Source: Candidatus Woesearchaeota archaeon
GTDB taxonomy: Archaea > Nanobdellota > Nanobdellia > Woesearchaeales > UBA119
Length of the DNA stretch: 64,000 nucleotides
Direction: 5' to 3'
Assembly (NCBI GenBank): GCA_035363095.1
Contig: DAOSEK010000001.1
Span: forward strand, 82,473 to 146,472
The notes under the pieces: generated by a model
What the model saw: the letters and a program-made list of their open reading frames with translations, nothing else
Told to the model about the DNA's origin: nothing
The model's database searches: none
Shown here: piece by piece, positions 1 through 64,000 of the stretch
Layout of the letters: each line of letters opens with the position of its first letter
Position numbering within the stretch: position 1 is the first letter of the stretch
Program-made: the position numbers and the translations under genes

Positions 1-265
1 AGACATTTTATAGAAATAGGATTTAGATCTGATACAGACTCATTATTAGTAATAAAATCAAGAACAAATTTCATGCATTCTATTCCACTACCGCTTGTGA
101 TGCAATCATAATTATCTAAAAGTAATTTTTCAATATTATTTGGAAACTTTTCCATGATTGAGCGATATTTTAGTGATTTTTATAATTTGTCTAAGAAATT
201 TTCACAATATTAGAATATTTATGCACTTTTTTAAGGAAAAAACAAAAAAAGGGTAAAAAACAGAT

Positions 266-610
266 TTAGTTTTTGGTTATTGATATGATTGAACTTATTG
301 CTACAACTGCTGTTGCAGGTGCAACAAATATAACCATTAACCCAAAAAAGTTTTGGATTGCAGAGCCTAATAGTGGAATTACTGAAAATACTGAGCCTAA
401 AGCATTAAATGTTACAATAAATGCGATACTTGCGATTAAGAATTTTTCAGTTTCTTTAGTTGTTACATTAAATAGTCCTACAACAAGACCTAAAAGTGCC
501 AAAATCCAAGCCGATACTGAGTTAATCTGCCCAAAAAATGCGATGAATAATGATAGAAGAAATCCTATCACAAACGCCAATCCACCATAGTTTATTTTCA
601 TATTTTTCAC
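266..610 (-). CDS. Small polytopic membrane protein, unknown function
   Basis: 114 aa ORF with 3-4 predicted hydrophobic helices. No recognisable motif. Confidence 0.35.
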   Translation of the reverse strand: MKNMKINYGGLAFVIGFLLSLFIAFFGQINSVSAWILALLGLVVGLFNVTTKETEKFLIASIAFIVTFNALGSVFSVIPLLGSAIQNFFGLMVIFVAPATAVVAISSIISITKN

Positions 611-819
611 CCCGATAGTATTAAAGACTAGTATGTTAATTTATGTAATGTATATAAAAAATTTGCTATTTGTGGGTTGTGGATTTTTTTAACTGGTCAA
701 GTTATGTGGGTTTTTTAGATGATTTAGGTTAGATATACTTTAAAACATGATATAAAGCCATAAAATTTTCGAAACTTGAGAGTTTGAGCATATAAATGAT
801 AGTTGTTTAAGCAACCTTT

Positions 820-2022
820 ATGTTTGCTAAAATGCTTTTGGGGCTGTTGTTTGGCACAGTTATTGGAATTATTACAGGCCTAATTCCAGGGCTTCATGTG
901 AATACTATTTGTGTTGTAGCACTGGCAATTTCTGATAAGATTTTGGGTTTTTTTGGAAAGATTGAGTTTGCCTGCTTTATTATAGCAATGTCAATTACGA
1001 ACTCTTTTACTAATGCTATACCTGCAATATTTCTGGGTGCACCTTCGGGTGAATCGGAGTCTTTGATAATTCTTCCAGGGCATAAAATGCTTTTGGAAGG
1101 AAAGGGTAATGAGGCTTTAAATCTTACAGTTTTGGGAAGTATTTTATCTCTTTTGACATCGGTTTTGCTTACTCCTGTTTTGATTTTTTTATTTGTCTTT
1201 ATTAATTCTGTTATCAAGAAATATATCGGCTATGTTATTTTAGGGTTTGTGCTTTTTGTTACATTAAAAGGAAATTCTAAGTTAAAGAATCTTTCGTTCT
1301 TTTTTTTATCGGGGATATTGGGGATTTTTTCGTTGGGGACGAATAATAGTAATACACTTCTTCCTTTGCTTTCAGGTCTTTTTGGGATTAGTTCAATGGT
1401 ACTTTCTTTAAGCCAGAATGTTTCAATTCCAAAGCAAGAAAATGTTGGGAATATGGATATTAAAAAAGGAATGATATTTAAGGCTGTTATAGGTGCGTCA
1501 CTAGTAGCGTCGGTAGCGGCGTTTCTTCCAGGTTTTGGAGGGGCACAATCAGCTATTCTTGCACAAACTTTTCTTGGGGATATGGGTAGTGAGGGTTTTT
1601 TGGTGCTTACTGGGGGGATTAATACTGCGAATATGGTGATTTCACTTGATACTTTTTATTCTATTGGAAAAGCAAGAAACGGTGCAATTGTTGCAATAAC
1701 TTCTTTTTTTGAGAGTATTACTTTAAAGCAAATGCTTATCTTTATTTTTACATCGCTTGCAATAGGCGGGCTTTCAGGGGCGTTGTCTGTTTTTCTCTCA
1801 AAGAAATTCTCCGAGTTTATTACTAGGATTAATTATCGGATGATTCTGATTTCTATTATTGTGTTTCTAATTGGTCTTACTTTTGCAACCTCAGGGTTTG
1901 TTGGACTAATTATTTTGGTTAGCTCTAGCGCTTTAGGGATTTGCGCCTCGCTTTTGACTGTTGGAAAGAATAATCTTATGGGTTGTTTGATATTGCCTGT
2001 TTTAATCTATTTTTTATGGTAG
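820..2022 (+). CDS. Integral membrane protein of the DUF112/TctA-like family (putative transporter)
   Basis: 400 aa ORF that is hydrophobic throughout, with Gly/Pro-rich helix motifs (GLIPGLH, LPGFGG) reminiscent of the TctA family. The assignment is by pattern only. Confidence 0.4.
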   Translation: MFAKMLLGLLFGTVIGIITGLIPGLHVNTICVVALAISDKILGFFGKIEFACFIIAMSITNSFTNAIPAIFLGAPSGESESLIILPGHKMLLEGKGNEALNLTVLGSILSLLTSVLLTPVLIFLFVFINSVIKKYIGYVILGFVLFVTLKGNSKLKNLSFFFLSGILGIFSLGTNNSNTLLPLLSGLFGISSMVLSLSQNVSIPKQENVGNMDIKKGMIFKAVIGASLVASVAAFLPGFGGAQSAILAQTFLGDMGSEGFLVLTGGINTANMVISLDTFYSIGKARNGAIVAITSFFESITLKQMLIFIFTSLAIGGLSGALSVFLSKKFSEFITRINYRMILISIIVFLIGLTFATSGFVGLIILVSSSALGICASLLTVGKNNLMGCLILPVLIYFLW

Positions 2023-2083
2023 ATATTTTTGGAAAGGATTGAAGTAGTGAGAACTAAAGGAGAATTTTTTAGGTTTTGTTTTT

Positions 2084-2707
2084 TTAGGTTTTTATGGCAA
2101 ATATGTTTATCCAATCTTCCTTCTTGTGATCAATCGCGATTTTTTCAATCTTAAATCCTTGGGAGCTAATAAGCTCTTTTATTTCTTGCTGAGAGTAAAA
2201 GGAGTAGAATTTTGAAAAGCCTTTGTATTCTTTTTTTTTTACAAATCTTTCGCCTATACCTGATTTAACTGAGATGGAGAGCAATCCTTTAGGTTTTAGT
2301 ACTTTAAAGAATTGATTTAATGCGATTTTAGCCTCGGTTTTGGGGAGGTGCAAAAAAGAAGCACATGCCCAGATACCATCAAATTGCTCTTTTTGAAATG
2401 TTAGATCTCTCATGTCCATTTCTAAAAAATGTGCGTTGGGGACATTTTTCAAAGCGATTTCTAAAAGATTTTTGGAGAGGTCTATTCCTATTGGATTTAG
2501 TCCTTGCTCTAAGAAGTATTTTACATCCCTTCCCGTACCACACCCCACATCTAAAATATTTTTACCATTCAGATTTTTTATGAATTCATCTATTAATTGT
2601 TTTATTGGGGTTATATCAAGATGTGTGCTTGCATATTCTTGGGCAGTTTTATCATATGAGGTTATGGTTTTTTTTATTATGTTTTGTCTTTGCATTTGAA
2701 AAACCAT
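2084..2707 (-). CDS. Class I SAM-dependent methyltransferase
   Basis: Motif I VLDVGCGTGRD, followed by an acidic post-I residue and motif II (DGIWAC). Length is 207 aa. Confidence 0.7.
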   Translation of the reverse strand: MVFQMQRQNIIKKTITSYDKTAQEYASTHLDITPIKQLIDEFIKNLNGKNILDVGCGTGRDVKYFLEQGLNPIGIDLSKNLLEIALKNVPNAHFLEMDMRDLTFQKEQFDGIWACASFLHLPKTEAKIALNQFFKVLKPKGLLSISVKSGIGERFVKKKEYKGFSKFYSFYSQQEIKELISSQGFKIEKIAIDHKKEDWINIFAIKT

Positions 2708-2752
2708 TTATGTTTTTGGTTTTGCTAATTTAAAAATATTTTATGATATTGG

Positions 2753-3670
2753 TTATAAGTTTGACTGCAAGGTTTGCTCAGGCGTAAGGGTGGTTATTAT
2801 AGGGGTTTTTAGCACTAAAATGGTATGCTCATATTGAGATACTAATCCATCTGATGCTTCTACTAATGGTTTGTATTCATCTATAGAATTTGACCTTAAC
2901 AGGTCGCCAAGTGCTAATGCGACCATGGCTTTTGAGAATTTTTTTTCAAGCCACCTGCGTGCAAAAGGCATTTTGTTATAGCTTTTTATTTGCTCTCCTA
3001 TTTTTTTTGTTATTGGATTTCTTGTGTTTTTTATTTCTATTTCTATGAAAACATTTGCAATTCCCTGTTCTGTTACTCTGCCACCCCCCGTGGTTGCAAA
3101 TGGCTCCATGGCTATTACCTGACCTTCTATTAGTTCTGATGAGTCGTTTGTATTATAGTTTGGGATGCTTGGATGTGTGTGTAGTGTATAGATATCCATG
3201 GTGTGTCCTGATAGGTTTTTTATTGGGTTAAAGCCCTTTTTTGAGATTGCATTTTCTATTGCACTGCCAACTGATGAGATTTTAGCACCTATCATAACAG
3301 CTTTAAAGCCTGCTTCAAAGCCCTCTTTTGAGGCTAGCAAAAGCTCTTTATTTTTACCACTTAAATCGATTGTTATTGCTGTGTCTCCTATCGCTCCGTT
3401 TACCATCGCTCCAACATCTAGTTTTATTATATCTTCTCCAATCAGGGTATTGTCGTCTATTGCAGGACAGAAATGAGCAGCGGTGTTGTTTAGTGAAATT
3501 TGTGCAGGGAAAGCTATTTGCCCTCCTTCTTTTATGATTCTTTCTTCAATTAAATCAAGTATTTCTCTTATGATTGCACCTTTTTTGATTAGGGATACGC
3601 CATAGTCCCTTGCGATTGCTGCAATCTTGCCTGCCATTAGCCAGTCTTTGTATTGTTTGTTAGTTTCCAT
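2753..3670 (-). CDS. map: Methionine aminopeptidase, type 2 (archaeal MetAP)
   Basis: 305 aa with the pita-bread fold signature of archaeal MetAP2: AAHFCP, D..G, HTHPSIPNY, EPFATTGGG. Confidence 0.75.
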   Translation of the reverse strand: METNKQYKDWLMAGKIAAIARDYGVSLIKKGAIIREILDLIEERIIKEGGQIAFPAQISLNNTAAHFCPAIDDNTLIGEDIIKLDVGAMVNGAIGDTAITIDLSGKNKELLLASKEGFEAGFKAVMIGAKISSVGSAIENAISKKGFNPIKNLSGHTMDIYTLHTHPSIPNYNTNDSSELIEGQVIAMEPFATTGGGRVTEQGIANVFIEIEIKNTRNPITKKIGEQIKSYNKMPFARRWLEKKFSKAMVALALGDLLRSNSIDEYKPLVEASDGLVSQYEHTILVLKTPIITTLTPEQTLQSNL

Positions 3671-3838
3671 TGGATTCGCCTTTTTACTAAACTAGATATT
3701 ATTTTGTTAAGCTGTTTATTTGCTAGTTCTTCGCCTATTAGAATGTCAGTCAGTTTATAAATTTTAGGTTGGAAGGTTGAAAAAATCCAGAAAAAATGAA
3801 AATGTTTTTAAAAATGAAATACTACCTGTTCTAATTGA

Positions 3839-4525
3839 ATGGTAATTTTTCCTTTGAATAAGAAGAGCTTTAAGCTTGTAGGTGTGATATCCCATTTAGG
3901 GATTATTACAGATCTGGAGAGAGGGTTTAGGTTGGAAGGCTCTGTTGATAAGGCTGTTGTTAGTGTTAAGGAGCTTTGCGAGTTTTGCGTTGAGAATGAT
4001 ATTGAGTTTTGCTCTTTGTTTTTATTTGGAAAGGTTTATCCTGAAGAATACGAAAAGCAGAAATTTATTAGAGAAATGGCTTGTCTTTTGCTTAATGATG
4101 AATTCTTTTCAAATATAAGAATAAGTGTAATGGGGAGATGGGCAGAGCTCTCAGAGATTTCAAATGATGTTAATGCACTGCTTTCAAAGGAGAAAAAGGA
4201 GACGAAATTGACACTTTCACTTTTCCTTAATTATTCGCAAAGAGAGGAGATTGTTGATGTTATTAGGGTGATTACAAAAAAGATAGAGCTTGGAAAGATA
4301 AGCCCTGAAGAGGTTACAAGATACGTGGTTGATGAGCATATTCAACCGGATGTGCCTGATCTTTCAGTGGTTTTGTTTTTTAATACTGATGGCTTTGGAG
4401 ATTTTGTTGGGTTTAAGTTATCTACTGCGATTTTTGGTTTGAGCGAAAAAAGCTTTATTGAGGTTAGAAGGCAAGATATTTTTGAGGCTATTAAAAAGAC
4501 TGGATATGCTTTGATAAAGCATTGA
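3839..4525 (+). CDS. cis-prenyltransferase (UPP synthase) family protein, catalytically degenerate
   Basis: The sequence aligns along the full UPPS fold (LTLSLFLNYSQREEIV vs LTLNIAANYGGRWDIV). The conserved DGNxRW is replaced by SHLGIITD, and the RTGGE..RxSxFLLWQ region by FFNTDG..GDFVGFKLS. Confidence 0.5.
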   Translation: MVIFPLNKKSFKLVGVISHLGIITDLERGFRLEGSVDKAVVSVKELCEFCVENDIEFCSLFLFGKVYPEEYEKQKFIREMACLLLNDEFFSNIRISVMGRWAELSEISNDVNALLSKEKKETKLTLSLFLNYSQREEIVDVIRVITKKIELGKISPEEVTRYVVDEHIQPDVPDLSVVLFFNTDGFGDFVGFKLSTAIFGLSEKSFIEVRRQDIFEAIKKTGYALIKH

Positions 4526-4599
4526 AATCCCTTTTAGCCTTTCTAACAATAGAATTTGGATTAATAAAATTTTGACATTCCTTTGTTTTGAGGAGGTTT

Positions 4600-4908
4600 T
4601 CAATCTACTGTGAAAAGGGTGTTATCATGGACATCAAAAAGCTTTATTCTTGCTCCTGCATCAAGCCAGCCATGGGCGTAATTGATTGCAGCAAAGGCGT
4701 TGATATAGTCTTGTTTTTCAAAGAAATGAAGGGCATCGGAGTAGTAGCATTTTGCCATGTTTAAGAAATCTTTTGCTTCTTTTATGCGGGAGCCATCCAT
4801 TTTTGAGCTTTCTACCATCTCAATAGCTTTTGTTGTTATTGAAAAGTATTTTTGGAGCTTTTTTTTGGTGATTATATTCATTAAGTTTGGGTTTTGTTCT
4901 TTTTTCAT
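4600..4908 (-). CDS. Small alpha-helical protein, HEPN-like
   Basis: 102 aa with a C-terminal helical segment (AKCYYSDALHFFEKQDYINAFAAINYAHGWLDA) that resembles the HEPN (PF05168) pattern. No adjacent nucleotidyltransferase partner is present. Confidence 0.35.
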   Translation of the reverse strand: MKKEQNPNLMNIITKKKLQKYFSITTKAIEMVESSKMDGSRIKEAKDFLNMAKCYYSDALHFFEKQDYINAFAAINYAHGWLDAGARIKLFDVHDNTLFTVD

Positions 4909-5075
4909 TTTAGTAAGTGTTAGGGATATTTTTTTGTTTAAGTATTTAGTGTTTTAGATTTGTTTTTAGGGTTTTTATCGTTTGTTTTATTGTATATTGT
5001 ATTAAAGTTTTGCTCCATTACTTTTTAACGCCTTTTAATAGTGTGCAATTATATTTAAATAATTTTTAGGGTGAC

Positions 5076-7019
5076 TTAAGAGATTAGATAAACCAAGAAG
5101 AATTCTTTTACGACAAAATAGTTATATGAGATGTTTTCAAATCTCGGTTTTGCAATTTTGAATGCATCTTCTTTGCATACATAAACAACACCTTCTTGCA
5201 AGTTGCCTGCAAAGAATTCCTTTTGTCTGTTAAGTATATTTTCTTCTTGTTCTTTTGTCGTTCTTGAAAGACGCACATCTGAAATTTTAAGATTGTTTTC
5301 AATTGCGATTATTGTGAATTCTTTGTGTATTGGTGTGTTTATGTTGATATTAATTAAAGCTAACTCGCTATTTGTTTTGGCTACAAATTGCCATATCGGG
5401 TCCTCTAATATATTTTTGTATTTATGTTTTACAGATGTAAGTTTTGATACTTCGTTAAATATTGATGATAGTTCATATATGTGTAAGATTAGAAAAATGA
5501 TTAAAAATATACAAACTAGATTTTGAATGTTAGGAGTTTTAACCTTTGAAAAAGTATAGAAAATGAAAATAATGATTAGATAATAAAGTGGCCATAAAAA
5601 CCTCGCACTCGCAGCGAATTGCGTTAAAATAATCAAGAAACTGGGGATTTCATATTCTAGTATGAGATTGTTATTAAAGCGTATTTGGTTTGATAAAGAA
5701 AATATTGCCAAAAGAACTACTGCAAGAGCTAAATGAAATTTTTTATAAAAAATCTTTTGGAGTATTCTTTTTCTAAGTGAGATTATAAGTGTAATTGCCA
5801 ATCCTAATAATACACTTATCCCTAAATAATTAAACACCTCACTATTTGATGAAAATATTGGAAAAGAATTAAAAAATCTTGAATAGTAAAGGGGATTAAA
5901 TAAAGAGTTTATATCGTTTGCACAGGTTCCAAATTCATTAATTCCAGATGAAATACTAGCTTGCCCTATTCCTATGAAGTACCCTGAAAAGAACATGATA
6001 AGAATTTGTAAAAATATAATTGGGGTTAATATAATAGACATTTTTAGGATATTATTTTTTTTGAGTTGTGAGATAAAATAGAAGATAAATACAATAAATA
6101 CCATTACGTATAGGTATAAATGTATGAGAAGTGCTGTTGAAATTAGCAGTGTCCAGTATAAAATATCTTTTTTTTCTTTCTTTTTTAAAAAAAGGTAAAA
6201 GGATGCGATTATTAAGAAATGTGCCAGTAGTGCAAGATGACCGCATAAGTAACGTTGTGCAAGTATTGGACTTAGTATGAAAAAAAGGGATGAAGGTATT
6301 AGAAAATTCATTTTTGTTGAGTATAGCTTTAATAACTTAAATGAGAAATGCCCCATTAGGATGTAACATGTTAGAATCCAAATGCCAAAGTATTGGAATG
6401 GAGTTGGTAGTATTTTATTGAAAGGTTTTAAAATGATGGCAAGTAGGGGGATTGAATCTGTGAATACTACGCTTGTTTGGGGGTATCCAATTGATACTAT
6501 TTTTCCAATTGGAAACTGTAATCCTTCTTGTCTGTATGCAAGCCAACCGTAATAGTAGTGTTTAATATCACCATCTCCTAAATTGCCCTGCAAAAGCCAG
6601 TCGACATAATTGGGGTTTAAAAGTGAGATATTGAATATGGATAGAAAAATAATTGTTCCTAGAATTATACCAGTCCAAGGGATTATCTTATTTAGAACAG
6701 GAGTATTTTTTGAGAATGATACTGCTAAAAAAATTAAAATAGATAAAAAGAATACTATTAATGTTTGAAGGATAGAAAAATATTTTGCTCTGAAAATTAA
6801 GTAAAAAGTTACAAAAAGCGATAAGCATATTGAAGATAACAAAACTCTTTTCAAAAAAGCCTTTTTTGAAGGAGTATTCTTGTTGGTAGAAGCGTTTGGA
6901 ACAAATTCTTTTGGGATTATATTATTATCACCTTTTGAACAGTTTGCAAATGAACTATATGAATCTAACCAACAAGTTATTTGAATCAGTGGGTATTTTA
7001 AATATGTGAAAATGGACAT
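5076..7019 (-). CDS. Large polytopic membrane protein (GT-C-like / glycosyltransferase-like family candidate), paralog 1
   Basis: 647 aa. It has an N-terminal membrane domain of about 12 TM helices with a conserved YYGWLAYRQEGLQFPIG...SVVFTDSIPLL block, and a C-terminal soluble domain of about 130 aa. It is a tandem paralog of 7148..9148. Confidence 0.5.
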   Translation of the reverse strand: MSIFTYLKYPLIQITCWLDSYSSFANCSKGDNNIIPKEFVPNASTNKNTPSKKAFLKRVLLSSICLSLFVTFYLIFRAKYFSILQTLIVFFLSILIFLAVSFSKNTPVLNKIIPWTGIILGTIIFLSIFNISLLNPNYVDWLLQGNLGDGDIKHYYYGWLAYRQEGLQFPIGKIVSIGYPQTSVVFTDSIPLLAIILKPFNKILPTPFQYFGIWILTCYILMGHFSFKLLKLYSTKMNFLIPSSLFFILSPILAQRYLCGHLALLAHFLIIASFYLFLKKKEKKDILYWTLLISTALLIHLYLYVMVFIVFIFYFISQLKKNNILKMSIILTPIIFLQILIMFFSGYFIGIGQASISSGINEFGTCANDINSLFNPLYYSRFFNSFPIFSSNSEVFNYLGISVLLGLAITLIISLRKRILQKIFYKKFHLALAVVLLAIFSLSNQIRFNNNLILEYEIPSFLIILTQFAASARFLWPLYYLIIIFIFYTFSKVKTPNIQNLVCIFLIIFLILHIYELSSIFNEVSKLTSVKHKYKNILEDPIWQFVAKTNSELALINININTPIHKEFTIIAIENNLKISDVRLSRTTKEQEENILNRQKEFFAGNLQEGVVYVCKEDAFKIAKPRFENISYNYFVVKEFFLVYLIS

Positions 7020-7147
7020 TTTTTAGTTGCGATTCTTAAAATATTTAAGCTTTTCTTGAGCAAGGTATATTTGACTTTTTGTAAGGATTAGTATTCTTGG
7101 GTTTTTATGTATGTGATTAAGTGGATTGCATCGTATTGGCAAGGAAC

Positions 7148-9148
7148 TTAAGGAACTAGGTATACCACGTCGAATTTTCCAACAATAAAATGACGATGAG
7201 AAGTGTTAAATAGGTTTTTTGTTTTATTGTACAGCTCACGAGTACTTAAGTAAGCTACACCTCGTTGGAGATCACCATTTAAATATTCGTTTTTTCGCTT
7301 GAGAATATGTATATCCTGTTCAAGCGTAGTTCTTGCTAAACGAACATTGGAAATTTTCAGATTATATTTAATTGCGACTATTGTAAATTCTTGATAATCA
7401 GGCAAATTATCAGTCAAGTCAATTAGAGATAGTTCGCTATTTGCTTTGGATACCTCCTCCCAGAAGGTCATTTTAAGGTATAGATTATTGTACGTGTGTT
7501 CTTTTAAACTGTATTGTGTAACCTCTTGATAAATTGATGAGAGTTCATATGTTTGAAATATCAATAGGATTAAAATTATTATTGCGAATAATGAATTTTT
7601 TTTCAATTTTGCAAATGTTATGAAGATAAAAAGAAATACTAAATAGTATAAAGGCCATAGGAATCTGGCCGTTGCAACAAATTGTGTTAAGAATGTAAAA
7701 AAGTTAGGAATGTTATATTCAAATAATATATTTCTATTTAACCTTATTTTGTTTGATAAGGAAAAGAAGCCTAATATTAATGATGAAAATATTAACCAAA
7801 AATTTTTGAAAAAGAGTCTTTTAAATGTTCTTGTGAAAAAAGAGAGGGTTATTGCGATTAAAAGCCCTACGATTATTCCTAACCCTAAGTAGTTAAAAAC
7901 ATAAATATCTGGGGTTTTAATTGGCAACATCATCGATTTTAATACTCTTGAATAGTTTAGTGGATTTATTAAAGAGTTTAGATTACTACTACAAAGACCA
8001 AATTCATTACCTCCTGAAGCTATCCCTGAGTTTGTTGTTCCTATGAAATATCCGGAGATATAAATTAAAAAGAATTGACATATTGATATTAGGACTAAAT
8101 AACATAATATTTTGAAGAGATTATTTTTTTTTATGATCGTAATTGAGTAAAATAGGAATATGAAAAAAATCAGGGCGTATAGATATAGGTGAGTTAATAA
8201 TGATGAAGAAAGTAACAAGAACCATTTTAAAAGGTCTTTTTTTTCTTTCTTTTTTAAAAAAAGATAAAAGGATGCTATTATTAAAAAATGTGCCATTAAA
8301 GCGATATGACTACAAATAAATCTTTGGGTCATAATAGGACTTAGTATGAAAAAAAGGGATGAAGGTATTAAATAATATATTTTTTGAGAATATAGTGCTA
8401 ATAGTTTAAATGAGAAATGCCCCATTAGCATGTAACATATTAGAATCCAAATGCCAAAGTATTGGAATGGAGTTGGTAGTATTTTATTGAAAGGTTTTAA
8501 AATGATGGCAAGTAGGGGGATTGAATCTGTGAATACTACGCTTGTTTGGGGGTATCCAATTGATACTATTTTTCCAATTGGAAACTGTAATCCTTCTTGT
8601 CTGTATGCAAGCCAACCGTAGTAGTGAAATTTTGTGTCACCACTACCTACGTCTTCCAATAATAGCCAGTCATCGTAGGAAGGGTTTATAATTGTGATGT
8701 TAAATATAGATAGAAATACAAGTCCTCCAAGGATTAAGCCTGTTAATTGAGGCAATTTTTTAAGGAGAGGATTATTTTTTTTAAGTATTAGGTAAAAAAA
8801 CAATGCGATTGATAGAGATAGTGTGATTGTTGTTTGGAATGTTGTGAAGTTTTTGGCTCTAAAAACTAAATAGAATGAGAGGAATAAAATTAAATAAATG
8901 AACAATAGATATATGTAATTTTCATTTATCTTTTTAGTAATGAAGGATATTTTTGAGAGGGGCAGATTTGGAAGATCTGAATTTTTTGTTGAGATTGTTT
9001 TATGCCAATCATTTTTTTGATTTTCGTTTGAGGTGTAACTAGATTTGTTAGAAGAATCAGGATTGTTTTTATGTTTATTTAAAAAAATGGGAGGATTCAT
9101 GGGATTTTTTGCAGGTATCAAAAGTTTATAAGCTTTTCTTGGGTGCAC
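7148..9148 (-). CDS. Large polytopic membrane protein, paralog 2 of 5076..7019
   Basis: 666 aa with the same architecture as paralog 1. About 220 nt are near-identical to paralog 1 at the DNA level. The true start may lie downstream of the annotated Met, because the N-terminus is low-complexity. Confidence 0.5.
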   Translation of the reverse strand: MHPRKAYKLLIPAKNPMNPPIFLNKHKNNPDSSNKSSYTSNENQKNDWHKTISTKNSDLPNLPLSKISFITKKINENYIYLLFIYLILFLSFYLVFRAKNFTTFQTTITLSLSIALFFYLILKKNNPLLKKLPQLTGLILGGLVFLSIFNITIINPSYDDWLLLEDVGSGDTKFHYYGWLAYRQEGLQFPIGKIVSIGYPQTSVVFTDSIPLLAIILKPFNKILPTPFQYFGIWILICYMLMGHFSFKLLALYSQKIYYLIPSSLFFILSPIMTQRFICSHIALMAHFLIIASFYLFLKKKEKKDLLKWFLLLSSSLLTHLYLYALIFFIFLFYSITIIKKNNLFKILCYLVLISICQFFLIYISGYFIGTTNSGIASGGNEFGLCSSNLNSLINPLNYSRVLKSMMLPIKTPDIYVFNYLGLGIIVGLLIAITLSFFTRTFKRLFFKNFWLIFSSLILGFFSLSNKIRLNRNILFEYNIPNFFTFLTQFVATARFLWPLYYLVFLFIFITFAKLKKNSLFAIIILILLIFQTYELSSIYQEVTQYSLKEHTYNNLYLKMTFWEEVSKANSELSLIDLTDNLPDYQEFTIVAIKYNLKISNVRLARTTLEQDIHILKRKNEYLNGDLQRGVAYLSTRELYNKTKNLFNTSHRHFIVGKFDVVYLVP

Positions 9149-9348
9149 ATTATCTAAATAATTTATGAAGTAGTTAATGGAGAGAAGTTAATGATTACAG
9201 GTAGATATGAACAAAGGGCATTTTCAAGGCAGTTTTTATTTTAGAAACGTTTTTAAATAAGATTGGTTCTCCGTTTTAGATAAGCATAAGCGTTTGGTTT
9301 ATGAATTTATTTTTTGTAAGTATTATGATTTTTGAGTAGGTGTTTTTT

Positions 9349-9618
9349 ATGAAAGGGATAATCTCAAGTTTTAGAAGAAGCAAGCACAGAACTAGTGAGA
9401 ATCAGATGATTGTTAAAGTGGCAGGTATTGAGGATAAGGATTCTGCTGAAAAGCTTGTGGGAAGGAGTTTGGTTTGGAAAACTTCAGGGCAAAAGGATAA
9501 AAAAATTGCAGGTAAAATTTCTGCAGTTCATGGTTCTAAGGGCTTTGTCAGGGCAATTTTTGAAAAAGGTATGCCTGGACAAGCGCTGAGAGGAGAAGTT
9601 GATATTTCTGATAAATGA
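9349..9618 (+). CDS. rpl35ae: Ribosomal protein L35Ae
   Basis: MKGIISSFRRSKH...VWKTSGQK..GKISAVHGSKGFVRAIFEKGMPGQALRGEV matches the archaeal L35Ae signature (RR.K..Q, HG..G.VRA.FEKGLPGQA). The second ATG is preferred as the start. Confidence 0.7.
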   Translation: MKGIISSFRRSKHRTSENQMIVKVAGIEDKDSAEKLVGRSLVWKTSGQKDKKIAGKISAVHGSKGFVRAIFEKGMPGQALRGEVDISDK

Positions 9619-9672
9619 TTTTATTATATTTTGGTATTTGTTTTTGGATCTTTTAGATTGATTTGTAGAGTG

Positions 9673-10680
9673 TCAGGATAGATGATTTTGTTTTGTTTGC
9701 AGGGGGAGTAATTTTTCTTTTATGTTTTCTAGCTCTTTTGAAGATAGGGAGTATACGTTTGTATTAAGGATTTTTGAGGATAAACCTATTTCTATGATTA
9801 GCTTTTCAGCCTGTTTTTTTGTGGAATATTCTAGATTATTTAGATTTGATAAATCAATTATGGCATCTCTTAGGGCGTTTTTGGCTTTTTTTGTGCGCTG
9901 AGAAAGAAGTTTTTGGAGTATATAATTTATGCTGGTATCGTTTTGATAGGTTTTGGATTCTAAGTTTTTGGAGTTTGAGTTTTTGGAATTAATGTTTTTG
10001 GATAATAATAAGTTACTTTTAAGGGAGGCTTTTTTTGTTAGTTTTATTAGGCAAGAGTCAGATTTGGGAATGGGATTAAATGATTCTTTAGGGATATTTA
10101 ACAGGTGTGTTATGTTAAAAAATGATTCAAAATATATGCTTTTTTTTATTTTTTTGTAAAATCCTAATGGGATTATAAAAAAGCCAATTTGAAATCCTGG
10201 CATTGTGCTTAGTGCTTTTAGTGTTGGCTCGCATATTTTGTAAGGGAGACTTGAGAATACTAAGTCAAATGAGAAGGTGAGAGGAAACTTTGAAGTTGAA
10301 TTATAAGATAAGCCTGAAGATGATTTAATAGAGTATGAGTTTCTTAGGGGTTTGGATTTTTGGTTTTGGATTTTTGATTTTAGAGTTTTTAGGTATTTTA
10401 ATGCATCATTGTATTCAATGGTTACATTTTTTGGAAGGGAAGATAATGCGATTGAAAGTGTTTTATCGATTTCAACTGCGACTACTTCTTTTGAGAGTAA
10501 AGCAAGCTCTTTTGTTATGGCTCCAGTACCGGGACCTATTTCTAGTATTGAATTGAAATAAGGAGCTTTTTTAGATTGAGAGTTGGTTTTGATTGCTTTG
10601 ATTATGTCTTTGATTATTTTTGTGTTTATTAGGAAGTTTTGATCGTGCTCTTTTTTGGGGGTTATTTTTATTTTTTTCAT
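9673..10680 (-). CDS. rsmA: 16S rRNA (adenine-N6)-dimethyltransferase KsgA/Dim1
   Basis: N-terminal HDQNFLIN...ILEIGPGTGAITKEL...VVAVEIDKTL is the KsgA motif set. A low-complexity K/N/S insertion lies in the middle. Confidence 0.7.
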   Translation of the reverse strand: MKKIKITPKKEHDQNFLINTKIIKDIIKAIKTNSQSKKAPYFNSILEIGPGTGAITKELALLSKEVVAVEIDKTLSIALSSLPKNVTIEYNDALKYLKTLKSKIQNQKSKPLRNSYSIKSSSGLSYNSTSKFPLTFSFDLVFSSLPYKICEPTLKALSTMPGFQIGFFIIPLGFYKKIKKSIYFESFFNITHLLNIPKESFNPIPKSDSCLIKLTKKASLKSNLLLSKNINSKNSNSKNLESKTYQNDTSINYILQKLLSQRTKKAKNALRDAIIDLSNLNNLEYSTKKQAEKLIIEIGLSSKILNTNVYSLSSKELENIKEKLLPLQTKQNHLS

Positions 10681-11085
10681 GTAAACATCTACTGTTTAGT
10701 TTTTGATTGGATTTTTTATTAGGTGTTTAACTAAATATTTAACTAGATATTTAATTGGGCATTTGACTAAATATTTGATGGTTTTTTATTGAATTTCTTA
10801 TTGTTTGGGCAATGCTTATTTTTAAATATTTGTTAAGTGCACCAAAAATAGGATTTGACTTGAATAGATTTTGAGCATAATTTTAAATATAATGATTACA
10901 TTTGGCTTTGAGGTTGAAATATGTTTATTGGACTCTTGAGTGATTGGGTCTTTAATTATTTAGTGTATTTTGCAGGGATAAGTTTTTTGGTAGCATTATG
11001 ATTTTGTGATTTAGAATATTTATATTTTGGTGTGTTTTTTACATGTGTTTTTTATTAGAATTTAAATTGAATGAGATGGTGAGAG

Positions 11086-13395
11086 ATGTTGGATAAAAAA
11101 GAGTTTAATAATTCAAGCAAAAAGGAAGTATCGGATGGAAAAGAAGTTATCCTGAAAGAAAAAAATCGTGCTAATAATAATTTTAAAAGAATTATTGTTA
11201 CAAGCGCTCTTCCGTATGTTAATAATATTCCTCATATTGGAAATATGGTTTGTGTTATTAGTGCTGATTGCTATGCAAGGTATCTTAAAAGCAAAGGGGA
11301 GAATGTAGTTAGTGTTTTGGGAACTGATGAACATGGAACAACTACGGAGATTAAGGCAATAGAAGAAGGAGTTAGTCCTAAGGAGATTACTGATAAATAT
11401 TTTAAGATTCATAAAAAGATTTATGATTTTTTTCTTTGTGAACCTGATTGTTTTGGAAGAACTTCTTCAAAAGAGAACCACGAAATAACTAAAGAACTTT
11501 TTGGAAGGCTTGATAATAATGGATATATTAGCGAGGATTCTATAAGCCAGTTTTATTGTGAGAGATGCGATAGGTTTTTGGCGGATAGATTTGTTATTGG
11601 CACTTGTGGGTTTTGCGGTTATGAAAAGGCAAGGGGAGACCAATGTGAGAGCTGTGGTAAGCTTTTGGATGTTGAGGATTTAAGGGATGTAAAATGTTCG
11701 ATATGTAATGTCCAAGTTGTTTTAAGGGAGAGCAAGCATCTTTTTTTGGAGCTTCCAAAACTTTCTTTGGAGTTACAAAAATTCGTTGATGAAAGAAAAT
11801 CAAAGTGGAGTGTTAATGCTCTTACGATGACAAATAGCTGGATATCAGGCGGGCTTAAAAAAAGGTGTATTACAAGGGACCTTAAGTGGGGGATTCCTGT
11901 TCCAAAGCAAGGATTTGAGGGTAAGGTTTTCTATTCATGGTTTGATGCTCCGATTGGTTACATCGGGATTACTGCAGAGAATAGAAAGGAGTGGAGAGAT
12001 TGGTGGAAATCTGATGATACTAGACTTGTTCAGTTTATGGGAAAAGACAATATTCCGTTTCATACTATTTTGTTTCCTGCAATTTTAATGGGCGCAAGGG
12101 ATGGATATGTTTTGCTGGATAGTATTTCTGTTAATGAGTATCTTAATTATGAGGATGGCAAGATTTCTAAATCTGAAAAGAGAGGAATTTTTGGTGATGA
12201 TGCAATAGAGATTGGGCTAAGGGCAGATGTATGGAGATACTATCTTATTATCAACAGGCCTGAGAAAACTGATACGGTTTTTATATGGCAAGATTTTATG
12301 GAGAAGGTTAATAATGAGCTTGTAGCTACTTTAGGAAATCTTGTAAATAGGGTTTTGACTTTTGTTAAGAGCAAGTATGGTTCAGTGTGCCCTGAAGGGA
12401 TTTTGGAGAGTTCCGATGAGATTTTTTTGGATAAGATAAAAATGCAGGTTAAAGAGTTAGAAAGGGATTTGGATTTGATTGAGATTAAATCTGCACTTAA
12501 AGGGGTTATGGGGGTTGCAAGGCTTGCTAACCAATATATGCAGGAGAATAAACCATGGCAAAATTCTAAGCAAAGAGCGGATGCTTGCGTTTGTGTGCTT
12601 TTGAATGTCATCAAGGATTTGGGTGTTTTATGTGAACCTTTTATGCCAGGGGTTTCAAAGGACATTTTTGCCCAGCTTAATATTGAATATCAAAACTGGA
12701 ATAATCTTTTTGAGTTATCCATTAGGCATGGACATGAAATTGGAACGCCAAATGCTTTGTTTGAAAAGCTTGATGATAAAAGGATTGATGAATTGAAAAG
12801 AAGATATTCAGGAAGACAAAAGGAAATTGTGATTGAAAAGAAGAAAATTAGGGCAGAGGGTAGAGCAAAGGAGATTGATGTTATAAGGGATTTCTCTGAT
12901 CTTGATTTGAGGGTTGGAATTGTAAAAGAAGCGATAAGCCATCCTAATGCAGATAAGCTTTTGATTATGAAAGTTGATGTTGGGGAAAAACAAATTCAGC
13001 TTGTTGCAGGACTTAAGAAGTTCTATTCGCCTGAGGAGATTGTAGGTAAAAGGATTATAGTTGTTAATAATTTGAAACATGCTAATTTAAGGGGCTTTGA
13101 AAGTGAAGGGATGCTTTTAGCTGGTGGACCTTCTGAGGATTTGCAAGATGATGAGAAGATTTCAAAAGGTTTTCATGGGATTTTGTATACAGATAAAAGC
13201 CCTCCTGGAACTAAGATTGTCATTACTGGAGGAAATGCAAATGGCGAACCTATAAAAGAACTAACTATTGATGAGTTTTATTCAAATTACAAAATCGTGG
13301 TTAAGGGTGGAAAGGCATTTTATAATGGAAAAGTTTTAAAAGCTGAAGATGAAGAGGTTATGTGTGATAGGGTTAAGAATGGTTTGGTGAGGTAG
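11086..13395 (+). CDS. metG: Methionyl-tRNA synthetase with C-terminal tRNA-binding (EMAP/Trbp111-like) domain
   Basis: HIGN (HIGH) and KISKS (KMSKS) motifs, a CxxC...CxxC zinc knuckle, and a C-terminal OB-fold (LDLRVGIVKE...KLLIMKVDVGE). Confidence 0.9.
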   Translation: MLDKKEFNNSSKKEVSDGKEVILKEKNRANNNFKRIIVTSALPYVNNIPHIGNMVCVISADCYARYLKSKGENVVSVLGTDEHGTTTEIKAIEEGVSPKEITDKYFKIHKKIYDFFLCEPDCFGRTSSKENHEITKELFGRLDNNGYISEDSISQFYCERCDRFLADRFVIGTCGFCGYEKARGDQCESCGKLLDVEDLRDVKCSICNVQVVLRESKHLFLELPKLSLELQKFVDERKSKWSVNALTMTNSWISGGLKKRCITRDLKWGIPVPKQGFEGKVFYSWFDAPIGYIGITAENRKEWRDWWKSDDTRLVQFMGKDNIPFHTILFPAILMGARDGYVLLDSISVNEYLNYEDGKISKSEKRGIFGDDAIEIGLRADVWRYYLIINRPEKTDTVFIWQDFMEKVNNELVATLGNLVNRVLTFVKSKYGSVCPEGILESSDEIFLDKIKMQVKELERDLDLIEIKSALKGVMGVARLANQYMQENKPWQNSKQRADACVCVLLNVIKDLGVLCEPFMPGVSKDIFAQLNIEYQNWNNLFELSIRHGHEIGTPNALFEKLDDKRIDELKRRYSGRQKEIVIEKKKIRAEGRAKEIDVIRDFSDLDLRVGIVKEAISHPNADKLLIMKVDVGEKQIQLVAGLKKFYSPEEIVGKRIIVVNNLKHANLRGFESEGMLLAGGPSEDLQDDEKISKGFHGILYTDKSPPGTKIVITGGNANGEPIKELTIDEFYSNYKIVVKGGKAFYNGKVLKAEDEEVMCDRVKNGLVR

Positions 13396-13401
13396 GTTTT
13401 T

Positions 13402-14961
13402 TTGAGCGAGAAGGCGAAAACGGTTTTTAGAAATCTTCCTTTTGCCCTTATTATTAGGGATGGATGGGGGATTAGTAGGAGAAAAGAAGGTAACGCAATT
13501 TTTCATGCTAGTACGCCTTTTGCTGATTATCTATTTGAGAAATGTCCAACTTCTATTGTTCAAACATCAGGGTTTGCTGTGGGACTTCCTAAGGGATATC
13601 AGGGAAATAGTGAGGTTGGGCACATTACGATTGGTGCTGGAAGGATTCATTATCAATCGCTTCAACGAATTAATAGTGCAATTGAAAATAGAAGTTTTTT
13701 TGATAATGAGGTTATTAAAGGAGCTTTTGGAAATGCTAAGAAAAATAATGCAAAGGTTCATTTGATGGGGCTTTTGCAAGACCAAGGAGTGCATGCCCAT
13801 ATAGATCATCTTTTTGCGCTTTTGGATTTTGCAAAAAAAGAAAATTTTAGAGATGTGATAATCCATATTTTCACTGACGGCAGAGATACTGCGCCAAAAT
13901 CTGCTCTTTCTTTTTTAAAGAGGCTTGAATTAAAGATTAAAGAGATTGGGATTGGCAAGATTGGAATGATTTGTGGCAGATTTTATGCAATGGATAGGGA
14001 TAATCGCTGGGAGCGAATTGTTTTGGCTTATAAAGGGCTTGTGGATTGTGAGGCGCCTGCTTTTCCAAACGCATGTAAGGCAATTAAGGATGCTTATTCT
14101 AAAGGTGAGACAGATGAGTTTATTATGCCAAGGATTGTTAATGGGTTTGAGGGCATTAAGGATAAGGATAGTGTGATTTTTTATAATTATAGGTATGATA
14201 GGGCAAGAGAACTTACTACAGTATTTATGGAAAGGGAATTTAACGAGTTTCCAAGAACTATGCGTAAAGGACTTTACTATGCATGTTTTACGAAATATTA
14301 TGATACGCTAAAAGCCCCTGTTGCTTTTGAGCCTATTTCAATGAATAATCTTTTAGGTCAGGTTATTTCTAAAAACGGCTTAAGACAATTAAGAATTGCA
14401 GAGACTGAAAAGTATGCTCATGTTACTTTCTTTTTTAACGGACAATCAGATGTTATAAGTACTCTTGAATCTCATAGACTGATTGCAAGTCCTAAAGTTA
14501 CTACTTATGATTTGAAACCTGAGATGAGTGCTTATTTGGTTTGTGATGAGATACTGGCTTCAATTAAGAGAAATGAATTTGATGTTTATATTATAAATTT
14601 TGCAAATCCTGATATGGTTGGGCACACCGGAGTATTCAATGCAGCGGTAATGGCTTGTGAGGTTGTAGATGAGTGTGTGAGAAAGGTGTGCGATGCGATT
14701 TTAGATAAGAATGGTTGTTGTCTTGTTGGAGCCGATCATGGGAATGCTGAAGAGATGATTGATGATAAATTAAAAGAGGTTATCACATCGCATACTCTAA
14801 ATCCTGTTTATTATCATTTAGTTTCTAAGGATAAAAAACTTATGGGCAAAAGGCTTATTAATGGTGGTCTTTGTGATATTGCGCCCACTATTCTTGATTT
14901 GATAGGAGTTGAGATTCCTAAGGATATGACGGGAATTAGTCTTTTGGAGGGGAGAGAATGA
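13402..14961 (+). CDS. gpmI: 2,3-bisphosphoglycerate-independent phosphoglycerate mutase, bacterial-type (GpmI)
   Basis: 519 aa with FALIIRDGWG at the N-terminus, the histidine/serine phosphotransferase region, and a C-terminal GADHGNAEEM metal-binding motif. Confidence 0.85.
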   Translation: MSEKAKTVFRNLPFALIIRDGWGISRRKEGNAIFHASTPFADYLFEKCPTSIVQTSGFAVGLPKGYQGNSEVGHITIGAGRIHYQSLQRINSAIENRSFFDNEVIKGAFGNAKKNNAKVHLMGLLQDQGVHAHIDHLFALLDFAKKENFRDVIIHIFTDGRDTAPKSALSFLKRLELKIKEIGIGKIGMICGRFYAMDRDNRWERIVLAYKGLVDCEAPAFPNACKAIKDAYSKGETDEFIMPRIVNGFEGIKDKDSVIFYNYRYDRARELTTVFMEREFNEFPRTMRKGLYYACFTKYYDTLKAPVAFEPISMNNLLGQVISKNGLRQLRIAETEKYAHVTFFFNGQSDVISTLESHRLIASPKVTTYDLKPEMSAYLVCDEILASIKRNEFDVYIINFANPDMVGHTGVFNAAVMACEVVDECVRKVCDAILDKNGCCLVGADHGNAEEMIDDKLKEVITSHTLNPVYYHLVSKDKKLMGKRLINGGLCDIAPTILDLIGVEIPKDMTGISLLEGRE

Positions 14962-15139
14962 GGCTTATTGAGTTTATTAAAAAGTTTTTTAGAGATTATA
15001 AAGAAAAAAGAACTACTAGATTTGATTATGAACAGAAGTTTGCACCTGATAGTAAGAAATGAAATTAAATGAAAATAGAACGAAAACTTTCTTTTGTGGT
15101 TTGCTATGTTGAAGTGTTCAAGATTTCATTTTAGGCTAA

Positions 15140-15571
15140 TTATTTGTTTAAACATTTTTTAATCTCTTCAAAGATTTCTTTAAGTGTTTTAGTTGATACT
15201 ATATGTTTTCTTTTTGAATTGTAGTGATAGCCAAATTCGCTATCTAAAAACTCTTCTCCTTTGAAGATAACACGATTCTTGTATCTTGGTCTAAAGTGGA
15301 AATGAACATAAGGCTTTGGATTTTCTTCTTGGTATGCATTATTCATAAGACAGCTCCAGTTAAACATTGTAGCTCCGAATGCATTCTTAAGAGCAGACTC
15401 AAGTATTTTTACAATGTTTTCATGAAAATCTTGCCATTCTTCAGAAGTAAGACTAGATAAGTTAGCGCAATCTCTTTTAAGGAGAACTACACATCTTCCC
15501 AAATATGCTTGTTCATTAATAAGAATGGCTTTCCAAGATTTGGTTTCCAAGATCACAAATTCTTTATCCAT
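15140..15571 (-). CDS. HIT-superfamily nucleotide-binding protein (degenerate histidine triad HFHFR)
   Basis: 143 aa. KAILINEQAYLGRCVVLLKR...PYVHFHFRPRY aligns to the HIT fold, but the third His of HxHxH is replaced by Arg. Confidence 0.5.
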   Translation of the reverse strand: MDKEFVILETKSWKAILINEQAYLGRCVVLLKRDCANLSSLTSEEWQDFHENIVKILESALKNAFGATMFNWSCLMNNAYQEENPKPYVHFHFRPRYKNRVIFKGEEFLDSEFGYHYNSKRKHIVSTKTLKEIFEEIKKCLNK

Positions 15572-15715
15572 AATTCCAAAAAGCTAATTCTTATTTAAAT
15601 AATTTCGCTAAAAGAAAACAAGTACGGCAAACATAAATTTTTATAAGAAACTATTTTACAGAACTGAAGATGTACATTTAAAGATAAAATAAACTTAAAG
15701 ATAAAATAAAAAAAG

Positions 15716-16561
15716 CTATTTTTTGGGCATGTACTGTCTCATGTACTCCGCAACATCTTTTGCGCCCCATATCTCAACGTCCAGCTTGTTGTAGTAATCC
15801 ATAGGATCTTTTCCCAAACTTGCCAGCGCAAAAAACAATGATGGTAAGATAGTTCCTAAATCCTTGAGATAGAAATCTTCAGTATTTTGTTTGTGGAATT
15901 CAGTCGAGATATCACCGTTTATGTTGCCGTTTCCCTTAACGTATTCTAAAGCTGCCCAAGCAAGATGATTGCCATGTAGAAAATGCATCATCTCAGGACC
16001 ACTTAAATCATTGAATGCCGACTCTAAAAGATTCAAAACATCCCTTTCTGAATAATTTACCTTTCCATTTACTCCTGCTAGATAACTGCTGATAGACTTC
16101 GGAACGGACAACGCAGCTAGTTCGTTACTCATTTTTGTAATTTCAGGAAGATCTTCATATTTTTTGAAATTTGAATTGAAAACTTTATCTTTTTCTCTAG
16201 CAGTATCTGGAATTCCTAACTCTTTTTTGGATTCCTCAGACAGGTCCCCAACTAGGACGTATAATTCTGAGCCATTGAAAGTGTACTTTCGGGCTCCATT
16301 AGTTAAACCGTTTCCACTATTAGATAATACCTCTTCGAGGGGTTTGCCTCCTAAAGAAACAAGTTCAATAGTTTTTCCAGTTGGTATATCTCCTCTAAAT
16401 GCATAGGACTCTGGATGTTTTTGTTGTTCTTCTAACCCTCGATACCATATATCATGACTTGCTGAAGCAGGTATTTCAACGTATTTCAGTAGAAAGTTGT
16501 AAAAATCGCTACCACTACTGGGTGCGCTTGACACTTTGTCAACAGGATATTCTCTTATCAT
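15716..16561 (-). CDS. Hypothetical protein (atypical composition island)
   Basis: 281 aa ORF. Local G+C and Arg codon usage (CGN) are higher than in surrounding genes. No motif is recognised. Confidence 0.4.
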   Translation of the reverse strand: MIREYPVDKVSSAPSSGSDFYNFLLKYVEIPASASHDIWYRGLEEQQKHPESYAFRGDIPTGKTIELVSLGGKPLEEVLSNSGNGLTNGARKYTFNGSELYVLVGDLSEESKKELGIPDTAREKDKVFNSNFKKYEDLPEITKMSNELAALSVPKSISSYLAGVNGKVNYSERDVLNLLESAFNDLSGPEMMHFLHGNHLAWAALEYVKGNGNINGDISTEFHKQNTEDFYLKDLGTILPSLFFALASLGKDPMDYYNKLDVEIWGAKDVAEYMRQYMPKK

Positions 16562-16837
16562 TTTATCACCTTTTGATTTTTATAAATTTTTGTATATAAT
16601 CAACTACTAATAGCAAATTAAGGGAGTTAAGTTATATTTAAGGGTATTTTTAAGCATTTTTGCTTTTAGTTTATTAGTGACTACTTTTTTGTATTAAAAC
16701 AACCTGCGTCCCATTAAAAATCGGACCATTCTTTCAAAACAATGATTCTTTTAAGAATATCAAAGAATAATTTACATATATATTTTTTATCTCTCGCAAC
16801 TTTTTCGGTGTTATTGTTATTCGTTGAGTGAACATAT

Positions 16838-17344
16838 TTATTTTTTAATTGAACGAGGCATAACAGAGTATCCTTTTGATAAAAATTCATCTAGTGTTTC
16901 AGACTTTAAAATATCAATTACAAATTGTGCTACAATTTTCTTAAGACGTTCTTGACAATTAGACTGAGGAATTACTCCGTTAGGACAATGAAACCAAGTC
17001 CCATAACGATCATATTTAACAATATCACTAGGAAGTTCTTGGGACAGCAATTTGTCTAAGATTAGAAGATTGTTTGGGTCAGAAGTATCTTTATTAGCTT
17101 TTACAAATCGATTAGAGTATATCTCATCACCCACCCATCCATGAATTTCACTATATGGATAATCATCTTTAGGAGATATAGTTCCGCCAATATCGATTTG
17201 ATTGTATTTTTTATTGAAAAAATTTAAGCAAATATGATATTTAGCAAATTCATCCTCTCGATCTGCGAAAAAGTCCCCTGCTCCAAATTGTTGTATTTTC
17301 TGTTCAAGCAAATTGGTTATATAGGATATCTTATTTTGAGTCAT
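16838..17344 (-). CDS. Hypothetical protein (atypical composition island)
   Basis: 168 aa ORF. No recognisable motif. Confidence 0.4.
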   Translation of the reverse strand: MTQNKISYITNLLEQKIQQFGAGDFFADREDEFAKYHICLNFFNKKYNQIDIGGTISPKDDYPYSEIHGWVGDEIYSNRFVKANKDTSDPNNLLILDKLLSQELPSDIVKYDRYGTWFHCPNGVIPQSNCQERLKKIVAQFVIDILKSETLDEFLSKGYSVMPRSIKK

Positions 17345-17486
17345 ATTTTAATAGTGAAATGTAAATAATAAATAGATTTGTATTAAAAAAGTTGTTTTTA
17401 CCCAACTTTGACAGTTAAATATTAAAGTGTTCTTAGTTTGTTTGGATTTATGACAAAACAAACAAAACTAAGAACAAACACCATAA

Positions 17487-17651
17487 ATCAACCTCACCCT
17501 GAATGGCGAGGCCTGTTGGTAATGTAAAAGCATACGCTGTATTAACGCGAGGTTGTTGATTACAAAAAAGCGTACTGAGTCCTCTTGTTGAAACACGAGA
17601 TATGCTTTACTATTGACCAAAGTGTGCGACTGAGAAGAATTTTATGAAATC
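17487..17651. repeat. Modular intergenic repeat: hairpin module plus K-box/palindrome-variant
   Basis: ATCAACCTCACCC...GCGAGGTTGTTGAT forms an imperfect inverted-repeat hairpin. It is followed by a CTCTTGTTGAAACACGAG stem-loop, then a degenerate K-box (TTGACCAAAGTGTGCGAC) and the variant TTTTATGAAATC. The sequence matches the copies at 22964, 28284, 45694 and 49257. Confidence 0.75.
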
Positions 17652-17911
17652 GATGAAAAAAAGAGTGATTTATTCTAATTTTGGTCCCATAAATGAGCTA
17701 ATTTGCCTCCAAAATGAGACAAAAACATAAAAAAATAATGATTTTTTTAAGAAATTAGAGCAACTGACAATTGAATATTCTTGATGAAATAATTAGCAAA
17801 CTGTCAAACGTGGGATACAACAATCATTTCATAAGAACTATTTTACAACATAAGAACTATTTTACACAATTACAAATGTGCAATTGAAGATGAGCAATAA
17901 TAGTAAGAATA

Positions 17912-18415
17912 TTAATATTTAGAATATTTCTTAACTGTATCTTCAAGGTTACAAATCTGTGGGAGTACTACTTCTTTGATAGTCTGCTTTTTTGAATCAT
18001 CAAAAAGGGCGAATTGAGTAACAAAAATCCCTAGCCCCACGCAGGCAATTCCTAGAATAAGTGACATACCCATTGCATTGACAACCCAAAATGAATACTC
18101 CTCAGGAGCATGAGCCCCAGGGTTTGTAATTAAAGAACTCATGTAAGAGTAAGTTGTAGAAGTGTTGTGAAAGAAATAAACTCCTATGGCTCCTAAAGCA
18201 AGTCCACCAAATACTTCGGCAAATCTTTTTTGTCTTGAAGACTTTAAGGCAATTTTAAGTTGGTCTTCGATTCCCTTAAGCTCTCCATGCAGTTTTATGA
18301 ATTCTTCTTGAGTGCACTCTTCAAGAAAGTTGTTGACTTGGTCTTGGGTGTAAACGGAATAAAGTGCCTTTAGGGTATTTCGTCCTATATCCTCTATCTT
18401 AGTATTATATTTCAT
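17912..18415 (-). CDS. Hypothetical membrane protein
   Basis: 167 aa with two C-terminal hydrophobic helices. Confidence 0.4.
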   Translation of the reverse strand: MKYNTKIEDIGRNTLKALYSVYTQDQVNNFLEECTQEEFIKLHGELKGIEDQLKIALKSSRQKRFAEVFGGLALGAIGVYFFHNTSTTYSYMSSLITNPGAHAPEEYSFWVVNAMGMSLILGIACVGLGIFVTQFALFDDSKKQTIKEVVLPQICNLEDTVKKYSKY

Positions 18416-18963
18416 TTGAATTTACCATAGGAGTTAATAATTTTATAGGGAGTACTATAATATTTTTAAATTTATTGTCTTATAATCTTACAAATAACTT
18501 TATATAGTTTGGTTGATAGATATTTTTCATGAATTAATGCAAAAAAGCCCGGAAGGTTTTGGATGAATTAAGTAAGTTGATTTTTGAAAGCGATTCAAAC
18601 ATAAGGCCTGATTATGTCGTTGGATTTTATAGGCTTTGGACAAGGCTTCCTGCAATTGAGAATGTTTTGATAAAAAAAGGTTTTCTCGAACCAATTAGAG
18701 ATTGATGAAGAACAAATCCCTCTTTTAGAGGAATGCAAAAAGGATTTTGAATGGTCATATTGTGCTTTTTATTATTAGGAAATGTGAATGTTTTTCAAAA
18801 ACAAATATTTATAAATAAATCGGGATTCCCAGATATCAGCCAATGAGTGTTGATGGCACTTGCCGGAGCGAGGCTTAGATCTTTCTTTGGCAATACTGTG
18901 ATTTTTTTTAGGGTATCTTGTTGGCAATATTTAGGATTGTAAAAATAATGAAAGGTGTAAATT

Positions 18964-19386
18964 ATGGCTGAAATACCAAAAGAAGTTGTCGAAAAGGCAT
19001 ATGAGGCTATTGAAATAGCAAGAAGTACTGGTAAGATTAAGAAAGGCACTAACGAGGCTACAAAGGCAATTGAAAGAGGAGTTGCAAAGATGGTTGTTTA
19101 TGCAGCGAACACAAGCCCTAAAGAAGTGATAATGCATATTCCAATGCTTTGTAAGGAGAAAGGAATTCTTTGTGTTGAGGTTCCAAGTAGAGAAGAACTC
19201 GGTGCTTCAACAGGGATACCTGTTGCTACTGCAGCAGTAGCAATTGTTAATGAGGGAGAAGCAAAATCGGTTCTCAAATTCATAAAAGATAGTCTTGAGC
19301 CAAAAGAAGAACCTAAAAAAGAAGAGAAAAAAACTGAAGAGAAGGAAGAAAATAGTGCTCCAAAAGAAGAGCCTAAATCAGAGTAA
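18964..19386 (+). CDS. rpl7ae: Ribosomal protein L7Ae (K-turn binding) with C-terminal K/E-rich extension
   Basis: The GTNEATKAIERG..AKMVVYAANTSP core is the L7Ae/L30e signature. A tail of about 30 aa is rich in KEEPKKEEKK. Confidence 0.85.
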   Translation: MAEIPKEVVEKAYEAIEIARSTGKIKKGTNEATKAIERGVAKMVVYAANTSPKEVIMHIPMLCKEKGILCVEVPSREELGASTGIPVATAAVAIVNEGEAKSVLKFIKDSLEPKEEPKKEEKKTEEKEENSAPKEEPKSE

Positions 19387-19397
19387 AGGGTGTAAAA

Positions 19398-19685
19398 ATG
19401 GCTAATCCGAGAAATGATAAAGGACAAGGACCTTCACAAAAATCCCAAAGCGTAGGGGGTTCAGGGGTTAATTTTACCCAAGGGTTTCCTGCAAGGGTTG
19501 AGGAGGTTATTGGAAGAACAGGGGTAAGAGGAGACGTTATTCAGGTAAGATGCAAGATTTTAGCTGGATATGACCAAAATAAGATTATTAGAAGAAATGT
19601 TGTAGGGCCAGTTCAGATAGGAGATATATTGATGCTTAGAGAAACTGAGATTGAAGCAAGGCCACTTAACCAGAGGAGAAAATAG
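19398..19685 (+). CDS. rps28e: Ribosomal protein S28e
   Basis: FPARVEEVIGRTGVRGDVIQVRCKIL...NVVGPVQIGDILMLRETE is canonical S28e. Confidence 0.85.
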   Translation: MANPRNDKGQGPSQKSQSVGGSGVNFTQGFPARVEEVIGRTGVRGDVIQVRCKILAGYDQNKIIRRNVVGPVQIGDILMLRETEIEARPLNQRRK

Positions 19686-19695
19686 GTGATTTGAG

Positions 19696-19884
19696 ATGAA
19701 ATGTACATTCTGTGAAAAGACTATTACTCCTGGAACAGGTAAGATTTATGTTCTTAAAAGTGGTAAAACTTATAGGTTTTGCACGTTAAAATGCCAAAAG
19801 AATATGCTTAAGCTTAAAAGAAAGGCAAGGGAACAAAAGTGGGTTTCTAAGTCTGATGAAGCAAAGGCAAAATTGAAGAAATAG
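19696..19884 (+). CDS. rpl24e: Ribosomal protein L24e
   Basis: The zinc ribbon MKCTFCEKTI...YRFCTLKC is the L24e C4 motif. Confidence 0.8.
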   Translation: MKCTFCEKTITPGTGKIYVLKSGKTYRFCTLKCQKNMLKLKRKAREQKWVSKSDEAKAKLKK

Positions 19885-19896
19885 AGGTGAATTTTA

Positions 19897-20376
19897 ATGG
19901 CACTAGAAAGGACACTTGTATTAATTAAACCTGATGGAGTGAAAAGAGCTATAGTTGGAAATATAATTACTAGATTTGAAAATGCTGGCTTAAAGATTAC
20001 AGGACTTAAGATGATTTGGGTATCTCCAAATATGGCTAAAGAGCACTATCAGGAGCATGTTAAAAAGGAATTTTATGTTGGCCTTGAGCAATTCATTACT
20101 GAAGGTCCGGTTGTTGCTATGGTACTTGAGGGTATTGAATGCATTGAGGTTGTAAGAAAGATTGTTGGTTCAACTGAGCCAAAGAGTGCTCAACCTGGGA
20201 CAATTCGTGGAGATTTTGGGCATATCTCTTATAGTTATGCGGATGCGAAGCACATTGCTGTTAAGAATCTTATTCATGCATCTTCAAATTCTAAGGATGC
20301 AGAAAGAGAGATTGCACTATGGTTTGCTCCTGAACAAGTCCACAAATACAATAGCATTTATGAACAAATATTATAA
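19897..20376 (+). CDS. ndk: Nucleoside diphosphate kinase
   Basis: ERTLVLIKPDGV...NIIHGSD-like motifs, with the active-site His at GTIRGDFGH. Confidence 0.9.
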   Translation: MALERTLVLIKPDGVKRAIVGNIITRFENAGLKITGLKMIWVSPNMAKEHYQEHVKKEFYVGLEQFITEGPVVAMVLEGIECIEVVRKIVGSTEPKSAQPGTIRGDFGHISYSYADAKHIAVKNLIHASSNSKDAEREIALWFAPEQVHKYNSIYEQIL

Positions 20377-20381
20377 AGAGG

Positions 20382-22589
20382 ATGTTAAATATGGCAGAAA
20401 AATTATCAGATAAGGTTACAAAACTTGCAAGGGAACCCACAAATATTAGAAATATTGCAATATGTGCTCATATTGATCATGGAAAGACTACTTTTTCAGA
20501 TAATCTTTTAGCAGGCGCTGGAATGATGTCAGAAGAGCTTGCTGGAAAGGTTTGCGCACTTGATTTTCATGATGATGAAAAGGAAAGAGGAATTACTATT
20601 GATTCTGCAGCAGTTTCTATGATTCATAAGGTAAATGAGAAGGATTTTTTGATTAATCTAATTGATACCCCAGGGCATGTGGATTTTGGGGGTAATGTAA
20701 CAAGGGCAATGAGAGCTGTTGATGGAAGCATTGTTTTGGTTTGCGCAGTTGAAGGGATTATGCCTCAGACTGAGACTGTTTTAAGACAGTCTTTAAGAGA
20801 GAAGGTTAAACCAATACTTTTTATCAATAAGGTTGATAGGCTTATAAAGGAACTTAAATTGACTCCTGAGAAAATGCAGGAGAGATTTGTTAGGGTTATT
20901 GCAGAGGTAAATAAGTTTATCAGGTCTATTTGCCCTGAGGAATTTAAGGACCAGTGGGTTGTTAAGGTTGAGGATGGGTCAGTTTGTTTTGGATCTGCGT
21001 TTCATAATTGGGCACTTTCGCTTCCATATATGAAGAACACAGGGATGTCTTTTAAGGATATTATTTCAGCATATGAGGAAAACGAAACTGAAGCGTCTAA
21101 AAAGCTTGCAAAAAGCGCTCCATTACATAAGGTTGTTTTGAATTCTGTTGTTAAGCATTTGCCTAATCCAAAGGAAGCACAAGGTTATAGGATTCCTAAA
21201 ATATGGCATGGAGATTTGGATACCCCGCAAGGACAGGCTTTAAAAAACTGCGACCCTAAGGGAGCTTTTGCAATGGTGATTACTAAGATTGTTATTGATC
21301 CTAATGCAGGAGAGATTTGTACTGGAAGGATTTTTTCAGGAACTGCAAAGAAAGGTGAAACGATATATATTGCAGGAAGAAAAGAGCAATCAAGGCTTCA
21401 ACAGATCTATATTTACAAGGGTGCCAAAAAGGATATTATTGAAGAGGTTGAGTGTGGTAATATTATTGGTATAGGAGGTGTAAAGACCTATGCAGGGGAT
21501 ACTATTACAACAGATCCAGAACTTGAACCTTTTGAGCAGATTAAACATATTTTTGATCCAGTGATTACTAAGGCAATTGAAGCGAAAAGCCCAGCTGACC
21601 TTCCAAAGCTTGTGGAGGTTTTAAGACAGGTGCAAAAGGAAGATCCTTCTATTGCAATTGTTATTAATGAAGAAACTGGAGAGTATTTGATGTCAGGGAT
21701 GGGAGAGCTTCATTTAGAGATTATTGAGAATAGGATTATCAAAGAGAAAAATCTCAATGTTAAGACTTCACCACCAATCGTTGTTTATAGAGAAACTATT
21801 ACAAAAAAATCACAGGAGTTTGAGGGAAAGTCACCAAATAAGCACAACAAGCTATATTTTGTTGTTGAACCTTTAGAACCTAAGATTTTGGAGTTAATTA
21901 AGCTTGGTGAGATTACTGATATGAGGGTTAAGAAGAAAGAAGATACTCTTTGGGGTGCTTTAGAGAAAGCAGGAATGGATGCAAAGGAAGCAAGAAAGGT
22001 AAGGGATGTTTTTAAGGGAAATCTTTTGGTTGATGGAACAAGAGGTATTGTTCACATTGGAGAGATTATAGAGATGGTAATGGATATGTTTGAGGATGTT
22101 ATGAATGCAAGCCCTCTTGCTAGGGAACCTGCGTATGGAGTTAAGGTTACTTTACTTGATGCAAAGCTTCACGAGGATTCTATCCACAGAGGACCAGCCC
22201 AGCTATATCCTGCTGTTAGAGAGGGTATTAGAGGAGCGATTATGACTGCAGGTCCAATGCTTTTAGAGCCACTCCAGATTTTAAGATTTGAAGCTCCTGA
22301 TCAATATGTTGGAGAGGTTTCTAAACTTATTGCAAATAAGAGAGGACAGCTTTTGGATATGGTACAAGAAGGGGTTCATGCAACGATAATAGGAAAGCTT
22401 CCTGTTGCTGAGATGTTTGGGCTTTCAAGTGAATTGAGATCAGCTACTGGTGGAAGAGGGTCATTCTCACTTGTTGATCAGGCTTTTGAGGTCCTACCTT
22501 ATGAGTTCCAGGATAAGATAAGAGAACAGATCAGAAGCAGAAAAGGGCTTAAGCCTTTGTCTGAAGAAAGCTTTGTTGAGACTCAGTGA
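20382..22589 (+). CDS. fusA: Translation elongation factor 2 (aEF-2)
   Basis: G-domain AHIDHGKTT, DTPGHVDF, NKVDR. It includes the diphthamide-region GG.GSF..AF. Confidence 0.95.
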   Translation: MLNMAEKLSDKVTKLAREPTNIRNIAICAHIDHGKTTFSDNLLAGAGMMSEELAGKVCALDFHDDEKERGITIDSAAVSMIHKVNEKDFLINLIDTPGHVDFGGNVTRAMRAVDGSIVLVCAVEGIMPQTETVLRQSLREKVKPILFINKVDRLIKELKLTPEKMQERFVRVIAEVNKFIRSICPEEFKDQWVVKVEDGSVCFGSAFHNWALSLPYMKNTGMSFKDIISAYEENETEASKKLAKSAPLHKVVLNSVVKHLPNPKEAQGYRIPKIWHGDLDTPQGQALKNCDPKGAFAMVITKIVIDPNAGEICTGRIFSGTAKKGETIYIAGRKEQSRLQQIYIYKGAKKDIIEEVECGNIIGIGGVKTYAGDTITTDPELEPFEQIKHIFDPVITKAIEAKSPADLPKLVEVLRQVQKEDPSIAIVINEETGEYLMSGMGELHLEIIENRIIKEKNLNVKTSPPIVVYRETITKKSQEFEGKSPNKHNKLYFVVEPLEPKILELIKLGEITDMRVKKKEDTLWGALEKAGMDAKEARKVRDVFKGNLLVDGTRGIVHIGEIIEMVMDMFEDVMNASPLAREPAYGVKVTLLDAKLHEDSIHRGPAQLYPAVREGIRGAIMTAGPMLLEPLQILRFEAPDQYVGEVSKLIANKRGQLLDMVQEGVHATIIGKLPVAEMFGLSSELRSATGGRGSFSLVDQAFEVLPYEFQDKIREQIRSRKGLKPLSEESFVETQ

Positions 22590-22651
22590 AGATAATAAAA
22601 AGTTATTTTTTATTTTTTTATATTTAGTGTACTCGATTGTTTCTTGATTTC

Positions 22652-22785
22652 GTGAATCCGTCATTCGCATACTTTTGTCTTAAAGCCGAAAGTTTGAAGA
22701 TAGGAATTTACCAAAGGCTTAAGCTAGAGTATCGGTGAGGTCCGCAGTGCATTTATGCTTAAAAGTTTTTCATTTTTATGAATAA
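22652..22785. repeat. Modular intergenic repeat, partial (K-box-rc plus terminator-like module)
   Basis: TCATTCGCATACTTTTGTC (K-box reverse complement) ... GCATTTATGCTTAAAAGTTTTTCATTTTTATGAA (M4-type hairpin/T-run). Confidence 0.6.
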
Positions 22786-22963
22786 TGAAGAGTCTTTTGG
22801 CATGTTTAGAATATATGTTGTTTTTTCATATCTAAGCAAGGATACATATCTTCGATACATATTTTCAAATGTTATTAAATGAATATCTTATCAATAAATT
22901 AATAAATCAAAAATAAAAACCAATTGGTAAGACTACTAGATAAAATTACTACTAGATAAAATT

Positions 22964-23226
22964 GATTTCATGAAATCCAGTTCATTCGCATACTTTGGTC
23001 AATAGAAAAGCATACCTCGTGTTTCAACACGAGGACTCGGTACGCTTTTTTGTAATCAACAACCTCGCTGAATGCAGCGCATGCTTTTATATTACCAACA
23101 TACCTCGCTCTTTAGGGTGAGGTTGTTGATTTTTCAAGCCAAAGTAAGAATAGACGGCTTCATGGACGAAAAACCTCGACTATTCACGAGATACCTCGGC
23201 ATTTATGCCGAGGTTTTTCATTTGAA
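22964..23226. repeat. Modular intergenic repeat, most complete copy (palindrome, K-box, hairpin module, M4 hairpin)
   Basis: Begins with GATTTCATGAAATC and the K-box-rc. It carries the approximately 115-nt hairpin module in reverse orientation and ends with AAACCTCGACTATTCACGAGATACCTCGGCATTTATGCCGAGGTTTTTCATTT. Confidence 0.75.
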
Positions 23227-23300
23227 TAACAATTAATAAGAATATATAAATGATAGTGGTGGTGGCAGTAGCTGATTAGTATGTTTTTTTTTAATCATAT

Positions 23301-23375
23301 GGACCCGTAGCCTAGTTTGGATAGGGCGACAGCCTCCTAAGCTGTAGGTCCGGGGTTCGAATCCCCGCGGGTCCG
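23301..23375 (+). tRNA. tRNA-Arg (anticodon CCU)
   Basis: Cloverleaf folded by hand. The acceptor is GGACCCG/CGGGTCC, the D-stem GCCT/GGGC, and the anticodon stem ACAGC/GCTGT. The loop CTCCTAA gives anticodon CCT. The T-arm is CGGGG-TTCGAAT-CCCCG and the discriminator is G. No CCA is encoded. Confidence 0.8.
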
Positions 23376-23607
23376 CTTTTTTACAAATTTTCTATTCGAG
23401 CAAAAGAGCTTTTTTAAAGAAGAAAATTTATATGGAGCATAAGCAATAAAAACCGCTATTATGGGAGTAAATATACGCAATTAAAAGAGTTTCTATTTTA
23501 ATTCCATATAAAGGGCTTAATAAACGTTTAAGAAATACCGATAAAGTGCCCAAATGGCTTTGCGCTATTATTTTGAATAAAGGAAAATATGTATTTAGAG
23601 AAATTTT

Positions 23608-24069
23608 TTAATCTAATAAGAATCTTTTAAGTATGTATTCTGAAAGATAGCTTATTCTTTCATGTGCTAGATTTGAGTAGTTAGTTATTATGCAAGATTC
23701 AATTATTCCCTGAGCTTTTTGAGAGCTTAAGTTTTTTAGCGAATGAGTTTTAAGTTGCTCACAGCAGATGTTACATAAGTCATTTAATTTTTTTATGTCA
23801 TCTTTGGCTTTTTTTGAAAGCTCATTTCCTAAAACTAAATGGGTTTCATTAAGCCCTTCTTCAAAGTAGCCTCCGTATAAAGATATATTTTTAGGAGAAT
23901 ATAATGAATTTACTATTTTTTTCCTTTCTTCTTTATCAAAGTGAGAAATACTAGGTGGTGGAGAATTTAGAACTTTTTCAATACAAGACTGTCTTGAGTT
24001 ATTATCATCTAAACAGTCTTTTTCACACCAAAAAAATATGTCTGAAAAGTAATCGTCGTGGTCAACCAA
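23608..24069 (-). CDS. Hypothetical Cys-rich protein
   Basis: 153 aa containing CEKDC, CNICCEQL and SCII motifs. Confidence 0.35.
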   Translation of the reverse strand: MVDHDDYFSDIFFWCEKDCLDDNNSRQSCIEKVLNSPPPSISHFDKEERKKIVNSLYSPKNISLYGGYFEEGLNETHLVLGNELSKKAKDDIKKLNDLCNICCEQLKTHSLKNLSSQKAQGIIESCIITNYSNLAHERISYLSEYILKRFLLD

Positions 24070-24193
24070 AAAAACACCTTTTTTTTTCCTTGAGTTGATT
24101 GTTTTTTTGCTTTTTCCTTTTTTAAATTATTAGGTGTTACCAAATATATTTTAAAGAAGGCTTTTTTTGCTTATAAGTTAGAAATTTATTTAA

Positions 24194-24895
24194 ATGGCTT
24201 ATTTATCCATAACGTTTATGAAGATTTTAAAGATTGGCTTTGGGAAAAACCCAAATATAGGATTGTACGTTTTTGCCTCAACAAAGTTTTGTTTGGTACC
24301 AAAAACTATAAGGGATAACGATTTAAAGCAGATTGAAGATACTTTGGGCGTTAAAGCGTATAAGGTAAGTATTGCAGGAACAGAGCTTTTAGGGGTTTTT
24401 TGTTCAGGAAATTCAAGCGTGTTGATGGTACCAGAGATTGCTTTTGAATCAGAAATAAGAGATATTGAAAAGATTTGCAAGGAAAATGGAGTCAGACTTT
24501 ATGTTTTAGAAAGTGAAAAGACTGCTTTGGGAAATCTTGTAAAGGCTAATGATAAGGGGATTGTTTTAAGTAGTCAGTTTTCTAAAAGTGAGATTGATGC
24601 GATAGAGTCTGTATTTGCGCTTAAGTCTATATCTTTGGATGTTTCAGAAAGCCTTACTATTGGGTCAGGGCTTGTAATTAATAATAGTAAAGGGATTGTT
24701 CATAATAATATGGATGATAAAGATCTTGAGAGTGTTAAGAATGTTTTGGGTATTCAAGCAATAAGAGGGACTATTAATTTTGGACAAGCTTATGTGAGTA
24801 GTGGACTTGTTATGAATGATTATGGATTTATCATTGGCGATTTGTCAAGTGGTGTAGAGATTATGGATGTTGATGAGTTTTTGAATAGTGAATGA
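24194..24895 (+). CDS. eif6: Translation initiation factor 6 (aIF6)
   Basis: NPNIGLYVFASTKFCLVP and repeated approximately 45-aa pentein-fold units. It sits in the conserved position upstream of pfdA-ftsY. Confidence 0.75.
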   Translation: MAYLSITFMKILKIGFGKNPNIGLYVFASTKFCLVPKTIRDNDLKQIEDTLGVKAYKVSIAGTELLGVFCSGNSSVLMVPEIAFESEIRDIEKICKENGVRLYVLESEKTALGNLVKANDKGIVLSSQFSKSEIDAIESVFALKSISLDVSESLTIGSGLVINNSKGIVHNNMDDKDLESVKNVLGIQAIRGTINFGQAYVSSGLVMNDYGFIIGDLSSGVEIMDVDEFLNSE

Positions 24896-24899
24896 TTTT

Positions 24900-25060
24900 G
24901 ATTTCATGAAATCCTCGTTCATTTGCATACTTTGATCTTTTGGGTCAGAGTAAGAAGAGAGGGGCTCACTAAACGATTAACAAAGAGAAATTCAAGTAAG
25001 GAGAAACCTTTAACTATCTGCAAGGCACTTAGGGCGTTTATGCTTCAAGGTTTTTTTTGG
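24900..25060. repeat. Modular intergenic repeat between aIF6 and pfdA
   Basis: GATTTCATGAAATC plus K-box-rc (TCATTTGCATACTTTGATC) ... AACCTTTAACTATC ... GGGCGTTTATGCTTCAAGGTTTTTTTT. Confidence 0.7.
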
Positions 25061-25088
25061 AAGTTTATTTTAGGAGAATTGTGTTAAA

Positions 25089-25502
25089 ATGAAAGGAATT
25101 GAAAGAGATTTGGATTTGAAACGCCAAGAGTACGCAGAGCTTATTAATCAAGTTATGGGACTTCAAAATGAATATAATAATGTTCATAACCAAATACAGG
25201 ATACTTTGGTTTCAATTGAGGCAGTTAAGGCATTTGATGAGCTTAAAGATGAGGAAAGGTCACAAAGTCTTGTGTCTTTGGCACCAGGAATTTATGTTAA
25301 AGCAGATATTTGTAAGGGCAATAAACTTTTTTTAAATGTTGGTGCTAAGAGTATTGTTGTTAAAAGACCAAGCGAGACTATAAAACTTTTAGAGGCTAAA
25401 AGACAGGAACTTTTGGAGTATGCTTCAAATGTTAAGATTGCAATTAACCAAAGTGCGATAAGGATTGAAGAGTTGAAAAGTGAGCTTGATAATCAAGAGT
25501 AA
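25089..25502 (+). CDS. pfdA: Prefoldin alpha subunit
   Basis: 137 aa with coiled coil, beta-hairpin and coiled coil. It occupies the conserved archaeal eif6-(rplX)-pfdA-ftsY context. Confidence 0.75.
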   Translation: MKGIERDLDLKRQEYAELINQVMGLQNEYNNVHNQIQDTLVSIEAVKAFDELKDEERSQSLVSLAPGIYVKADICKGNKLFLNVGAKSIVVKRPSETIKLLEAKRQELLEYASNVKIAINQSAIRIEELKSELDNQE

Positions 25503-25525
25503 AAGGAGTTTTGTGGTGGTTTTAA

Positions 25526-26749
25526 ATGTTTGAGTTTTTCAAAAAGAAGCTAAAAGGGGCAATTGATAAGATAACAAAGAAGGTTAGTGATGAGGGGGGT
25601 TTGGATACAGATTCTTTTGAGAAAGTAGTTTTGGATTCTAAAAACCCACAAGAAATAGCGATTCAACCACAGTCTTTTGATGACCTTTTAAAAGATAAAG
25701 ATTCTTATGAGAGTAATGTAAAACAGGATGAAACTGAGATTGAGGAAGATAGTACTGATAATGTTTTGGATGTTAAAGATTTAAATGATGAAGTTATTAT
25801 TAAGGAAGATGAGAAAGATATTGATATTAAAAAATCAGATGATAAGCCTGAAGAATTGGGAAAGGAAAAAAAGAAAGGATTTTTTGGCAAACTTTTCCAA
25901 AAGATTTCTACTACTAAGATTAATGAGACTAAATTTGATGAGATTTTTTGGGAGATTGAATTAACTCTTCTTGAGAATAATGTTGCATATCTTGTTATTG
26001 ATAAGATAAAGGAAGATTTAAAGGTTAGGCTACTTGATAAAGAGGTGTCAAGATCAGATATAAAGAGTATTATTTTTGAAGGACTTAGGGATTCTATTTA
26101 TTCGGTTTTGCTTGAGCCATTTGATTTGGTTAAAAGGATTTTGGATTCTAAGAAAAGACCTTTTGTGATTTTGTTTGTTGGTATTAATGGAAGTGGCAAG
26201 ACTACAACTCTTGCAAAGGTTGGAAGTATGTTAAAAGATAGTGGGCTAGGTTGTGTTATTGCTGCAAGTGATACTTTTAGGGCTGCTGCAATTCAACAGC
26301 TTGAGGAGCATGCGAATAATCTTTCTATTAAGATGATTAAGCATGATTATGGCTCTGATTCTTCGGCAGTTGCTTTTGATGCGATAAGGCATGCAGAGTC
26401 TAAGGGGGTCGATGTGGTTTTAATCGATTCTGCAGGAAGGCTTCATTCAAATTCTAATTTAATGGATGAGCTTAAAAAGCTTTCAAGGGTTACAAAGCCT
26501 GATTTAAAGATTTTTGTTGGCGAGAGCATCACAGGAAATGATTGTATTGAGCAGGCTGAGAAGTTTAATGATGCAATAGGATTAGATGCAATTATTTTGA
26601 CTAAGGCAGATATTGATGAGAAGGGAGGAACTGCAATTTCTATAAGCCATGTTATTAAAAAACCAATTTTATTTTTGGGAAAGGGACAAAATTATAAGGA
26701 TTTGGAGAAATTTAATCCTGAAAAAGTTGTTGAATCTATTTTTGGTTAG
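25526..26749 (+). CDS. ftsY: Signal recognition particle receptor FtsY
   Basis: An acidic N-terminal domain is followed by the NG domain GINGSGKTT, DTFRAAA, DSAGR, TKAD. Confidence 0.9.
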   Translation: MFEFFKKKLKGAIDKITKKVSDEGGLDTDSFEKVVLDSKNPQEIAIQPQSFDDLLKDKDSYESNVKQDETEIEEDSTDNVLDVKDLNDEVIIKEDEKDIDIKKSDDKPEELGKEKKKGFFGKLFQKISTTKINETKFDEIFWEIELTLLENNVAYLVIDKIKEDLKVRLLDKEVSRSDIKSIIFEGLRDSIYSVLLEPFDLVKRILDSKKRPFVILFVGINGSGKTTTLAKVGSMLKDSGLGCVIAASDTFRAAAIQQLEEHANNLSIKMIKHDYGSDSSAVAFDAIRHAESKGVDVVLIDSAGRLHSNSNLMDELKKLSRVTKPDLKIFVGESITGNDCIEQAEKFNDAIGLDAIILTKADIDEKGGTAISISHVIKKPILFLGKGQNYKDLEKFNPEKVVESIFG

Positions 26750-26771
26750 TTAGGTCTGTTGATTATGGATT

Positions 26772-27275
26772 TTATTTTGCAAGGTAGTTAATGGAAGGGT
26801 ATCCTTTGAGGGCTAATATGTACCAAGGTCTTTCGATGTAGTATACTGTTTTGTTGGTTTTAATATAGCTTTTTATTGTATTTTTTATGTCCTGAGTGCT
26901 TTCGCAAGCTCTAAACGAGTAGACTATGTCTGAATAAGTGTATACTGAAATGTCTGGAGTCTTTGAAGGGGTGTTTGAGAGCACCATTGTTTCTTTGGCG
27001 TTTGTTATTGAGATTGTTTTATTTGTGTCCAAGAAGAGTATATTTATTGCAGGTGGTTCTCCTAAAAAACCATGAAGTTTGTAAAAGCCGGCTTGGGTTA
27101 GGTAGTATTCAAGCTCATAATAAAATGTTTCTTGTGTGTATACCTGTATTCTTGTCGTGTTTGGTTTTTGGATATGGATTGAATAAAAAAGCATTGCAAA
27201 GGCAATGGAGAATACAATTATTAGAGATATGAAAATAAATATTGTTTTTAGCTTCATAAATGGATAAAAATGCAA
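26772..27275 (-). CDS. Hypothetical secreted/membrane-anchored protein
   Basis: 167 aa with an N-terminal TM/signal anchor. Confidence 0.35.
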   Translation of the reverse strand: MHFYPFMKLKTIFIFISLIIVFSIAFAMLFYSIHIQKPNTTRIQVYTQETFYYELEYYLTQAGFYKLHGFLGEPPAINILFLDTNKTISITNAKETMVLSNTPSKTPDISVYTYSDIVYSFRACESTQDIKNTIKSYIKTNKTVYYIERPWYILALKGYPSINYLAK

Positions 27276-27525
27276 GGATATATAAAAAGCTTTTTTAAAA
27301 TTGAATAGTGAAATAGGAATTGCAAAATTGGTGGGATTTGAGTTATGAGGGTTTTTTCAGAGTGAATATATGTGGGGGTTTATTAAGTAACATTGAACTT
27401 TGAATTGATTCTATTTGTTAAATTCATGATGAATTGACTGAGGGTTAGCGCAATGATTTTTCAATGAATGAAAACATCTAAAAGGGTTGAAAATCCAGTA
27501 TAGGCAAGGATAATGAACAAGATTA

Positions 27526-28251
27526 TTATGATGAGTTAGGTCCAATTTCTTTTAATCTTTCTTGATTAGTAATATATCTTGATGCAATTTCCTCAAGACC
27601 TTTTTTTGAATGAATGTCAGTGATGCCAGAAAATAATAAATCTGCACCTTCTAAAATTGGTTTAATATTAGGATTTTTTATTGCATATTCTGGCATTGTA
27701 TTTTTATGAATAATTCCATTGGTTTTAATGGCGTTATCAATTCTGTGAACAAGAGAATTCATTTGTTTATCTCTTTCTTGTTTATCACCAGAAGGCATAT
27801 AATGTAAAATTATTTGATGGGTTTGGTATGCAGGAAAAGTATGCATACCACCGATATTATCTGTAGGAAAAGGACGTTTTACATCAGTTCTAAATCCAAT
27901 AACATATTTTCCAAATAATTTTGCATAAGAAGCCTCAACTACTACTCCTTCATCAATAGGTTCATCGAAGTTTACAACAACGACATCACTTCTTGGAATA
28001 AAAATGCCCATATCAAGAAGATAAATTATATTCTGAAATGCAGAGTTGATTTGATCTTGTTGAAGTTTTCCTAAAAGAGCTTTTGTTAAATTTCCAAATT
28101 CAAAACCATCTCTTTGAGGAAAATTTGCTTTGTAACCAAGTCCTTCTAATCCTTCAACTAATTGAGAATTGAAATGCGTTTCTCTGCCATTAAATAATGT
28201 AGCAGCAGGATATATTATGATTTTTTTTGTCATAGAATAAAGAAATCTCAT
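27526..28251 (-). CDS. Nucleoside 2-deoxyribosyltransferase-like protein
   Basis: N-terminal IIIYPAATLFN...GYKANFPQRDG resembles the NDT/Rossmann-like motif. 241 aa. Confidence 0.4.
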   Translation of the reverse strand: MRFLYSMTKKIIIYPAATLFNGRETHFNSQLVEGLEGLGYKANFPQRDGFEFGNLTKALLGKLQQDQINSAFQNIIYLLDMGIFIPRSDVVVVNFDEPIDEGVVVEASYAKLFGKYVIGFRTDVKRPFPTDNIGGMHTFPAYQTHQIILHYMPSGDKQERDKQMNSLVHRIDNAIKTNGIIHKNTMPEYAIKNPNIKPILEGADLLFSGITDIHSKKGLEEIASRYITNQERLKEIGPNSS

Positions 28252-28283
28252 TAGTGATATAAATTTATCTGTGATTGTGTTAA

Positions 28284-28475
28284 ATCAACAACCTCGCCCT
28301 AAATGGCGAGGTATGTTGGTAATATAAAAGCATGCGCTAAATTCGGCGAGGTTGTTGATTACAAAAAAGCGTACTGAGTCCTCGTGTTGAAACACGAGAT
28401 ATCCTTTTCTATCAATGAAAAACCTCGAAATAAATGCCACGTTATCTTGCGAATAGTTAAGGTCAATCGTTGCGT
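28284..28475. repeat. Modular intergenic repeat (hairpin module plus M4-rc module)
   Basis: ATCAACAACCTCGCCCTAAATGGCGAGGTATGTTGG...GGCGAGGTTGTTGAT, followed by CCTCGTGTTGAAACACGAG, then AAAACCTCGAAATAAATGCCACG...GCGAATAGTTAAGGTCAATCG. Confidence 0.75.
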
Positions 28476-28543
28476 TAATCTGTCTCTTTTGATTTTGCTC
28501 TGAAAATGAAGGTATACTACTAAAAGGATTTCACTACATAAAT

Positions 28544-29218
28544 TTATTTAAAGAACTCTAGCTTATTTTGATAAAGTATGCCCTGTTTTAGTTCAACAGG
28601 CCTAAACTCATCTATTATGAGCGTTGCGTTAAGCCATGCTGATAGCTCTTCTGGGTTTCCGATTGTTGCTGAAAGGGATATGAATTGCGCAGTTGGGCAG
28701 ATATCTTTTAGAAGGGTTATTACTACTTCAGTTGTTGGACCCCTTGATACATCGTTTAGTAGGTGTATTTCATCGATTACAAATACTCCTACATCAGTTA
28801 TCCAAGGAGTTTTATGCCGAAGAAGTGAATCAAGTTTTTCAGGTGTTAAAAGGATTAAGTCATATGTTGCAAGGATTGAATCGTTTGAGTCAAAGTCTCC
28901 GGTTGATTGGGCGATTTTTATTATTTTTTCATATTTTTTTTTGAAGTCTTTGAATTTTTCGTTTGCAAGGGCTTTTAGTGGAAGAACATATACTGCCTTT
29001 TGGTTTGATTTAAGTATTTTTTCAAGCATTGCAAGCTCTGCAATGAGTGTCTTTCCTGAAGCGGTTGGCGTGCAGATTAATAGGTTTGTCCCTTCTAAAA
29101 GCCCAGCGTTTATGGCTTTTAACTGAGCGGGCCTTAGGTTTGTTATTCCTTGGCTTTTCAATATTTCAAAAAGATTAGGGCTTATTTTTTGATTAAGGAT
29201 TTCTATTGAATTGTTCAT
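28544..29218 (-). pseudogene. Ski2/Hel308-like DEAD/DEAH helicase, N-terminal RecA1 domain only (truncated)
   Basis: Contains motif I TPTASGKT, Ia VLPLKALANEK, II VIDEIH and III SATIGN. The ORF stops about 20 aa after motif III. Full Hel308 proteins are about 700 aa. A repeat element lies immediately downstream. Confidence 0.5.
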
Positions 29219-29220
29219 TT

Positions 29221-29859
29221 TTATTCTTCTTGGATTTGTTCAGCCCTTTGTTTTTCAATTAGAATTTCTGCGATATCACAGGGTAATGAGGCAATGTCAT
29301 CTTCTCTGAAAGGGCCTATCATTTCTCCAGAGTTATCTACGAACTGAGGAACGGGAAGCTTAAATCTTACTAGCAAAAGCCCTTTTTTGCATTCGGTTTT
29401 TGTTGGCTCTTCTTTTTTAGATTCTAATATCGAGATGTCAGGCTTTTCAAATACAAAAAGCTTATCTAAAACTGCTCTTTTATAGCTTGAGTAAAATTCT
29501 TCTAATGCGTTATATAGTACTTTTTCTTCGGAAAGCATAAGCCTTAGGTCTGTACCCTTTTGGCCTGTTCTAACAGATAGAAATGCTAGGTCTGTTATTT
29601 TTTGCGCTCTTTTTTCAAGTATGTCTTTTACAAGGTTTTTTATGTTTGTTATCTCTTTTAGCTTTTTTTGCCTTTCAACTGAGAATATTAGGTCGTCAGT
29701 TTTGAATTGTGTTAGAGATTTTTGCTTTTCTTTAAGATATCCTAAGAGGTCCTCAAAAAAGCTTGAGTCTATCTCTTGGAGCTCTCCAGATTTTTTCTCT
29801 TTTAATAAGAGATTATAGAGTGTTTCGAATGTGATGTTTATTTTGGTTTTTTCTTCCAT
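29221..29859 (-). CDS. GINS complex subunit (Gins51-like: A-domain then B-domain)
   Basis: N-terminal FETLYNLLLKEKKSGELQEIDSSFFEDL is GINS A-domain-like. C-terminal LLLVRFKLPVPQFVDNSGEMIGPF..DIASLPCDIAEILI is B-domain-like. It overlaps the helicase fragment start by 4 nt. Confidence 0.45.
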   Translation of the reverse strand: MEEKTKINITFETLYNLLLKEKKSGELQEIDSSFFEDLLGYLKEKQKSLTQFKTDDLIFSVERQKKLKEITNIKNLVKDILEKRAQKITDLAFLSVRTGQKGTDLRLMLSEEKVLYNALEEFYSSYKRAVLDKLFVFEKPDISILESKKEEPTKTECKKGLLLVRFKLPVPQFVDNSGEMIGPFREDDIASLPCDIAEILIEKQRAEQIQEE

Positions 29860-30093
29860 TAGGATTATAGTATAGTTGTTTTGTTTATAATGTTTTTTGA
29901 ATTAGAGAGATTAATTTAACAGATTGAACTTTATTTAAATGGCTAATCGTAAGCAGAAAAGATTTTTTTCATTTTATGCAATCTTATATGTAATCTCATA
30001 TTAAATATTTTTAATGAAATACGCTACTTTCCAATAGTAACAAAAGAAAACTTTATAAATTACTTCGAGTTACATCCGCTAAGGTGATATTTT

Positions 30094-30810
30094 ATGGATA
30101 TTAGAGAGTTGTATAAGGATACGGCTGGAACAGAAACTGAATTTGATGGATATGATTGCGAAAAAGTATATCGTAAAGGTACAACAGATCGCTATGAGGT
30201 TATGCAAATTGGACCAAAAACAAAATTTTTGCGTTGTGAAGGAGTTGACAGGATTGGTAAGGTATATAGGATTACTACTTCAGACCGTTCTGATAAAGTT
30301 AAAGCGATTGAAATCGAACCCACGGAAGATCTCTTAAAGCTACTTGAAATGATGCATTATTTATGCGATGATGATGACGAAGTATTTGGTGTAGTAAAAC
30401 GCAGGATAAATACATCGGATATACGTAAGTGGTTAGGAGCATATAATAGGTTTGAAGCCTCATTTTATGGTAAGCCATTTGCTGGACTTGATGACCCTTT
30501 AGAGTGTTCGCATGGTAATTTTTACTTGGGTGAGAATGGTATTGCCTACGCTGTTGACGAAAATAATAAACCGAAGCAATATGATGAAAAAGTTTTCCTC
30601 CCCATAGAAGTTGATAAAATACCATATTTGATTCAAAGTATTCCAGATGGAAATGACAAGAAAAAACCTGAAGTGTATAAAATTATGAGGACACTTGAGC
30701 AACCAGAACACCTCGAATTAGAAATAGGAAAAGGAAAAATTGTTCAGGGTGTAAAGATTTCTGAACGTGACTTGGTTGATTTAGTGCTATTTGAATTTAA
30801 CAAAAGATAA
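30094..30810 (+). CDS. Hypothetical acidic protein in a compositionally atypical segment
   Basis: 238 aa. It uses CGT/CGC Arg codons and has higher G+C than its neighbours. It is flanked by 230-nt and 460-nt AT-rich non-coding DNA. Confidence 0.4.
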   Translation: MDIRELYKDTAGTETEFDGYDCEKVYRKGTTDRYEVMQIGPKTKFLRCEGVDRIGKVYRITTSDRSDKVKAIEIEPTEDLLKLLEMMHYLCDDDDEVFGVVKRRINTSDIRKWLGAYNRFEASFYGKPFAGLDDPLECSHGNFYLGENGIAYAVDENNKPKQYDEKVFLPIEVDKIPYLIQSIPDGNDKKKPEVYKIMRTLEQPEHLELEIGKGKIVQGVKISERDLVDLVLFEFNKR

Positions 30811-30829
30811 ATCCTTAACTACACGATCT

Positions 30830-31270
30830 GATCCGTGTTTTTATTTTTCTTGTTTAATTCTTTTTTTTATTTTAAATTTTTTAATTACTTTTTTTAAAGA
30901 TTATGTCAGGTAATATCTGTTTTTATAATGGTCTGATTTAAGCGGTATTTGATTAGTATTGAATCTATATATGATTAAAAGGAATTTAATTGCAAGAAAT
31001 CTAAAACTTTATTTATGAGAACTTAAAAAAAGAAAACGCTAAATGGGCTTAAGAGAAAGATTATTATAAATGTTTTTCCCAGTTAAATATCTCTTTTAAA
31101 TGTTTTTTTTTCTAATATTTCTTTTCTCTTTAAATTTTCTTACCTTAAGCTCTTTTTTCCTTAAGGCTTTTCTATTTAAATCCGTTTACCTTTTGACTAT
31201 TTTTCTCTTCGAGCTATTTTCCTTTCAGCTCTGTTATCTTTAAGCTCTTTTCTCAGTAGGTTTTTTCTTC
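30830..31270. repeat. Degenerate tandem repeat tract with an approximately 16-17 nt period (CTCTTTTYYCYTTAAGG-like)
   Basis: About 10 successive units, for example ctcttttttccttaaggc, ctcttttctcagtagg and tattttcctttcagc. No ORF is present. It lies in the convergent gap before the thrS 3' end. Confidence 0.4.
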
Positions 31271-33172
31271 CTACATCTTTTTTTGTTTTATTTCATCTAA
31301 AAGCATTTTTGTGAAATCACTTAGTAAAACGCTTCCCATCACTTTGTTTTCGTATGTATTTCGAATATTAACCATTTTGTTTTTTTGCTCTTCTTCACCT
31401 ACGATTAATAGATATTTTATCCTTTGAAGATGGCTTTCTCTAATCTTTTTTCCTATTGTTTCAGAGCGAATATCTTTTTCAACCCTTATTTTGTTGTTGA
31501 AAAGCTCAGTATAGACTTTTTCTGCATAATCATTAAAGCTTTCTGAAACAGAGATTACTTTAACCTGAGTTGGGGCAAGCCACATTGGGAATTTGCCTGC
31601 AAAATGCTCTGTTATTATTCCGATAAATCTTTCAAGGCTTCCATAAATAACGCGGTGTATCATTATAGGTCTATGATTTTCGGTCCCATCTTCTCCCATG
31701 TATTTTAAATCAAACCTTTCAGGCATTGAAAAGTCTACTTGCACCGTAGCGCATTGCCAGGTTCGTTTAAGGGAATCAAATACGTGGAAATCTATCTTTG
31801 GACCGTAGAACGCTCCGTCCCCCTCGTTTATTTTATAAGGGGTTTTTAATTTATCCAATGCATTCATAAGAGCTTTTGTTGCTTTATCCCAAGCTTCATC
31901 GCTTCCTATTGAGTTTTTTGGCCTTGTAGAAACCTCTACTTTATATTCAAAACCAAAGGTTTTATAGAATTTGTCCACTAAATTTATTACTCCTATTACT
32001 TCGTTTTCTAGCTGAGTGGGTGTTACAAATAGATGAGCATCGTCTTGGTTAAAGCACCTTACTCTAAAAAGCCCATTTAAAACCCCGCTTAGTTCGTGTC
32101 TATGGACTAGCCCTACCTCTGCAATTCTTAGTGGGAATTCTTTATATGAATGTTTTTTTCCTGAATAAACTAAGATTCCTCCAGGGCAGTTCATTGGCTT
32201 TACTGCGTAATCAGCATCATCAATTTTAGTAAAATACATATTGTTTTTGTAATGATCCCAATGACCTGATTTTTCCCAAAGGGCTCTTGAAAGTATTATT
32301 GGGGTTTTTATTTCCTGATATCCTGCAATTCTATGTTCTTCTCTCCAAAACTCCATTAAGGCATTCCAAAGCAATACTCCTTTGGGCAAAAAAAAGGGAA
32401 ATCCTGGCCCTTCTTCTTTTATGTCGAAAAGCTCCATTTCTATGCCTATTTTTTTGTGGTCCCTTTTTTTTGCCTCTTCTATAAGTGCGAGGTATTCTTT
32501 TAAGAGCTTTTCTTCAGGAAAAGATATCCCATAAATTCTTGTAAGCATTGGATTTGCACAATCTCCCTTCCAATATGCGCCTGCAAGTTTTGTGAGTTTT
32601 ATGGCTTTAACAAAGCCTGTTGAGGGCAGGTGAGGTCCCCTACATATTTCGACATAGTCTCCTTGGGTGTATATTGAGATTTTTTTGTCTTCAATTTCGT
32701 TTAGGATCTCAAGTTTGTATTTTTCTTCTTTAAAGAGCTTTGAAAGCTCTTTTTTGTCAAGATGTTGATGGATAATTTCTAGGTTTTCTGAGACTATTTT
32801 TTGCATCTCTTTTTCGATTTTTAAGAAATCTTCTTCACTAATTTTAAGGTTGTCAAAATCATAATAGAATCCTTCTTCAATTGATGGTCCTATTGCTGGG
32901 AGTGCATTGGGATAAAGCCTTTTTACTGCTTGAGCGAGTATGTGAGATGAGGTGTGCCAAAATGCCTTTTTAGCTAAGGGGTCGTTGGAATCTAAGAAGA
33001 TTAGGGTACCATCTTGTTCAAGTGGTTTTTTTAGGTCTATTAGTTCATTGTTAAATTTTGCGCATATGAATTTTTTTGAGAATTTTTCTCCTATGCCCAT
33101 TGCAATTTCTATTGGGCTTATTCCTTTTGGGTATTTCTTGATTGAATCATCTGGGAATTTTATTGATATCAT
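31271..33172 (-). CDS. thrS: Threonyl-tRNA synthetase
   Basis: 633 aa with an N-terminal TGS domain, a class II catalytic core (motif 2/3 region FRVRCFNQDDAHLF) and a C-terminal anticodon-binding domain. Confidence 0.9.
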   Translation of the reverse strand: MISIKFPDDSIKKYPKGISPIEIAMGIGEKFSKKFICAKFNNELIDLKKPLEQDGTLIFLDSNDPLAKKAFWHTSSHILAQAVKRLYPNALPAIGPSIEEGFYYDFDNLKISEEDFLKIEKEMQKIVSENLEIIHQHLDKKELSKLFKEEKYKLEILNEIEDKKISIYTQGDYVEICRGPHLPSTGFVKAIKLTKLAGAYWKGDCANPMLTRIYGISFPEEKLLKEYLALIEEAKKRDHKKIGIEMELFDIKEEGPGFPFFLPKGVLLWNALMEFWREEHRIAGYQEIKTPIILSRALWEKSGHWDHYKNNMYFTKIDDADYAVKPMNCPGGILVYSGKKHSYKEFPLRIAEVGLVHRHELSGVLNGLFRVRCFNQDDAHLFVTPTQLENEVIGVINLVDKFYKTFGFEYKVEVSTRPKNSIGSDEAWDKATKALMNALDKLKTPYKINEGDGAFYGPKIDFHVFDSLKRTWQCATVQVDFSMPERFDLKYMGEDGTENHRPIMIHRVIYGSLERFIGIITEHFAGKFPMWLAPTQVKVISVSESFNDYAEKVYTELFNNKIRVEKDIRSETIGKKIRESHLQRIKYLLIVGEEEQKNKMVNIRNTYENKVMGSVLLSDFTKMLLDEIKQKKM

Positions 33173-33825
33173 TTTTATGCCTCCGGTTTTTGTATCTTTT
33201 TTGTTTTTTTATTGGGTTTTTATTAAATAGTTTTTGTTGAAATCTCGTTTTGTATTATCTGTGTTATTTGTATTAAATTTAGATTATTTATTTTTGTTTC
33301 CTTTGTTTATTTTATTTACTTTATTTATTTTATTTATTTTTAGGTTTATTGCTTTTTGTTTAAATAGCTATCGCAATAAGAAATATAAGGACAAGACATC
33401 CTACTCGGTGCCATTATCGCGCATTTTGAGTAGGTGTTAAGTCAAGCGAATTAGTTTGTGCTTAATTGAGAAGAAAACGTGTGTGTATTTGTGAAACGCT
33501 TATATACACTTTGTTATTTAGATCAAGGTTAAATTGTATCATTTTTAGGTTGTTTGTTAATGGAATTTATAAATTTTTTGTATGAGCGTATGATATTTTT
33601 TAGAAGGCGTTTAGGGGCTTTTTTAAAGTGACTTTAAAGTGACTTTTTAAAATTCTAGTAATTATCTAAGGATTTATCAAAAGATTTAAAAAGAATAAAG
33701 AGAAATGGATTATGTAAGCGATGTAAAGAAGTTCAAATTAATTTGATTGGCATGTTGAAGTTGCGTTTTAAGATGTTTATTTTTATTGATTGAGTTTATT
33801 TATGGTTTTCAGATAAGGTGGTAAT

Positions 33826-33999
33826 ATGAAAAAAAAGGGAAGGGATATTGGACCAATGGCGTTTGTGGTGATTGGTGGTATTGTTGGAGCTTCATCGATT
33901 ATATTTAATTTGATTACAGGCACTTGGAAGTTTACACTTTTTATAATTGCAGGGTTTGCTTTGATGATATATGGATTTGTAAGAAATAGGGAAAACTAA
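33826..33999 (+). CDS. Small two-TM membrane protein (57 aa), not in the ORF track
   Basis: ATG is preceded by AAGGTGG. The translation is MKKKGRDIGPMAFVVIGGIVGASSIIFNLITGTWKFTLFIIAGFALMIYGFVRNREN. The ORF is in frame and ends TAA. Confidence 0.3.
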   Translation: MKKKGRDIGPMAFVVIGGIVGASSIIFNLITGTWKFTLFIIAGFALMIYGFVRNREN

Positions 34000-35153
34000 A
34001 GTTTGTGCTGTTTTTCTTTTTTTGCTTTTGGCAAGAGATATGTTGTTTTGCCCTCGGAGCCACCAGCGATTTTGTCTGTGGAGATAAAATTGTCTTTTTC
34101 TAGTTTTTTAATTATTCTCTGAAATGTTTTGTAGGTCCCTTGACCACCTGATTCTGAAAAGAGTTTGTATGCGTCTCCTATTTTAATTTTTGTGTTTTCT
34201 TTGATTATCTCCATTATTTTTTTGTCAGAGTCTGTTAATGAATCTATTGGTTTTAGAAAAAATTGCTTTCTTAAATCTATTGCAGTTAATATGTCAGTTT
34301 CTTCAACTATTCTACTTGATCTTTTTTCAGCGATATTACCTGCTTGAAGCAAAAGAAATAATGCATATCTTATATCTTCTTGCAAGAATGTTTTTTCAGA
34401 TACTATTTTGATTGCGTTATCATTCCAAACTCCCTGATTGAATGCAAGTTCAATTCTTCTTTTTATTATTCCCAGTACTTCGCTAGGGGTATATTTTCTG
34501 AATTCTAAGATATCAAGGTTAAGTCTTGAGCTTATTCGCATGTCAAGATTTATGCTCCATTCTTTAAAATTTGTTACAAGAAGTATTGTCTTTTTGTATA
34601 TTTCTTCTAAAACGTAGTAAAGATAGTCTGTATCTTCGCATCTGTCAACTTCATCAAAGACAAATACTGCACTTGATTTGTTTATTATTTTTTTTGCTAC
34701 TTCAAATAATTCTTCAGTGTTTTTGTTGTGAGTGAATTGGTAGCCTATCTGCTTACAGATTTCATTCATTATTTTAAATGATGTGTTTTTCTGCCAACAA
34801 TTTATGTATATTGGATAGATATCATCTGTTTTTTCTGATAATTCTTCTATTATCTTTTTTACAGCAAGACTTTTTCCTATTCCTGCCCCGCCAAATATGA
34901 GAAGATTTCTTCCATTTCTTTGCATGAACAAAGGTTTTATACAATCTGCTATGTAGTGCTGTTCGTTTTCACGATAGGGTATTTCTTTAGGTGTATAGTC
35001 AAATTCTAATGCTATTGGATTTTTGAATATACTTTCATCGCTTTTTAGGATATCATCAAATAAGCTCATATTAAAATCAAAGTTTTTTTTTGGGTTTAAA
35101 AATCTTTTTGATTTTGCAACTCCATTTTTTGCATATTTTGAGTTTATAACCAA
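33996..35153 (-). CDS. cdc6: Orc1/Cdc6 replication initiator
   Basis: AAA+ Walker A GGAGIGKS and Walker B VFVFDEVD, with a C-terminal winged helix. Confidence 0.85.
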   Translation of the reverse strand: MVINSKYAKNGVAKSKRFLNPKKNFDFNMSLFDDILKSDESIFKNPIALEFDYTPKEIPYRENEQHYIADCIKPLFMQRNGRNLLIFGGAGIGKSLAVKKIIEELSEKTDDIYPIYINCWQKNTSFKIMNEICKQIGYQFTHNKNTEELFEVAKKIINKSSAVFVFDEVDRCEDTDYLYYVLEEIYKKTILLVTNFKEWSINLDMRISSRLNLDILEFRKYTPSEVLGIIKRRIELAFNQGVWNDNAIKIVSEKTFLQEDIRYALFLLLQAGNIAEKRSSRIVEETDILTAIDLRKQFFLKPIDSLTDSDKKIMEIIKENTKIKIGDAYKLFSESGGQGTYKTFQRIIKKLEKDNFISTDKIAGGSEGKTTYLLPKAKKEKQHKL

Positions 35154-35162
35154 AACTTTAAA

Positions 35163-35345
35163 GCCAAAGTATGAGAATGAGCTGGATTTTATGAAATGAA
35201 AAACCTTGGCGTAACTTCCAAAATATCTCGCAAATAGTTGAGGTTAAATGTTGAGGTTAAATGTTATGTGAATCCATATCTTCAAACTTTAGAACCCAAG
35301 ACCAAGCCTAAAGACCAAAGTATGAGAATGAGCTGGATTTTAGGA
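35163..35345. repeat. Modular repeat copy upstream of cdc6: two direct K-box/palindrome-variant units flanking a tandem GTTGAGGTTAAAT x2
   Basis: GCCAAAGTATGAGAATGAGCTGGATTTTATGAAATG occurs at 35163. GACCAAAGTATGAGAATGAGCTGGATTTTAGG occurs at 35313. The internal sequence is homologous to the reverse complement of 42480..42635. Confidence 0.7.
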
Positions 35346-35440
35346 AAACGATAAATGAGAGGGATGATTTTCACTAAAACACAATGTTTATAAAAAATTT
35401 AGATTTTTCATTTGGATAACTAGAACATAAAGGTGAGATA

Positions 35441-38050
35441 ATGAAATATGTGTATTCCTTTGATGAAGGAAATAAGGGTATGAGAGAGATTTTAGGTGGG
35501 AAAGGAGCTAATTTGTCAGAGATGGTTAGTTTAGGGATTAATGTTCCTTTTGGATTTACAATTGGAACTCAGGCTTGTAGTAGATTTTATGAAGATGGAA
35601 AGGTAATCTCTAAAGAAATTAAAAAGGAAATTGAAGAAAAGCTTAATGAAGTAGAGCAAAAAGCTGGAAAAAAACTTGGAGACCCTAGTGACCCTTTGCT
35701 TGTTTCTGTGAGGTCTGGTGCGGCTGTTTCAATGCCTGGCATGATGGATACTATTCTAAATTTGGGGCTTAATGATGAGTCTGTTGAAGGGTTATCTAAA
35801 AAGACTCAAAATGAAAGGTTTGCATATGATTCTTATAGAAGATTTATTCATATGTTTTCAGATGTTGTGATGAAAGTAGAACATTTTAGGTTTGAAAAAA
35901 TCCTAGAGGAGATTAAAGATAAGAATAATGCAAAATACGATTCTGAGCTTGATTCAAATATGCTTAAAGAGGTTGTTTTAAGGTATAAAGAGCTTGTGAA
36001 AAAAGAGGCAGGTCGTTTATTTCCACAAGACCCTAAAGAACAATTATATATGGCAATTGGTGCAGTGTTTGAGTCTTGGAACAATCAAAGAGCAATTGAG
36101 TATAGAAGAATTAATTCTATCAAGGCTTTGATCGGAACTGCTGTCACTGTTCAGATGATGGTGTTTGGTAATATGGGCAATAGTTCAGGGACAGGTGTTT
36201 GCTTTACAAGGGACCCATCAACAGGTGAAAAGAGATTCTTTGGGGAATATCTTACTAACGCACAAGGAGAAGATGTGGTTGCAGGGATAAGAACGCCAAA
36301 ACCGATTACTGAACTTGAAAAGGAAATGCCCAAGGTGTATGAAGAACTTTGTAGTATCAAGGACCGTTTAGAAACACACTACAAGGATATGCAAGATATT
36401 GAGTTTACAATTCAAGAAGGCAGGCTTTTTATGCTTCAGACTAGAAATGGAAAGAGAACTTCACAAGCTGAAGTAAGGATTGCAATTGATCTGTTTGAAG
36501 AGGGAATAATTGATAAAAAGACTGCAGTTTTGAGGGTTAATCCAAAGTCAATCAATCAATTACTTCATAGAAAATTGGATCCTTTAGATAAGGAAAAAAA
36601 TCAGGTAATAGCAACAGGACTTCCTGCATCGCCAGGTGCGGGGGTTGGAAAGCTTGTATTTGATCCTAAAGAGGCTGCGGAGTTAAAAGAGAAAGGAGAA
36701 AAGGTGATTTTAGCAAGGATGGAAACTAGTCCCGAGGATATAATTGGGATGAATGCTTCTGAAGGGATTTTAACTCAAAGAGGTGGAATGACTTCTCATG
36801 CTGCAGTTGTTGCAAGAGGTATGGGAAAGTGCGCTGTTGTTGGATGCTCAAGCTTAAATATTGATGAGGAAAAAAAGATTATTGAGATTAGTGGAACAAA
36901 AATTTTGAAGGGTGAATATATAACACTTGACGGATCAACAGGAGAGGTTTTTAAGGGAAAGATAAATACTGTTGAACCAGAGATATCAGGATATTTTGCA
37001 AAGATTATGAGTTTTGCAGATGAGTTTAGAAAACTTGGGGTTAGGACTAATGCTGATACTCCAAAGGATGCAAAGAAAGCAAGGGAATATGGGGCAGAAG
37101 GGATTGGTCTTTGCAGAACTGAGCATATGTTTTTTGATGGTGAAAGGATTAAGTCTATTAGAAAAATGATTCTTTCTGAAAGTCTTGAAGAAAGGGAATC
37201 AGCATTATCTGAACTTTTGCCAATGCAACGCCAAGATTTTGTTGAGCTTTATGAAGCTATGAAAGGATATCCTGTGACAATTAGGCTTTTAGACCCTCCT
37301 CTTCATGAGTTTTTGCCACCTGAATCTGAGGTTGAAAAGACTGCTAAAAAGTTTGGAATTGATAAAGAAAAGCTTAGGGAAAAGATGCACAGTCTTAAAG
37401 AAACAAACCCGATGCTTGGTCATAGGGGGTGTAGGCTTTGTATCACTTATCCTGAGATTTGTGTGATGCAGACAAAAGCAATAATTGAAGCAGCGTGCAT
37501 TGTTAAGGATAAAGGATTGGATGTTGAGCCTGAGATTATGGTTCCTTTGGTTGCTGATGTAAGGGAGCTTATCTTACTAAAAAAGATTATTATAGATACT
37601 GCTGATAAAGTTATTAAAGAAAAGGGCGTTAATCTTAAGTATAAAATAGGAACGATGATAGAGGTCCCAAGAGCTGCGCTAACTGCTGATGAGATTGCAA
37701 AAGAGGCTGAGTTTTTCTCTTTTGGAACAAATGATTTAACACAGATGAGTTTTGGTTTTTCAAGGGATGATATAGGCAAGTTTTTGCCTGAATATCTCAA
37801 AAAAGATGTTTTAGAGTCTGACCCTTTTCAAACTATTGACCAAACAGGTGTGGGCAAGCTTATTAAGATGACGGTTGAACTGGGAAGGGCTAGTCGCAAG
37901 GATTTAAAGATTGGTATATGCGGCGAGCAGGGAGGAGAACCGGATTCAGTTGAGTTTTGCCATAAATCAGGCTTGAACTATGTTAGCTGCTCGCCGTTTA
38001 GGGTTCCTGTTGCAAGGCTTGCAAGCGCACATGCAGCTTTAAAGGATTAA
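35441..38050 (+). CDS. ppdK: Pyruvate, phosphate dikinase
   Basis: 869 aa with an N-terminal ATP-grasp, a central phospho-His domain (GGMTSHAAVVARGMGK) and a C-terminal PEP-utilising TIM barrel (CGEQGG). Confidence 0.9.
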   Translation: MKYVYSFDEGNKGMREILGGKGANLSEMVSLGINVPFGFTIGTQACSRFYEDGKVISKEIKKEIEEKLNEVEQKAGKKLGDPSDPLLVSVRSGAAVSMPGMMDTILNLGLNDESVEGLSKKTQNERFAYDSYRRFIHMFSDVVMKVEHFRFEKILEEIKDKNNAKYDSELDSNMLKEVVLRYKELVKKEAGRLFPQDPKEQLYMAIGAVFESWNNQRAIEYRRINSIKALIGTAVTVQMMVFGNMGNSSGTGVCFTRDPSTGEKRFFGEYLTNAQGEDVVAGIRTPKPITELEKEMPKVYEELCSIKDRLETHYKDMQDIEFTIQEGRLFMLQTRNGKRTSQAEVRIAIDLFEEGIIDKKTAVLRVNPKSINQLLHRKLDPLDKEKNQVIATGLPASPGAGVGKLVFDPKEAAELKEKGEKVILARMETSPEDIIGMNASEGILTQRGGMTSHAAVVARGMGKCAVVGCSSLNIDEEKKIIEISGTKILKGEYITLDGSTGEVFKGKINTVEPEISGYFAKIMSFADEFRKLGVRTNADTPKDAKKAREYGAEGIGLCRTEHMFFDGERIKSIRKMILSESLEERESALSELLPMQRQDFVELYEAMKGYPVTIRLLDPPLHEFLPPESEVEKTAKKFGIDKEKLREKMHSLKETNPMLGHRGCRLCITYPEICVMQTKAIIEAACIVKDKGLDVEPEIMVPLVADVRELILLKKIIIDTADKVIKEKGVNLKYKIGTMIEVPRAALTADEIAKEAEFFSFGTNDLTQMSFGFSRDDIGKFLPEYLKKDVLESDPFQTIDQTGVGKLIKMTVELGRASRKDLKIGICGEQGGEPDSVEFCHKSGLNYVSCSPFRVPVARLASAHAALKD

Positions 38051-38279
38051 GTTTTTTTTTATTTTATAATTTCTTTTTTAAGAATTATTTTTCTTTTTTT
38101 TGGTAAAATTTAAGAGATTAGAGATGCGCAATGTTACTAATGTACGATGTTAAAATAGACATGAAATGAGAGAAAGAATAAGATTATTTTTTTGTTTTTG
38201 TAATTGCTAATGATTTTTTTTACTTGTTATTTCTTATCATTTTTTTAATCGCTAAATTAAATGAAGGTTCTTTAAAAAG

Positions 38280-38825
38280 CTATATTGAGTTTGCGGGATT
38301 TAGTATTGAAATGTACCAACTTTCATCAAGAATTTCTATTCCGTCAGTATCGTGTACTTTGTAATGCAATTTAATAATATGATTTCCAAAAGGCCATAAA
38401 GGAATGGACTTTTGGAATTGAGGTATGTTAATATCATACAGATTTCTTATTGATGCGTATTTTTCTGAGAGAAACTGCTCGAAAAGGTATTTTATTTCTC
38501 TGGAAGTATAACTTGACAACTCAGGGATATCAAAAGCCTGAGAAAAACAGGAATCTATTGTTTCTTTTGCGTTATCTTTGACTTCAAATATAAGAGCGCA
38601 TTTTTCAGATGCATGAGGAGAATTGTGAGTGTGAGTGCGATTGTAAATGTTTGCGATGATTTGCTCACACACTAGGGTTGCTATTTTGTATTCTGAAAAA
38701 GTGGTGTCTTTGAATAAATTCTCTTCTTTGAGGATACGGCCTAAGTTAAGCTCGACTGTTTTGTTGAAGTCTGTATAGTCATACTTGCTTAGTTTTTTAA
38801 TGCATTCTTCTGCCATTGTAATCAA
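38280..38825 (-). CDS. Hypothetical protein
   Basis: 181 aa ORF with no recognisable motif. Confidence 0.35.
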   Translation of the reverse strand: MITMAEECIKKLSKYDYTDFNKTVELNLGRILKEENLFKDTTFSEYKIATLVCEQIIANIYNRTHTHNSPHASEKCALIFEVKDNAKETIDSCFSQAFDIPELSSYTSREIKYLFEQFLSEKYASIRNLYDINIPQFQKSIPLWPFGNHIIKLHYKVHDTDGIEILDESWYISILNPANSI

Positions 38826-39058
38826 TCCTCATTTTTTTCTAGGTTTTTTGGTAGGGGCATTTTAGGTTAATAAGGCTTTTGAAACATTGGTATATATTCA
38901 AAATCATGACGGTTTAAGGATAGAGTTTAAAGTAGAATACAAAAGAAGTATAATACAAAAAGTGATGATTTTTCAGAAACATTTGTATTCGGAATCAGAC
39001 ACAAATCAGAACAATGTAAGAATTAAAAATAAAAAAACAAAATATAGAATAAAAGGAT

Positions 39059-39295
39059 TTATCTTCTTTTTCTTCCTCTTGCCATCTTGGCTTGAGCGAC
39101 ATCTCCGTCTTTATCTATAAAATAGAGGAATCCAGTCTCTTTTTTAACACCTGGTTTTGCTACAACTTCTGCTTTTCCTCTTTTGACATTTTTGCCTCTA
39201 GCCATTGGCACTCTGGCAACGTCGCCGTTCTTGTTTACAAAATATAAAAATCCTTTTTCTTTCTTTACTCCTACTCTAGCTACTTTCTTTGCCAT
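39059..39295 (-). CDS. Small basic protein made of two tandem approximately 35-aa repeats (KGFLYFVNKNGDVARVPMARG x2)
   Basis: 78 aa, Lys/Arg-rich, with an internal duplication evident at the protein level. It is a candidate nucleic-acid-binding or chromatin protein. Confidence 0.45.
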   Translation of the reverse strand: MAKKVARVGVKKEKGFLYFVNKNGDVARVPMARGKNVKRGKAEVVAKPGVKKETGFLYFIDKDGDVAQAKMARGRKRR

Positions 39296-39417
39296 TGTCT
39301 ATTTTCCCCTCTTTTTTAGTTTATGTGGACTATTATTCCAAGCCCCTATACCAATCTTTAGAAGATATATTATATAAACTTTTTGTTTTTATTGACTAAA
39401 AGAGCTTTTGAAGTGAC

Positions 39418-39897
39418 CTATTTTTGGGGTTTTTGCTCTTTTTTTGAGAATATCACGTCTGCTTTTCCTGAGAATTCACCAATTCTTTCAATTATTGGCT
39501 GTACTATGTAGGGCATGAAATGTTCGTAAAAGAGTTGTTTTAAAGGCATGAATTCTTTAATTCTATAGCCTTGTGGAACTTTTTCTATCAGACCTAAGTT
39601 TTTTATCCTTCTCATCTGGCGCAGTATGTTTGAAGGAGTGATTCCGTTTATTTCAAGCTCAGTTTTTTCCCTTATGTGATATACATAATCTTCTACTTCT
39701 TTTATGCTTAGATGATTTTTTATTGCGCTATTTTCTATAAAACACATTAGAATATCTACAACAACATCTCGTGAGTCACCGGGTTGTAAAAGACCATATG
39801 ATAGGCAAAGCCTTTTTGATATCTCTCTTTCATCAAGATTTTTTGGCTTTTCATACTTTCGTAATGTTACTTGGGATAATGCTCTTTCGCGGACCAT
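39418..39897 (-). CDS. Putative winged-helix DNA-binding protein
   Basis: ITPSNILRQMRRIKNLGLIEKVPQGYRI resembles DeoR/MarR-type recognition helix plus wing. Confidence 0.35.
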   Translation of the reverse strand: MVRERALSQVTLRKYEKPKNLDEREISKRLCLSYGLLQPGDSRDVVVDILMCFIENSAIKNHLSIKEVEDYVYHIREKTELEINGITPSNILRQMRRIKNLGLIEKVPQGYRIKEFMPLKQLFYEHFMPYIVQPIIERIGEFSGKADVIFSKKEQKPQK

Positions 39898-39967
39898 TTG
39901 AGTATTTTATTTGGAGTGTGCTATAAATAGTTTTCTAATGCGCATTGTTAAATAATTTTAGTATTAT

Positions 39968-40792
39968 TTATTTTTTAGGCTTTTGCTCGTTTCTTGCGGA
40001 GTAGAATAAGAACTCCTGAGCATATCCTGCATAATGCCCGAAGTACTCTTTGAAAAATGAGGTTATAAATTCTTTTGACTTTATTTCATTTTTAAAATAA
40101 AGCCTTTCGGTCTCTCTTTTTATCCATACATCAACAGGAAAGGCGTCATAGAACTTTAGGGAGAACAAACAAATGCACTCAGATACTTTATCGCCTATGC
40201 CGTTAAAAGACATTAGTATTTTTTTTGCATCAGAATAGTCAGTTTTTTTTATTTTGTCTAAAAGCTCTTTTGTTGCAATCTGAGAGCATTGATAGATATA
40301 TTTTGAGCGAAAGCCTGCACTTGATTGTTTTATCAATTCTAAATCCGAGATTTGTTTAGGAAGTGGGAATAAAAATAACTGTTTGTCTTTAAATGTTACA
40401 GGATTTCCAAAAGATTTAGAAATAGACAATATGTTTCTTTTGATTTTTGGGACATTTGAAGCCGAGCTACAGATAAAACTAATCATACATTGAAATAGGT
40501 CTTGGTTTATGATTCTTAAACCTAAAGAGCGATGTATTGCAGACTCTATTATTTTATCTTTTGAGATTTCTTTGAGCATGTTTTTGTAATCTAGATCCAA
40601 AGAAAAGAAATTGATTAGGAATTCTTCAGTAATGTTTCCATCAAAGTAAAGATGTTGCCCTTGTTGTTTTATTATAAAAAAGTTTGAGCCATCAACTACA
40701 AAAAAGACGCCATCTTCTTCAAAGTAGTTAAAGAACTGGCCACATTCAAGGGTTTTTTTAAGGTCAAATAAAGGTGCTTTTATTTTTCTCAT
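39968..40792 (-). CDS. HhH-GPD DNA glycosylase (Ogg-like 8-oxoguanine DNA glycosylase/lyase)
   Basis: Helix-hairpin-helix LMSFNGIGDKVSECICLF, followed by a catalytic Asp region (FPVDVWIKR). Confidence 0.65.
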   Translation of the reverse strand: MRKIKAPLFDLKKTLECGQFFNYFEEDGVFFVVDGSNFFIIKQQGQHLYFDGNITEEFLINFFSLDLDYKNMLKEISKDKIIESAIHRSLGLRIINQDLFQCMISFICSSASNVPKIKRNILSISKSFGNPVTFKDKQLFLFPLPKQISDLELIKQSSAGFRSKYIYQCSQIATKELLDKIKKTDYSDAKKILMSFNGIGDKVSECICLFSLKFYDAFPVDVWIKRETERLYFKNEIKSKEFITSFFKEYFGHYAGYAQEFLFYSARNEQKPKK

Positions 40793-40885
40793 TTTTTGGA
40801 AATGATTTTCAATGAACTTATTTTGTTATTTAACCATTATGTTTTTGGTAAACTATATAAAAATGGGGGTTATTACCCTTATTTA

Positions 40886-41204
40886 CGGGACGCAAAGCCA
40901 ACTCCGAGCAATCGAGGAAAGTCCGCCCACCTAAAAAAAGGCGCTTTTAATCTTTAAAAGATTTCGAAAGGGATGGCAACTGCACAGAAACAAAACCACC
41001 TAAAAACTTGTTATGATGCTTGCGAAGAAGATGGTGACATCTTTGAGACTAACCAGCAGAACATTTGGTTTTTAGGAAAGGATGAAAAGGCAGTCCCGCC
41101 TGGTGCAAGGCCTTTAGCGCCGCTTAGTCGAATGTTGGCAAATCCATCCTTTGCTTTAGGGCAAAATAGGGGATTTCACAAAAGGCGGCTTATTTGCGTC
41201 CCTT
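40886..41204 (+). ncRNA. rnpB: RNase P RNA
   Basis: The P1 strands GGGACGCAAAGCC and GGCTTATTTGCGTCCC pair. CR-I/P4 is GAGGAAAGTCCGCCCACC. CR-V-like is CACAAAAGGCGGCTTA. A T8 terminator follows. The track ORF 40973..41221 is spurious. Confidence 0.75.
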
Positions 41205-41210
41205 TTTTTT
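41203..41210 (+). terminator. Oligo-T terminator after RNase P RNA
   Basis: TTTTTTTT immediately 3' of the P1 closing strand. Confidence 0.5.
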
Positions 41211-41487
41211 CTTTGAGATAATTTAAGGGTCTAACTAAGAGTATTACATGCAAAATGCAAAAGCTTTAAATAAAAAAGAAATTTCAACATCAATATGGCA
41301 ACTAGAAGGACATTTATGCCCTCTTCGGGAGGGGGAATTATCAGGTATGGAGATGGCTATAAATCTATGTTTAGCATAAAGCCAGGATATCTTGTGGTGC
41401 TGATAGCTATTATAGTCGGAGTTATTTTGATATTTCAGATGTATGGAGCAAGGCTTTTGGGCTTAGTTTAGATGAAGGTGGTTTTCG

Positions 41488-41838
41488 ATGTATGGCAATA
41501 TTAATCCTAGACAGATGAAGCAAGCCATGAAGAGGTTTGGGATAAATGAACAGCAAGTTGAGGCTAAAAGGGTCATTATTGAACTGGAAGGATCAAGGCT
41601 TGTTATTGATGAACCATCAGTTTCCAAGATTAACATGATGGGTCAAGAGGTCTATCAGATTTCTGGAGAGGAAAGGACCGAACAGCTAGATGTGGCTCCT
41701 GATATCTCTGAAGAGGACATTAATACTGTTATGGATTCTTGTGGTTGTGATTATGATACGGCAAAGGAAGCTATTTTGAGCTCAAATGGTGATCTTGCAA
41801 AAGCTATTCTTGATATTAATAGCAATGATTCACAATAA
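41488..41838 (+). CDS. nac: Nascent polypeptide-associated complex protein (NAC alpha homolog) with C-terminal UBA domain
   Basis: NAC domain (RVIIELEGSRLVIDEPSV...MMGQEVYQI) and UBA (EDINTVMDSCGCDYDTAKEAILSSNGDLAKAI). Confidence 0.8.
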   Translation: MYGNINPRQMKQAMKRFGINEQQVEAKRVIIELEGSRLVIDEPSVSKINMMGQEVYQISGEERTEQLDVAPDISEEDINTVMDSCGCDYDTAKEAILSSNGDLAKAILDINSNDSQ

Positions 41839-41959
41839 GAGCTAAGTTGTTTTTTGTATTTGTTTTATATGGGTTATCATCTTTTTGAGGTGTTAAGAGA
41901 CATTTACACCGCTGTTTAAGCATAATGTTTTTAAATGTTAAAGATATTGTGATTAGGGT

Positions 41960-42457
41960 ATGCCTCCCAAAATCCCTGAAAAGCACCATGTTTCTTTGTT
42001 ATCTGCAAAGCAAAATATTAAGGTTGCAGACCATATGATGAATGTTACTTATCCTTTGGTTATGGACCCAAAGCTTTTCCCTACGATTATAGAGAATATT
42101 TTTTTGGGTTATACTAACGCGTTAGCGGCAATTTTATATTATGAGAGATATTATAAGAGGATTCCTCCTTTTAATGATAGTTTTGATTCAAAGCTTATGT
42201 TTTATGAAACTTATGTTAAGGAACAATACAAGTTTAATAATCATTATTCAAAGACTATGAATAATTTAAGAGAACTTATGATTGCTCATAAGAAAAGTCC
42301 AGTTGAGTTTAGCAGGAAAGGAAAATTTGTTATTTGTAATGATGAATACTCTCTTAAGACCTTGGATATTGATACTGTGAAATCTTATATCAGGGAGTGT
42401 AAGGTCTTTATTTCAGAGATTGATAAGATAATCGCTAAGGAGGTAAAGATATATTAA
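41960..42457 (+). CDS. Hypothetical helical protein, paralog of 42808..43272
   Basis: 165 aa. Shared blocks with the downstream ORF include ..IK.ADH.., FNN and DI..VKSY. Confidence 0.35.
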   Translation: MPPKIPEKHHVSLLSAKQNIKVADHMMNVTYPLVMDPKLFPTIIENIFLGYTNALAAILYYERYYKRIPPFNDSFDSKLMFYETYVKEQYKFNNHYSKTMNNLRELMIAHKKSPVEFSRKGKFVICNDEYSLKTLDIDTVKSYIRECKVFISEIDKIIAKEVKIY

Positions 42458-42479
42458 TGAACAAGGTGTTATTTTTTGT

Positions 42480-42635
42480 GATTTCATGAAATCCAACATC
42501 ACTTCGCATACTTTGGTCTTTAGACTTGGTCTTTGGGCCTGAAGTTTGAAGAGACAAATTCATATAACATTTAACCTCAACTATCCACAGGATACCGGGA
42601 GCATTTATTCCGAGGTTTTTCATTTTTATGAAATC
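42480..42635. repeat. Modular intergenic repeat flanked by GATTTCATGAAATC at both ends (MITE-like unit)
   Basis: GATTTCATGAAATC, K-box-rc (CACTTCGCATACTTTGGTC), CTTTAGACTTGGTC..., AACCTCAACTATCC, GGGAGCATTTATTCCGAGGTTTTTCATTTTTATGAAATC. Confidence 0.75.
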
Positions 42636-42711
42636 TTTAATGGATTTTGAATAATTTGATATTTTAACCTAATATAAGAATAGTATAAGAAGAAACGAAT
42701 TAAGAAGGGAA

Positions 42712-42793
42712 GTTTCATAAAACGATTAACCTTTAACTATCTAGTAAGATACCCTTAAGCGTTTATGCTTAAAGAAGGTTTTTCATGTTTATG
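42712..42793. repeat. Partial repeat (M4-type module) directly upstream of 42808 ORF
   Basis: AAACGATTAACCTTTAACTATCTAGTAAGATACCCTTAAGCGTTTATGCTTAAAGAAGGTTTTTCATGTTTATG is homologous to 24960..25060. Confidence 0.65.
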
Positions 42794-42807
42794 TATAAAG
42801 GTGATAT

Positions 42808-43272
42808 TTGATGATTGAAACGCTTAATGATGCGTATACTGAGATTAAGAGAGCTGATCATATTGTTTATGTTAGTTTGAAGTACACAAGGACCGCAGAT
42901 GTTATTAGGAATGTTGTTGAAAGACTTATAGATGCAAATACCCTAATGATTAGTTCTCTTATAAAGAAATTAGCGATTGAAGGTAAGATTGTTGATTCGG
43001 ATTATTCTTTATCAGATCATATAAAGATACTAAAGGATAATTTTTCAGATGATAAGGTTATAATGGAGATGCTTGAATTCAACAACTATCTTCGTAAGCT
43101 TAGCAGAGCTGAATTTACTGGAGAGAATGAGTATAGAAGACATGTGATGATGAAGGCGATTGTTGATGGAATTTTACAACAGATAGATATCGAGAAAATT
43201 ACACAATATTATGATCAGGTAAAATCTTATTTTTTTCATATAAGAAACATGATTTTACCACCTGAAAATTAA
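42808..43272 (+). CDS. Hypothetical helical protein, paralog of 41960..42457
   Basis: 154 aa. See the paralog entry at 41960. Confidence 0.35.
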   Translation: MMIETLNDAYTEIKRADHIVYVSLKYTRTADVIRNVVERLIDANTLMISSLIKKLAIEGKIVDSDYSLSDHIKILKDNFSDDKVIMEMLEFNNYLRKLSRAEFTGENEYRRHVMMKAIVDGILQQIDIEKITQYYDQVKSYFFHIRNMILPPEN

Positions 43273-43281
43273 GAGTGCAAA

Positions 43282-43776
43282 ATGAAAGAAAGTACTGTAA
43301 ATACTCTGCTTAGGAAAGGATGGAGTGAAGAAGAGATCAATGATTATTTTACTAGGTTGTATAGAAAAGAGGATCGTTTACAAAACAAAAGGTTATCTAG
43401 GATTGTATTTTTTGGAAATGTAGTGATGATTTTGTTTCTAGCTCTCATGATGGGAGTGCTTACACTTGTTTTTACAGGTTTTCAATGGTCTGTTTTGTCA
43501 TTGGGAGTAATTATTTTTTTCTCTTCTTTTATCACTTATAGAAATAAGGGTATAATTTCTGAGTTATTCTTTAAAAAAAGAGTGTTTTTGCTTAATGCTT
43601 CTATTTCTTTTTTTTTAGCTGTGATTGCACTTTTATTTAGTTATTTTTTTTATGATTTGTTTTTGGCGAGTATCGATGGTGGACCGGGTTATTTTCCGTT
43701 GATTGAGTATTGTATTGTATCTTTTGCAGTAGTGCTTACAACTTGGCTTTTTTTAATAATGTTTGAAGAGAAATGA
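43282..43776 (+). CDS. Hypothetical membrane protein (4 TM)
   Basis: 164 aa with a basic N-terminus followed by four hydrophobic helices. Confidence 0.35.
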   Translation: MKESTVNTLLRKGWSEEEINDYFTRLYRKEDRLQNKRLSRIVFFGNVVMILFLALMMGVLTLVFTGFQWSVLSLGVIIFFSSFITYRNKGIISELFFKKRVFLLNASISFFLAVIALLFSYFFYDLFLASIDGGPGYFPLIEYCIVSFAVVLTTWLFLIMFEEK

Positions 43777-43869
43777 TGAAAAATCTAATTTTTTGGTGGT
43801 TTGAAAGCACAAACTTTTTAAAAGAAGGGTTAATTCTTCTTAGCACAATATTGAAATGGAGGATTAAAT

Positions 43870-44037
43870 ATGGAAACGTTATGTTCATCATGTAAAACGA
43901 ATGTTAGTAATCTTAATGGGACAGTAGAGTTCTTGTGCCCTGAATGTGGAAAATCAACCATTATTAGGTGTGTTGATTGCAGAAAGAAGGCTGTTAAATA
44001 TACATGTCCTGAATGTGGATTTGTAGGTCCTAATTAA
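43870..44037 (+). CDS. Zn-ribbon protein (COG2888-type, translation-associated), 55 aa
   Basis: Two CxxC...CPxC knuckles (CSSCKT..CPECGK; CVDCRK..CPECGF). It lies in the classical position immediately upstream of aEF-1beta. It is not in the ORF track because it is under 60 aa. Confidence 0.6.
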   Translation: METLCSSCKTNVSNLNGTVEFLCPECGKSTIIRCVDCRKKAVKYTCPECGFVGPN

Positions 44038-44090
44038 ATAGGTTAATTTTGGTTTTTTTAGTATTTAAATCTTTTAGAGAGTTGAGAAAT

Positions 44091-44369
44091 ATGGCAGATG
44101 TTGTTATAACTATGAAAATTATGGAATCTTCACCTGAGGTTGATTTGGGGAAGCTTGATGAGAATGTAAAGAATTTGATTACAGAATATGCAGGAAGTGG
44201 AGCTTATAAAAGTTCTATTGAGCCTATTGCTTTTGGATTAAATGCATTAATCGTTTCTTTTGTAATGGATGAAAAGCTTGGTGGAACTGATCATTTAGAG
44301 GAAGAGATTTCTAAAATTGAAGGAGTTGAATCTGTTAGTGTTACAGATGTAAGGAGAGCTATTGGCTAA
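44091..44369 (+). CDS. ef1b: Translation elongation factor 1-beta (aEF-1beta)
   Basis: MADVVITMKIMESSPEVDLGKL...IEPIAFGLNALIV is the archaeal EF1B signature. The start is taken at the internal Met at 44091. Confidence 0.8.
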   Translation: MADVVITMKIMESSPEVDLGKLDENVKNLITEYAGSGAYKSSIEPIAFGLNALIVSFVMDEKLGGTDHLEEEISKIEGVESVSVTDVRRAIG

Positions 44370-45468
44370 GTGATTTTAGCGTTTTTTCTATTTCTTTTAA
44401 TGAAGCGTTTGTTTTTATTGCTGTACTTAGGAAATGTGTTTTAGTGCAAATGTAGTTTTTATTTTGTAATGAAGAAATGATTTCATTTGTGTTTGGTGCT
44501 GAAATTTTTAGTTTTTTGCATATTGAGTGTATATCGTAATAAAAAGGATATTCGTTTGGTTCAAATAGGACTCGATTTATAAAGTTTAATAATTTTTGAT
44601 CGTTATATTCTTTTGCCAAATCATGCATTTTTTGTAAAAGCAATGTGTTGTTTAATTGACCAAGCCAAAGCGGACCTGCAGTTTGATGATCTTTATTTTG
44701 GTTTGAGTTATCTACGAAAAATTCAAGTGAAATGGGGTTAAAATGTAGATATTTATGAAGATTTAAAATCTCATCACACTCTTTTTTTGATTTTTGGGAT
44801 TTGAAATAAATCCTCATGTAGTGGTCTTTTGAGTAGGACAAAACAGGTATTAATGCTAGGTCGTATTTCATTGCGATTTTTTGAACTGCAGAGATTAGGA
44901 TTCTAATACCTGTTTCATACATTAATTCATTGCGTATTGGTTTTGAGCCATATCTTCTAAGACAAACTTTTGGGTATGAGCCACAAAGAGAGGAGGTATC
45001 TGTTGCTGTAATCGCTAAAATTCCATCAGATTTTAATTTTCTAACAGCAGATTCTATAAAGTAGATTGGACTCCCAAAAGGGTCTATATCAATGTAATCA
45101 AATGAGATTTTTTGAATGTTAAAAAAGTGGTTTGCATCAAGGTTTGATATTTCAGCAAATTTTTTAATTTTGTTTAGTAAAAGATTTTTTTTTGTTAATT
45201 TGGATGCATTTGGGTTTATGTCATTAAAATAAACTTTTGATATGGTTTTACTTGGGGTTTCGTTTATTATTCTTATTCCTCTTATGCCACTTCCTTCTAA
45301 AGGAAGCGCGATATTTGCGTTATTAAATCCTATTGAAGATATTAAAAGAACTGCTATGTCTCTGTTATGTTTCATTAAGGGGTTATAAAATACAGGCATC
45401 TTTTTTGAGACTATTTCTTCTATAAATCCGTAAAAACTTGATTTTCCTTCTGTGATTATTTTAGACAT
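44359..45468 (-). CDS. trm1: tRNA (guanine26-N2)-dimethyltransferase Trm1
   Basis: VFYNPLMKHNRDIAVL, DALSGSGIRGIR-like SAM motif, and a C-terminal Trm1-specific domain. Confidence 0.8.
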   Translation of the reverse strand: MSKIITEGKSSFYGFIEEIVSKKMPVFYNPLMKHNRDIAVLLISSIGFNNANIALPLEGSGIRGIRIINETPSKTISKVYFNDINPNASKLTKKNLLLNKIKKFAEISNLDANHFFNIQKISFDYIDIDPFGSPIYFIESAVRKLKSDGILAITATDTSSLCGSYPKVCLRRYGSKPIRNELMYETGIRILISAVQKIAMKYDLALIPVLSYSKDHYMRIYFKSQKSKKECDEILNLHKYLHFNPISLEFFVDNSNQNKDHQTAGPLWLGQLNNTLLLQKMHDLAKEYNDQKLLNFINRVLFEPNEYPFYYDIHSICKKLKISAPNTNEIISSLQNKNYICTKTHFLSTAIKTNASLKEIEKTLKSLSQ

Positions 45469-45693
45469 TATTTACATAAGTGTATAATTTGGGTTTTTAA
45501 ATATATGGTATTGAAAGTTAAGGATTCTTTTTGGTTTTTTTTAAAAATAGATTTTTAGGTTATATAATCTTAATTAGTACATGATATAAATAGAAACAAT
45601 ATATATGCTTCAATATCGCTTTATAAATAATTCCGTTAGTCAACTTATGCGCGTTATCTAGCAATGTATACTATATTTTTTTATTCTTAGCGA

Positions 45694-45845
45694 AATCAAC
45701 AACCTCGCCCTAAAGGCCGAGATATGTTGGTAATATAAAAGCATGCGCTGTATTAAAGCGAGGTTGTTGATTACAAGGTTGTTGATTACAAAAAAGCGTA
45801 CCAAGTTTTCGTGTTTAAACATCAGGTATCCTTTTCTATCAATAA
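45694..45845. repeat. Modular intergenic repeat (hairpin module with internal 14-nt duplication GGTTGTTGATTACA x2)
   Basis: AATCAACAACCTCGCCCTAAAGGCCGAGATATGTTGG...GCGAGGTTGTTGATTACAAGGTTGTTGATTACAAAAAAGCGTACCAAG. Confidence 0.75.
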
Positions 45846-45923
45846 ATTGATTAAGAATATTTATAATGTAGACGAAAATATATTTGCAGAAAACAATAAT
45901 AATTATGATAAATCTAGCACTTA

Positions 45924-46169
45924 TTAAAAGATATGATATTCTTTTATTATACTCATTAAAGCGTCATAATCTTGATTGACCATTTTTCTTCTTTCTTCTT
46001 CGTTTACTTGGGGTATTGGATTAATATTGTATCCCCAAACTTTTATTTTTTTTGGAGTTTTACAAAGACCTTGTATTTCTTCGGTCCACTCTTTAATCTC
46101 TACTTCATATTTTCGACCATAAACAATGTATGTACCTTTGATTTTAGATGAGAATTTATTTGTTTCCAT
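45924..46169 (-). CDS. Hypothetical small protein
   Basis: 81 aa ORF. Confidence 0.3.
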   Translation of the reverse strand: METNKFSSKIKGTYIVYGRKYEVEIKEWTEEIQGLCKTPKKIKVWGYNINPIPQVNEEERRKMVNQDYDALMSIIKEYHIF

Positions 46170-46316
46170 TTTTTTTAACTTACTTATTTTTTTAAAATGA
46201 TAATTTTTTAGGTTTAGAAGATATAGCCAATTTTTAAGGTTTTCTTTTTAAAATATTTGATTACAATGCTTTTTAGGATAAGCTTTATAAAATAGGGATT
46301 ACTCTCTTAAAAGCTA

Positions 46317-48098
46317 ATGGTAGATGTATGCAAAGGTAGAAGCCCTATATGTTCTGTTGTTGGGCATGTGGACCATGGAAAGTCAAGTATATTAGATAGG
46401 ATTAGAAATTCAAGAATAGTTGATAAAGAGGCAGGGGGGATTACACAAGCAATAGGCGCCTCAATTGTTCCTTTTGAAACTATCTGCAAGAATTGTATGC
46501 CTGTTTTGGGAAAGCTTGATAATAAAATAAAGGTGCCAGGCATTTTATTTATTGACACTCCAGGTCATGCGGCATTTACAAATTTAAGAAAAAGAGGAGG
46601 AAATCTTTCTGATATTGCAATTTTGGTGGTTGATATTAATGAAGGATTTAAGCCTCAAACAATTGAATCTGTAAAGATTCTTAAGATGTATAAAACTCCT
46701 TTTATTATTGCAGCAAATAAAATTGATAAGATTTCAGGGTATTCTAAGAAGGATAATTCGGTTATAAAATCAATATCAATGCAAAAAGAGGATGTTTTGC
46801 AAAGAGTTGAGAATGGGATTTATAGTATTGTAGGTCAACTCTATGAGCTTGGGATTAATTCTGAAAGGTTTGATAGAGTAAGTGATTATACAAAGCAGAT
46901 TGCTATTGTTCCATGTTCTGCTTTAACTGGAGAGGGAATAGCTGAGATTTTAATGCTCATATCAGGACTTGCACAAAAGTTTTTGGAGTGCGATTTGAGT
47001 TTTAGTGTAGATAACCTAGCTAAGGGAACTATTCTTGAGGTGATGGAGGTTAAAGGTCTAGGGGTTACAATAGATGTAATTTTATTTGACGGTACATTGA
47101 AGGTAGGAGATACAATTTGCTTAGGAGGACTTAATGGACCAATTGTTACAAAGGTTAAGGCTCTTCTTATGCCTTCACCTTTAAGTGAGATAAGAGATAA
47201 AAAGGGAGTATTCAAATCTGTTAAGAATGCTGTTGCAGCTACAGGTGTTAAGATTTCTGCTCCTCTTTTAGATGAAGCGATGGCAGGCACTCCGGTATTT
47301 GCATCTGAAAATACTTTAGAAGATATTGAGAGAAAAAAAAGACAAGTGTTAAAAGAGATTGATACTGTATATATTGAGACTCAAAAGAGCGGGGTAATTG
47401 TTAAAGCGGATAGTCTTGGAAGCCTTGAAGCACTTGTAACTTTGCTCAAGGAAGAAAAAGTTCCAATAAGAAAGGCAAGTGTAGGGGATATTACTAAAAA
47501 TGACTTTTTGGAAGCTGAAGGGATGATTTCAGAAAAGCCAGAATTTGTGGTAATTTTGGGTTTTAATGTTGGATTTAAATGTAACCAAGAAGATTTTAAG
47601 AAAATCAAAGTGATTAGTAATGAAGTGATTTATAGGATAATCGAAGAGTACAAAAAATGGTCTGATGAGATTAAAAAACTTGAAGAACTAAAAAAGCTAG
47701 GGGAGCTTACATCCCCATGTAAAATTAAGTATCTGCCAAATCATACATTCAGGCAATCTAATCCAGCGATAATAGGTGTTGAAATAATGCTAGGAACCCT
47801 AAAAGTTGGAGCTAGACTCATGAAAGAAAATGGAAATATGGCAGGGATTGTAAAAGGGATTCAAATTGAGAGTGAAAGTCTAAAATCTGCAGATGCAAAA
47901 AGTAATGTTGCAGTTTCTATAAATGATGTGTGCTGTGGAAGACAGATTAATGAAGGAGAGATTTATTATAGTGCCATGAATGAAGAAGAGTTTAAAAAAT
48001 TGAAGAACGCAAAAGAGTTGTTAAGCCCTGCCCAAATTGAAGTATTAAAAGAGATAGCTATAATTATGAGAAAGAGTAATGAGATGTGGGGAGTATAA
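46317..48098 (+). CDS. infB: Translation initiation factor aIF5B (IF2 homolog)
   Basis: G-domain GHVDHGKSS, DTPGHAAF and NKID, with beta-barrel domains II-IV. Confidence 0.9.
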   Translation: MVDVCKGRSPICSVVGHVDHGKSSILDRIRNSRIVDKEAGGITQAIGASIVPFETICKNCMPVLGKLDNKIKVPGILFIDTPGHAAFTNLRKRGGNLSDIAILVVDINEGFKPQTIESVKILKMYKTPFIIAANKIDKISGYSKKDNSVIKSISMQKEDVLQRVENGIYSIVGQLYELGINSERFDRVSDYTKQIAIVPCSALTGEGIAEILMLISGLAQKFLECDLSFSVDNLAKGTILEVMEVKGLGVTIDVILFDGTLKVGDTICLGGLNGPIVTKVKALLMPSPLSEIRDKKGVFKSVKNAVAATGVKISAPLLDEAMAGTPVFASENTLEDIERKKRQVLKEIDTVYIETQKSGVIVKADSLGSLEALVTLLKEEKVPIRKASVGDITKNDFLEAEGMISEKPEFVVILGFNVGFKCNQEDFKKIKVISNEVIYRIIEEYKKWSDEIKKLEELKKLGELTSPCKIKYLPNHTFRQSNPAIIGVEIMLGTLKVGARLMKENGNMAGIVKGIQIESESLKSADAKSNVAVSINDVCCGRQINEGEIYYSAMNEEEFKKLKNAKELLSPAQIEVLKEIAIIMRKSNEMWGV

Positions 48099-48601
48099 AT
48101 TTTTTCAAAATGAAAGGAGAAATTCTTAATTCAAGAAAGGCAAATGATTTATTAGAAATTATTGCTAATCAGTTAGGCTCTGATAAAAAGGAATTAAAAT
48201 CTATGTTTGCAGAATATGTATTCTTGCTTCTTGGAGAAGGAAAAGTATATCTTGCAAGAAAGGAAGCATTCTCAATAGAACTTGATGAATTGAGAATAAA
48301 TTCAATAGGCGTATATCTTGGAACGATAGAAGAAAGCGGATTTAGATATTCAATAGAAGGCGCCCAAAAACTTTCTTTATTCTCAACTAAAAACATTCTT
48401 TTGTTAAATGAGGAACAAGCAAAACTCTGGATGAAAGGAGAAGATGTTACGGGAGATTTTTCTAAATACGATTTATATGTAATATTGAAGTATGAAGATT
48501 TTATATTAGGATGTGGAAAAAACTCAAACAAAAAAAAGAGGTTAATAAATTTTACACCTAAAGAAAGAAGGATAACAACTGATATGCCTTTCTTGGCCTA
48601 A
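48086..48601 (+). CDS. Putative PUA-domain RNA-binding protein (Nip7-like)
   Basis: 171 aa. The C-terminal YVILKYEDFILGCGKNS...KRLINF resembles a PUA beta-barrel. The assignment is weak. Confidence 0.3.
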   Translation: MGSINFFKMKGEILNSRKANDLLEIIANQLGSDKKELKSMFAEYVFLLLGEGKVYLARKEAFSIELDELRINSIGVYLGTIEESGFRYSIEGAQKLSLFSTKNILLLNEEQAKLWMKGEDVTGDFSKYDLYVILKYEDFILGCGKNSNKKKRLINFTPKERRITTDMPFLA

Positions 48602-48649
48602 AAATACTTTTTCATTTATTAAATAGTTATTACAAATTGATAATTGATA

Positions 48650-48937
48650 TTAATCAAGAATGTAAATATTATTTGCATTAAAAAAATTACCCTGACCAAC
48701 CCCTGAGGCATTAATCTTTGCCCCTTTTGTACATGGAAATTCACTATTAATTGTTATAACCTTCTCCATTTCAATACCGATAGTGATATAACTTTTCTCT
48801 CCATCATAATAATATCTTTTAACAACACCAAAAACCTCATCATGTTGCTCTTCAGAAAACGTGGTTATAACAAATAAACAAATTATTCCTCCAATAGATA
48901 TAAAAAAACATATCTTTAAAAGAGTTTTTTCAAGCAT
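48650..48937 (-). CDS. Hypothetical secreted protein
   Basis: 95 aa with an N-terminal signal/TM. Confidence 0.3.
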   Translation of the reverse strand: MLEKTLLKICFFISIGGIICLFVITTFSEEQHDEVFGVVKRYYYDGEKSYITIGIEMEKVITINSEFPCTKGAKINASGVGQGNFFNANNIYILD

Positions 48938-49087
48938 AAAATTATTTTAGACCAGAATAAATTAATAGATTGTGATAAAAAAACCGTAAAAATTACAACA
49001 TGATAAATAACCTTTTCATATATATCAAGAAGTTTACTTTTTTGATGATATTCTTTTGTAATTGGTCTTTTCAAACGTTAAGCCTAA

Positions 49088-49456
49088 AGACAAAATTATA
49101 CAAAATGAACTGGATTTCATGAAATGAAAAAACTCTGCATAAATAATGAGGTATCTTGCGAACAGTCGAGGTTAATCCTTGCATTAACCCCTCTATTCAA
49201 ACTTTTGCCTCAAGAATAAACCTCAAGACCAAAGAATGCGAAGTAATGCTGGATTTCATGAAATCAACAATCTCGCCCTAAAGGGCGAGGCATGTTGGTA
49301 ATATAAAAGCATCAGCTGTATTAAAACGAGGTTGTTGATTACAAAAAAGTGTACCGAGTCCTCGTGTTGAAACACGAGGTATGCTTTTCTATTAACCAAA
49401 GTATGCAAAATGACAGATTCATGAAATCAAAGTATACAAAATGGGCTAGATTTCAC
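49088..49456. repeat. Composite repeat cluster: four K-box/palindrome units plus M3 module plus hairpin module
   Basis: K-box plus GGATTTCATGAAATG occurs at 49088. An M3 module lies between the K-box units, containing GAACAGTCGAGGTTAATCC. K-box plus GGATTTCATGAAATC occurs at 49228. The hairpin module spans 49257-49372 (AACAATCTCGCCC...GAGGTTGTTGAT, CCTCGTGTTGAAACACGAGG). Two more degenerate K-box units follow. Confidence 0.75.
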
Positions 49457-49582
49457 AAAAACAAAAAGAACAGGAATTTTAAGACGAGATATTTATAAAC
49501 AAAAAACCCTAAATTATTACGAAAGTTTTAAATATTAAAGCGAAATCACCAAAACCATCATAATACACGAGGAATCATAAGA

Positions 49583-50194
49583 ATGGAATTACAAAATGTT
49601 GAAATTAAAGCATTTAACAGGTGGAGTACAAACGGCATAGAACTGACAGATGAAGGCCTAAAAAGATACGTAAATTTAAGCCCTAAACTGGTGCCTAAGA
49701 CAGGTGCAAAATACTCAGGACAAAGATTTTATAAATCAAGAACTTTCATCGTCGAGAGACTTATAAACAAAATAATGGTCGCAGGCCATAGAGCTAAAAA
49801 ACATAAAATCACTTCAGGATTTATGACTGGAAAAGGAGTAACAGCATATAAAATTGTAGAAGATGCATTAAGCATAATTGAAAGAAAAACAGGAGCAAAC
49901 CCAATTGCAGTGTTTGTAAAAGCACTTGAAAACGGTGCGACAAGAGAAGAGATTGTTAATATAGAATATGGTGGGGCTAGATACACAAAAGCAGTAGATT
50001 GCGCCCCTCAAAGAAGGGTTGATTTAGTTTTAAGATTCTTCATTCAAGGTGCTTATGCGAAATCTTTTAACTCAAAAAAAGGAATTAGAGACGCATTAGC
50101 AGATGAGATTTTAGCAGCATATAATCTAAGTCAAAACTCATTTGCAGTATCTAAAAAGCTTGAGCTTGAAAGACAAGCAGATGCTTCAAGATAA
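49583..50194 (+). CDS. rps7: Ribosomal protein S7 (uS7)
   Basis: 203 aa with the S5e/S7 signature (KAVDCAPQRRVDLV). It is not linked to rps12 or fusA here. Confidence 0.9.
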   Translation: MELQNVEIKAFNRWSTNGIELTDEGLKRYVNLSPKLVPKTGAKYSGQRFYKSRTFIVERLINKIMVAGHRAKKHKITSGFMTGKGVTAYKIVEDALSIIERKTGANPIAVFVKALENGATREEIVNIEYGGARYTKAVDCAPQRRVDLVLRFFIQGAYAKSFNSKKGIRDALADEILAAYNLSQNSFAVSKKLELERQADASR

Positions 50195-50236
50195 AACCTT
50201 TTATATCATTATTATTTTTTCTTTTTGAATTTAACC
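50165..50236. repeat. Direct repeat copy 1 (S7 3' end plus terminator)
   Basis: TTGAAAGAcaaGCAGATGCTTCAAGATAAAACCTTTTATATCATTATTATTTTTTCTTTTTGAATTTAACC. It is identical, bar 3 nt, to 50765..50836. Confidence 0.85.
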
Positions 50237-50341
50237 GCGTTTTTAAACAGATGGCTTTATTTGTTTAATTTGTCGTTTAAATGAGTTTTTGGAATAATTC
50301 TTTTAAATATACTTTAGTATTTGTAAAAGATTAAATAGAAA

Positions 50342-50794
50342 GTGATTAATTTTTGCAAGATGGTATCTGAAAATAAACCTCTAAAAGTCTATGTTGCTGG
50401 AAAATTTGAAAAAAAGCTTATTGTTTTAAATTTGTATGAAAGGCTCAAAAGTATGGGTCACGAGATTTCTTATGATTGGACGAACCATATTGAGATTAAG
50501 CCATACTCCGAAAATGTTAGGCTTGCAACTACCTACTCAGATTCTGAGTTAGAAGGCATATCAAACAGCGATGTTTTCATTTATCTTTCCGATAATGAGG
50601 GAACTACGCTTAAGATGGAAGTGGGCGCAGCAATTATGGCCAAGATGATTACAGGAAGCCCAAAACAAATATACATTGTGGGAGAATATAACGATAAGTC
50701 ACCTTGGTTTATGAATGAAAAGTTTGTTAAGCGACTTGATAATATTGATGATGTTATAAAAGATATTGAAAGATATGCAGATGCTTCAAGATAA
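50342..50794 (+). CDS. Nucleoside 2-deoxyribosyltransferase-like protein; C-terminal 5 aa (ADASR) encoded by the duplicated S7 3' end
   Basis: KVYVAGKFEKK... has an NDT-like N-terminus. The last codons lie inside direct-repeat copy 2. Confidence 0.4.
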   Translation: MINFCKMVSENKPLKVYVAGKFEKKLIVLNLYERLKSMGHEISYDWTNHIEIKPYSENVRLATTYSDSELEGISNSDVFIYLSDNEGTTLKMEVGAAIMAKMITGSPKQIYIVGEYNDKSPWFMNEKFVKRLDNIDDVIKDIERYADASR

Positions 50795-50836
50795 AACCTT
50801 TTATATCATTATTATTTTTTCTTTTTGAATTTAACC
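50765..50836. repeat. Direct repeat copy 2, exactly 600 nt downstream of copy 1
   Basis: TTGAAAGAtatGCAGATGCTTCAAGATAAAACC...GAATTTAACC. Confidence 0.85.
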
Positions 50837-50891
50837 AAGTTTTTTGGCCTAGAAATTTAGTTGTCTAATTTTTCTTTTTAGAAATCATCAG

Positions 50892-51836
50892 CTATACATG
50901 AAGGGTAACTAACGCATACTTTAATTTACTACCTATCCTTTTGAGAAAACCAGGCTTTTCGTAATCTTTTGTGACCTTACCTTCTTTATATTCTAATCCA
51001 TAAGGTTTTAAGATCATAGAAATGTCTTTTTCAAGTGTTTCTGAACTGTATGTTTTTGTAAGTTCAAAAAGGCATTTTTGGAAATGATCAGGATAATAAT
51101 CAAAGCAACCCTCTTTTGCAAGTGTTCTCAAGTTTTTTAAAGATTCTTTATATTCCTTAGTTCGCTTTATCTTAATAGGCTTTGATAATATTCTTAGATA
51201 TTTGTTATTTAGAAGTTCTAATGAGTTTTGAGCATCTTTAATGAATGTTTTATCACTAATCTCTTCAATAAGAGACTCTGATTCGGATAATAAATCTCCA
51301 AAAATTAGTAAATCATCTTTATCTTTATATCTTTTCATTCTTTGAATATTATCTTTTAGATAACTCTTGTTAATGTATTGTGATAAATTGTATATGGTTT
51401 CATCAATGCCTAGTTTTAAATCGTTATTCAAATCTGTTAATTCGTGGCATAATTTTTGAGAATCTTTATATTTGGCGAGTTTAAGATTTGTATTGATTTG
51501 TTGTATTAATTTCTCAGTTTTCAATTTTACCGATAAATTGAATACTTCAGCTTCAGATACAAAACATCCTTTGCGAAGGGATTTGTTTTTTGAAGGACTT
51601 AGGGAGTTATATTTTTCTAAATCAGATATGTGAAATCTTATTTTATAATCCTTGCCTTGAGACATCTTTAATCCTAGATGGAGATTACACATATCATCTA
51701 AAAAATCGTATTGATCAATTTCTATTTTGGGATTTTTGTGATTAAAATGAGAACTTGAAATAGAGTTAATAATATCTTCAATGTTAGATAGTCCTTCTCT
51801 TTCTTCAAACTCTTTTATTTGGGATTTGATGTTCAT
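50892..51836 (-). CDS. Hypothetical K-rich protein
   Basis: 314 aa ORF. Confidence 0.35.
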   Translation of the reverse strand: MNIKSQIKEFEEREGLSNIEDIINSISSSHFNHKNPKIEIDQYDFLDDMCNLHLGLKMSQGKDYKIRFHISDLEKYNSLSPSKNKSLRKGCFVSEAEVFNLSVKLKTEKLIQQINTNLKLAKYKDSQKLCHELTDLNNDLKLGIDETIYNLSQYINKSYLKDNIQRMKRYKDKDDLLIFGDLLSESESLIEEISDKTFIKDAQNSLELLNNKYLRILSKPIKIKRTKEYKESLKNLRTLAKEGCFDYYPDHFQKCLFELTKTYSSETLEKDISMILKPYGLEYKEGKVTKDYEKPGFLKRIGSKLKYALVTLHV

Positions 51837-51996
51837 ACTAACAGATAATTAGGAGAGTTTATAAATGTTTTTTTGTCAGATGTTGGAGCTTTTAAATTGT
51901 TGAGAGCTCTGATGAAATCTTTGCTTTTTTTAATTTAATATAAAAGCTTTTAAAAAGAAATAACAATATATTAAAAATAATAGTGCTCTTTGAAAA

Positions 51997-52413
51997 ATGG
52001 TAAGGGTTAATTTGATTTCACCTAATAAACTCTCAGACCAGCATCTTATTGCTGAATACGATGAGATTTTAATGCTTTTAGGATATGTTAAAAGGTTTCC
52101 TGCGCCCATAGGGATTCCAAAAAAATACACTTTGGGTAAAGGACATATGAAGTTCTTTAAGGATAAATTATTGTATCTTAAAAAAAGGCATGAGAGTATA
52201 AAAAGTGAGATGAAAAAGAGAGATTTTAAGACAAACATTACGATTGATCTTTTGGATTTTCCTAAAGAACTTGTTAATGATTGGGCACCTGATAATGATG
52301 CTATTAAGAAGATAAAAGAAAGGCTTGTTTTTAAACTTAAACTAAAACCTTGGTATTATCGCTATTATGGGGAGAATAAAAATCCTGAATTTTTTTTGGC
52401 GCTAATGGATTAG
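51997..52413 (+). CDS. denV: Pyrimidine dimer DNA glycosylase (T4 endonuclease V / DenV family)
   Basis: N-terminal MVRVNLISPNKLSDQHLIAEYDE matches T4 endoV [23 protein letters not shown]. C-terminal KPWYYRYYG matches WYKYYG. Confidence 0.7.
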   Translation: MVRVNLISPNKLSDQHLIAEYDEILMLLGYVKRFPAPIGIPKKYTLGKGHMKFFKDKLLYLKKRHESIKSEMKKRDFKTNITIDLLDFPKELVNDWAPDNDAIKKIKERLVFKLKLKPWYYRYYGENKNPEFFLALMD

Positions 52414-52448
52414 ATATCAAAACAAATATTTTCGGTGTTTGTTCGTTT

Positions 52449-52913
52449 TTATTTTCTTATCTTAATCACTTTTGCATTGCTGAATTTAATATTTTCTGTT
52501 GGTGTGATTTTTATAATTGTGTTTTCTGAGCCACCGCTTGTATAAATAAATTCTTTTTCCATTACCTTTGGATCAACTAAAAAGAATGCATCAAAGCCAA
52601 ACGAAGGAACCCCGCCACAGGGATAACCTGTTTTTTCTAGGATCTCATTAGGTGTTGCTATATTCGGCCTTTGAATTCCAAGATTCTTTGCAATAGTGGA
52701 TGTACTAACTCTATCTGTTCCAATTACAGTGCAAACCATAATCCTTTTGTTTGAGTCAACAAGGCAGATATTTTTCACAATATCGCTTGGAGAAAGATTC
52801 ATCGTTTTAGCGGTATCTTCAACTGAATGACAAGATGTTTCAAATGAAAAATATTCACACTCTATCCTATTTTCAGCGATATATTTCTTTAGCTTTTCTT
52901 CAAATTCTTTCAT
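52449..52913 (-). CDS. YbaK/ProX-family aminoacyl-tRNA deacylase domain protein
   Basis: 154 aa. The GYPCGGVPSFG glycine-rich loop and overall pattern resemble the YbaK/EbsC editing domain. Confidence 0.5.
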   Translation of the reverse strand: MKEFEEKLKKYIAENRIECEYFSFETSCHSVEDTAKTMNLSPSDIVKNICLVDSNKRIMVCTVIGTDRVSTSTIAKNLGIQRPNIATPNEILEKTGYPCGGVPSFGFDAFFLVDPKVMEKEFIYTSGGSENTIIKITPTENIKFSNAKVIKIRK

Positions 52914-53003
52914 TTTAAGTCTATCATCTAAATATTAGTTATTGTCTTTACCTAAGCGTATTTAAATATTTGCACCTAAAGACATTTGTTAATCATCAAA
53001 AGG

Positions 53004-54443
53004 TTAGTTATTGCTTGTTAATTCAGATATATATTTTTCTGCAGAACCTTTAATATCATTTGATTGATATAATCCTCTTCCGATGATTGCGTGAAAATCT
53101 AAATTTCCTATTGAGTCTAAAGTCTCCTTTATTTTGCCACCTTGAGCAACAAATCCCGGAGAATAAAATATTGGGTTGATATGACTATATGGTGCTAAAA
53201 TTTCTTTTATTTGCTTTATTATGCTAGAGTTGTTTCCTGGCACTACAAAGTTATTTACTCCTGATTCTGCTGCAAGCTCATAAATTCTTAGAGCATCTGA
53301 TTTGCTTATGAATCCGCCTTCTTCTTTTAGATATGCAGGATGCGTCATTATCCCACCAATTATTGGAATCAGCCCTTCGTTTTTTGCTTCGTATACCCAA
53401 GCTCTTAATGTTTCAGGTCCAGACATTGGAAAGTATATGACTGAATCGACTCCTGCCTCTTTACATACACGACAAAAGCCTTTGGCAGTTGCAGGGATAT
53501 CAGTTCCTCCCTTTTGATGATCGTAAATAATTGGTTTATCTGAATACTTTCTTATTGTTTCAACTATATGTGGAAGGCCATATTTAAGAGCTAATATAAA
53601 TCCTATTTTATATCCCCCAACACCAGACACATCTGTTGTTTGTTTAACTATATTTTCAAGCTCATCTATTCCTGAAACATCGCATGCAGGAATAACACTT
53701 CTATTTTCGGGAATTAAGACTTCGTTTGTTTTGTCCATTTTTTTTGCCTCTTTTGTTCCATAAACTGATAAATAGTTTTCAAATTGCAATAATTTTTCTG
53801 AAGGGAAAATATTTTTGTTTTGTATATAATCGATTATTTCCCTGCTATTTACAATTGGATATACCGGTACTTTTGAATCCATTGAAAATTCTTTGATAGC
53901 GTTTTTACCAAAGAGATCTAGTTCCATCCTATCAACTGCAATCAGGATTGCTGTGATATCTGGGTCTTCGCTAATTCTTTCAAGGAAATTTATGCTTTCA
54001 TATTTTGTATCGCCTGTAGTGAAAACATCATCAAGGATTACTATCTTTGCATTTGGAGGTATTTTGCTTCCTAATAGATACGCTTTTTGAATATCAGATT
54101 TAGAAGGATTGATTAGACCTGATGCTTCGCCATGGTCTTTTGCTTCTTTTCTATCAAACGCGTAGCCTACATCTTTGCCCATTTTTGATAGTGCTATTGA
54201 AGTAGCAAGTGCAAGTGGAATTCCTTTATAAGATGGGCCAAATAAAATATCGCATTCTATATTGTTATCAATTATTGCTTTAGCATAGGCTTCACCTAAT
54301 CTAGAAATCAAAGAGCCTTTGTTGAACTCTCCAGTGTTTACAAAGTATGGAGATTGTCTTTTGCTTTTCAGATTGAATTCGCCAAGCTTTAAAGAGTTTG
54401 ATAGAATTAAGAAGTCAATGAATTCTTTTTTGTAGTTTTCCAT
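53004..54443 (-). CDS. pyrEF: Bifunctional orotate phosphoribosyltransferase / orotidine-5'-phosphate decarboxylase (PyrE-PyrF fusion)
   Basis: The N-terminal half has FNLKSKRQSPYFVN and the PRPP motif VILDDVFTTGDT (OPRTase). The C-terminal half has IIYDHQKGGTDIP (a DxKxxDI-type ODCase active site) and a barrel. Confidence 0.7.
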   Translation of the reverse strand: MENYKKEFIDFLILSNSLKLGEFNLKSKRQSPYFVNTGEFNKGSLISRLGEAYAKAIIDNNIECDILFGPSYKGIPLALATSIALSKMGKDVGYAFDRKEAKDHGEASGLINPSKSDIQKAYLLGSKIPPNAKIVILDDVFTTGDTKYESINFLERISEDPDITAILIAVDRMELDLFGKNAIKEFSMDSKVPVYPIVNSREIIDYIQNKNIFPSEKLLQFENYLSVYGTKEAKKMDKTNEVLIPENRSVIPACDVSGIDELENIVKQTTDVSGVGGYKIGFILALKYGLPHIVETIRKYSDKPIIYDHQKGGTDIPATAKGFCRVCKEAGVDSVIYFPMSGPETLRAWVYEAKNEGLIPIIGGIMTHPAYLKEEGGFISKSDALRIYELAAESGVNNFVVPGNNSSIIKQIKEILAPYSHINPIFYSPGFVAQGGKIKETLDSIGNLDFHAIIGRGLYQSNDIKGSAEKYISELTSNN

Positions 54444-54547
54444 TAAGGCATCTTAAGGCTTATTTTGGCGTTGATTTATTTATTTATCGGTTTTGAAATA
54501 GCTGTTTTTGAAAGGCTTTATAAATCCAAAATATTTCGTGTTTTAGT

Positions 54548-55084
54548 ATGAAAGAAATTGAGGTTAAGATTCTAAATATTGATGGCCGTTTAGTGGAAGC
54601 AAAGCTAAAAGCACTAGGAGCAAAAATGATTTTTGACGGAGTTGTAGATACTCATTTTTTTGATTTTGAGAATAAAAAGCTTGGCAAAAAAGGGGTTCTT
54701 GCAAGAGTAAGGAGGATGGGTGATAAGACTTACTTTACTGTTAAAAAAAAGATTTCTGATGAGCTGGCAAAAATCAGAGAAGAGTACGAATGTGAGGTTT
54801 CTGATTTTAACGAGTTGATTTGTGCATTCTCACTTTTAGGTCTTAAAGAGAGATATTCTTTTAAGAAAAAAAGGACTAGTTATGTTTTAGATGGTGTTCA
54901 TTTTGAGCTTGACAAGTTTTTGAGTGTTTATGATTTTGTTCCTGAATTTTTGGAAATAGAAGCAAAGGATATTGACACAATATATAGGTATGCCTCACTC
55001 TTGGGATTTAGAAAAGAGGATTGTAAGCCCTATAGCATTGCTGACATCGTGAAAGAAATTAAAGCAAAAGAAAATGGGATTTAA
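54548..55084 (+). CDS. CYTH-domain protein (triphosphate tunnel metalloenzyme)
   Basis: N-terminal EIEVKIL (the ExExK signature) plus later acidic/basic tunnel residues (RVRRMGDKTYFTVKKK). Confidence 0.6.
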   Translation: MKEIEVKILNIDGRLVEAKLKALGAKMIFDGVVDTHFFDFENKKLGKKGVLARVRRMGDKTYFTVKKKISDELAKIREEYECEVSDFNELICAFSLLGLKERYSFKKKRTSYVLDGVHFELDKFLSVYDFVPEFLEIEAKDIDTIYRYASLLGFRKEDCKPYSIADIVKEIKAKENGI

Positions 55085-55709
55085 GCTTATAGCTTTTGAT
55101 ATGGATGGTGTTTTATTTAAGGATGTTAAATTCTGGATTGAGTTACACAAAAGATTTGGAACTTATGAGGAAGGCGTTATTCTTACAAAAAGGCTTTTAC
55201 ATACTGATTATGATAGTCTAATTAGAGAGGTAGTGCAAAGACTTTGGATTGGAAAGGATGCCAATGCGTATTACGAATTGATTGATTCTTTAGAATATAT
55301 TAATGGCGCAAAAGAAACTATTAGAATTCTTCATGATAATGGAATTAAAACTGCAATTATTACTGCATCGAGTATTGATGCGGCTAAAAGGATACAAAAA
55401 GAAAATCATATTGATTTTGTGTGGGGCAACGAATTGATTGTTAGGGATGGAAAGATTTCAGGGGAATATATTTCTAGGATAGGTGTGGGAAGAGAGAAAA
55501 AAGCAATTGCACTTAAAGAGATATGCAATGCTCTTTTGATTGATACAAAAGAGGCAGTTTTTGTTGGTGATAGTGAAGGGGATATTGAGGCATTTGGAGA
55601 AGTAGGGCTTGCAATTGCTTTTCAACCCAAAAGTGAGCTTTTAAAGGAATTTTGTGATGTGATTATTGAACATGATGATTTAAGAGAGATATTGAAGTTT
55701 ATATATTAA
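55074..55709 (+). CDS. HAD-superfamily hydrolase (phosphoserine phosphatase-like)
   Basis: Motif I LIAFDMDGVLF, motif II ITAS, and motif III/IV K...GDSEGD. It overlaps the CYTH ORF by 11 nt. Confidence 0.65.
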   Translation: MGFKLIAFDMDGVLFKDVKFWIELHKRFGTYEEGVILTKRLLHTDYDSLIREVVQRLWIGKDANAYYELIDSLEYINGAKETIRILHDNGIKTAIITASSIDAAKRIQKENHIDFVWGNELIVRDGKISGEYISRIGVGREKKAIALKEICNALLIDTKEAVFVGDSEGDIEAFGEVGLAIAFQPKSELLKEFCDVIIEHDDLREILKFIY

Positions 55710-55898
55710 ATGATAGCCCAAAGATGATGAGCTTGAACATACTTTAAAAAAGAAAAAAAGGTCAATTAACCAATTTTTAGTTACATTATTCATATTAAAG
55801 GAATTTTAAATGGGTTTTTAAGGGGGATATGAACCATTTGAATATATAGAAATTTATCAACAGAAAACTATTTATTTGAAAAGAGCTATGTTATTTTT

Positions 55899-56028
55899 GG
55901 TGCTCATTGTTGAATACCTGCGTTTTGATAGGGCTAAACAAAACTCGTTGGGCTTTCATCCTATCTATTGAGCCGGAAAGCAACAATCGTGTGAATAAAG
56001 GTGTCATAATAGCACGCTTGGGAGCACC
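55899..56028 (+). ncRNA. Candidate structured small RNA downstream of ileS (end-to-end helix GGTGCTC/GAGCACC)
   Basis: The G+C-enriched 130-nt segment stands out from its AT-rich surroundings. It has terminal complementarity, an internal GAGCCGGAAAGCAACAA (GGAA/AGCA, loosely SRP helix-8-like) and several short hairpins. The strand is not determined. Confidence 0.2.
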
Positions 56029-56029
56029 A

Positions 56030-59000
56030 CTATATTTTTCTTACACCTATCTTGTATTCTCTTGATTTGATTTCATGCTCTTCAAATTCAAAGCCTGAGA
56101 AGTCTAGATTATCGCCTGTTAAAACCTTTTTTGCACCGACTTTTTCTTTGATATCTTCAAGCCAAGGATCTATTAGGCTTAAAGAGTATTGTGTTTTTGA
56201 TTGAATTAATAATTCAACCCTGTCTGCTTTGTTTAAACCCATCTTTTTCCTAATGCTTTGTATCCTTCTTGAAACCTCTCTTGAAACACCTTCAGATTCT
56301 AGCTCTTTTCCAATGGTCTTATTAAGAAATACGATGCCTTTTGAAAACTCGCTTAGCTCGTACTCTTTATCTAATATGTGTTCAAATTTGAGATGCTCTG
56401 GAAGTATTTCGTATTTTTCCCCATCAATAGACATTATATATTTTCCCTCTGACTTTATGTGAGAGACTACTGTTTCAGGGGCTGTTGTTATGAGAGCTGC
56501 GATTATTTTTGCACTGTTTTGCTTGAAAGTAGGCCCTAGTTTGTTGTTATCAGCAACTGCCTTTATGCTGTGCTTTTCGAATTTAGGTGTAAGTAAGATC
56601 TGCTTAATGTTGCCCTGAGATTTTATTATATCTGACATATTATTTATTGCACTAATATAGATTTTTTCTTCAGTTTCTATTACTGCCTCTTTTAAAGGCC
56701 AACGTATCCCATAGCCAATCTTATCTCTAATTGAGAGTATATTTTGCACTATTTCAAGCACTTTTAAAAGCTCGGTTTCAAGTTGGGGATTTATTAGTCT
56801 ATTTTCATATGAAGGCCAATTGTATTCAAATATTGATTCCTGATTTAAACAAAATGCTTCTTTTAGTTCAAGATAAATTTTTTCGCATACAAAAGGTGCA
56901 AAGACTGAAAATAACTTACTTGTTTCAAATAAAGTGTGATACAAAACATATATTGATACTTTTTTATCTGATTCATCGCTTGAATTTAATTTTTCCCTTA
57001 CAAGCTGAACATATGTCCTTGAAAGCTCTAAAAAGAGTTTTTCTATTTCAATAACTGCAAGATTTACTTCATATTTGTCTAAAAGTATTGTTACATCTCG
57101 TATTGTTGAATTAAGCCTTGAGATTATGTATTTTTCTACCAAGCTAAAGGATTCCTCTACTTCGCTATAACTAATCTTAAAGGGATTTATTTTTGAAAGT
57201 GTTGCTTGTCCTATCAAGAGATTTTTCAGGTTCCATAGTATTGAAAGGTTTGAATATTTTACCTTTAAGTCATCAAAGTTATAATTAAAATCTAACCCTG
57301 GGTTTGTGCATGCTAATGAAAAGTATCTAAATGCATCAGCGCCATATTTATCAATTATTTCATCTGGGCTTATGTAATTTCCAAGGCTTTTAGACATTTT
57401 TCGACCTTGGGCATCGTTGACAAAACCGTGCATATAGACATTTAGGAATGGGCTTTTATCAAATGCAACTGTACTTGTAACCATCAATAGATTAAACCAG
57501 CCTCTTATTTGATCTTTTCCTTCCGCAATGAAGTCTGCAGGGAAATATTTCTCGAAGAGATCAAGTCTTGTAGGAAAATCAAGGCAATTCCATGATGCTG
57601 TGCCTGCATCTACCCAGACATCTAAGATATCAGGTATTCTCTTCATTTTTGCATTGCACTTAGGGCATGTTAATTTTACCTCATCAATTCTTGGTATGTG
57701 AAGGTCTGAAAGCTGTTGACCATATTCTTTTACAAGTTCTTCATATGAACCAATTACTTTTATATTATCACATTGCTCGCATCTCCAGATTGGAACAGGT
57801 GTACCCCAAAACCTTTGTCTTGTAATGGTGTTATCTTTAAGATTTTCAAGCCAAGAATCAAACCATCTTGTTCCTGCCCATTGTGGAACCCAGTTTACAC
57901 TTTTATTTAGTGTGCGCATTCTTTCTTTTAGGTTTTCTATTCCAAAGAACCACTGCGTAGTTTTTCTATAAACTACAGGAGATTCACATCTCCAGCAATG
58001 AGCATAATCGTGTTCAACTGGGGTTTTTTCAACTAGTGCACTTTCTTTTTCAAGTGTATCAATGAATTTGTCATCATCCTTTTTAGCAACTAAGCCTGCA
58101 AAAATTCCCATAGATTTTTGAAACTCTCCTTTTGTATCTATTTCGTTATATGGAGGAATGTTATTTTCTTTTCCAACCTCGTAATCTTCAGGGCCACACC
58201 CTGGAGCCATGTGAACAAGCCCTGAACCTGCAGATAAATCTACGTATTTTGAAGACAATACAACGCTATGAACATTTGGATGTAGTTTTTTTAGTTCTTG
58301 GTATTCGCTAATGTATTTTGCAAAGGGATGTGTGTATTCTACGCCTTTTAGATCTGAACCTTTAAACTCTTTAAGTTCTTTGAATTCTTTCCCTGCAACC
58401 ATGTGGATTAATCCACCAGCTAGACCCTTTGCTACTATCCATATTTCATCTTCGACTTGTGCTTCTATGTAGTCAAGGTCTGGGTGAACCATAACCCCTA
58501 AGTTAAATGGAATAGTCCAAGGAGTTGTAGTCCAGATTATTAGAAATTTGTTTTGAGTTCCTTTTACTTTTAGTTTTACAAATATGGATGTGTCAGTTAC
58601 GTTTTTATAAACAAGCTCGTGTTTTGCAAGCGCAGTTTCACAGCTTGCACACCAAGTCATTGTTTTTTCTCCTTCGTATAGTAGACCTTTATCAAATGCT
58701 TTTTTTATAAGCCACCATTCTCCTGAGATGTATTCTTTTTGGATTGTTGCATAAGCATTTTCAAAATCCATCCAAACTCCAAGCCTTTTAAAATCCTCGT
58801 TCATTTTTTCTAAGGATTCTAATGAGAATTTTTTACACTCTTCAATAAATTTTGAAACGCCAAACTTCTTTATTTCTTCTTTGTCTTTTAGATTAAGTTT
58901 TTTTGAAACGCGATTCTCAGTAGGAAGGCCGTGCATGTCATATCCTGCCCGATCCCAGACATCAAATCCTTTCATTCGCTTGTAACGCAATACACAGTCT

Positions 59001-59182
59001 TTAAGTGATTTATTCCATGCAGTGCCTACGTGAATGTTTCCTGAGGTGTAAGGAGGGCCATCTAAAAAGTAGAATTTCTCTTTATCTTTATTTTTTTGTT
59101 TGAGTTTTTGATGGGTTTGTTTCTTTTCCCAAAAATCAAGTATTTCTTCTTCTATTTTTATTGGATTATAGCTTTCAGCCAT
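56030..59182 (-). CDS. ileS: Isoleucyl-tRNA synthetase
   Basis: 1050 aa with HVGTAWN (HIGH) and KMSKS motifs, a CP1 editing domain and a C-terminal Zn-binding region. Confidence 0.95.
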   Translation of the reverse strand: MAESYNPIKIEEEILDFWEKKQTHQKLKQKNKDKEKFYFLDGPPYTSGNIHVGTAWNKSLKDCVLRYKRMKGFDVWDRAGYDMHGLPTENRVSKKLNLKDKEEIKKFGVSKFIEECKKFSLESLEKMNEDFKRLGVWMDFENAYATIQKEYISGEWWLIKKAFDKGLLYEGEKTMTWCASCETALAKHELVYKNVTDTSIFVKLKVKGTQNKFLIIWTTTPWTIPFNLGVMVHPDLDYIEAQVEDEIWIVAKGLAGGLIHMVAGKEFKELKEFKGSDLKGVEYTHPFAKYISEYQELKKLHPNVHSVVLSSKYVDLSAGSGLVHMAPGCGPEDYEVGKENNIPPYNEIDTKGEFQKSMGIFAGLVAKKDDDKFIDTLEKESALVEKTPVEHDYAHCWRCESPVVYRKTTQWFFGIENLKERMRTLNKSVNWVPQWAGTRWFDSWLENLKDNTITRQRFWGTPVPIWRCEQCDNIKVIGSYEELVKEYGQQLSDLHIPRIDEVKLTCPKCNAKMKRIPDILDVWVDAGTASWNCLDFPTRLDLFEKYFPADFIAEGKDQIRGWFNLLMVTSTVAFDKSPFLNVYMHGFVNDAQGRKMSKSLGNYISPDEIIDKYGADAFRYFSLACTNPGLDFNYNFDDLKVKYSNLSILWNLKNLLIGQATLSKINPFKISYSEVEESFSLVEKYIISRLNSTIRDVTILLDKYEVNLAVIEIEKLFLELSRTYVQLVREKLNSSDESDKKVSIYVLYHTLFETSKLFSVFAPFVCEKIYLELKEAFCLNQESIFEYNWPSYENRLINPQLETELLKVLEIVQNILSIRDKIGYGIRWPLKEAVIETEEKIYISAINNMSDIIKSQGNIKQILLTPKFEKHSIKAVADNNKLGPTFKQNSAKIIAALITTAPETVVSHIKSEGKYIMSIDGEKYEILPEHLKFEHILDKEYELSEFSKGIVFLNKTIGKELESEGVSREVSRRIQSIRKKMGLNKADRVELLIQSKTQYSLSLIDPWLEDIKEKVGAKKVLTGDNLDFSGFEFEEHEIKSREYKIGVRKI

Positions 59183-59395
59183 GATTATAACACTTCCCCT
59201 CGTGATTTTTTAAAAGTTAATTTTAAAGTTAATTAAAAATAATTTTTTACTTATAGCTATACAAATGAGCTATTTTATGATGTTTAGGGAATATGGAGGT
59301 TATTTAAAGCTTTTTATTTTATAGAGAAATTCTTTAGAGAAATTCTTTAAAGTGTCACAAAAAGCTTATTAAATAAGGATTATTTTAAGTTAGAT

Positions 59396-60175
59396 ATGGA
59401 TGAAGATATTAACAAATGTGTTAATGAAAGAAAGGATAAAGAAAATATCACTTTTGGTATGTTGCCAAAGGATTTAGTTGCCGATGTTGAAGGTAACCTT
59501 TCAAGGATTAGCACAGGAATAATGATTTTTGATAAACTTTTGGAGGGTGGATTTGAAAGGGATACGGTATCTATGATTTATGGGGCTGCAAGTAGTGGTA
59601 AGACTACTCTTTGCATGATTGCAAGTGATTTTATTTCAAGACTTGGAAAAAAGATTATATATATTGATACTGAAGGGGGGTTTTCTATAGATAGGTTTAG
59701 ACAGATAAGCCCTGATTATCTAAATTCTTTAAAGAATATTAATTTTTTAAAGGTTAATAATTTTGATGAGCAACATAAGGTAATTGAAGGACTTTATGAT
59801 TGTGTTAATAAGTCTATTTCGCTTGTTGTGATTGATACGATTTCCATGTTATATCGTCTAGAAATAGGAAAAAGTAAAGATGTATATGAGGTTAATAGAA
59901 AACTTGGAAGAGAGATAATTATTTGTTCAAACATTGCAAGAAAGAACAATATTCCAGTTATCATTACTAATCAGGTTTATGCTGATATTGATGAGGTTGG
60001 CAGGAATAAAATGGTTGGAGGCGACCTTTTAAGGTATGGATGTAAATGCCTCTTAGAATTAATTAAGCCTGATAATGCATCTGCCGGACAAAGGATTGCA
60101 GTATTAAGAAAACATAGAAGTATAGAAGAAGATAAAAAAATAAAATTTAAGATAACCAGTAACGGGATTGAATAG
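59396..60175 (+). CDS. radB: RadB (RadA paralog, recombinase-like ATPase)
   Basis: 259 aa with Walker A GAASSGKTT and Walker B LVVIDTIS. It lacks the N-terminal HhH domain. Confidence 0.7.
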   Translation: MDEDINKCVNERKDKENITFGMLPKDLVADVEGNLSRISTGIMIFDKLLEGGFERDTVSMIYGAASSGKTTLCMIASDFISRLGKKIIYIDTEGGFSIDRFRQISPDYLNSLKNINFLKVNNFDEQHKVIEGLYDCVNKSISLVVIDTISMLYRLEIGKSKDVYEVNRKLGREIIICSNIARKNNIPVIITNQVYADIDEVGRNKMVGGDLLRYGCKCLLELIKPDNASAGQRIAVLRKHRSIEEDKKIKFKITSNGIE

Positions 60176-60192
60176 AATCCCTTTAAGGTGTT

Positions 60193-60792
60193 TTACTCAC
60201 TAAAGTCATCAAGGGTATAAGGCATTTCTGATTCGTTTTTGATCTTTTTGTTTGCTAAGAGATATTCTCTTGCAAGCATATAAAATAAAAGTCCTAAACT
60301 TTTTTTGCCTTTGTTGTTGCAAGGAATTACTAAATCAACATTGTTTATTGTGTTGTTTGTATCACATAAAGCGACAATTGGAATCCCTATTTTTATTGCA
60401 TCGTTTACAGCGTTTCTATCTGGCCAAGGGTCGCATACAATCATTACTTTAGCTTCCATGAAATTATCCAGCTTTGAGTTTGTAAGAATTCCTGGCGGAT
60501 ATCTTTCTGCTAAGACTTTTGAACCTATTACTTTTGCAAAGAGCTTTATTGCCCTCCAATCAGATTCTCTTCTTCCACAAACCAATATATCCTTTGGTTC
60601 ATAATGAGATATGAATTTTGCAGCAGTTAATATCCTTTTATCTATTGCACTTACGTTAAACACAGAAAGCCCATCGCTTCTTGTTTTATAGATAAAATTC
60701 TCAAGATATTTAGTTTTGAATTTTGTTCCGATATGGATTCCACTCTTTAAATATACATCTGAAGATGTTAATAGTAGTTCGTCTTCTCCCAT
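60193..60792 (-). CDS. rps2: Ribosomal protein S2 (uS2)
   Basis: 199 aa with the S2 family signature (HIGTKF..., DLVIPCNNKG). Confidence 0.85.
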   Translation of the reverse strand: MGEDELLLTSSDVYLKSGIHIGTKFKTKYLENFIYKTRSDGLSVFNVSAIDKRILTAAKFISHYEPKDILVCGRRESDWRAIKLFAKVIGSKVLAERYPPGILTNSKLDNFMEAKVMIVCDPWPDRNAVNDAIKIGIPIVALCDTNNTINNVDLVIPCNNKGKKSLGLLFYMLAREYLLANKKIKNESEMPYTLDDFSE

Positions 60793-61043
60793 TTTTTTTA
60801 TTCCTCTTGTTTTTTAATGCCTTTGAAAACCGCTGAAGAGAACCAAAAATACACTAACAGATCAGAATCAACCTGCTAGATTATCGCCTCAGCAGTATAT
60901 TGCAGGTCCCTTGGTAGGCCAACCCTTGCAACAAGGCTTATATTCAAGGTGTATTGGTAATCAATTTTTAAAGCTTTTCTTTTTTAATTTTGAATTTTGG
61001 TTTTTTCTCTTAAAAACTTAAAATAAATCGTATTTTGGATCTT

Positions 61044-61511
61044 TTAAGATACAAGATTTCCAAATGCTTCTTTTAAAAGCGTTCTTAAATCTGCATCACA
61101 CCAAAATTTATGTTTAACACCTTGGATGAAAAAGGTAATTTCACATTTTGAATTGCTGATATTGTTACTGTCATAGTAGGTTTTGTAATTGGCATTTATT
61201 TTTGAGATTGTTGTTTTGTTAGCTTCAAAATTCGCTAAGTCTTCTTTGAGAATATCGTTTTTGTCTATGTTTGTATATCTCATGTAAAAGTTTGAGGATG
61301 CATTCATTTGCTCTTTTATTTGGACTAGATACCCTTTGCCTTCAGCTTTGGCTTTTAGTCTTGCTTTGTTTACTTCTTCATTAACAATTTTTAGTGGCAC
61401 TTTTGCAAATACTACACTTTTATCGTATATTAAAAGATTGTAAGTATCATAAGCTAAACCAAGCATTTTGCTCTTTTTTATATTGGGTATAATATATTTG
61501 GGTTTTTCCAA
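61044..61511 (-). CDS. Hypothetical protein
   Basis: 155 aa ORF. Confidence 0.3.
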   Translation of the reverse strand: MEKPKYIIPNIKKSKMLGLAYDTYNLLIYDKSVVFAKVPLKIVNEEVNKARLKAKAEGKGYLVQIKEQMNASSNFYMRYTNIDKNDILKEDLANFEANKTTISKINANYKTYYDSNNISNSKCEITFFIQGVKHKFWCDADLRTLLKEAFGNLVS

Positions 61512-61660
61512 TTTTAAATCACCTTTTTAGCAACTAAAAGTAGTCAGTATATAAATTTTTAGAAAGGCGTTCCAATATTGATTTGTGAAGGATTAAGAAA
61601 AAGGATAAAAAAACAAAAAATTAATTTTACATTTAAGTAAGTTTTTCGGTGCTAGACTCA

Positions 61661-62014
61661 TTAAAAATCTTCGCTATCTTCATAGGATTTTTCTTCTTGG
61701 GAGTCATCGGAGTCACTAGCTTCTTCTTCAGAATAATCATCTGAAGTAGTATCTTCTTGGCTTTCTGAACTAGAATCTCCTGAAGAGCTACCGACAACTT
61801 CTCCAAATCCTACTTTCTTAAGGACTTTTGTTACTTTAATCCTAACACTATCCCCTTTACTTACGTTTGGAATAAATATTACAAAGCCATTAACCTTTGC
61901 AATTCCATCCCCTTTTTCTCCATTCCCCTCTATGGTTACATCTATTTCTTCACCAACTCTTACAGGAGCAAACCTATCAGGTCCCCTGTTAAAACCGTAT
62001 TTTTCGTTTTGCAT
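61661..62014 (-). CDS. TRAM-domain RNA-binding protein with acidic Ser/Asp/Glu-rich tail
   Basis: GEEIDVTIEGNGEKGDGIAKVNGFVIFIPNVSKGDSVRIKVTKV is the TRAM OB-fold pattern. Confidence 0.55.
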   Translation of the reverse strand: MQNEKYGFNRGPDRFAPVRVGEEIDVTIEGNGEKGDGIAKVNGFVIFIPNVSKGDSVRIKVTKVLKKVGFGEVVGSSSGDSSSESQEDTTSDDYSEEEASDSDDSQEEKSYEDSEDF

Positions 62015-62149
62015 ATTTCAATTCACCTAAAACTAAAAGACGCGAATAAGCGCGCCTATTTAGGATAAATCTACAATAAATATTTAAAATTATCTAAAAA
62101 AGTTAAGAATATTCACTTTTTTGGGTGGGGTTCTTATCTGTTTGTAGGA

Positions 62150-63220
62150 TTAAATATCTGAAATCTTGTCTGTTTCAACCACAAAACCTGCTTCTCCTTC
62201 GGGTAGATTAGGACTGTCAATTAGTTTTGCTACTCTTGTGTTTTTCTTGCCTTTCCTTAGATACATTCTAAAGGTGCTTGCGTGTGCTACAATGTGTCCT
62301 CCTATTGCAGCGGTTGGATCACCAAAGAATGTATCTGGTCTTGCCATTACCTGATTTGTTACATTTACACAAATGTTGTAGGTATCAGCGAGTTTTAGTA
62401 ATATATGCATATGCCGATTTAGTTTCTGTTGTCTATCAGCTAAGGTGCCTCGCCCTACAAATTCTGCTCTGAAATGAGCTGTTAGTGAATCAACTACTAC
62501 CAGTTTCACATCTAGCTTTTGCTTTGTAATTAGATCTTCTATTTTTTCTGCTAAAAGCATCTGATGGTCTGAGTTGTAAGCCCTTGCGACTTTGATGTGC
62601 TGAAGAGCTTGTGTTGGATCAAGCCCTGCTCCTTTTGCATATTGAGCTATTCTTTCAGGTCTAAAGGTGTTTTCTGTATCTATATAGACTGCATAACAAC
62701 CAGGATTTTGTTTTTGAACTCTTACACATAAAAGATGAGCAATCTGGGTTTTGCCTGAACCAAACTCTCCAAAACATTCAGTTATGGCGCCCGATTCGAA
62801 CCCGCCCCCTAAAAGCTCGTTTAAAGCCTTGCACCCAATGTCTATTTTCATAACACGGGAGCGTTTTTCTAAGAGAATATCTCCTGATTCAAAACCCATT
62901 TCAAGCTTGTTTCTTGCAGCGGAGATGATTCTTCTTGCTACACTGTCTCCTAGAGCGGTTGCATCCATTATTTCATCAGGGCTTGCAACTGCAATACTCA
63001 TCATAGTATCATAGCCTGCTGAAATCAATTTATCAGCAGTAGCTGAGCCAACACCTGGTAATGAAAGGATATCATCAACTGATACATCAGTATCCTCAAG
63101 AGATTGTGGTTTTACTTCAGAATTATTTGTATCACAAGATTTTGAGCCTTGTACTTTTGGCTCTTTATTTTTGTCTGCTTTTTCAATTTTCTCTTCTTTT
63201 TCTTTTGCCATAAATATCAC
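62150..63220 (-). CDS. radA: DNA repair and recombination protein RadA
   Basis: N-terminal HhH (LPGVGSATADKLISAGY), Walker A GEFGSGKTQ and Walker B LVVVDS, with L1/L2 loops. Confidence 0.9.
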   Translation of the reverse strand: MIFMAKEKEEKIEKADKNKEPKVQGSKSCDTNNSEVKPQSLEDTDVSVDDILSLPGVGSATADKLISAGYDTMMSIAVASPDEIMDATALGDSVARRIISAARNKLEMGFESGDILLEKRSRVMKIDIGCKALNELLGGGFESGAITECFGEFGSGKTQIAHLLCVRVQKQNPGCYAVYIDTENTFRPERIAQYAKGAGLDPTQALQHIKVARAYNSDHQMLLAEKIEDLITKQKLDVKLVVVDSLTAHFRAEFVGRGTLADRQQKLNRHMHILLKLADTYNICVNVTNQVMARPDTFFGDPTAAIGGHIVAHASTFRMYLRKGKKNTRVAKLIDSPNLPEGEAGFVVETDKISDI

Positions 63221-63498
63221 CTTTAATAATCTTTTTTTGTTTTATGCAACAATTAAGAGTAAACAAAGTATTTGTTCTAATAACAAATGAAATGGTGTTG
63301 TTTAAAAAACTTTCATAATATTTTTTGTGATTTTTCCTTTTTGAAACACTCAAAATTAAGCTTAATTTTGAAGTTAATGGTAATATTGAGTTGTAATTGA
63401 TTATATGTGATTCTTTTATATATCTTTGTTAAGGAGTTGTCCAGTTGTCCTATGTAAAAAAGTTAGGGTTAAAGGATTTTTTTAAATACTATTTTTCA

Positions 63499-63759
63499 TT
63501 AAACTCTTAAAATTACGAGCCATATAACGATTAATATGATTAGCATTGTTATAAATAGTAATGTTTCTTTAAGGCTTGATGTTTTGATTGTTCCTTTGAT
63601 TTTTATTGGAAATGGCCAAAAAAGGGATACTCCAGCAGGGGTTAAAGAGTCTAGTATTATATGAGATATCATTCCAAATGAAAAACTGATTAATACTAGG
63701 GAGATGAAGGGTTGTTTTTGAAAGATAAGGCTTAGTAATGAGAGGATTAGGGGAATCAT
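63499..63759 (-). CDS. Hypothetical small membrane protein
   Basis: 86 aa, hydrophobic. Confidence 0.25.
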   Translation of the reverse strand: MIPLILSLLSLIFQKQPFISLVLISFSFGMISHIILDSLTPAGVSLFWPFPIKIKGTIKTSSLKETLLFITMLIILIVIWLVILRV

Positions 63760-64000
63760 TAAGGAATGAAAAAGTCCTCTATGTCTGAAGTTTATTTTTG
63801 TTAATATGATAGGGATTTTGAGTTTTTTGTTTATGTAAGAGTTTGCAATATCTATGTCTGGGAAGATTGAACCGATGATATAAAAAAGGAAATAAATCGG
63901 TGAGAATAAGGGGTTAAAAAATTCTTGTAGTAAAGAGCTGTTATTAAGTACTGGAGCTATAAGGATTGCTAAGGTTAATAATAGGATTGAGAATAATAAG

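Follow-up and report, generated by a model that had tools for sequence, protein, structure and literature searches.

The window, a stretch of 64,000 nucleotides, carries a dense family of intergenic repeats. Ten loci built from shuffled modules had been listed in an initial annotation. A full-copy profile matches all ten, far above chance, and no other site in the window. Two of the loci, 42480-42635 and 42712-42793, belong to one cluster, so that the ten merge into nine. The repeats occupy 1,949 nt (3.0% of the window), with roughly one unit per 4-7 kb. A repeat search recovers the module families M2 and M3/M4 in both orientations, as had been noticed from the sequence. The sequence GATTTCATGAAATC, initially described as a perfect palindrome and named module M1, occurs five times in the window with at most one mismatch, when only 0.04 occurrences are expected from shuffled sequences.

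Two non-coding elements underlie the modules, namely A (about 125-155 nt) and B (about 133 nt). They also occur as fusions: the L-type, in which an A left end is joined to a B element, and a composite of 260 nt, seen at 22964-23224. The units of the window are listed in table 1.

Table 1. Units of the repeat family in the window, very probably palindrome-associated transposable elements (PATEs), with the parts of the composite.
Feature	Position	Strand	Remarks
TTGAT target	22962..22966	+	adjoins the composite on its 5' side and supplies the left half of the 'M1 palindrome'
Composite PATE (locus of the finding)	22967..23221	+	A left end TTCATGAAATCC...GCATACTTTGGTC, then B, then A 3' half ending TTTTTCAT; the next two bases are TT, usually conserved
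B inside the composite	22999..23130	+	terminal sequence TTGTTGAT at 23123-23130
Left-end hairpin of the composite's B	23015-23022 / 23027-23034	+	CCTCGTGT/ACACGAGG
Right-end hairpin of the composite's B	23103-23110 / 23115-23122	+	CCTCGCTC/GGGTGAGG
A right end of the composite	23194..23221	+	hairpin CCTCGGCA-TTTA-TGCCGAGG, then TTTTTCAT
L-type unit, A left end fused to B	17487..17651	-	nhmmer E = 9.5e-43, profile positions 1-164
A-type PATE	22646..22776	+	full-length A-profile match, E = 3.5e-12; lies 57 nt downstream of aEF-2
A-type PATE	24902..25055	+	between the aIF-6 and prefoldin-alpha genes; A-profile E = 1.2e-18
A-type PATE 28415-28533, then B 28282-28413, head-to-tail	28280..28533	-	junction ...GGTTTTTCAT/TGATAGAAAAG
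A-type PATE 35196-35347 and solitary left-end fragment 35163-35197	35163..35347	-	A-profile E = 4.4e-32; array upstream of orc1/cdc6; the A copy carries an internal duplication
Two A-type PATEs head-to-tail, 42482-42623 and 42625-42786	42482..42786	+	full-length A-profile E = 5.8e-38 and 1.8e-19; the second copy is degenerate
Solitary B with 15-nt internal duplication	45690..45841	-	nhmmer E = 3.3e-35; the duplication is a 15-column insertion in alignment A2
Four-piece array: left-end fragment 49429-49456, L-type 49261-49428, A-type 49124-49263, partial A 49057-49124	49057..49456	-	each piece follows the TTGAT/TTCAT end of the preceding piece

Both elements have a hairpin near each end, of the form CCTCGNNN-TTTA-NNNCGAGG and preceded by ATAC. 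The left-end hairpin of A begins about 25-30 nt from the start of the element and the right-end hairpin stops 8 nt before its end; the corresponding distances in B are 14-15 nt and 8 nt. Across the A and B hairpins, 76-91% of the cells are paired; in the comparison with a slid-partner control the figures are 76-89% against 28-53%. The values for the B hairpins alone, in alignment A2 of 99 B copies, are 86-89%. The right terminus is TTCAT or TTGAT. There are no terminal inverted repeats: the A ends TTCATGAAATCC... and ...GAGGTTTTTCAT, like the B ends TAATAGAAAAG... and ...GAGGTTGTTGAT, are not mutually inverted. In A-type and composite copies the unit ends with an internal T5-6 run, which in A follows the GC hairpin of the right end; solitary B copies have a right end without a long T-run after it, and B carries the TATA-like sequence TTTTATATT. 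The units, 125-260 nt long, are too short for a transposase, and no Y1 or other transposase ORF is found inside them. The internal duplication reported for one copy, at 45.7 kb, is real, although it measures 15 nt and not 14 nt.

A TT(G/C)AT-like pentanucleotide immediately precedes the elements on their 5' side. Among 75 distinct copies with the A-type left end TTC[A/G]TGAA, 72 have TT[G/C]AT immediately before it, the positions farther upstream being random, and in 22 of these 72 cases the pentanucleotide is itself the right end of another element. The TTGAT target (24898-24902) of one A-type copy begins 3 nt past the stop codon of aIF-6. B is preceded by TTNAT with any middle base, in many cases precisely where an A element ends in TTTTTCAT; the exception is the composite, whose internal B has no canonical TTNAT before it. 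The supposed palindromic module arises where the target TTGAT meets the element start TTCATGAAATC, as junction logos and the empty site described below demonstrate; an explanation of the palindrome by a site-specific recombinase or a dif-like site was rejected on the same evidence. The neighbouring K-box (M1') is made up of the conserved (G)CATAC and the 5' arm of the left-end hairpin.

There is a single clean case of a filled and an empty site. Contig L023 has the empty site CCCTAGATTTTTTAGGC, and in L064 the site is filled by a composite (CCCTTGATTT, then the element CATGAATCC...TTTTTCATTT, then TTTAGGC). This insertion splits a 247-aa ORF and is antisense to the coding gene. The empty site already has GATTTT, and half of the palindrome thus predates the insertion. 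The pair fits insertion without duplication; ATTT is present at both junctions, which gives an ambiguity of 2-4 nt and makes a short target duplication possible in this case. No consistent target duplication was seen across copies. Another candidate for an empty site, in the pair L051 and L065, more probably reflects a recombination event involving two copies of B. At the site equivalent to that of the L-type unit at 17487..17651, contig L068 has an intact 481-aa DDE transposase ORF (DDE_Tnp_1) in place of the unit.

Copies are not restricted to the window, the elements being present also in one GTDB representative MAG and 77 metagenome loci. All outside loci were retrieved with one exact 20-mer of the B core, and the near-invariance of this core was set aside as an ascertainment effect. 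The metagenome loci (about 600 kb) hold about 180 copies; for all related contigs sampled (about 770 kb) the count is likewise about 180, with one IS200-type tnpA. Nearly all copies (170 of 181) are intergenic. Another MAG has 11 complete composites of 89-96% identity, whose ends are sharp and whose flanks are unrelated, and 33 more full copies lie in the metagenome loci. The mean pairwise identity of B copies is 88%. As for the organism of the window, its exact EF-2 protein is encoded on 24 public contigs, among them one of 103 kb (ENA ERZ1756056 NODE_137). The repeats have no match in plasmid and phage collections. A viral origin was dropped: viral contigs gave no B-core pattern matches, and the two K-box matches in them were due to chance, inside unrelated sequence.

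The initial annotation saw no transposase in the window, and a Y1 search finds none there. The sole Y1 match in about 770 kb is on a related contig, Ga0334885_1001047 (L028), at 8320-8766 (Pfam Y1_Tnp, E = 5.4e-32), where A and B copies co-occur with the gene. It encodes the 146-aa TnpA associated with the family and belongs to an insertion sequence (IS) at about 8160-8786. The right end of this IS is AGATAC-TCCGCCC-TTTA-GGGCGGA-GAGGTTCAT, that of B is ACATAC-CTCGCCC-TTTA-GGGCGAG-GTTGTTGAT and that of A is AGATAC-CTCGGCA-TTTA-TGCCGAG-GTTTTTCAT. Local alignment of the 5' end of B with the left end of the IS scores 34 (shuffles 16.7 +/- 3.4, none of 300 reaching this value). At the other end, the IS scores 39 with the 3' end of B (shuffles 13.8 +/- 2.6, none of 300) and 25 with the 3' end of A (14.3 +/- 3.0, three of 300). 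The similarity of the A left end to the IS left end is weak, its score being reached by 17 of 300 shuffles. Judged by these alignments, the ends of the IS are homologous to both B ends and to the A right end, yet not identical to them. The search for matching IS200/IS605 genes proposed earlier yielded a tnpA element with homologous ends, and no tnpB in the same 770 kb.

The related autonomous ISs, about 0.65 kb in length, have tnpA as their sole gene. One TnpA, P0029, is found in identical form with four different upstream flanks, and there are 386 TnpA homologues, mostly on contigs of about 1 kb; on this sequence evidence the IS clade is mobile. Other multi-copy ORFs, considered as candidate transposases, proved to be radical-SAM paralogues, pilin-like proteins, low-complexity ORFs or orthologues between related contigs. 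The pairing of left ends with distant right ends by regular expressions, as a search for long autonomous or cargo-bearing elements, was abandoned, the patterns being too short and too noisy.

The homology of their ends to those of a tnpA-bearing IS supports the reading of the repeats as non-autonomous mobile elements. We consider it very probable that they are non-autonomous derivatives of IS200-type elements (IS200/IS605 family), that is, PATEs, in a Woesearchaeota-like host. A kinship with IS200/IS605 palindrome-associated elements had been proposed from the sequence, and the homology of the ends, the lack of terminal inverted repeats, the insertion at TT(G/C)AT and the ORF-splitting polymorphism bear it out. 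The description of the repeats as undescribed holds for this particular family, which is new, but not for the class: PATEs were defined in 2011 in Haloquadratum walsbyi and other haloarchaea (Dyall-Smith et al. 2011, PMC3119063). According to this definition, PATEs have no terminal inverted repeats but palindromes near both termini, at a longer distance on the 5' side than on the 3' side, and a short targeting oligonucleotide on the 5' side; they show no evident target duplication and are too short for a transposase. The ends of the haloarchaeal PATEs are related to those of IS605-type transposons, and they tend to insert beside or into other mobile elements (PMC3119063).

The elements described here agree with the haloarchaeal PATEs in the lack of terminal inverted repeats and of a transposase, the palindromes near both termini (the 5' one farther away), the short 5' target, perhaps with no target duplication, the IS200/IS605-related ends and the frequent insertion beside mobile elements. 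They have no sequence relationship with them, however, and reside in a DPANN archaeon that is AT-rich and Woesearchaeota-like. As for the autonomous relatives, these are IS200 types with tnpA alone in the present case and mostly tnpB (IS1341) types in haloarchaea. The right ends of the present family, unlike those of the haloarchaeal PATEs, mimic the target, and head-to-tail arrays and re-mobilized composites dominate. The density in the window, about one unit per 4-7 kb, is a further difference. B and the composite form homogeneous families and A a heterogeneous one; both kinds are also present in haloarchaea.

IS608 and ISDra2 belong to the IS200/IS605 family and move by single-strand 'peel and paste' transposition catalysed by a Y1 HUH TnpA. 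By analogy, such a TnpA, supplied in trans, would bind both hairpins on one DNA strand, cutting the left end just past the target pentanucleotide and the right end just past the terminal one. The single-stranded circle released would be re-inserted 3' of another such pentanucleotide, with no duplication of the target. Since the TTGAT/TTCAT right ends imitate the target, new copies would land directly behind resident ones and form shuffled head-to-tail arrays. Any left end may then move jointly with any downstream right end, which could have produced the L-type and the 260-nt composite and with them the modular shuffling, and copies would later decay by mutation. Effects on the host, such as gene disruption and hairpin-plus-T-run terminators, would be by-products. 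The two bases that follow the right end are usually TT (91% and 78%), which a simple transposition model does not require.

The likeness to IS608 and ISDra2 extends to the hairpins near both ends, the right-end hairpin being 8-9 nt from the end, and to the Pfam Y1_Tnp protein of the related autonomous element. A short conserved sequence adjoins the 5' foot of each hairpin, at the position of the guide tetranucleotide of IS608, for which rules for hairpin plus guide sequence have been established (PMC3597680). As in ISDra2, whose target is TTGAT (PMC2806898), insertion is 3' of a pentanucleotide, also TTGAT for A-type elements. In four of the five end types, the nucleotide located 4 nt 5' of each hairpin foot complements the variable centre of the cleavage pentanucleotide (G for TTCAT, C for TTGAT). 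The window elements differ from IS608 and ISDra2 in being geneless, in the relaxed B target, TT(G/C/T/A)AT, and in the target-like terminal pentanucleotide; chemistry, strand specificity and coupling to replication are taken over here by analogy.

Alternatively, the repeats might be structured small-RNA genes, or terminator or regulatory cassettes of the host, that were duplicated across the genome and are maintained by selection on the RNA. B indeed folds far better than shuffled sequence (z = -6), but its two strands fold equally well, as DNA palindromes would, and an old A copy folds no better than its shuffles (z = -0.7). The GC hairpin with T5-6 at the A right end and a slight excess of top-strand G.T wobbles over A.C mismatches (112 versus 78 in B, 86 versus 57 in A, the cells not being independent) are in keeping with an RNA function. 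So is the orientation of the copies relative to flanking genes, co-directional in 58 cases and opposite in 24, with seven of seven co-directional in the window; in IS200/IS605 elements, orientation bias follows the direction of replication (lagging strand). The small-RNA element first suggested finds no support in Rfam, however: only RNase P RNA and a tRNA pass the gathering thresholds in the whole window, and with permissive E-values the repeat regions reach at best 23 bits against thresholds of 42-114, which is chance level. RNAalifold gives no consensus structure for 57 A copies, and compensatory covariation in the hairpins, assessed by explicit pair counting in 57 A and 99 B copies, is not above that of shuffles. 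A candidate long-range stem, pairing the 5' end of B with ATGCTTTTATATT, was rejected as uncompensated, GCAT having changed to GGAT while the partner is unchanged. One copy also breaks a coding gene in antisense, and the ends of the elements match a transposon. We regard selection for an RNA or a cassette as very unlikely.

IS200/IS605 right ends are the source of omega-RNAs, and TnpB/IscB systems with omega-RNA in elements of this family were reportedly treated by Meers and colleagues in 2023. The initial annotation had compared the repeats with such ends, and B might in that case be an RNA-guide gene within TnpB-linked PATEs whose right ends encode guide scaffolds. The family and its structured right-end regions would suit this, as would the size of B (about 130 nt, highly structured and well conserved) and the lack of a long T-run after solitary B copies. 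In about 770 kb, however, a crude screen revealed no TnpB-like ORF, neither as a repeated ORF family of at least 100 aa nor by the RuvC-III-like motif D.NA[AS].N[ILV], nor was an iscB found; the related ISs carry tnpA alone, and the non-coding left and right termini of such an IS align with both ends of B. With Rfam matches and covariation lacking too, and with a T-run in A-type and composite copies that would be expected to stop archaeal transcription before any guide, a guide function appears highly improbable. A classical MITE, mobilized by a DDE transposase and bounded by GATTTCATGAAATC as terminal inverted repeat, was suggested by the palindromes apparently present at both ends of 42480-42635, and a related strain does have a DDE_Tnp_1 gene at the 17.5-kb site. 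At 42.6 kb, however, the second palindrome marks where a second tandem copy starts, head-to-tail with the first; TTCATGAAATCC... and ...GGTTTTTCAT, the consensus ends, do not form inverted repeats, the empty site holds half of the palindrome already, and a consistent target duplication is not seen. This origin is extremely unlikely. REP/BIME sequences with their RAYT (TnpA_REP) enzymes likewise combine abundant intergenic hairpin repeats with a comparatively rare Y1 HUH enzyme. Such repeats are 20-40 nt long, and a single domesticated TnpA_REP gene is flanked by them. A host-retained Y1 gene maintaining short functional hairpins could thus account for some 180 clustered, intergenic repeats against one tnpA in the sampled DNA. 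The units here are longer, have two distinct ends homologous to those of mobile IS200 elements, and in one case disrupt a gene. Nothing points to one domesticated gene with repeats on either side; the TnpAs of the clade lie inside typical IS200 units that have left and right ends of their own, and they are found in several contexts and on numerous collapsed contigs about 1 kb long, as expected of a mobile IS, and domestication has scarcely any chance of being the explanation.

The identification of the repeats as IS200-derived PATEs removes a false lead, that of a new structured RNA or omega-RNA family, and provides an annotation for about 3% of the window and about 180 copies. It also indicates that DPANN (Woesearchaeota-like) genomes, usually held to be streamlined, can bear a dense load of non-autonomous IS200 derivatives, which break genes and replace other transposons. 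The elements very likely fragment metagenome assemblies, because contigs end inside them. The sequence of events leading from target-mimicking right ends to arrays and composites accounts for 'modular shuffled' repeats and may apply to other IS200/IS605 families.

It seems rather unlikely that the family is more than decaying selfish DNA and combines self-seeding spread with recruited transcription signals and target choice by a guide base. For the first of these components, arrays may form behind resident copies by virtue of the target-mimicking right ends and be re-mobilized as new composites. For the second, the sense-biased placement behind genes could reflect the recruitment of stop signals (the GC hairpin and T-run of A) or start signals (the TATA-like TTTTATATT of B). 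The guide base 4 nt 5' of the hairpin foot, if real, would allow IS608-style prediction and re-programming of the target in an archaeal IS200 element, and the well-defined ends and the 146-aa TnpA could provide a compact archaeal test system for guide-directed target choice.

All ten intergenic loci that the initial annotation described as carrying shuffled modules were recovered by a profile HMM built from full copies, which matched nothing else in the window (G + C content 32.7%). After merging, they form nine clusters with a total length of 1,949 nt (3.0% of the window). The 14-nt palindrome (at most one mismatch) occurs five times, compared with 0.04 expected, and the M2 and M3/M4 module families were found in both orientations by a repeat search. 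An archaeal RNase P RNA and a tRNA-Arg lie directly 3' of the focal locus. Rfam has no family for the repeats: the window passes thresholds with RNase P RNA and tRNA only, and scores in the repeat regions stayed at chance level when the search was made permissive.

When all copies were oriented alike, the modules were resolved into two non-coding elements, A and B, and fusions of the two (see table). ATAC is present immediately 5' of every hairpin type. The sequence first described as a K-box (M1') combines (G)CATAC with the left-end hairpin's 5' arm. The B copies are fairly homogeneous (mean pairwise identity 88%) and the A copies heterogeneous (mean column identity 62%). In the composite, B sits in the loop of the A left-end hairpin, and the canonical target is absent at that point.

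Table. Elements and other features in the window and in compared contigs. PATE, palindrome-associated transposable element; hairpins are in parentheses.
Feature	Position	Length	Description
Element A		~125-155 nt	TTCATGAAATCC-N(3-6)-TCATTCGCATAC-(ACTTTGG...CCAAAGT)-...-AACCTCGACTAT...GAGATAC-(CCTCGGCA-TTTA-TGCCGAGG)-TTTTTCAT
Element B		~133 nt	TAATAGAAAAGCATA-(CCTCGTGT-TTCA-ACACGAGG)-...CTTTTTTGTAATCAACAACCTCGC...ATGCTTTTATATTACCAACATA-(CCTCGCCC-TTTA-GGGCGAGG)-TTGTTGAT
L-type unit			A left end fused to B
Composite, focal locus	22964-23224	260 nt	A left end, then B, then A 3' half
L-type PATE	17487-17651
DDE_Tnp_1 ORF remnants	17400-17740		N- and C-terminal, flanking the L-type PATE
Intact DDE_Tnp_1 ORF	L068 610-2055	481 aa	IS4-like transposase
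PATE cluster	28280-28533
Hel308-type ORF	28544-29218 (-)		residues 7-217 of the model
GINS51 ORF	29221-29859		upstream of the Hel308-type ORF
EF-2	20382-22589
Segment identical to L001	10382-23063
12-nt periodic repeats	10700-10773		TATTTAACTAGA-like, at least four units
Direct repeat	50166-50244 and 50766-50844	79 nt	95% identical, 600 nt apart
Tandem paralogous ORFs	5076-7019 and 7148-9148 (-)	~650 aa each	57% identical
L028 IS left end			...TTATTAAACGTCTTAAATAC-(CTCGGTC-TTTA-GGCCGAG)...
L028 IS right end			...CAGATAC-(TCCGCCC-TTTA-GGGCGGA)-GAGGTTCAT
L028 tnpA	L028 8299-8766		Y1_Tnp
IS 5'-UTR hairpin	L028 8245-8330		GCGTGGCG...CGCCACGC

Of 75 distinct copies, 72 have TT[G/C]AT as the five bases directly 5' of TTC[A/G]TGAA, and the sequence is random further upstream. 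Of these 72 pentanucleotides, 17 belong to a B element, as its TTGTTGAT end, and five to an A element, as its TTTTTCAT end. B elements follow TT[C/T/A/G]AT, often as an exact A end (...GGTTTTTCAT joined directly to TAATAGAAAAG). Since TT[G/C]AT lies directly 5' of the left ends, the 'perfect palindrome' GATTTCATGAAATC, previously taken for an element module, is the target GAT joined to the element's TTCATGAAATC. Nor is the unit at 42480-42635 closed by terminal inverted repeats, as had been proposed: a second A copy follows instead. Because right ends finish in the same kind of pentanucleotide as the target, insertions accumulate head-to-tail, for example at 28.3, 42.5 and 49.1 kb of the window, and these target-mimicking right ends explain the modular arrays. 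Arrays are also remodelled by recombination between neighbouring copies (e.g. the outside locus L051 compared with L065). Right ends are usually followed by TT.

Direct evidence of mobility is provided by two orthologous sites on outside contigs. The empty site in L023 (...CCCTAGATTTTTTAGGC...) lies within an intact 247-aa ORF with a weak match to a xylose-isomerase-like TIM barrel, whereas in the filled site of L064 (...CCCTTGATTT / CATGAATCC...260 nt...TTTTTCATTT / TTTAGGC...) this ORF is cut in two. GATTT was already there before the insertion, and the shared ATTT makes the cut positions ambiguous by 2-4 nt.

In the window, the short flanks of the L-type PATE are remnants of a DDE_Tnp_1 transposase ORF. 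A related strain has this ORF intact at the corresponding site (flanks 96-98% identical); in the window the PATE has taken the place of its 1.3-kb core. The Hel308-type ORF, which ends just short of a PATE cluster, encodes the N-terminal DEAD domain alone (models have ~700-740 residues); the helicase C-terminal part is absent after it, where the next ORF is nucleoside deoxyribosyltransferase-like, and the gene may have been truncated by PATE insertions.

An all-against-all ORF comparison revealed no repeated transposase-like ORF family in the loci, and a crude TnpB motif screen over ~770 kb was negative. IS200 (Y1) consensus sequences matched exactly one ORF, and by tblastn there is no other in the window, MAG loci and metagenome loci combined. 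This ORF, a TnpA (the Y1 HUH transposase of the IS200/IS605 family; Pfam Y1_Tnp, E = 5.4e-32, score 110.9 bits, cut-off 23), lies on L028 (contig Ga0334885_1001047), which has A and B copies too. It has 386 homologues at E < 1e-10, one of them named Woesearchaeota IS200/IS605 transposase, mostly on ~1-kb contigs of the kind into which multi-copy ISs collapse in assemblies. One and the same TnpA (P0029) is found behind four different upstream flanks, and all fetched tnpA-bearing IS members end on the right in (A/G)AGATAC-hairpin-GAGGTTCAT, beyond which the sequences are unrelated.

The ends were compared by local alignment scores against 300 shuffles. The B 5' end scores 34 with the IS left end (shuffles 16.7 +/- 3.4) and the B 3' end 39 with the IS right end (13.8 +/- 2.6), values reached by 0 of 300 shuffles in both cases. 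The A 3' end scores 25 with the IS right end (14.3 +/- 3.0; 3/300 as high), and the match of the A 5' end to the IS left end is weak (17/300 as high). Just inside its left-end hairpin, the IS has a segment, CTTTTTTATACAAACC, that aligns with the B core CTTTTTTGTAATCAACAACC. Since its two ends and core align with the IS, B is an internal-deletion derivative that retains both ends.

All tnpA-bearing ISs of the clade (L028, with equivalents in contigs L100-L120) have a conserved 5'-UTR hairpin and a second stem just 5' of the start codon. This arrangement recalls the 5'-UTR structure of enterobacterial IS200, which is known to block translation in that element. Contigs L113 and L115 have, ~90 nt before the left end of their tnpA-bearing IS, a PATE-like right end belonging to another subfamily (...GGGCGGAGTTTTTGATTT followed by GTTTAG...), and this IS copy is inserted immediately behind it. 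Higher-GC (~48%) hosts of the IS clade thus show insertion behind resident right ends as well.

The copies are not restricted to the window. An exact 20-mer from B was used to retrieve loci from 185,579 species-representative genomes and from metagenome contigs. Among the genomes it occurs at 12 loci in one, MAG CAZTMQ01; a thirteenth locus is on a contig of the same co-assembly binned as Saccharibacteria (L018), and the other six matches are unrelated bacterial records with no element in the profile census. The metagenome contigs yielded 77 loci (~600 kb), all near 30% G + C. CAZTMQ01 has eleven composite copies that share 89-96% identity with the one in the window; their boundaries are sharp and their flanks unrelated. 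The census of the metagenome loci gave 180 hits, including 33 composites, 30 B-only, 11 B + A 3' half, five L-type and 52 A 3' parts, and a separate A profile found 69 distinct full-length A copies. Plasmid and phage collections contain no match to the A/B family, and no published description of it was found in a literature search.

The nearest named relatives of the window EF-2 are Candidatus Woesearchaeota proteins (76% and 72% identity), and the core proteins of the window score well below NCBIfam equivalog cut-offs, so that the host is a DPANN-type archaeon. CAZTMQ01, the only species-representative genome with the element, is titled 'uncultured Methanosarcinales archaeon'; as this and the Saccharibacteria label disagree with an EF-2 pointing to Woesearchaeota, both public labels may be wrong. 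A single JGI contig, L001 (Ga0116195_1001415), is identical to the window; it terminates within the composite at 23063, which fits with PATE repeats breaking metagenome assemblies.

In IS608 and ISDra2, TnpA binds subterminal hairpins, a short guide 5' of the hairpin foot reads the cleavage sites, and insertion takes place 3' of a tetra- or pentanucleotide, without duplication (PMC3597680; PMC2806898); the ISDra2 target is TTGAT (PMC2806898). The anatomy of A and B fits this paradigm as well as the published definition of PATEs (PMC3119063). By analogy, TnpA would bind the subterminal hairpins of A and B, with guide-read cleavage and duplication-free insertion 3' of the pentanucleotide. At the position 4 nt 5' of the hairpin foot, ends with the terminal pentanucleotide TTCAT (A and IS right ends) have G and those with TTGAT (B right end; A left end with target) have C; the B left end breaks this rule. 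Very probably, the window repeats are PATEs of Woesearchaeota-like archaea, descended from IS200 elements that carry tnpA only. The PATE class is known and the A/B family is new; it stands out by its density in a reduced genome and by the target-mimicking ends that account for the modular arrays.

A small-RNA element had also been suggested for these repeats. Pairing is present: the two A hairpins are paired in 75.6% of cells compared with 28-48% with slid partners, and the hairpins and 14-bp outer stem of B are 86-94% paired. B folds strongly on both strands (z ~ -6), which is the behaviour of a DNA palindrome, and an old A copy does not fold strongly (z = -0.7). RNAalifold gave no consensus structure for 57 A copies, and covariation is not above shuffles for A (0.161 against 0.154; 122/500 as high) or B (50/500 and 429/500). 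These results speak against an RNA under selection, and with no match in Rfam either, the small-RNA proposal is not supported. On the strand shown, G.T wobbles are modestly more frequent than A.C mismatches (B, 112 against 78; A, 86 against 57; nominal p ~0.02, the cells being non-independent), which weakly supports one structured strand, DNA or RNA.

The distinct copies are mostly intergenic (170/181). Between flanking genes of the same direction, 58 copies are co-directional and 24 opposite (nominal p = 2e-4, orthologous copies being non-independent), and all 7 such loci in the window are co-directional. This would be explained if, behind genes, where archaeal terminators are T-runs, the sense strand is the one that most often carries the T-rich target. 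Alternatively, the co-direction may result from selection for or against terminator-like ends.

Other repeats were observed in the window. The 12-nt periodic repeats, intergenic between the RrnaAD-like and methionyl-tRNA synthetase genes, are unrelated to the PATE family. The 79-nt direct repeat overlaps two gene ends: one copy runs across the 3' end of the S7 gene into the sequence immediately beyond it, and the other does so at the next ORF (150 aa). NCBIfam gave no match for the one ORF tested of the tandem paralogous pair.

Follow-up and report, generated by a model that had tools for sequence, protein, structure and literature searches.

How does an accessory gene in an archaeal genome come to end in the last codons, the stop codon and the terminator-like sequence of a neighbouring ribosomal protein gene, and is such an arrangement recent? 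The question is raised by a locus of Candidatus Woesearchaeota archaeon (GCA_035363095.1, DAOSEK010000001.1:82473-146472), where a gene resembling nucleoside 2-deoxyribosyltransferases (NDT) follows the gene of ribosomal protein uS7 and shares its 3' end. The stretch of 64,000 nucleotides that was analysed is referred to here as the window, and positions are counted from its first letter unless another locus is named. In the initial annotation, which was made from the sequence alone, the arrangement was put down to a tandem segmental duplication or a site-specific insertion.

The shared end of two neighbouring genes

The uS7 gene (203 aa) occupies positions 49583..50194 on the plus strand and is a full-length match to Pfam PF00177 (E=1.6e-37; 128.8 bits against a cut-off of 24; profile positions 2-148 of 148). 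Its last 29 nt lie within a direct repeat of 79 nt which, in a repeat search, was found on the plus strand at 50166-50244 (copy 1, R) and 50766-50844 (copy 2, R'), with an offset of exactly 600 nt, 95% identity and 4 mismatches. The exact core of this repeat, 60 nt at 50177-50236 and 50777-50836, occurs twice in the window, against 0 occurrences expected from 100 shuffles. A repeat of about 72 nt with 3 differences and a 600-nt offset had been described initially, and this description is confirmed; within that frame (50165-50236) the differences fall at 50165, 50174 and 50176. R carries the last 9 codons of the S7 gene, its TAA at 50192-50194 and two T-runs (T6 and T5), while R' carries the last 9 codons of the accessory gene, its TAA at 50792-50794 and the T-runs.

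A weaker and older similarity lengthens both copies to approximately 115-125 nt, reaching ~50290 and ~50881, and is detectable only when sister species are included in the alignment. It comprises a degenerate distal segment on the copy 1 side (50245..50290, plus strand), which in the sister-species alignment is ~60% identical to its counterpart on the copy 2 side (50845..50881, plus strand). The latter corresponds to the native intergenic DNA between the S7 gene and the next gene, a 314-aa ORFan, in an allele that lacks the 600-bp unit (described below). According to the alignment of all copies, the segment originally duplicated measured ~115-125 nt and ran from TTGAAAG through …CTTTTTAG. The duplicated anchor consists of the S7 tail together with ~95 nt downstream of it. 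The segment 3' of copy 2 in L011 is nearly the same as the segment 3' of the single copy in L016/L013.

The direction of copying follows from the protein termini. In the window the S7 protein ends in …LERQADASR* and the accessory protein in …IERYADASR*. ERQAD(A/S)SR* is the terminus of 79/79 related Woesearchaeota S7 proteins, whereas in the family alignment the homologues of the accessory protein stop 3-6 residues earlier, in …(V/I)(I/L)xE(L/I)xxx* (for example …EL(S/K)xx*). Since the motif is universal in related S7 proteins and foreign to the accessory family, the accessory-gene tail, stop codon and T-runs are S7-derived, as had been proposed, and the chimeric C-terminus of the accessory gene is real. 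Both genes are most likely terminated by the oligo-T stretches of R and R'. An RNA or attC-like element in R was also considered and dropped, as folding of 5 versions of R gave structures no better than those of shuffled sequences (z = +0.06 to +1.5) and an Rfam scan of the window returned only RNase P and one tRNA. The RNase P RNA, at 40887-41202, is archaeal and marks the window as such, and public copies of proteins encoded in the window are labelled Candidatus Woesearchaeota.

The accessory gene and the predicted fold of its product

The accessory gene is placed by gene callers at 50360..50794 on the plus strand, encoding 144 aa. Its open reading frame reaches back to a GTG at 50342, which gives the 150 aa reported initially. 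The ATG at 50360 is the more likely start, since it was chosen by all gene callers and is preceded by a conserved TATA-like box, ATTAAATA (50330..50337, plus strand), centred ~26 nt upstream. This box is kept as (G)A(T/C)TAAATA at equal distance in four relatives (L011, L013, L016 and L184), which suggests that it is a putative promoter and that the accessory transcript is leaderless.

Pfam and NCBIfam scans of the reading frame at either length yielded no significant match, and against PF05014 the 144-aa protein scores 14.1 bits (E=0.05), below the gathering cut-off of 28.8. In a collection of 5.8 billion proteins it has ~30 homologues, typically of 128-134 aa, and 14/29 of these match PF05014 at E<=0.01 (best 5.6e-5). 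A profile of the family, searched against the PDB, matched Lactobacillus NDT (4hx9, E=2.4e-4) at the catalytic-Glu motif, with M-E-F-G of the profile aligned to G-M-E-L-G of 4hx9/1f8x; the residue concerned is the invariant Glu of G-T-T-x-x-M-E-x-G-A-A in the accessory family. Furthermore, the AF2 model of the 144-aa protein (pLDDT 92.4) has as its best Foldseek matches NDT 8pqr (3e-4), DNPH1/Rcl, BcmB and BlsM. The protein is accordingly predicted to be NDT-like at the level of superfamily and fold, the fold being defined as flavodoxin-like with its catalytic Glu following the third strand. It is alike in its predicted fold to the NDT / DNPH1 (Rcl) / BcmB-MilB N-glycosidase superfamily, from which it differs in scoring under the Pfam threshold and in belonging to an unannotated family of ~130 aa. 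It may act as an N-glycosidase or deoxyribosyltransferase on nucleosides or nucleotides. Of the NDT-like frame of 150 aa first described, therefore, the fold stands on profile, AF2 and Foldseek evidence, and the length is better given as 144 aa.

A second NDT-like gene at 27526..28251 had been regarded as a paralog. It lies on the minus strand, encodes 241 aa and is a true PF05014 member (E=1.3e-7). Comparison of its product with the 144-aa protein detected no similarity, either by BLASTP (E=3.9) or by hhalign (probability 0.2%), and close paralogy was dropped on these grounds.

A variable islet, its age and its exchange

Downstream of R' lies the 314-aa ORFan (50892..51836, minus strand), a second cargo of the locus which is present only alongside R' or in the empty allele. 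Pfam and NCBIfam scans of it were empty, and it is represented by 2 clusters only among the 5.8 billion proteins, both from the window's genus. It is followed by a gene for a pyrimidine-dimer DNA glycosylase-like protein, Pyr_excise (51997..52413, plus strand; PF03013, E=6e-14), which in L013, L016 and L184 comes directly after the accessory gene and forms the conserved right border. The interval from S7 to Pyr_excise is a small variable islet within this Woesearchaeota genus, and three forms of it are known. Form A consists of S7, R, the accessory gene and Pyr_excise, with neither R' nor the ORFan; in its carriers (L012/13/14, L184/185 and L016) the accessory gene ends in …IEGLIL* and Pyr_excise begins 30 nt further on. 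Form B, that of the window, consists of S7, R, the accessory gene, R', the 314-aa ORFan and Pyr_excise. It also occurs in a sister species represented by 2 samples (L011 and L176), with the same junction, GATATTGAAAG|GCAGGC…, an ORFan 68% identical to that of the window, and repeat copies that are 83-91% identical and hence more diverged than the window's. Form C (S7, R, ORFan and Pyr_excise) is known from a single locus, L006.

The L006 locus (ENA ERZ27252300, a single metagenome contig) encodes an identical S7 and is missing exactly the 600-bp unit, so that the 314-aa gene comes immediately after S7 and one repeat. The species comprises 2 strain clusters ~0.8% apart, and L006 falls within one of these, its flanks differing from those of filled conspecific contigs by 2-12 SNPs per 5.3 kb. 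At its right end the single repeat of L006 reads T…AA, as does one copy-2 haplotype. The indel is not accompanied by raised divergence, so the allele is most simply read as a recent deletion caused by crossing-over of R with R'. The accessory gene is thus absent in L006; it is also frameshifted in L016 and is S7-adjacent in one genus only, and for these reasons it counts as accessory, in agreement with the status first assigned to it. It has dN/dS values of 0.07-0.28 in both islet forms, which point to a functional gene under purifying selection.

The association of the gene with S7 is old. The S7 cluster of the genus is isolated, comprising 11 variants at >=94% identity with the next S7 at 72%. 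The accessory gene is adjacent to S7 in 7/7 other S7 variants of the genus, and in each variant with downstream sequence R is followed by this gene or its promoter. On the other hand, no member of the accessory family was found within 4 kb of S7 in 79 Woesearchaeota that are more distant. The adjacency is common to the sampled genus and absent outside it, and is therefore genus-wide and old. The duplication itself is not recent either, as the sister species carries the same arrangement with more diverged repeats, which is largely what the initial annotation had named as the sign of an ancient feature.

Over their proximal ~80 nt the two window copies are 94-95% identical to one another, while each is only 75-82% identical to the copies in other species. 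That constraint does not hold the region fixed is seen from orthologous R copies, which are ~78% identical. An ATTATT insertion and an ACC variant are common to the two window copies, as GACGCT and AGCC are to the two L011 copies, homogenisation being weaker in the latter species (83%). Between window and L011 the synonymous divergence (dS) of the accessory gene is 0.46, and the distal flank of R' is orthologous at 77% identity. Within the window the near-identical tract ends at sharp boundaries, 50244 and 50844, beyond which the copies drop to the low identity given above. A 60-nt exact core is incompatible with independent drift since a shared origin and is explained by gene conversion; taken together, the comparison points to concerted evolution by conversion in the window lineage. 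R' occurs as two population haplotypes, T..AA and C..GC, whose differences are copy-1-like bases, and this fits ongoing conversion. Concerted evolution could also be mimicked if the same junction had been formed twice at the same microhomology, which is less likely.

In addition, the islet has moved between species. Over the ~620 nt that separate the S7 stop codon from the start of Pyr_excise, L012/13 share 97-100% identity with L016, whereas their flanking genes are 71-88% identical, which indicates that form A was transferred from one species to another. Trees of the left and right flanks conflict; the locus is therefore a recombination mosaic, and no firm order of forms A and B can be drawn from it. 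The junction from the accessory gene to Pyr_excise in form A is too diverged from the region upstream of Pyr_excise in form B to polarise the two forms. As a natural case, the locus illustrates how small islets bounded by conserved genes are exchanged between species of uncultivated archaea.

The proposed founding join, its parallels and its alternatives

Up to …ATTGAA, form B corresponds to the left part of form A; beyond that point it continues in frame into the S7 tail and everything that comes after this tail in form C. The best explanation, with a probability of roughly 0.6 when taken whole, is an old duplicative illegitimate recombination followed by later homologous exchange between the copies, with form B arising once, before the window and L011 lineages split. 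In a single event, with the S7-tail region providing homologous pairing, the last codons of the accessory gene would have been fused at TTGAA(A/G)G to the S7 tail, in effect stacking an A-like islet upon a C-like one. When the junction ATTGAA|AG… is compared with the form A tail, ATTGAAGGG, and with S7, CTTGAAAGA, a microhomology of 7-8 nt in AT-rich DNA is suggested between the reconstructed parental forms; this reading assumes that the form A tail is ancestral, which is uncertain. One of the parents is hypothetical, as the searches for natural C-type lineages yielded none that predates L006. Three routes may be envisaged: a circularised fragment could have integrated by single crossover in the ~125-nt S7-tail region, the join could have arisen by homology-facilitated illegitimate recombination (HFIR), or the template could have been switched. 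By chance the join would have been in frame, so that the accessory gene came to end in ERxADASR*, to use the S7-type stop codon and, most likely, the S7 oligo-T terminator. Later, gene conversion would have held the proximal ~80 nt near-identical in the window lineage, and an occasional crossover between R and R' would have removed the 600-bp unit, as in L006.

Such events have counterparts in bacteria. In Escherichia coli, single-crossover integration of recircularised fragments produces anchor duplications of 109-950 bp, and HFIR junctions show microhomology of 3-10 bp (PMC3240628). The S7 locus resembles this Campbell-type integration and HFIR in that added DNA lies between direct duplications of the anchor, here of ~125 nt, that a short microhomology, here TTGAA(A/G)G, is the likely second junction and that a dedicated recombinase is unnecessary. 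It differs in several respects: those systems were studied in bacterial experiments while the S7 case is reconstructed from comparative data in a DPANN archaeon, its founding event is ancient, with the repeats kept alike by gene conversion, and its insertion goes with a duplication, whereas in classical HFIR an insertion is usually paired with a deletion. HFIR has also been put forward to account for the stacking of orphan modules at T6SS and Rhs loci (PMC5361080). As in these Rhs/CDI/T6SS modules (PMC5361080), a conserved upstream gene anchors recombination, new and old contents are stacked, as in form B, and leftover 3' fragments of the conserved gene permit later recombination, as R and R' do. 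Unlike them, the S7 locus has no toxin/immunity logic, is anchored by the gene of a ribosomal protein and shows a single stacking step, and its retained fragment is translated, forming the C-terminus of the upstream cargo's product.

Read as duplicative recombination, the S7-locus event is a further example of the illegitimate and homologous recombination already known beside conserved genes. It represents fairly ordinary genome plasticity, although one unusually well documented by population and sister-species data, and serves as a clear illustration from nature of how, in a reduced DPANN genome, an accessory gene can borrow the last codons, stop codon and terminator of an essential gene. The scar is itself a substrate for recombination, preserved by gene conversion and used by crossovers that delete the accessory gene.

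Among the alternatives, a mobile cassette without a recombinase is unlikely, though it accounts for several observations. Here, recombination between R and R' would release a circle of ~600 bp, which would re-enter beside conserved genes by homologous or microhomology-mediated single crossover, so that with each re-entry the end of the neighbour would be copied and its stop codon and terminator taken over. The basis of this reading is recurrence. A metagenome scan with the family profile gave 80 further loci, all from outside the window's own species. A screen of 41 non-redundant family genes from other metagenomes found the locus L103, at which a family member 54% identical to the window's (562-972 of that locus) lies between a promoter with tRNA-Val(GAC) (451-556) and a decayed copy of both, 514 nt away (965-1067; 84-88% identical). 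The TAA of the gene falls inside copy 2, which makes L103 an independent parallel to the S7 case and a hint of a recurrent process. In all, the screen detected flanking repeats (>=12 nt) in 3/41 family genes, as opposed to 0/279 background ORFs; apart from L103, these were two members with 14-nt exact repeats at the upstream border and across the stop codon. As the sequences are A/T-rich, this excess is suggestive only, and the 14-nt cases are A/T-rich overlaps of stop and start. The movement of the islet between species and the existence of an empty site would likewise suit a cassette. However, relatives carry the gene near the same anchor without any duplication, both for S7 (L013/L184) and for tRNA-Val, where L137 and L139 carry a methyltransferase gene besides tRNA-Val and the family gene. 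With unduplicated relatives at both anchors ordinary allelic recombination suffices, and the logic of stacking holds for L103 too. Moreover, ~38/41 other members have no flanking repeat, and a circular junction was not observed.

A tandem duplication of the S7 tail and the accessory gene, with later loss of the second gene copy, is somewhat less probable still. Unequal crossing-over at microhomology commonly yields tandem duplications, and the junction here does lie at a microhomology, in frame. Yet only a module of 79-125 nt is doubled and not the unit, which contradicts the tandem segmental duplication put forward initially; the second gene copy has left no trace, and its loss would require a second, precise deletion. 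Such a history also leaves unexplained the ORFan after R', which is missing from the forms without R'.

Very improbable, in turn, is a recent site-specific integration in which R and R' are the attL and attR of an integrase targeting the S7 3' end. An accessory gene enclosed by direct repeats that include a conserved gene's 3' end is a classic signature of integrative elements that target such ends, which leave the target intact and excise precisely to restore an empty site; the precise empty site in L006, and the family member between tRNA-Val and its decayed copy, are what such an element would predict. Attachment-like repeats and a precise empty site are, however, also expected from plain homologous recombination. 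Across 10 loci, Pfam searches of the genes called within 6 kb to either side revealed no integrase, transposase or recombinase, the insert is a 600-bp unit with a single gene, and terminal inverted repeats were not found at its ends. The gene is S7-adjacent throughout the genus and has diverged in step with the flanks. In contrast to integrative elements, furthermore, the repeats at different loci of the family are unrelated sequences (S7 tail as opposed to tRNA with promoter), and in the tRNA case the whole tRNA and its promoter are duplicated rather than a 3' half. The site-specific insertion suggested at first is therefore disfavoured, there being no recombinase nearby and the repeat being the neighbour's own end. 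Two related candidates were rejected: an integron gene cassette, because R folds no better than shuffled sequence, no integrase is nearby and R is a copy of the S7 tail, and a MITE or transposon, because the insert ends lack terminal inverted repeats.

An assembly artefact, whether a spurious duplication or a collapsed repeat giving rise to the 'empty' contig, can be excluded, even though metagenome assemblies may misjoin at repeats, several contigs end at this one and the empty allele is represented by one contig: at least nine independent assemblies show the two-copy structure, differences between the copies are at fixed positions, with population haplotypes, and the sister species has diverged copies in two samples. 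The exact S7 protein was present on 22 contigs, from which 10 loci were fetched, and in 9/10 of these both copies lie 600 nt apart within long contigs of different projects, drawn from JGI, ENA and NCBI and from different studies and assemblers; the collapse or expansion initially considered is ruled out on this evidence. In addition, the final k-mer of the k141 assemblies exceeds the 79-nt repeat in length, so that the empty junction requires real spanning reads. Practical consequences follow for annotation, in that repeats resembling this S7 tail can mimic recent mobile-element insertions, the chimeric protein tails they create escape annotation, and short-k assemblies break at them. Logan short-k contigs are an instance of the last: they stop 85 nt beyond the ORFan stop codon, inside R', and another contig stops in R, as is explained by a real repeat meeting a short k-mer.

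Family genes beside tRNA genes

The contig SDBV01005980.1 (locus L103) carries, at positions 451-1067, a homologue of the accessory gene together with a flanking tRNA-Val duplication. The homologue begins 6 nt past a tRNA-Val(GAC) gene and is bounded by this tRNA gene with its promoter and by a decayed, 103-nt copy of both, the two tRNA/promoter copies being spaced 514 nt apart, while the stop codon of the homologue falls within the duplicated TATA box. At a further family locus, L137 (positions 182-330), a second copy of the tRNA-Val(GAC) 3' end (GCG.AGGACCATT) is found about 80 nt after the tRNA gene, possibly as an att-like remnant. In one clade, many of the family members are placed immediately before a tRNA-Ser(GGA) gene, which starts about 30 nt downstream, or are otherwise near one; these loci are L111, L123, L124 and L127, together with L112/113, L125/126 and L131.

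Family genes at other sites

In another lineage (loci L098, L099 and L106, ca. 2980-3400) the family gene is flanked by a PUA-domain gene, homologous to window positions 48086-48601, and by an unannotated gene whose product starts MNKEKIIKAGEIA and, to judge by this start, might be a methionine aminopeptidase. The family gene shares ATGA stop/start overlaps with both of its neighbours, and an identical 14-mer, AAAATTAAAATGAA, is present at each of its borders. Just upstream of the family gene on Ga0307992_1014958 (L101), a 56-nt tandem repeat, CGGAAGTAAAGTCCGCCTTAACACAGTCAGTCGAACTTAAGAA, occurs in two copies (positions 1-100). The product of this gene has an unusually long tail (…IEHNNS*), and the 14-mer at the end of the tail recurs 23-36 nt before the gene's own start.

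In L016, a relative whose islet is devoid of repeat copy 2 and of the ORFan, the accessory gene (4773-5198 of CAZTMQ010000013.1, a GTDB representative) has its frame broken by a one-base insertion (GGCTTTAAAAAG vs GGCTCAAAAAG), which either marks the gene as a pseudogene or is an error of assembly. The islet of about 620 nt around this gene shares 97-100% identity with another species.

S7 surroundings and the downstream ORFan

S7 is usually set in an S12-S7-EF-2 cluster. In the window S7 (49583-50194) stands alone, flanked by the accessory gene and by a minus-strand ORF of 95 aa, with aIF5B and a PUA-domain gene upstream; Pfam matches identified no ribosomal protein or elongation factor among the neighbouring ORFs scanned. 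The 314-aa ORFan (50892-51836, minus strand) has no match in Pfam or NCBIfam and belongs to only two clusters among 5.8 billion proteins, both from the window's genus. It is confined to islet forms with repeat copy 2 or to the empty allele, which is without the 600-bp unit.

A dispersed structured repeat

The window also harbors a structured, dispersed repeat family of at least 5 copies, each ca. 150-170 nt, with sites at 17546-17570 (+), 23045-23069 (-), 28270-28449, 35153-35347, 45692-45842, 49110-49158 and 49260-49395. Its core is AACGAGGTTGTTGATTACAAAAAAG, for which the chance expectation is 0. Two of the copies, at 45692-45842 and 49260-49395, share 86-92% identity and contain the hairpins CCTCGCC…GGCGAGG and CCTCGTG…CACGAGG along with a long-range inverted repeat. 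The family, which has no match in Rfam, may represent an unknown ncRNA or a MITE-like element, and one of its copies is found some 190 nt upstream of S7.
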